Origin: a virus
Reading direction: 5' to 3' (one strand)
Virus record (IMG/VR): IMGVR_UViG_3300045988_073124
DNA: 18,780 nt
In this document: positions 1 to 18,780 of the stretch, piece by piece
Position numbering within the stretch: position 1 is the stretch's first letter
Layout of the letters: every line of letters starts with the position of its first letter
Made by a program: the position numbers and the translations under genes
Notes under the pieces: model-generated
Databases searched by the model: none
Told to the model about the DNA's origin: nothing
Seen by the model: only the letters and a program-made list of their open reading frames with translations

Positions 1-104
1 GGGTGTGGGTTTGTGTGAAGATTTTCCCTTGTGGTTTTTTTTATTTGTGTATTATTTTTTTTTGTTCTGTGTGGTCCTTGGTGCTTTGTTTTGTTCATGC
101 CTCT

Positions 105-133
105 ATTATATTTTTTTTACGTCTGCCTGTCAA
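105..133 (-). promoter_or_regulatory. Outward-facing consensus promoter TTGACA-17-TATAAT (left ITR copy)
   Basis: On the minus strand, TTGACA is at 133-128, followed by a 17-nt spacer and TATAAT at 110-105. This is a 12/12 match to the sigma70-type consensus and points toward genome end 1. Confidence 0.5.
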
Positions 134-164
134 TTTTTTTTATTTTTGGGCGTGTCGTTTTTTT

Positions 165-181
165 ATTGACACTGTGTCAAT
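165..181. promoter_or_regulatory. 17-bp perfect palindrome ATTGACAC-T-GTGTCAAT, a candidate operator overlapping a TTGACA -35-like hexamer
   Basis: Read directly. TTGACA at 166-171 faces inward, with only weak -10 candidates (TATATG or TATGCA) at 187-194. The mirror copy is at 18600-18616. Confidence 0.45.
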
Positions 182-210
182 GGTTGTATATGCAACAATC
201 CATGTCTGGC

Positions 211-238
211 TAAGTTACGGTTACGTAACCGTAGCTTA
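211..238. repeat. 28-bp near-perfect palindrome with an 18-bp perfect core TACGGTTACGTAACCGTA (216-233)
   Basis: Pairing checked position by position. The only mismatch is the 215/234 pair. The mirror copy is at 18543-18570. Confidence 0.85.
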
Positions 239-239
239 C

Positions 240-274
240 TTACCGTCCGGCCGGTAACTGTCTTTTATTTTTTT
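240..274 (+). terminator. Short hairpin plus long T-rich tract (terminator- or attenuator-like) inside the ITR
   Basis: TTACCG (240-245) pairs with CGGTAA (252-257) around a 6-nt loop. It is followed by CTGTC TTTT A TTTTTTT G TTTT G TTTT G TTTTT. The stem is only 6 bp. The mirror copy is at 18507-18541 on the minus strand. Confidence 0.3.
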
Positions 275-312
275 GTTTTGTTTTGTTTTTGGGCGTGTTG
301 CCTGTTTGTTTG

Positions 313-321
313 TGTTATGGT
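313..321 (+). promoter_or_regulatory. Extended -10-like element TGtTATGGT upstream of the left terminal gene
   Basis: A TG motif followed by TATGGT (T1, A2, T3 and T6 match consensus), about 35 nt upstream of ATG 356 and upstream of the SD GGAAAGGA. Confidence 0.3.
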
Positions 322-355
322 GTAGTTGTCCGCTTCAAGGGAAAGGAAAAATAAA

Positions 356-673
356 ATGTCTTTTGTTACAGATAATTTTCCCGATATTTGGGAATCTGAT
401 TCCGCAGAGTATGCGTATCTCAGCAATGTGTACAACACTACGTATTCACACAATCAAAACGTTTGGGGTTCACCTGATGAAAACAAGATTGATGGGGTCA
501 TGTATGCCGCGTGGTTGTTGATGGATGAATACTATATGCGCGGTGAATATGCCATGATTGTTGAGTGCCGACATCTGTTAACGAAACGATGCCGTGCGGA
601 ACTTCACAGCGAACACAATAGAGAGTTTTGCACCGGATTCTACACGGTTGTTGATTCCGTTTTGTCCATCTGA
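356..673 (+). CDS. Hypothetical early protein, 105 aa, acidic
   Basis: ATG at 356 is preceded by GGAAAGGAAAA, so I trimmed the track ORF 326-673 to this ATG. The start codon and SD lie inside the ITR. Confidence 0.7.
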   Translation: MSFVTDNFPDIWESDSAEYAYLSNVYNTTYSHNQNVWGSPDENKIDGVMYAAWLLMDEYYMRGEYAMIVECRHLLTKRCRAELHSEHNREFCTGFYTVVDSVLSI

Positions 674-699
674 GAGCAACTACAAGGGAGGTAAATAAA

Positions 700-942
700 A
701 TGGAAAATTATAAGCAGATCGCAGAGGAAGCGGGCCTCAGCATTGATGAAGTGCGGGGATTGATGGCACGCGCTTACGTAGAAAGGGTTGAGACTCCATA
801 CTATCGCACTGCCGAAGATGGGCGTAAGGTGGATGCGGTTGAGGTGTTTTATACCGTTTGCGCTAGGTATTGTCACCCTATTGTCGTCCTGGGAACTGGG
901 GACACTATCGCGGAAGCGGTATCTGCCGCATTGATTCACTGA
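700..942 (+). CDS. Hypothetical early protein, 80 aa, with a possible N-terminal helix-turn-helix
   Basis: Strong SD AAGGGAGG upstream of the ATG. The segment YKQIAEEAGLSIDEVRGLMARA looks HTH-like by eye only. Confidence 0.7.
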   Translation: MENYKQIAEEAGLSIDEVRGLMARAYVERVETPYYRTAEDGRKVDAVEVFYTVCARYCHPIVVLGTGDTIAEAVSAALIH

Positions 943-957
943 CTGGGGGGTATTGAC

Positions 958-1188
958 ATGTGGTATTTTACTATCACCGCAAATGGTTTTCAGGTTTTTG
1001 AGGTTTTGTCTGATTGTGTGAAGCCTAGTGGCATGTTTTGCACAGCGTCGTTGAAGTCTTCGTTGGATGGTGTGCTGTCTCATGTTCGTAGCGCTTATGT
1101 TGGGCGTAATGTGAGTGTGGATATTGATAATGCCACGTTTGATCTTGACGGGACGATGGTTGGTGTGGTGAAGGTGGTGTTGGTATGA
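958..1188 (+). CDS. Hypothetical early protein, 76 aa
   Basis: G-rich SD (GGGGGG) 7 nt upstream of the ATG. It fits the tightly packed co-directional gene array. Confidence 0.6.
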   Translation: MWYFTITANGFQVFEVLSDCVKPSGMFCTASLKSSLDGVLSHVRSAYVGRNVSVDIDNATFDLDGTMVGVVKVVLV

Positions 1189-1355
1189 TGATAGGCATGA
1201 TTGTTGCTGTCTGCATTCTTTCCGTGCTGTTTCTTACGATGGCGGCTACGGTGTTTTGCGAACTGCCGCGTAATGCGCGTGACGTTTTTTGTTTTTTGGT
1301 CATGCTCGCTGTGGGCGTGGCTATTGTGTTGGTTTCCATAGTAGGGGGGGCCTGA
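1185..1355 (+). CDS. Small membrane protein, 56 aa, two predicted TM segments (not in the ORF track)
   Basis: Hand translation gives MMIGMIVAVCILSVLFLTMAATVFCELPRNARDVFCFLVMLAVGVAIVLVSIVGGA. There is an ATGA overlap with the upstream stop, the SD AAGGTGG lies 7 nt upstream, and the stop is 1 nt before the next ATG (1357). Confidence 0.55.
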   Translation: MMIGMIVAVCILSVLFLTMAATVFCELPRNARDVFCFLVMLAVGVAIVLVSIVGGA

Positions 1356-1356
1356 G

Positions 1357-1602
1357 ATGGCTTATAATGATATGAGGGTTGCCACGTTCTCGTCTAAATA
1401 TCGTGGTGGCTATGTTGAACTGTGGTATTGTCCGCATAATCACTTGTACAAGCTTCGGTATACTGTTCAGTTCCGCACTCCAGGTGGTTTTTCCGACGCT
1501 TCGGCATGGTGTGTATATGACGCCGCTAATGAGTCTCAGATTGCCGATTTGATGCTGGACGCTATCGATATTGTTCGCACGCCCTTAATGGAGAGGAATT
1601 AG
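1357..1602 (+). CDS. Hypothetical early protein, 81 aa
   Basis: SD GGGGGGG lies 6 nt upstream of the ATG. Confidence 0.65.
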   Translation: MAYNDMRVATFSSKYRGGYVELWYCPHNHLYKLRYTVQFRTPGGFSDASAWCVYDAANESQIADLMLDAIDIVRTPLMERN

Positions 1603-1604
1603 CC

Positions 1605-1799
1605 GTGTATTTTCGTGGTTGGGTACATTCGTGGGTGTGCGGCACGTGCCCGGATGCTGATAGTTATTGGCGTTTGCGCTCGTTTTGGGCTGGTGTGAAA
1701 CGTAAGTCGGGTGTACCGAAACGGTGTCCTGATCCGCAATTGTGGCATGACATGTGGAGGCTCGGTGCCGAGTCTACTAACGAGGAAGTGGAGTTTTAG
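1605..1799 (+). CDS. Hypothetical early protein, 64 aa, Trp- and Cys-rich
   Basis: GTG start preceded by GGAGAGGA, and the gene abuts the previous stop. Confidence 0.55.
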   Translation: MYFRGWVHSWVCGTCPDADSYWRLRSFWAGVKRKSGVPKRCPDPQLWHDMWRLGAESTNEEVEF

Positions 1800-1801
1800 T
1801 C

Positions 1802-1978
1802 ATGTATGAAACTTTTGTTGCTCTCGCGTATCTGAGGCATGGTGATAAACCGCCTATTGAAGTCGGTTACGCTTCATCGTATAAGGATGCGGCAGATTTG
1901 ATTAAACAGTGGGCGGCTATCCGGTCCCATACGGAGAATATCAGTTATTTTCGCGTTGAGGAGCGATATTATGTTTAG
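1802..1978 (+). CDS. Hypothetical early protein, 58 aa (not in the ORF track)
   Basis: Hand translation gives MYETFVALAYLRHGDKPPIEVGYASSYKDAADLIKQWAAIRSHTENISYFRVEERYYV. The ATG lies 2 nt after the previous stop, with GGAG upstream. The gene overlaps the next one by 8 nt. Confidence 0.55.
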   Translation: MYETFVALAYLRHGDKPPIEVGYASSYKDAADLIKQWAAIRSHTENISYFRVEERYYV

Positions 1979-2489
1979 GCGTGGCGATGATAGGCGTCCT
2001 ATTTATCGTATGCGTGACTTTGATGATGCCATCATGGAAAGCAAGCGTATTGTCGAGGCCACGAAAGGCCATAAGCGTGAGCTGAACTTGAAGCGTTTCG
2101 ATATGGGTTTTGGTGATTTTGAAACGTGTTGCCGTGCCGTGAACATGCTATGTGAACTGTGGCGTGACGTGCCTAGTGAGTGGTTTACGCAAGCGGTGGT
2201 TGCTGTATCTCGGATATGCGGGAGTCTGACCATGGGGGACGGACTTTCTGCCGCCCTATCCCGCACGTCCGACGTCGAATATTTGGACGGTTCCGTCAAT
2301 CCGCCTGACCTGATTGCATGGTGTGCGGTCTGCGCGGTCAAGGGTGCTACGTCGTATGACTGTTGCACGGTTTTTGATAGTCCTCAAGCGGAAAAACTGA
2401 TTATTGCCGTGTTTAAAAATTTTGACAGACTCGATATGACACGTTATGATGACATTGGATTGCAAAAAATCTTACTGCAAGGGAGGTAA
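1971..2489 (+). CDS. Hypothetical early protein, 172 aa
   Basis: ATG at 1971 is preceded by GAGGAG, so I trimmed the track ORF 1956-2489. Confidence 0.75.
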   Translation: MFRRGDDRRPIYRMRDFDDAIMESKRIVEATKGHKRELNLKRFDMGFGDFETCCRAVNMLCELWRDVPSEWFTQAVVAVSRICGSLTMGDGLSAALSRTSDVEYLDGSVNPPDLIAWCAVCAVKGATSYDCCTVFDSPQAEKLIIAVFKNFDRLDMTRYDDIGLQKILLQGR

Positions 2490-2492
2490 AAA

Positions 2493-2810
2493 TTGGCTAG
2501 AACCAAAAACGAAATTTTCCGCACGCGCGTCTATGCCGTGCTCAAGGGCATGGAATTGGTGGACGGCGACTTCATGGAAGCCGAGCATGTTATCGACGGA
2601 CGTTTGAAAGACGCGCGCGCGTATTCGATTCGTGCCAAAAAACTGTTTCCGAAGTTCATTCCACGTTCAATTAATATTTTTTCTCAAAAAGTGTCTATGA
2701 ATGAAGATACTTTTTACAAGTACGCCACTTTTGAGGAACCACAGGAGTGGAACCCCGAAGAACATACAAACAAAAGACACGCCGACATTGAAAATAATGA
2801 CGGAATGTGA
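2493..2810 (+). CDS. Hypothetical protein, 105 aa; possible phi29 p6-like dsDNA-binding protein (position and size only)
   Basis: TTG start preceded by AAGGGAGG. The protein has a basic N-terminus and an acidic C-terminus. It sits immediately upstream of the SSB-TP-polymerase genes, as gene 6 does in phi29. Confidence 0.6.
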   Translation: MARTKNEIFRTRVYAVLKGMELVDGDFMEAEHVIDGRLKDARAYSIRAKKLFPKFIPRSINIFSQKVSMNEDTFYKYATFEEPQEWNPEEHTNKRHADIENNDGM

Positions 2811-2816
2811 TATAAA
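2788..2816 (+). promoter_or_regulatory. Promoter TTGAAA-17-TGaTATAAA upstream of the SSB gene
   Basis: TTGAAA at 2788-2793, a 17-nt spacer ending in TGA, and TATAAA at 2811-2816. The predicted 5' end folds into a stem-loop: 2821-2828 pairs with 2833-2840 around the loop ATAA. Confidence 0.5.
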
Positions 2817-2873
2817 AAGATTTTAGGCATAAGCCTGAAAACAAAATAACAATAATCTAGGAAAGGTTAAACA

Positions 2874-3308
2874 ATGGAAAACACCAATACCGCACTAGTC
2901 GCGTTCAACACCGAGAACACCGAACTCGGCACCGTCCAACACTTCATCGACACCTCGACCCGCGAAGGCAAGATCAAGCTCTACTCGGCATTGCAGAACG
3001 CCGAAAAACTCGACGAACACCTCAACGAGCCGCTGAACATGACGAACGCCGTCGCCCAGTCCGTGCAGGTGACCGACGACCAGACCGGCGAAATCTCCAA
3101 CACCGTGCGCGTCATCATCGTGACCGATGACGGCAACGCGTACGCGGCCACCTCCCCGACTCTCGCCGCCGGACTCAACACCATGTTCGGGATCTTCGGC
3201 ACGCCGAACACTTGGACGGAACCGCTGTGCATCAAGGTCGTCGAACGTCGCTCCCGCCGTGGTTTCAAGTTTTTCAGCATCGAGCCGGTGGACGAGAAAA
3301 CCAAGTGA
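2874..3308 (+). CDS. Putative single-stranded DNA-binding protein, 144 aa
   Basis: Good SD, and the strongest GC3 codon bias in the genome. The pattern ...TGEISNTVRVIIVTDDGNAYAATSPTLAAGLNTMFGIFGTPNTWTEPLCIKVV...GFKFFSIEPV resembles, from memory, the lactococcal phage p2 ORF34-type SSB family. It occupies the position of phi29 gene 5. Confidence 0.5.
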   Translation: MENTNTALVAFNTENTELGTVQHFIDTSTREGKIKLYSALQNAEKLDEHLNEPLNMTNAVAQSVQVTDDQTGEISNTVRVIIVTDDGNAYAATSPTLAAGLNTMFGIFGTPNTWTEPLCIKVVERRSRRGFKFFSIEPVDEKTK

Positions 3309-3311
3309 GCT

Positions 3312-3320
3312 TGCTATAAT
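3312..3320 (+). promoter_or_regulatory. Extended -10 promoter element TGcTATAAT
   Basis: Perfect TGnTATAAT in the SSB/TP intergenic spacer, with no recognisable -35. Confidence 0.45.
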
Positions 3321-3342
3321 AACCGAGTAGCGTTCATCCATA

Positions 3343-3368
3343 GAGAGCACCCAATCTTGGGTGCTCTC
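3343..3368 (+). other. Stem-loop with an 11-bp perfect stem (attenuator or leader structure) between the SSB and TP genes
   Basis: GAGAGCACCCA (3343-3353), loop ATCT, TGGGTGCTCTC (3358-3368). There is no clear U-tract. Confidence 0.6.
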
Positions 3369-3390
3369 GCCGTCTTAAGGACTGTGCCAT

Positions 3391-4353
3391 ATGTCTCGAA
3401 AGCAAAAACATGTCAAGGCACGTCAGGCCGCGCAAGCCCGTGCCGCACGCAATATCAAACAGCTTGGCGCTTACTCCCGCTCGAATCTCGCCAAAACCGC
3501 AGACAAACAACTCGTCAACATTGCGAAAACCTTGGGCAAGGAGTGGGAGCGGCAGAAGAGACAGGCCATAGCGGAGTCGAAAGCAACCCCGTATCACGCC
3601 ACCGCAGTGGAGAAGCCGACGAAAAAAGACATCATGTTCGCAGGGCGCACACCCATCACAGACGCGCAAATTGACGCGGAGCCGGTGGCGAAGCGACGTA
3701 AACTCTTGCGTCAGCAGCAGCGGAAAATCAATGCGGCACGACGGAAAATCAATGAATGGAACAAGGCCCAGGCCATGCCCGCGAAAAGCGTGTACGATCA
3801 ACGTGTGGCCGAAATCACCGGGACCACCGGTGAGGGTTTTGGACGCACTCAGATTATCCCGTCGAAACTCACCGATTTTCTGCAAATGACGAACGTGCTG
3901 TCAGACGAAGCGTTCGTGCGCTCCCAACTGGAAAACGGCCACCGCAACGAACTGCTGGATCAGATGCACGATGCCGCCGAAATACTGGGATTGCGCACCG
4001 AACGAAAAAGCAAACCGTCCAAAAACCGGAAAACAGGCAAACAGGGCAAAGACTTGTACGGCGAGCATGAATGGCCGGCATACATGTCACGCGGACGTTA
4101 TGAGGTGTTCGAGAAGATCCTGGCCACCACGCTCGGCTCGAAACGGCTGAAACGATTCCGCCAACTATCGGCAGCGCAAAAACGCGCGTTCATCGAGCAG
4201 ACGGACGCCCCAAGAATCGTGTTCGACTGGACGGTGTACGACCCAGTACGGCACGGTTTTACTTCAGTGTTCCGCGACAACAGCGAGGGCTACCAGCGTT
4301 CGCGACGGCAGTTCGACCGATGGATGATGGAAGCGGGAGCGTTGGAAAAGTAG
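3391..4353 (+). CDS. Putative terminal protein (replication primer), 320 aa
   Basis: Lies immediately upstream of the protein-primed polymerase, as phi29 gene 3 does. The protein is very basic (K/R-rich) in its N-terminal half. The genome has ITRs. I could see no sequence similarity to phi29 TP by eye. Confidence 0.5.
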   Translation: MSRKQKHVKARQAAQARAARNIKQLGAYSRSNLAKTADKQLVNIAKTLGKEWERQKRQAIAESKATPYHATAVEKPTKKDIMFAGRTPITDAQIDAEPVAKRRKLLRQQQRKINAARRKINEWNKAQAMPAKSVYDQRVAEITGTTGEGFGRTQIIPSKLTDFLQMTNVLSDEAFVRSQLENGHRNELLDQMHDAAEILGLRTERKSKPSKNRKTGKQGKDLYGEHEWPAYMSRGRYEVFEKILATTLGSKRLKRFRQLSAAQKRAFIEQTDAPRIVFDWTVYDPVRHGFTSVFRDNSEGYQRSRRQFDRWMMEAGALEK

Positions 4354-4380
4354 CGGCAGTCAATCAAAGAAAGTTGTACC

Positions 4381-5832
4381 ATGACCAGGCAAGATAAAAG
4401 AGTGGGATTGTGGTGCGCGGATAACGTCATACGCTTCACGGACGGCACCGTCCTGCGTGACGTCACCGCGCCTGACTGCCTTCTGGCGTACATCATGTCA
4501 GGCGGCAAACTCACTATATACGTGACCGACCCAGACACTTTAGATCCGTTTATTGCGCACGTCGTACACTCATTGCCCCACAACGAACACAATGCTAATC
4601 TGAGCTGGGACGCCATCATCTCGAAAAAAGGCAAATTTTTCAGCTTCACGGTGCGTATCGACCGTGAGAACTCGGCACGATTCTTCGACGTTTCCAACCT
4701 GTTGCGAGAGAATTGCCGTATCACCATGACCGGTACGCAATTGCTCAACATTCTGCGCGAATACGATAGTCGCGGTTTGTGCAAGATCACGGCGGGTGGG
4801 GCGAGCATGGAGGCTTTCGCGTCCGGCGAATGGAAATGGTATTACGACAAATTCCCCCAACTCGAAACCGAAACCAAAAAGTCATTGCATGACGCCTATA
4901 TCGGCGGTTTCATGATCGCAAGAGAAGGGGCGTATGGCAAGGCCATCGACGTTGACTGCAATAGCATGTATCCGAGCATATTACGCGATGAATGGCTCCC
5001 GTGGGGCGAACCCGAACCGTACGAAGGCGACTATGAGGAAGATAGCGACATGCCATTGCATTGCGATGAACTCACGTTTCGTGCGGAATTGAAGCCGGAC
5101 GGATACCCCTTTTTATTGGACAATCGCAGTATATACGGACTCAACCGGCTCACTTCCACTCGCGGATATGTCACGCGCGTATTGACCGACATTGACCAAC
5201 AGCTTTTATACGAGAATTATGACGTGAACGTCTACAAGCACGTTAGAGGGTGGAAATTCCGCCGCTCCAAGGGCTTTTTTCGCTCGTTCGTCGATGAATG
5301 GGGGGGGTTGAAGCAGAAGGCGACGGGAGAGAAACGGCAGATGGCGAAACTGATTATGAACGCGCTCGTCGGTAAGATGGCGAGTCTACCCAAGGGTTCC
5401 GTCATGCTCCCCACCTCCAAAGACGGCGTTACATTGGACTGGGACGTCGCGCAACGTGAGGAATCGAATCTGAAAACCGACTATCTGCCCGTGCCCGTGT
5501 GGGTCAACGCCTACGCACGCCGCAAGCTTATGGACGTGTGCCATGCGAACGCCGATCGGCTATTGTATGCGAATACGGACGGTTGTATTTTGAGCGGTTG
5601 GGAGCCGGTGGAATCATGCGACATACACCCGACCGAACTTGGCAAGTGGAAAATCGCCGCACGATATGAGAAGTTGACTATCCTGGGTATGAACCGGTAT
5701 CAGGGATGGAGAGAAGACGGAGAGGTTGACGTCTGCATGGCCGGAAACATGTTTTCCCAGCCCATCCCCTACGAGAAGTTTAGGCATGGAACGCAGATCA
5801 TGGATGATTACGGCACAATGGTCATGCTATAA
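4381..5832 (+). CDS. Family-B protein-primed DNA polymerase, 483 aa
   Basis: Motifs align to phi29 DNAP: ITAGGASM ((S/T)Lx2h), YIGGF (YxGG), DCNSMYPS (motif A), KLIMNALVGK (motif B) and YANTDG (motif C). There is enough spacing between motifs A and B for a TPR1-like insertion. Confidence 0.9.
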   Translation: MTRQDKRVGLWCADNVIRFTDGTVLRDVTAPDCLLAYIMSGGKLTIYVTDPDTLDPFIAHVVHSLPHNEHNANLSWDAIISKKGKFFSFTVRIDRENSARFFDVSNLLRENCRITMTGTQLLNILREYDSRGLCKITAGGASMEAFASGEWKWYYDKFPQLETETKKSLHDAYIGGFMIAREGAYGKAIDVDCNSMYPSILRDEWLPWGEPEPYEGDYEEDSDMPLHCDELTFRAELKPDGYPFLLDNRSIYGLNRLTSTRGYVTRVLTDIDQQLLYENYDVNVYKHVRGWKFRRSKGFFRSFVDEWGGLKQKATGEKRQMAKLIMNALVGKMASLPKGSVMLPTSKDGVTLDWDVAQREESNLKTDYLPVPVWVNAYARRKLMDVCHANADRLLYANTDGCILSGWEPVESCDIHPTELGKWKIAARYEKLTILGMNRYQGWREDGEVDVCMAGNMFSQPIPYEKFRHGTQIMDDYGTMVML

Positions 5833-5833
5833 T
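5825..5833 (+). promoter_or_regulatory. Extended -10 promoter element TGcTATAAT
   Basis: Perfect TGnTATAAT overlapping the polymerase stop codon. Confidence 0.45.
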
Positions 5834-5839
5834 ACTTGT

Positions 5840-6008
5840 GTCTTCCTGAGCGTCGATTTTCGACTGGGAGTAACATGGGTCGGACTGCCACGGCTGAGAA
5901 TGCCGCCGACTGTGAACATCACTATCGTGGCGGTAGTGCCCTACGATTTTCAACTCGCGCTCACATGGGACGTTTCGACCCCGCGTGATTGCGGGGTCAT
6001 TTTATTTT
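5840..6008 (+). ncRNA. Candidate structured non-coding RNA of about 170 nt (possible prohead/packaging RNA analogue)
   Basis: Bracketed by the promoter at 5825-5833 and the intrinsic terminator at 5977-6008. Hand-paired hairpins: 5852-5864, 5879-5910 and 5924-5947. A long-range helix pairs 5847-5852 with 5958-5963. The only internal ORF is 37 codons with a tight SD spacing. Confidence 0.4.
5977..6008 (+). terminator. Rho-independent terminator
   Basis: GACCCCGC (5977-5984), loop GTGATT, GCGGGGTC (5991-5998), then ATTTTATTTT. Confidence 0.8.
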
Positions 6009-6017
6009 CCCGTCGCA

Positions 6018-6026
6018 TGATATAAT
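6018..6026 (+). promoter_or_regulatory. Extended -10 promoter element TGaTATAAT (late operon)
   Basis: Perfect TGnTATAAT about 36 nt upstream of the scaffold gene ATG. Confidence 0.5.
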
Positions 6027-6061
6027 TTTAGTGGAACTATTGCCAATTGTTAGGAGTTTGT

Positions 6062-6349
6062 ATGGCAGACCCAGATAATGACGGCGAGGAAACCACCACC
6101 CCGCCGCCGACCGAAGAGGAACGGAAGACTGAAACCGTCGATGACGAAGTAAAACCGAAAGAACCCGAGCCGGAACCGGATCTGACCCAGGAGCCGGACG
6201 TTTCCGCACGCCTTGACAGTATCGAAAAGGAATTGGCCGCATTGAAGGCCATGATGGACACGCTCGGCTACAATGACCCCGCACCGTCCGACAATGACGG
6301 CGACGGAGACAATGACAGCACCGAGTCCATCGAAGATTTGTTCGACTAA
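6062..6349 (+). CDS. Putative scaffolding protein, 95 aa, very acidic
   Basis: ATG at 6062 is preceded by TAGGAG. The protein is D/E/P-rich with a short helical core (ARLDSIEKELAALKAMMDTL). It lies directly upstream of the capsid gene and is similar in size to phi29 gp7. Confidence 0.6.
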   Translation: MADPDNDGEETTTPPPTEEERKTETVDDEVKPKEPEPEPDLTQEPDVSARLDSIEKELAALKAMMDTLGYNDPAPSDNDGDGDNDSTESIEDLFD

Positions 6350-6367
6350 AACAGAAAGGTATAAGTA

Positions 6368-8083
6368 ATGTCCAATATTCGACCATTGGCCGGCAAGGGC
6401 GACGTTGAGATCTTCAACGCCGTCCGAAACGCCACATCCCCCCAGTTCCAAACCCGTATCCCATCGGCAACGCAGGGCAATATTAGGAACGCGGTGGACA
6501 CCATGCGCAATTTCCCCTACCTTCGTGATGAGTTCACCGGCGTACTCATCCAGAGACTTATCGGCCTCTATATCCAGCACGCCGACTGGGATGACCCGCT
6601 CAAGCTGATCGGCTCCCCCCGCACCCTCAAGCGCTACGGCTCCACCTATGAGCAGGCCGCCGTTGGCCTGGTCAAGGCACGCACCCGTAATTTTAATAAG
6701 GAATATTTGGGCGACGATGTTTACGGTCGTTACAGTCTGCCGACTGCCTCGGTGTTCCACCCTCTGACTTTTGACCATTATTACCCCGTCACCATTCCGG
6801 AAGACGCTTTGTTGACTGCGTTCGACGGTGAGTCGGGCATGTCGGACTATATCGCTGAGATCATGAACGCGCCTATCCTCTCGGATAGGAACGATATGTA
6901 CTTGATGAAGACTCAGACGTTTGCCGAGTACGCTCGTAAGGGTGGTTTTTACCGTGTGCATACCCCTGACGTTGGTAAGGCCGACTCGACCGAAGCGGAC
7001 GCGAAGGGACTACTGCGCCTCATCCAGCAGACGGCGAACGAACTCAAGGCGTCCCCAATGAGCGCCATGCCCCGATATAATGCCATGAGTTGGGTGACGC
7101 CGTGGCGCGATAGTGAAGCGATCTTGTTCGCCACTCCGCAGGTGATCGCCGCGCTCAACGTGGAAGCATTGGCCGCCGCGTTCAACATTGACAAAGTCAA
7201 CGTGCCGTACCGTATCATTCCGATTCCGGAGGATATGTTCGGCATCGGCGGACAGGGCGGCAAGGTTCAGGCCGTGCTCACCACGGAAGACTTCTTCTTC
7301 TGCTGGGACGAAATGCTGGAGACCACCAATTCCCCCGTGAACCCGATTGACGGCACGCGCAACATTTTCTACAAGCACCGCGGCTCCATCACCCCTAACC
7401 CGTTCGCGAACGCGATTCTCTTCTGGACCGGTGAAGGCTCCAACGAGTCCGTGACTCTGCCGGATACGCTCACCACTTCCACGCCGGTATTCGAGTTGCG
7501 CGTGCGGAAATACGGTCAGTCCGCCATCACTCCGCAGAACGTGTCCCGTGGCGATCTCGTCCAGGTGGTGTCCACCATCACGAGCGCCAACGAGGAGACT
7601 GCGACGTTCCAGCCAACAGGCATCAAGTATGCCATCGAGGGCGCAACCAGTCAGTTCACCACCATTGATAACGACGGAATCCTTCGTTGTGGTTTGGATG
7701 AAACCGCCGAAACGCTTAAGGTCACCGCCCAGGCTACCTACATCAATCCGGCTACGCCTGAAATCGACCAGACGGTTTCCGCCGCGCTCGATGTGCCGGT
7801 CGTCGGCACTTGGCTCGGTGGTTGGAAGGCCGGCGCCATCGAGTCTCTTGAGATTCAGGGCGAAAAGTCGGTCAAAGTGAACGGCCATGTGGCTCTTAAG
7901 GCGATCGCCACCAAGACGGACGGCAACACCGCGGACGTGACCAATCTCGCCATGTGGACGGTGGACGCCCACGCGACCATCACCCCCAACGGAGTGTTGA
8001 CCGGAACCATAGCGGGCAACGCCAACGTCACTGTCAAGTTTGCGGGAGCCACTGGAACGGCAAAGGTCACCGTCACCGCATAG
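6368..8083 (+). CDS. Major capsid protein (phi29 gp8-like) with two C-terminal Ig-like (Big_2-type) domains, 571 aa
   Basis: Several blocks match remembered phi29 gp8: EIFNAVRNATSPQFQTRIPSATQGNI, DEFTGVLIQRLIGLYI, EDALLTAFDG...YIAEIMNA, ALAAAFNIDK and NPFANAILFW. The C-terminal 78 aa have the typical Big_2 pattern (...VTA ending). Confidence 0.9.
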   Translation: MSNIRPLAGKGDVEIFNAVRNATSPQFQTRIPSATQGNIRNAVDTMRNFPYLRDEFTGVLIQRLIGLYIQHADWDDPLKLIGSPRTLKRYGSTYEQAAVGLVKARTRNFNKEYLGDDVYGRYSLPTASVFHPLTFDHYYPVTIPEDALLTAFDGESGMSDYIAEIMNAPILSDRNDMYLMKTQTFAEYARKGGFYRVHTPDVGKADSTEADAKGLLRLIQQTANELKASPMSAMPRYNAMSWVTPWRDSEAILFATPQVIAALNVEALAAAFNIDKVNVPYRIIPIPEDMFGIGGQGGKVQAVLTTEDFFFCWDEMLETTNSPVNPIDGTRNIFYKHRGSITPNPFANAILFWTGEGSNESVTLPDTLTTSTPVFELRVRKYGQSAITPQNVSRGDLVQVVSTITSANEETATFQPTGIKYAIEGATSQFTTIDNDGILRCGLDETAETLKVTAQATYINPATPEIDQTVSAALDVPVVGTWLGGWKAGAIESLEIQGEKSVKVNGHVALKAIATKTDGNTADVTNLAMWTVDAHATITPNGVLTGTIAGNANVTVKFAGATGTAKVTVTA

Positions 8084-8103
8084 CGATGATAACCAGCCGC
8101 TAA

Positions 8104-8142
8104 AATAGGTGTGGATAGACTTTATCCACACCTATTATTTTT
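8104..8142 (+). terminator. Rho-independent terminator/attenuator after the capsid gene
   Basis: AATAGGTGTGGATA (8104-8117), loop GACTT, TATCCACACCTATT (8123-8136), then ATTTTT. Confidence 0.8.
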
Positions 8143-8153
8143 AGGAGGGTTTT

Positions 8154-10394
8154 ATGAGCGCAAACGATCTGCCTATAAACTTCAGCTATGCGAAATGGAC
8201 ACCAAACACACGGTTCAAACTCTGCAACGTGCCGTGGGACATGGGCTATAGGGATATCGTAAAATGGGACAGACCGGCTCAGCAAGAGTATTTCAACCAA
8301 CTGGACGGCATCGAGTTCACAAACTGCACCATGTCGAAATACGGACTGCCGGTACGACTGCCCGTGCCGTTCGCCCAAGCGTGCCGGTACAATTATCTGA
8401 TCGCGACGAACGACTATGATTTTGATACCCCCCGCAGTTGGTATTATTTCATTCAGACATGCGACTACATCAACGCCAACACCACACAGTTAAACATTCA
8501 GCTTGACGTGTGGCAGTCATTCCAGCATGATATTCAATTGGGCAACGCATATGTGGAACGCGGCCATGTGGGGATTGCGAACGAGAACGCCTGGAAAGAC
8601 TATGGGAAAACGTATCTGGATCTTCCCGAAGGACTCGACACCGGCAAATGCACCGTACTCACCGACGAAGCTTGGAAACCACTCATGGATATTGGCACTC
8701 ATGATGGCGTGAAATATACATCCTACGGGCTGATCATCGTAAGCACCACCGATCTGGAAGCCGATACGGGCACCAAGGATAATCCGGTGGTCAACACCGC
8801 CACCGGTAGTGCGTTCGAAAGTCAGCTTAATGGCACATCCATGTACTATTTGGACACTCCGGCCGATATTGTCACATTCTTCACCGAAGGCATGAGCGCA
8901 CCATGGGTCACGCAAGGCATTTGCGGCATTTACGCCGTACCGCATTTGCCGCAAGCGTTGTTGGACGGTCAACCGAAAAAAACGGAACTCTTCGGACATT
9001 CCGTAGGTTTTATCGGCAATTGTTGGGAACTACGCAAAAGAAACGACAATAGCAGCGCACGCTACACGGACGTCATCAACCTCAAAAACTTCCGAAACGC
9101 TTTCCAGTTGCCGGAACGCTACAAGTATCTGAAAAAGTTCCTTACAGCGCCCTACGCCTATATCGAATGCTCGTGCCTGAATGGTACCGTGATCACATAT
9201 GAGCCGGAACAGATTCCAAGCGCTGATCTGATTATCCGTGAGTCGTGGAATTACGCGCCACCTTCCCCGCGCTTGAATTTCTACGCGCGCGGATATCATG
9301 CGGGAAGCCTTGGCGAACGTCAGCCATTGACGGACGGTAAAGGTTTGCCTATCGATACGGGTGAAATGCTTAACGCATCCTTTGGCATCACGAATTTCCC
9401 CACCTTCATGGCGGTAAACAACGGTTCGGCTTTGGCTCTTGCAAACAGCGCGTACACGCGCCAATACGCCCAGCAAAGCGCGGACTGGAGTTTCCAGAAA
9501 ACGCAAATGGGCATTAACAACGCCTACGCTCAAGCACAATTGGGCACGCAGTACGCAAGCGCCCAAAACCGGCTCGGCACATCCAACCGCAACGCCATGA
9601 ACGCGATCAGCAACCAGGCCGCGCAGATGGGTACCGATCTGACGTTGAAGAATCTCGGATTCAACAATCAAATGGCTCAGATCAACACCATCGGATCTGG
9701 TGTGGCGAACGCGGTGGGTTCCGCAGTCACGGGCAATGTTGGTGGCGTGGCCGGAGCCATCGCGGGTACCGCTATCGGCGCGTGGACAAACCAGATGACT
9801 TACGACAACAATGTTTCGACTGCGAACCAACAGTTGGCGAACACGCAAACCACCAACAACGCAAGCACTTCACAGGCCAACGCCTACAGTCTCGCACAAA
9901 CCAATCTATCCAACCAACAGACCATGCAGCTCGCGGACATGAACCGGCAACTCGCCCAAGCCACCGCGCAAGGCGATTACGAGAACACCATCGCCGGCAT
10001 CAACGCACAGGTGCAGCAGACCCAAACCGTACCACCCACCACGTCCGGCGCACTGGGCGGTGACGCTTTCAATCTTGCCAACGGTTTGATTGGCGTCCTG
10101 GTACGCTTCCGGCAGATACCCCCAGCAGCCATGCAAGCCATCGGCGAAGTATGGCTACGATACGGGTATTACGTGCAACGCTTCATGAGGTTGCCGACGA
10201 ATTTGATGGCCATGAGCAATTTCACCTATTGGAAACTGCACGAATTGTACGTGCGTAGCTCGACGTGCCCGGAAGAATACCGGCTTACAGTGAAGGGAAT
10301 TTTCGAGAGTGGCGTGACGGTGTGGACTGATCCCGACAAGATCGGCGTCACCGATTATGCGGACAATACGCCATTATCCGGTATCGCATACTAG
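8154..10394 (+). CDS. Tail knob / distal tube protein (phi29 gp9-like), 746 aa
   Basis: The N-terminal third matches the remembered gp9 pattern: RFKLCNVPWD..., YNYLIATNDYD...WYYFIQTCDYINANTTQLNIQLDVWQSF...YVERGHV. Its position after the capsid gene matches phi29. Confidence 0.75.
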   Translation: MSANDLPINFSYAKWTPNTRFKLCNVPWDMGYRDIVKWDRPAQQEYFNQLDGIEFTNCTMSKYGLPVRLPVPFAQACRYNYLIATNDYDFDTPRSWYYFIQTCDYINANTTQLNIQLDVWQSFQHDIQLGNAYVERGHVGIANENAWKDYGKTYLDLPEGLDTGKCTVLTDEAWKPLMDIGTHDGVKYTSYGLIIVSTTDLEADTGTKDNPVVNTATGSAFESQLNGTSMYYLDTPADIVTFFTEGMSAPWVTQGICGIYAVPHLPQALLDGQPKKTELFGHSVGFIGNCWELRKRNDNSSARYTDVINLKNFRNAFQLPERYKYLKKFLTAPYAYIECSCLNGTVITYEPEQIPSADLIIRESWNYAPPSPRLNFYARGYHAGSLGERQPLTDGKGLPIDTGEMLNASFGITNFPTFMAVNNGSALALANSAYTRQYAQQSADWSFQKTQMGINNAYAQAQLGTQYASAQNRLGTSNRNAMNAISNQAAQMGTDLTLKNLGFNNQMAQINTIGSGVANAVGSAVTGNVGGVAGAIAGTAIGAWTNQMTYDNNVSTANQQLANTQTTNNASTSQANAYSLAQTNLSNQQTMQLADMNRQLAQATAQGDYENTIAGINAQVQQTQTVPPTTSGALGGDAFNLANGLIGVLVRFRQIPPAAMQAIGEVWLRYGYYVQRFMRLPTNLMAMSNFTYWKLHELYVRSSTCPEEYRLTVKGIFESGVTVWTDPDKIGVTDYADNTPLSGIAY

Positions 10395-10396
10395 AT

Positions 10397-10430
10397 ATAA
10401 TGGAGAGAGCGTAAAACCTCTCTCCATTAT
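10397..10430 (+). terminator. Stem-loop (13-bp stem) after the tail knob gene, a probable attenuator
   Basis: ATAATGGAGAGAG (10397-10409), loop CGTAAAAC, CTCTCTCCATTAT (10418-10430), followed by an A/T-rich TATTAA. The U-tract is weak. Confidence 0.55.
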
Positions 10431-10450
10431 TATTAAGGACGGTGAAAAAC

Positions 10451-11392
10451 ATGGGCAAGCGCAACAACGCGCGTAAGGCCGCGCACTGGGACAATCAAAG
10501 CGTGCTCGGCTCCATGTGGGGCAATCTTAATCTCCCTGAAATGCGGCAGTCACTGCGCATTAACCAGTATATGAAGCTGATTGAAATGTTGGCAGTGTCG
10601 CGGTTCAAATGGATCAACCTTCCCCCGTACATTGATGAAAGATATTTGGAACTGACTCTTTTTGAGAACGGTTTGGCGCTCTTTTTCCCCGACAAACGTA
10701 AGGGTGTACACCGTTTTATGGTCACGTCGGGTAATATCGGCGGAGTCAACAATTATAATAATCCTACGCTTTTTCAGCCCGTAGCCACGAACTACTCGCA
10801 CCCGCAGGTCGGCTCGAAGGAATGCGTGCCGATCTGGGATAACCAACTTCGTTGCACCATGATTGACGTCATGTGGAATTACGCCACACGATTGGCGATT
10901 GCCGACCGTGCGCTCGACGTGAACCTTGACAATATCAGCGTGCCGTTGATTATCGCCACGTCCGAAACCAACAAACTCACCGCCCAAAACCTCATGAAAG
11001 CGCGTGAAGACGGAGACCCGTACATTTACACCTACGACAGTGCGGATATCACCGGCATGTTCCAGACATTCCCCAACGTCACCCCATTCCTTGCCGATAA
11101 GATCATCACCACGAAAACCCAGATCTGGAACGAACTCGTAAACTACCTGGGAATCGACAACTCGACCACCGAGAAGAAGGAACGACTGCTCGAATCTGAA
11201 GTCACGGCGGGCAACTCACGTACGAACGTGTTCCGCCTGAGCTACTTGAAGGCGCGTCAACAGGCGTGCGACACGATCAACCGACTGTGGCCGCAAATGG
11301 CCGACTCCGGGAAGCCGATCGGCATTGAATGGAACGACACCACTTCAGGCGGACTCCTGGACGTTGACGGAAACAAGGAAGAGGAAAACTAA
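10451..11392 (+). CDS. Portal / upper collar connector (phi29 gp10-like), 313 aa
   Basis: Matches include FKWINLPPYIDERYLELTLFENGLALFF against gp10 [28 protein letters not shown], and KTQIWNELVNYLGIDNSTTEKKERLLESEV against gp10 [30 protein letters not shown]. I chose the ATG at 10451, with AAGGA about 10 nt upstream. GTG at 10442 is the alternative start. Confidence 0.9.
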   Translation: MGKRNNARKAAHWDNQSVLGSMWGNLNLPEMRQSLRINQYMKLIEMLAVSRFKWINLPPYIDERYLELTLFENGLALFFPDKRKGVHRFMVTSGNIGGVNNYNNPTLFQPVATNYSHPQVGSKECVPIWDNQLRCTMIDVMWNYATRLAIADRALDVNLDNISVPLIIATSETNKLTAQNLMKAREDGDPYIYTYDSADITGMFQTFPNVTPFLADKIITTKTQIWNELVNYLGIDNSTTEKKERLLESEVTAGNSRTNVFRLSYLKARQQACDTINRLWPQMADSGKPIGIEWNDTTSGGLLDVDGNKEEEN

Positions 11393-12204
11393 TGGTACAA
11401 AACTTGAGCATGTACGCCATCAAAGACAGCATGGCGGATTACACCTTGACACTCGGCAATCTGATCGCACGCGGTTTCGACACGGATGAAAAACTGCACT
11501 TGAGCGCTCAATATTATCCGATTTTCGACGAAAACTATAGAGCGAAATTGAACGAGAAAATCGTAGCCCACTACGCATTGCGTGAAATCGGTTCGGAAAC
11601 GCCGCAAATGTTCGTGTTTTATCTGGGGCGTACCATGCGGGAGCAGATGGACTATTTCAACCAACTCTATCTGTCCGCGCAACGCAAGTTCGACCCGTTC
11701 ATCACGTCCGACATTCGACAGGAAATGGACTCGACCAGTACGAACGAGTCCAGCGGAAAATCGAGCGGCACACAATCGAACGAGTCTACGGCGAACAGCA
11801 CGTCCGATACCACCGCCGACAATTCCAGCATGACGTTCAACAGCGAGTTCCCGCAGACCCGTATAGACGATTTTCGCAAGTACGCCACCACCGCAAGCCA
11901 GACGGATTCCACCGGCAACACGCATACGGCAACCCAGCAGGACAGCACCGCCACCGCAACCAGCACCAGCAACACCGACTATGCGCACTCCTCCGATAAA
12001 GGAAACAGCACGTCGCACACCCTCGGCACCAGCGGATCCCAATCCCAACTCTTACAGGACTGGCGTAACACCATGCTCAACATTGACATGATGGTCATCA
12101 ACTCGCTCGAAGACCTCTTTTTGGGCATGTGGGGCAGTGGCGACAACATGACCAACGTGCCACAGCTTTACAGCACTAGTCTCGCCTACAATCTCGGCCA
12201 CTAG
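11392..12204 (+). CDS. Putative lower collar protein (phi29 gp11 position), 270 aa
   Basis: TAATG overlap with the portal gene. The size and position match gp11. The central region is S/T/N-rich and low in complexity. Confidence 0.6.
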   Translation: MVQNLSMYAIKDSMADYTLTLGNLIARGFDTDEKLHLSAQYYPIFDENYRAKLNEKIVAHYALREIGSETPQMFVFYLGRTMREQMDYFNQLYLSAQRKFDPFITSDIRQEMDSTSTNESSGKSSGTQSNESTANSTSDTTADNSSMTFNSEFPQTRIDDFRKYATTASQTDSTGNTHTATQQDSTATATSTSNTDYAHSSDKGNSTSHTLGTSGSQSQLLQDWRNTMLNIDMMVINSLEDLFLGMWGSGDNMTNVPQLYSTSLAYNLGH

Positions 12205-12236
12205 AGTATACTTGACATTGACAGTTAGGAGGATTA

Positions 12237-12809
12237 ATGGACGGACCAAACATGTGCGCAGCGCCCTTGGACGTCGACCCGCGACAGCGCTATTTCACAA
12301 CAGTTCAGCCGTTCTCATACCGCGACACGTTGACCGTATTGGGGTATGTGCAGGAGGTGGCCGAACATGTGGATGAACTGCGCGAACAGCTTGACAATCT
12401 CGCCAAGGACGAGAACGCGGACGTCGAAGCCATCAAACAGCTGATAGCCGGTTTCAACGAACAGTTCGAGCGCATCAATGAAACCCTGGATGACTTGGAA
12501 AAGCAGGTCGGACAATACGAAGACAGTGCCCTTACCTATAACCCGACACGTGGCAAGTACGAAGACTCGAAAAACACGAACCGAGACATATACCGCGAAC
12601 TTGCCGTATTCGGCGCGCGGGTCGATCAGATGGCCACCGTAACCACGGCTCAGGCCGCACAGCATGATTGCATCACTTGGGCGGTGTTAGGCAACCGTGA
12701 GATTTTCGGCAACGAAGAACCGCGTGTAACGCCCCGACCCCAGAATCAGCCGCCGACACCGCCACCGACACCGGCAACACCGGAAAAAGGATATATCCCA
12801 ATATCCTGA
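12237..12809 (+). CDS. Hypothetical structural protein, 190 aa, with a coiled-coil core and proline-rich C-terminus
   Basis: Strong SD AGGAGG. The heptad-like acidic segment is VAEHVDELREQLDNLAKDENADVEAIKQLIAGFNEQFERINETLDDLEKQV, and the tail is PRPQNQPPTPPPTPATP. Confidence 0.7.
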   Translation: MDGPNMCAAPLDVDPRQRYFTTVQPFSYRDTLTVLGYVQEVAEHVDELREQLDNLAKDENADVEAIKQLIAGFNEQFERINETLDDLEKQVGQYEDSALTYNPTRGKYEDSKNTNRDIYRELAVFGARVDQMATVTTAQAAQHDCITWAVLGNREIFGNEEPRVTPRPQNQPPTPPPTPATPEKGYIPIS

Positions 12810-12975
12810 TCCCATTGTATTTCTCCTATGCCGCCACCGGGACATTAAAGGGGCTTGCCCTGCCGTTTTATTTCTCCATGAGCCTAGGGCGCACCCCAGC
12901 CGGAACGATAGTCACGGACGGGGTGACCGATTTTTACTCTTGCGGAAACTGCATCTACATCAGAGAGGAAGAAAA

Positions 12976-13158
12976 ATGAATGAAAACGACGAAAACCGCG
13001 ACATGTACGAGCACACCACAACTTATAGTCTGCCCCTCTACACCGACGATACCCCGTCCGATCTGCGCGACGGATATAATCGGGCAATGGTGATGATCGA
13101 CCGACTCATACACCAACTCGAAACCCTCATCCGTGAAACCAAAGGAACAAACCAATGA
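12976..13158 (+). CDS. Small fibre-module protein, 60 aa, paralogous to the N-terminus of the next gene
   Basis: ATG at 12976 is preceded by GAGAGGAAG. It shares the motif Y.L.LY.D..P.DLRDGYN..M..ID with the product of 13155-14615. There is an ATGA overlap with the next gene. Confidence 0.65.
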   Translation: MNENDENRDMYEHTTTYSLPLYTDDTPSDLRDGYNRAMVMIDRLIHQLETLIRETKGTNQ

Positions 13159-14615
13159 CCACTATCTACGACAAAACCGACAATTACGGACTGAATCTTT
13201 ACGGCGACAGTGACCCCGCCGACCTGAGGGACGGCTACAACGGATCCATGCGCACCATTGACTCCACGCTCGAAACGCACCTCAATCGCATCGAGGGTGT
13301 AGAGTCGCGTGAAACGCATGATGAGGAAGTGGTCAAAGCGCTGGTTGGTAATAATACGGTGGACAATGCCACCGCAAGTAAGGCCAAATGGGATAAAGCC
13401 GGTACCGACGCCACCGCCGCCGCCGCAGCGGCCGCCACAGCCGCAGGTAAGGCCGACAACAATAGCGCCATTCTCGCCGCGCTCGGCGCGGACACCACCG
13501 CTCACGCCACCGACGCGAAAGCCAGGTGGGATAAAGCAGGAGTGGACGCAACTACCGCAATCGGCAAAGCCGACGCGAACAAAACCATCCTCACCGCATT
13601 AGGGGCCGATACCACCGCGCACGCCACCGCAAACAGAACGAAGTGGGATAAAAACACTACGGACATTGCCACACTATCCACCTCAGTTGGCAGTAATTCC
13701 GCGCAGATTGCGCAGATTCTGGAAAAACTGGGGCAAGCGCAATATGAGGATGGATATCTCGTCACGTTCGGTGACTCGTACGCCGACAGCACGCAAAAGG
13801 AGCATACGTGGTCATACCAATTGTCCACCATGTTTCCGGAATTGCAGTGGAAAAACTATGCGAAGAGCGGTGCCGGTTTCAACGTGTCCGGAATTCCGAC
13901 GTTCGCCCAGCAGGTCGCCAACTGCGTGGCCGATACCAGTGTGGACAAAGCTAAAGTCAAGGTTGCCGTTTGCGCAGGCGGACGTAACGATATCCTGGAC
14001 TACAGCACCGGACTAACCAAGGCACGTGACGTAGTTGTGGCGATGAAGACGGCGTTTCCGAACGCGATTATCGTGATCGCCCCAATGCTCTTCGACCATG
14101 CCACTCTCGACGAAGGGGGAATGCGGAAATATTACGCACTGCTCGGCGGTGCGATCACCGCCGCGACCGGAAACCGTCGCGTCGTGGTGGCGGACAGCGC
14201 CTACGTTTGGTGCAAGGGCGAAGACAGTTGGTTCCCGTCGGGAGACATTCACCCTAACGAGACTGGAGCCAAGGCTATCGCGAAATACCTCTACACGGCG
14301 TGCCGGGACAGCTACCGCGGCCGACATGCGTACGCCGTCTCCATGCTCGGCTCCATGCCGGTGGAGTTCACTCTGCAAAACGGCGTTATCACGGTAGACG
14401 GACAGGGCGATATTCCATCAATCGGAGAGGGCAAGGGCGGAATCATGGCGAAATGGGCGTATCCACGTCATAACATTTGGCCATGGATAGTCACAGGTGG
14501 TTCCACCAACACTCCGCGGCTAGGGTTCATTCAGACAGACGGAGTCTGGGGAGTATATAATCCGACTGTATCCGACCAAGGCCATGCGAGCTTCATGGCA
14601 TCCTACGCCGCCTAG
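13155..14615 (+). CDS. Tail fibre / appendage protein with an SGNH (GDSL) hydrolase domain, 486 aa
   Basis: N-terminal anchor motif, then repeats of roughly 40-48 aa (aa 72-175). SGNH blocks are present: FGDSYADS (GDS at 13770-13778), GGRND and GDIHPNETG. Confidence 0.75.
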   Translation: MTTIYDKTDNYGLNLYGDSDPADLRDGYNGSMRTIDSTLETHLNRIEGVESRETHDEEVVKALVGNNTVDNATASKAKWDKAGTDATAAAAAAATAAGKADNNSAILAALGADTTAHATDAKARWDKAGVDATTAIGKADANKTILTALGADTTAHATANRTKWDKNTTDIATLSTSVGSNSAQIAQILEKLGQAQYEDGYLVTFGDSYADSTQKEHTWSYQLSTMFPELQWKNYAKSGAGFNVSGIPTFAQQVANCVADTSVDKAKVKVAVCAGGRNDILDYSTGLTKARDVVVAMKTAFPNAIIVIAPMLFDHATLDEGGMRKYYALLGGAITAATGNRRVVVADSAYVWCKGEDSWFPSGDIHPNETGAKAIAKYLYTACRDSYRGRHAYAVSMLGSMPVEFTLQNGVITVDGQGDIPSIGEGKGGIMAKWAYPRHNIWPWIVTGGSTNTPRLGFIQTDGVWGVYNPTVSDQGHASFMASYAA

Positions 14616-14632
14616 TCTCCGATAATCCACAC

Positions 14633-14665
14633 ATAGCCATGCCACTATAATAATGGCATGGCTAT
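14633..14665 (+). promoter_or_regulatory. 12-bp-stem hairpin whose loop contains TATAAT and whose 3' arm contains the start codon of the tail lysin gene
   Basis: ATAGCCATGCCA (14633-14644), loop CTATAATAA, TGGCATGGCTAT (14654-14665). TATAAT is at 14646-14651 and ATG 14658 lies 7 nt after it. There is no SD. Confidence 0.4.
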
Positions 14666-15869
14666 TACTTTTACTCAATGGATTGACCAGACGAAAAACC
14701 GTTTTTGGGACATGGACGGCGCATACGGCGCGCAATGCTGGGACTTATGGGCAAAATACAGTATGGACATGTACGGCATGAGCATCCAGGACTGCATAAC
14801 CCCAACTGGATACGCAGGCGGCTTATATACCGCATACCCCGTGTCCGCACGGTGCGAACAAGTGTACGAACGCATTCCCGCAGACGGATACTCGCCAGTA
14901 GCGGGAGACGTGGCAATATGGGGATACGGCACGTATACTCCCTATACTCATGTGGCGATAGTCGCCGGTGACGGCGTGAAAGACGGGAACATTTACGTTA
15001 TCACCCAGAACCCTGACGCAAGCGCACTCAAATGGTTCCCCACCACCGGACTCTTAGGTTACTTGCATCCCCGTACCATGCCGAAACCGGACGCCAATAA
15101 TCCGACCGGCGACAACAACCAGGGCAACCCCGACACGTCACGCGGGGGAGCGTGGATACATTGGCAGGGCGATAACCTCTACTTGCACGAGACCGACAAT
15201 GCTGGTACGCGGACACGGATCTTCTACAGGACCACGGCCAATAATTTTTCGGAAAAAGCGTCGCAATCCCAGCCGTCAGACTCGCAAGGACAGGGGCATC
15301 CGTCCAGCTCGGTCAGTGCGGAAAACTCGTATGCGCTCTATGTGATTGGCACGGTGGAAGCGGGTTTGCGCTGGGATGCAGTCGAAGCCGCGAACCTCCA
15401 AGGCATTGGCATTGCGCAATGGAGTTTCGAACGCCGCCTGCAAGTGCTCAACACGATGAAAGCCGCCGACCCAACCGGATATGAGGCGTTCAGAACCGCC
15501 GCGCCGGAAGTTGCCGCATTAATGGAAAGCGGTGGCACGTTCAAACGTTCGCTCACCTCAGTGGAGGCGTTCGCGTTCAGAACGTGGGCGGCACGAAACG
15601 AGTCGAAAGAGGGGCAGCGCAAGCAGTTCGCGGAAGACTATGCGGGCTATCCTAAAGAGTATGATGACACGAAAATGCAGATTCTTTGGGTGACGGCATA
15701 CCACCAGTCCCCCGCGAACGCTTTGAAGGTGCCGAAAGCGTCGAACCTAGCACAGCTCAAAAACAACATTCTATCCACGTCCCCGTTCGGCCCGTACACG
15801 ACACGATACAATCAGGCATATTCGCTATTGAGTGTGTGGGATGGAAAGTCTAATCCTCCCGCGTTCTAA
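14658..15869 (+). CDS. Virion-associated peptidoglycan hydrolase with an N-terminal CHAP domain and a C-terminal lysozyme-like domain, 403 aa
   Basis: The CHAP Cys is in GAYGAQCWDLW and the His in YTHVAIV. The C-terminal segment VEAGLRWDAVEAANLQGIGIAQWSFERR resembles the phage tail lysozyme E...GxGxxQW motif. It occupies the phi29 gp13 position. Confidence 0.7.
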   Translation: MAITFTQWIDQTKNRFWDMDGAYGAQCWDLWAKYSMDMYGMSIQDCITPTGYAGGLYTAYPVSARCEQVYERIPADGYSPVAGDVAIWGYGTYTPYTHVAIVAGDGVKDGNIYVITQNPDASALKWFPTTGLLGYLHPRTMPKPDANNPTGDNNQGNPDTSRGGAWIHWQGDNLYLHETDNAGTRTRIFYRTTANNFSEKASQSQPSDSQGQGHPSSSVSAENSYALYVIGTVEAGLRWDAVEAANLQGIGIAQWSFERRLQVLNTMKAADPTGYEAFRTAAPEVAALMESGGTFKRSLTSVEAFAFRTWAARNESKEGQRKQFAEDYAGYPKEYDDTKMQILWVTAYHQSPANALKVPKASNLAQLKNNILSTSPFGPYTTRYNQAYSLLSVWDGKSNPPAF

Positions 15870-15874
15870 AAGTA

Positions 15875-15883
15875 TGGTATAAT
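15875..15883 (+). promoter_or_regulatory. Extended -10 promoter element TGgTATAAT
   Basis: Perfect TGnTATAAT 6 nt after the tail lysin stop. Confidence 0.45.
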
Positions 15884-15943
15884 TGATAGTGGCGGTGGTT
15901 ATGTGATGACCTTTCCCTTGAACAGCCGCCAGATGATAGGTTG

Positions 15944-15979
15944 GTGGAGGGCGTGCGAGTCATGGCGCACGCCCTCCAC
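15944..15979 (+). other. GC-rich stem-loop with a 14-bp perfect stem in the leader of the packaging ATPase gene
   Basis: GTGGAGGGCGTGCG (15944-15957), loop AGTCATGG, CGCACGCCCTCCAC (15966-15979). There is no U-tract, and the SD AGGAGG follows at about 15988-15993. Confidence 0.7.
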
Positions 15980-16001
15980 TAGTTTCAGGAGGTTTGCAAT
16001 C

Positions 16002-17069
16002 ATGACATTGCAGGCGCTTGACGAGGGCGATTATTACGATCTGCATAATCTGTTGACGCGAAACGCTCCATGGAATTTCATAATCGGCGCACGCGGACTC
16101 GGCAAAACGTTCGCCGCGAAACGGTATGGCATCAAGGAATATCTGAAACACGGCCACGAGTTCATTTATTTGCGCCGTACGGACGTGGAACAGCACCGCA
16201 AGGAAACGTTCTTCAAGGACATTCAAGAGTTCTTCCCCCAATACGAATTTCGCGTGAATGGTGAAAAAGGGCAATTGCATAAGACGTCATGGGATGAAAA
16301 GGACTGGAGGACATGCTGTTATTTCGTTGCCCTCTCGCAAGCAGGCGGCTTGAAGTCAGTCGCCTACCCTAAAGTGCACTTGATTATCTTCGACGAAATA
16401 TTCCCCGACAATCTACGCTTTTTAAGCAATGAAGTGAACTCGTTCAGCGAGTTCTACAATACTGTGGATAGGTGGCAGGATAGAACAAAAGTACTATTCC
16501 TCTCGAACGCGGTTCAAAAAGCCAATCCGTATTTCGCGAAATACCGGCTCGACATTGGTTCCCAGCAGGCCAATCAACAACAATACAAGTTATATTGCGG
16601 GGGGTTCATCTGCTTAGAATTGGCCGACTATGGCGGATTCAGTGCGAAAGTCGCACAATCCAAGTTCGGCAAATTCCTTGAGCAGTACGACAGCGATTAC
16701 GCCGACTATGCGATCAGAAACAAGTTCCGCGATGAGTCGGACACGTTGCTAGCGCCAATCCCCAGCGATGGCGAACTCTCCTACGTGCTGGACACTACCG
16801 ACTACGCGCGGTTTGGTATTTGGGTTTCCGTGTCCGAACGCGACGGACATGTTTCACAATACGTTTCACGACGTATTCCAAAAGACAACACACGTCCCGT
16901 CTACACGCTCGACCCGAACCATGTAGACGAAAAAACATGGTACGTCAAAAAATCGGATGATATCATAAGACGACTCACCACCGGCTATCGACTTGGCAAA
17001 ATACGGTTCGACGACTCACAAGTAAAAGCCGACTTTGGCTTAATCATAGGAGAACTACTAGGAAAGTAA
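16002..17069 (+). CDS. DNA encapsidation ATPase (phi29 gp16-like), 355 aa
   Basis: Matches include WNFIIGARGLGKTFAAK (Walker A, against gp16 LNFVIGARGIGKSYAMK), GHEFIYLRR, YPKVHLIIFDEIF (Walker B) and FLSNAVQKANPYF. I chose the ATG at 16002 with AGGAGG 7 nt upstream, so the track ORF starting at 15903 is trimmed. Confidence 0.92.
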   Translation: MTLQALDEGDYYDLHNLLTRNAPWNFIIGARGLGKTFAAKRYGIKEYLKHGHEFIYLRRTDVEQHRKETFFKDIQEFFPQYEFRVNGEKGQLHKTSWDEKDWRTCCYFVALSQAGGLKSVAYPKVHLIIFDEIFPDNLRFLSNEVNSFSEFYNTVDRWQDRTKVLFLSNAVQKANPYFAKYRLDIGSQQANQQQYKLYCGGFICLELADYGGFSAKVAQSKFGKFLEQYDSDYADYAIRNKFRDESDTLLAPIPSDGELSYVLDTTDYARFGIWVSVSERDGHVSQYVSRRIPKDNTRPVYTLDPNHVDEKTWYVKKSDDIIRRLTTGYRLGKIRFDDSQVKADFGLIIGELLGK

Positions 17070-17084
17070 GGAAGGAAACAATTA

Positions 17085-17456
17085 ATGACAATGACAACAA
17101 CGGACGTATGGTGTGTGATCGCAGTAGTCTTCTTCATCATTGTGGACTACGTGACAGGCATTGCAAAAGCCATCTTAAACGACACGCTCAACTCCCAGAA
17201 AATGCGACAAGGCTTATGGCACAAGTTCGCCTACCTCATACTCACCCTGGTAGCCTATTTCATAGACATGATTAACCTACATGTAGACCTTGGACTCCCG
17301 GTCAGCGTATTCGTATGCACGGTCGGCGGCATCAGCCTCATCGAACTCACCTCAATCCTGGAAAACATCACCGCCATTAACCCCGAATTAGCGGACGCCC
17401 CATTCATGAGCGTGTTCGCAAACACCAATACACCAAAACACAGGAAGGAAAACTAA
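17085..17456 (+). CDS. Holin (Holin_4_1-like), 123 aa
   Basis: Multiple TM segments, the motif DYVTGIAKAI, and a position directly upstream of the endolysin. Confidence 0.75.
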   Translation: MTMTTTDVWCVIAVVFFIIVDYVTGIAKAILNDTLNSQKMRQGLWHKFAYLILTLVAYFIDMINLHVDLGLPVSVFVCTVGGISLIELTSILENITAINPELADAPFMSVFANTNTPKHRKEN

Positions 17457-17457
17457 C

Positions 17458-18129
17458 ATGAACATCCAAGAATGGATGAACTCCGTCAACGGCAAAATCA
17501 TCGACATGGACGGCGCATACGGCGGACAATGCTGGGACCTATGGAGCAACTACGCACGCAACGTATACGGCATCCCAGCCGCCGACACCAACACCGTAGA
17601 CGGATACGCCGCAAGCGTCTACACTGCACGATACGACCGCTCCCGCGCTCTACAGGACACATTCAGCCGAGAGGGTGCCAACTATACGCCGGTTTACGGT
17701 GACGTGGCATTCTGGAACGGCAATGGCATGAACCACGTAGCCATCGTAATACGAGACAACGGCAACGGAACACTGGAAACCATGTCGCAGAACCCAAACA
17801 AAGCCGGATATATCACGATCAGCAAGACCGGTATTATTGGTTACTTCCACCCGCGCACGGCAAACACGGCAACACCAGGAAGCAACAATGTGACCATTAT
17901 TCCGCGCACTTACAAGGTCAACGTAAGCACACTCAATGTCCGATCCGCTCCATCCACCTCAGCACAAGTAGTAGCCCAATACCACTACGGCCAAACCGTC
18001 AACCTATCCGAAGGAGGCGTGATCGCAGACGGATACATCTGGGCACACTACGTAGGCTATTCAGGCAAAACCCGATACGTGGCACTCGCCCCAGCAGACA
18101 AGTCCGCATGGTATCTCGTATTCGCCTAA
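17458..18129 (+). CDS. Endolysin with an N-terminal CHAP domain and a C-terminal SH3b-type cell-wall-binding domain, 223 aa
   Basis: CHAP residues are in GAYGGQCWDLW and NHVAIV. The C-terminal segment YKVNVSTLNVRSAPSTSAQVVAQYHYGQTV...GYIWAHY is SH3-like. Confidence 0.85.
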   Translation: MNIQEWMNSVNGKIIDMDGAYGGQCWDLWSNYARNVYGIPAADTNTVDGYAASVYTARYDRSRALQDTFSREGANYTPVYGDVAFWNGNGMNHVAIVIRDNGNGTLETMSQNPNKAGYITISKTGIIGYFHPRTANTATPGSNNVTIIPRTYKVNVSTLNVRSAPSTSAQVVAQYHYGQTVNLSEGGVIADGYIWAHYVGYSGKTRYVALAPADKSAWYLVFA

Positions 18130-18145
18130 ATTGACAGCATAAAAT

Positions 18146-18174
18146 AAGCCCCTAGGCTCATAACCTAGGGGCTT
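18146..18174. terminator. Bidirectional terminator hairpin between convergent genes
   Basis: AAGCCCCTAGG (18146-18156), loop CTCATAA, CCTAGGGGCTT (18164-18174). It is flanked by an A-rich sequence upstream and a T-containing sequence downstream. Confidence 0.65.
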
Positions 18175-18179
18175 TACTA

Positions 18180-18425
18180 TTACCACGTCCGGGCAAACGC
18201 TTCCAAGTCTTCAGCGGAAAACAGAAGCAAATCATCATCCGTTTCATAAGGCAAAAGGAATTGATACGAATCATACTGAGCCACATCATAATCGTCAACG
18301 GCCTGATCGCGATCAATCGAACTCGTAACACCGTCCTTGACACCATGAAGCGTCACGGACGGGTCATCCCACAAAGTGGTCAGCAGTTCGTTCTTTTCCT
18401 TGAAAGTCATGTTTGAAATCATCAT
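18180..18425 (-). CDS. Hypothetical early protein, 81 aa, strongly acidic
   Basis: The ATG at 18425-18423 and its SD lie inside the right ITR, so I trimmed the track ORF 18180-18455. I count 18 D/E against 5 K/R. Confidence 0.7.
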   Translation of the reverse strand: MMISNMTFKEKNELLTTLWDDPSVTLHGVKDGVTSSIDRDQAVDDYDVAQYDSYQFLLPYETDDDLLLFSAEDLEAFARTW

Positions 18426-18459
18426 TTTATTTTTCCTTTCCCTTGAAGCGGACAACTAC

Positions 18460-18468
18460 ACCATAACA
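18460..18468 (-). promoter_or_regulatory. Mirror copy of the TGtTATGGT element upstream of the right terminal gene
   Basis: The same sequence as part of the ITR, upstream of ATG 18425 on the minus strand. Confidence 0.3.
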
Positions 18469-18647
18469 CAAACAAACAGGCAACACGCCCAAAAACAAAA
18501 CAAAACAAAAAAATAAAAGACAGTTACCGGCCGGACGGTAAGTAAGCTACGGTTACGTAACCGTAACTTAGCCAGACATGGATTGTTGCATATACAACCA
18601 TTGACACAGTGTCAATAAAAAAACGACACGCCCAAAAATAAAAAAAA

Positions 18648-18676
18648 TTGACAGGCAGACGTAAAAAAAATATAAT
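18648..18676 (+). promoter_or_regulatory. Outward-facing consensus promoter TTGACA-17-TATAAT (right ITR copy)
   Basis: TTGACA at 18648-18653, spacer GGCAGACGTAAAAAAAA (17 nt), TATAAT at 18671-18676. An ATG at 18683 lies 7 nt after the -10 hexamer. Confidence 0.5.
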
Positions 18677-18780
18677 AGAGGCATGAACAAAACAAAGCAC
18701 CAAGGACCACACAGAACAAAAAAAAATAATACACAAATAAAAAAAACCACAAGGGAAAATCTTCACACAAACCCACACCC

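Follow-up and report, generated by a model that had tools for sequence, protein, structure and literature searches.

The spacer that separates the DNA polymerase gene from the late operon of a phi29-like Bifidobacterium phage is predicted to encode an RNA of ~167 nt (~5840-6006), which is probably a divergent prohead (packaging) RNA of the pRNA type. A candidate pRNA equivalent at this non-canonical position had been proposed from inspection of the window (the whole stretch of DNA analysed, 18,780 bp), and the proposal is supported by the phi29-type genome, by the non-coding nature of the locus and by a covarying, pRNA-like fold. To our knowledge, pRNA is the only RNA part of a viral DNA-packaging motor.

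A promoter-to-terminator unit in a phi29-type genome

The original prediction described a stand-alone unit running from promoter to terminator, and the coordinates that it gave for the promoters, the terminator and the polymerase stop are all correct (Table 1). Of the 85 distinct relatives, 84 retain the upstream -10 element, 83 the GUGAUU loop of the hairpin and all 85 the downstream promoter. Across the genome, the motif TGNTATRAT occurs at five sites against 0.82 expected, a count reached in none of 200 shuffles, and all five lie on the coding strand, just upstream of genes or of the RNA unit; this enrichment and strand specificity place the promoter call above chance. Transcription is predicted to start at G5840, +7 from the -10 element. 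At the other end, GACCCCGC, GTGATT and GCGGGGTC (5977-5998) are followed by ATTTTATTTT (5999-6008), forming a hairpin that ranks second among the terminator-like sites tabulated and whose stem covaries. This hairpin serves as an intrinsic terminator and is probably also a 3' domain of the RNA. The first gene of the late operon begins at 6062. The promoter and terminator motifs that delimit the predicted RNA are conserved and enriched, the parts of the unit are conserved in ~85-89 related gut-phage genomes, and the intergenic spacer ranks among the most conserved DNA of the homologue alignment.

Such conservation of a spacer, combined with compensatory changes in every helix of the locus, argues against its being simply an early-operon terminator and two promoters with a spacer between them, or a small protein gene. 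Early-late terminators are common among the relatives, and a 37-codon ORF (5875-5988), raised earlier as the coding alternative, does have a GGGAG nearby. However, this ORF is not conserved: its ATG is kept in 31/67 homologues, in-frame stops appear in 31/67, and its frame varies, with frameshifting indels; it was rejected as the product of the locus. We consider both explanations highly improbable.

The phage, which has a GC content of ~55% and an actinobacterial host, carries a phi29-type gene set recognised by profile matches, comprising a protein-primed family B polymerase (PF03175), Phi29_MCP (PF25622), gp9, gp10 and gp16. Its inverted terminal repeats are perfect over 358 bp, which fits a linear genome with protein-primed replication. 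The gp10 and gp16 homologues named previously are borne out by the matches to PF05352 and PF05894, and the portal N-terminus, described as basic, indeed reads MGKRNNARKAAH in translation. By analogy with phi29, the connector is the presumed docking partner of the RNA, and the gp16-type ATPase the presumed partner of its rod.

The RNA locus (5840-6008) is the only long non-coding stretch within the genome interior, flanked by the polymerase on one side and the scaffold/capsid genes on the other, and it shares its strand with all the major genes. A search of the genome ends found no pRNA-like RNA, and the locus, at 5840-6008 of 18,780 bp, is not at the left end. Two terminal candidates were rejected: an outward promoter in the terminal repeats, whose run-off transcript is A-rich and apparently unstructured, and a right-end minus-strand promoter and terminator, which bracket a minus-strand ORF of ~90 codons that we take to be a protein gene.

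Table 1. Features of the RNA unit, its flanking promoters and the putative partner genes (window coordinates).
Feature	Position	Strand	Remarks
Extended -10 promoter TGCTATAAT (TGcTATAAT)	5825-5833	+	Overlaps polymerase stop TAA (5830-5832)
Domain I, 132 nt	5840-5971	+	Rod, three-way junction and two arms; from covariation and P0 comparison
P0, GUCUU:GGGAC	5840-5844:5967-5971	+	5/5 pairs formed in all 89 homologues
P1, GAGCGU:GCGCUC	5848-5853:5957-5962	+	100% paired; 3 pairs changed on both sides
P2, GAUUUUCG:CGAUUUUC	5855-5862:5944-5951	+	Flanking pairs covary; centre UUU/UUU
P3, GGG:CCC	5866-5868:5939-5941	+	Closes three-way junction; 100% paired
C/E arm	5874-5914	+	C helix, bulge, E helix, E loop
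C helix, 9 bp	5874-5876:5912-5914 and 5878-5883:5906-5911	+	7/9 pairs changed on both sides
One-sided bulge ACUGCCA, 7 nt	5884-5890	+	5' strand of C/E arm
GCCAC, 3' end of bulge region	5887-5891	+	Complementary to D loop GUGGC (5927-5931)
E helix, 4 bp	5891-5894:5902-5905	+	1 pair changed on both sides
E loop UGAGAAU, 7 nt	5895-5901	+	C/E arm
D hairpin, loop GUGGC (5927-5931)	5920-5926:5932-5938	+	7/7 pairs changed on both sides; 99.8% paired
Linker GUUUC, 5 nt	5972-5976	+	Read from sequence
Terminal hairpin and U tract	5977-6008	+	Stem 5977-5984:5991-5998; loop GUGAUU 5985-5990
Late-operon extended -10 promoter TGATATAAT	6018-6026	+	TGNTATRRT motif; marks 3' boundary of the unit
Connector, gp10-type portal	10451-11392	+	PF05352, E = 1.1e-39
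gp16-type encapsidation ATPase	15903-17069	+	PF05894, E = 7.4e-45; profile positions 2-319 of 331

A covarying fold around a three-way junction

The proposed check for covariation in related genomes was carried out on 88 distinct homologues and supports the fold: 26 pairs have changed on both sides, compared with 11.9 +/- 1.8 in shuffles, none of 500 shuffles reaches 26, and every helix contains at least one such pair. The covariance-model match spans 5844-5966 and scores 139.6 bits. Helices P0, P1, P2 and P3 form an interrupted rod of 22 bp that joins the 5' and 3' ends of the domain, with compensatory changes in all four. P0 appears in the compensated variants GUUUC/GAAAC, GCCUU/AAGGU, GUCCU/GGGAU and GUUCU/AGGAC, the inner U.U positions of P2 become Watson-Crick pairs in three homologues (L251, L273 and L234), and in the last of these one G-C pair of P3 is replaced by A-U. 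The rod also holds large internal loops. The consensus structure has a single branch point, and all three stems meeting there covary. Within the C/E arm, CUGAGAAUGCCGCC (5894-5907) was invariant in the first 26 homologues; in the larger set, only a handful of divergent sequences depart from it.

The helices drawn by hand in the original prediction fared unevenly. Covariation bears out helix H2, which joins 5879-5883:5906-5910 to 5891-5894:5902-5905 across the 7-nt bulge ACUGCCA; the long-range helix stands at 5848-5853:5957-5962, again by covariation, but loses its outermost pair, U5847-A5963, which is not kept. Hairpins H1 and H3 are pairable in 99% and 95% of cells, yet they exclude the better supported P2 rod and D hairpin, and a fold containing them is ~7 kcal/mol worse in all 89 sequences; we therefore regard them as inferior alternatives. 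A local hairpin (5853-5856:5860-5863) could instead form in part of P2. The hand drawing lacked P0, and it also lacked a complementarity between the bulge and the D loop (5887-5891:5927-5931).

This complementarity is paired in 97% of cells across the 88 distinct homologues, and it covaries. Pair 5887-5931 is GC in 72 sequences, GU in 9 and AU in 7, and is never broken; A occurs there only with U (Fisher p = 1.8e-6), on five different D-helix backgrounds, so that the covariant form reads ACCAC/GUGGU. Two of the bulge/loop pairs are broken, in 8/88 and 5/88 sequences. GCCAC/GUGGC is a candidate for an intermolecular (kissing) or a pseudoknot pairing, two arrangements that sequence does not tell apart.

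The folding energy of the RNA core is ordinary (z = -1.3, with 19% of the windows of the genome as low), and the value for the whole transcript (z = -3.0) is probably owed mostly to the terminator. As the thermodynamics of the single sequence are unremarkable, the evidence for the RNA is comparative.

Sister clades and competing explanations

Analogous RNAs occupy this locus in four sister clades (Bad, C, D and E), with the same promoter arrangement: the promoter is followed by the structured RNA, then by a hairpin that lacks a U tract and by the ribosome-binding site of the first late gene. No separate late promoter was found in these four clades; without it and without a U tract, the RNA there forms the 5' leader of the late operon. 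Their E-type loops read UUGAGU, UUGGGU, UUAGGU, UUAAGU and UUGACU, and the bulge/loop complements are clade-specific (CAUC/GAUG, AUCA/UGAU and AACC/GGUU). The RNAs of the Bad and C-E clades were read by eye or with RNAalifold, and for clades D, E and Bad the folds were drawn by hand or by thermodynamics and have little covariation behind them, the clade D alignment showing almost none. The covariance model R1 found no match in clades C-E or in the phages BadAargau2 and BadAztec1, a MAFFT cross-clade alignment of the C/E arm placed the E helices out of register and yielded no joint covariance model, and motif scans aimed at enlarging clades Bad, C and E brought up only genomes already known or chance matches in coding sequence. 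In the actinobacterial phi29-like phages Av-1, Fairywren and Mendel, a comparable RNA was not found at the locus; Av-1 and the Curtobacterium and Arthrobacter phages have a hairpin ahead of the late genes, but no RNA like the present one.

We lean slightly towards the broader proposal that pRNAs extend beyond Bacillus as a family undetected by Rfam, present in at least five Bifidobacterium phi29-like clades at the polymerase/late-gene locus. In most of these clades it would lie within the late-operon leader, and if so, the supply of the RNA would be coupled to the synthesis of structural proteins.

The placement of the RNA as late-operon leader in clades Bad, C, D and E, with no other promoter, would also suit a cis-acting element outside the packaging motor, one that is bound by a factor of the phage or the host or that contacts RNA polymerase in the manner of a processive antiterminator. 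Such a leader could act through read-through of the hairpin, or on the stability or translation of the late mRNA. Riboswitch-type leaders usually combine a closing helix with a multi-helix junction, a tertiary loop contact and a hairpin downstream, a layout that the present RNA resembles, and the conserved alternative pairings H1 and H3 could make a switch. However, in the phage's own clade a U-tract terminator and a consensus promoter, the latter kept in 85/85 relatives, stand before the late genes, and the fold with the alternative pairings is the poorer one in all 89 sequences by the energy difference given above. No conserved antiterminator pairing is seen in the alignment, since changes in the 3' strand of P0 are not matched by changes in the terminator stem. 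A riboswitch would be expected to sit in a 5' UTR and to alternate between a terminator and an antiterminator fold; no such alternation is seen in this clade, and the 5'-leader position is confined to the sisters. Neither the RNA locus nor the sister clades matched any other credible Rfam family, including the cis-regulatory ones, at gathering or permissive thresholds. A cis-acting leader would, in addition, leave the part-by-part match to pRNA and the E-loop motif unexplained; we judge it unlikely, and it is the main rival to a packaging RNA.

A trans-acting phage sRNA with another job, such as regulation of host or phage mRNAs or sequestration of a protein, would be consistent with a stand-alone unit, and its binding sites could be the long segments that never vary and lie unpaired or in loops, namely CUGAGAAU, the two copies of CGAUUUUC and the GUGAUU loop. 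The likeness to pRNA would then be coincidental. Yet base-pairing sRNAs do not typically have a junction fold of ~132 nt whose two ends pair to close it, and the structural match to pRNA beside the genes for pRNA partner proteins would go unexplained, making this explanation very unlikely.

Transcription by the host RNA polymerase is predicted to begin near G5840 and to stop at the hairpin and U tract (5977-6008) to give the ~167-nt product, in which 5840-5971 folds into the 22-bp rod, the three-way junction, the C/E arm and the D hairpin. If the transcript is a packaging RNA, pairing between the bulge of one molecule and the loop of its neighbour would, by analogy with phi29, assemble an RNA ring on the prohead. 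The invariant C/E arm would dock on the basic N-terminus of the connector and on the capsid, and the outward-pointing rods would recruit the gp16-type ATPase, itself presumably unable to bind the portal alone; the RNA would depart once packaging is done.

Were this reading true, the RNA would constitute a second, very divergent pRNA family, carried by Bifidobacterium phages that are abundant in the human gut. Such a family would illustrate the extent to which the RNA can drift with its architecture retained, would inform the question of an ancestral pRNA in the phi29-like lineage, and would account for the docking of gp16-type ATPases in non-Bacillus relatives. On the broader proposal of a family beyond Bacillus, the shared UUGAGU E stem-loop would reflect common descent with phi29 pRNA, and RNA-dependent packaging would be ancient and common to all of the phi29-like lineage. 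For RNA nanotechnology, the RNA would be a source of new three-way-junction and kissing-loop modules that assemble by themselves. Current covariance models miss such RNAs. Since isolates exist, BD811P1-3 on B. dentium DA811 and BP1 on B. pseudocatenulatum U19, the packaging-RNA reading is directly testable.

Comparison with phi29 pRNA and other known RNAs

The reference for phi29-family pRNA was the Rfam RF00044 consensus, which covers the Bacillus phages phi29, PZA, B103, Nf/M2, SF5 and GA-1; RNAs of this type bind proheads, are needed for packaging and are missing from virions. The layout of the predicted fold is that of domain I of phi29 pRNA: in both, a three-way junction joins the A, C and D helices, the two ends of the ~120-130-nt domain pair to close it, and a 3' hairpin domain follows after a short linker. 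The A helix or rod (22 bp), the C helix (9 bp and one bulged nucleotide), the E helix (4 bp) and the D loop (5 nt) are of equal size here and in pRNA, whereas the 5'-side bulge has 7 nt rather than 9, the E loop 7 nt rather than 6 and the D helix 7 bp rather than 6. In both RNAs, the complementary nucleotides are those that end the bulge on its 3' side and those of the D loop, as GCCAC/GUGGC here and AACC/GGUU in pRNA, but the complement is GC-rich and 5 bp long here as opposed to 4 bp. The rod differs in its larger internal loops, which include the UUU/UUU block and the repeated CGAUUUUC. The sister clades carry UUGAGU/UURRGU E loops, UUGAGU being the loop of phi29 and of the Rfam consensus. 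By tree-edit distance, the fold lies 42 from the pRNA structure, compared with 91 +/- 19 for the minimum-energy folds of ~1,500 random 117-nt windows of the same genome, of which only 0.07% are as close.

RF00044 itself found no match in 5700-6100 or in the sister clades, either at its gathering score or at E up to 10, and scored 145 bits on the phi29 control. Known pRNAs share structure yet only ~12% of sequence (PMC5066667), and reviews still call pRNA unique to the Bacillus phi29-like phages (PMC11476376, PMC5066667). The gene for phi29 pRNA, like the present unit, belongs to a phage with a gp10 connector and a gp16 ATPase and has its own sigma-A-type promoter, as is predicted for the present RNA, but it lies at the left genome end, downstream of an early promoter, and is read towards that end, whereas the RNA described here is encoded between the polymerase and the late genes, in a ~55% GC genome with an actinobacterial rather than a Bacillus host.

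Two further comparison systems are junction-type riboswitch aptamers with loop-loop contacts, such as the purine riboswitch, and cis-acting antiterminator RNAs, such as HK022 put. The present RNA resembles them in its closing helix, its three-way junction, the putative tertiary contact between its arms and the hairpin directly downstream; it differs in that a constitutive terminator and a separate promoter follow it in its own clade.

Finally, unvalidated pRNAs have been predicted outside the Bacillus phages, on the basis of foldability, for Streptococcus Cp-1 and Actinomyces Av-1. Both predictions lie near a genome end, the Av-1 misc_RNA (16295-16402) overlapping opposite-strand ORFs, and we found no covariation support for them. 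The Cp-1 pRNA is mentioned in one study, whose covariance model did not reliably find it (PMC6266182). In contrast to these predictions, the RNA described here is backed by 88 distinct homologues and by four sister clades.

The RNA unit is conserved, structured and non-coding

The 18,780-bp phage genome is complete and linear, with perfect 358-bp inverted terminal repeats (1-358 and 18423-18780), and its nearest named relatives, Bifidobacterium phages BP1 and BD811P1-3 and a human faecal contig, share 75-81% DNA identity with it around the RNA unit. Gene identities were assigned by profile searches. Translation of the connector gene gives a protein that starts MGKRNNARKAAH, as in the original prediction, all of whose coordinates agreed with the window sequence on checking. 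The 571-aa capsid protein has a Phi29_MCP domain that spans residues 17-353 only; a Big_2 (PF02368) match in some close homologues (P0050, P0060, P0090, P0099, P0105) recalls the Ig-like domain of phi29 gp8.

The longest internal stretch of the genome without a plausible gene is 5833-6061, and annotated relatives have a ~230-bp non-coding gap at the equivalent place. The extended -10 element TGNTATRAT occurs five times (at 1181, 3312, 5825, 6018 and 15875) against 0.82 expected, a count reached in none of 200 shuffles; all five copies lie on the coding strand (+), directly 5' of genes or of the RNA unit. These copies look like the phage's promoter set, and one sits directly 5' of the gp16 ATPase gene. 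Each terminal repeat also carries a perfect TTGACA-17-TATAAT promoter toward the genome end (133..105, -; 18648..18676, +), which would yield an A-rich run-off transcript of ~100 nt. The hairpin at 5977-5998 ranks second in our table of terminator-like sites. Strong terminator-like hairpins follow the capsid gene (8104-8136) and the gene at 13155-14615 (14633-14665), a bidirectional one (18146-18174) separates the end of the + strand operon from the convergent minus-strand ORF 18180-18455, and the A-rich stretch 2690-2890, around the 2811-2873 gap, holds several small hairpins (z = -4.4).

Homologues were gathered with a 14-mer from the invariant core, with a gapped pattern in IMG/VR and metagenomes, and by a polymerase-profile scan. 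A covariance model (R1), built on the first 24 sequences, gave a single match per genome and no other match in the window; the final alignment (A7) comprises 89 sequences, 88 of them distinct, and takes in four divergent members at 82-105 bits. Across 85 distinct flanks, the upstream -10 is retained in 84, the terminal hairpin loop GUGAUU in 83, with a stem that varies by compensatory substitutions, and the downstream promoter in all 85. The 37-codon ORF, originally put forward as a coding alternative, keeps its ATG in only 31 of 67 distinct sequences, the others carrying ATA, ACG, ACA, GGT or GTG; in-frame stops fall within the region in 31 of the 67, and the length from the start position is scattered over all three frames among relatives. 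The RNA unit is not a protein gene.

Covariation supports a rod and a three-way junction

In A7, 26 pairs were changed on both sides, compared with 11.9 +/- 1.8 in column shuffles (0 of 500 reached 26), although A7 was fitted to the covariance model and its pair counts therefore lean toward it. Sliding the partners by 1-3 columns lowered pairing to 28-54%. An independent MAFFT alignment of 26 sequences agreed: 98.3% of its cells were paired, and 12 pairs had changed on both sides. The unit is firmly shown to be conserved, non-coding and structured, and its fold into a rod (P0-P3), a C/E arm and a D hairpin is well supported. P0, with compensated variants GUUUC/GAAAC, GCCUU/AAGGU, GUCCU/GGGAU and GUUCU/AGGAC, begins exactly at the predicted transcription start, so that the RNA's 5' end pairs with the 3' region. 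By folding energy, the core is not an outlier (z = -1.3; 19% of the genome's 125-nt windows are as low), and the -3.0 obtained for the full transcript probably reflects mostly the terminator.

Two of the helices first drawn by hand, H2 and the long-range helix, were borne out by covariation in A7, while H1 (5853-5863) and H3 (5924-5947) cannot coexist with P2, P3 and the D hairpin, the better supported fold. Both can still pair, in 99% and 95% of cells respectively, with a few double changes, and the fold containing them is less stable in all 89 sequences (mean -26.4 versus -33.3 kcal/mol, ~7 worse). We retain them as an alternative pairing, which could reflect a conformational switch.

The 3' end of the bulge, GCCAC (5887-5891), and the D loop, GUGGC (5927-5931), are complementary; over the 88 distinct sequences, 97% of cells pair. 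None has the outer pair broken: it is G-C in 72, G-U in 9 and A-U in 7, and an A at the first position is always accompanied by a U at the second (Fisher p = 1.8e-6, uncorrected for phylogeny), on five different D-helix backgrounds. Of the inner pairs, two fail to form in 8 and 5 of the 88 sequences. The word GAUU of the terminal loop recurs in two rod copies of CGAUUUUC (5854-5861 and 5944-5951) and may be a repeated protein-binding word.

Coordinates of genes and RNA elements, with the analogous units of sister clades
Feature	Coordinates	Remarks
Protein-primed type B polymerase	4381-5832	profile search
Phi29_MCP capsid protein	6368-8083 (+)	profile search
gp9-like tail knob	8154-10394	profile search
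gp10 connector	10451-11392 (+)	PF05352
Lower collar	11392-12204	profile search
gp16 encapsidation ATPase	15903-17069 (+)	PF05894, nearly entire profile covered
P0	5840-5844 : 5967-5971	5/5 paired in all 89
P1	5848-5853 : 5957-5962	100% paired, 3 pairs changed on both sides
P2	5855-5862 : 5944-5951	central UUU/UUU becomes Watson-Crick pairs in relatives L251, L273, L234
P3	5866-5868 : 5939-5941	100% paired, 1 double change
C helix	5874-5876 : 5912-5914 and 5878-5883 : 5906-5911	7/9 pairs changed on both sides
Bulge	5884-5890	one-sided, 7 nt
E helix	5891-5894 : 5902-5905	1 pair changed on both sides
E loop	5895-5901	
D hairpin	5920-5926 : 5932-5938	7/7 pairs changed on both sides
D loop	5927-5931	
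Analogous RNA, relative L126	13030-13260 (-)	just 3' of polymerase gene
Analogous RNA, relative L127	12660-12890 (-)	just 3' of polymerase gene
Clade A (window), bulge / complement		GCCA / UGGC
Clade Bad (honeybee B. asteroides phages BadAargau2, BadAztec1), bulge / complement		only ACC / GGU
Clade C (L202, L203), bulge / complement		CAUC / GAUG, in hairpin; stem covaries CGC/GCG to CCC/GGG
Clade D (L200, L204-L221), bulge / complement		AUCA / UGAU (not in L200)
Clade E (L220, L223), bulge / complement		AACC / GGUU

Analogous units and the probable role of the RNA

Analogous units lie directly 3' of the polymerase in four other groups, the sister clades Bad, C, D and E. In every one of them a -10 element overlaps the polymerase stop codon, and the RNA has a closing helix starting GAG(C/U), a long rod and an arm in which a C helix and a 4-bp helix are separated by a 5'-side bulge and capped by a 6-nt loop (UUGAGU, UUGGGU, UUAGGU, UUAAGU or UUGACU). 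The four nucleotides before the E helix (or shifted by one) have an exact complement downstream, clade-specific in sequence and partial in Bad. When the E hairpin and bulge are the only constraints, clade C is predicted to fold as a three-way junction that looks obviously pRNA-like, its rod being ~21 bp long. Such cross-clade folds, drawn from few sequences, partly by hand, and with almost no covariation in clade D, appear supportive of the pRNA reading, not decisive.

Gaps of 140-180 bp in Actinomyces phage Av-1 (L195, 4471-4611), Curtobacterium phage Fairywren (L196, 4079-4261) and Arthrobacter phage Mendel (L197, 4934-5105) end in a strong hairpin immediately 5' of scaffold/capsid genes; since this leaves no space for a downstream promoter, late transcription there may have to read through the hairpin.

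A U tract and a separate late promoter follow the RNA in the window's clade only. Elsewhere the first late gene's ribosome-binding site comes straight after the hairpin and, since Bad, C, D and E have no separate late promoter, the RNA in these clades forms the 5' leader of the late operon. This is the chief difficulty for the packaging-RNA reading: such a location suits a cis-acting regulatory element no less naturally than a packaging RNA, which in the sister clades could be freed from the leader transcript by partial termination or processing. The window terminator, however, looks constitutive, no conserved alternative pairing with it was seen in the alignment, and a consensus promoter comes after it in every relative. 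Its loop (5985-5990) is conserved too and has similar counterparts in the equivalent hairpins of clades D and E, which suggests that the terminal hairpin is a domain of the RNA and not just a stop signal. A cis-acting leader of the late operon seems rather unlikely; another trans-acting role is quite improbable, and trivial explanations are hardly credible. Given its architecture, genomic context and partner proteins, the window RNA is probably a packaging RNA.

Comparison with the phi29 packaging RNA

Known pRNAs keep their structure and share only ~12% of their sequence (PMC5066667), and a published covariance model for pRNA failed to give a reliable identification of the pRNA reported for Cp-1 (PMC6266182). 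The Rfam pRNA model gave no match to the window RNA even at E = 10; a control search of the phi29 left end returned RF00044 at 145 bits, with the consensus structure used here for comparison. A 2024 review of phi29-like phages lists BD811P1 and describes pRNA as a trait of phi29 and its Bacillus-phage relatives (PMC11476376). We found no earlier report of the window RNA, and the only non-Bacillus precedents that came to light were two unvalidated predictions, that of Cp-1 (PMC6266182) and a misc_RNA annotated in GenBank as a partial 'packaging RNA' close to the right end of Av-1 (16295-16402), which overlaps opposite-strand ORFs and has no resemblance to the window RNA.

The architectures correspond element by element. 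In phi29 (Rfam consensus) and in the window RNA alike, the A helix has 22 bp, the C helix 9 bp with one bulged nucleotide, the E helix 4 bp and the D loop 5 nt, whereas the 5'-strand bulge has 9 and 7 nt, the E loop 6 and 7 nt, the D helix 6 and 7 bp, and the unpaired stretches 1 and 5 nt (A to C) and 3 and 5 nt (C to D), respectively. The two dot-bracket strings lie at a tree-edit distance of 42; minimum free energy folds of ~1,500 random 117-nt genome windows lie at 91 +/- 19 from pRNA, and only 0.07% of them came as close under this crude null. The E loop of phi29 and of the Rfam consensus is UUGAGU, and the sister clades carry loops of the UUGAGU/UURRGU type. Finally, in phi29 (AACC/GGUU) as in the window RNA, the complementary nucleotides are the last of the bulge and those of the D loop.
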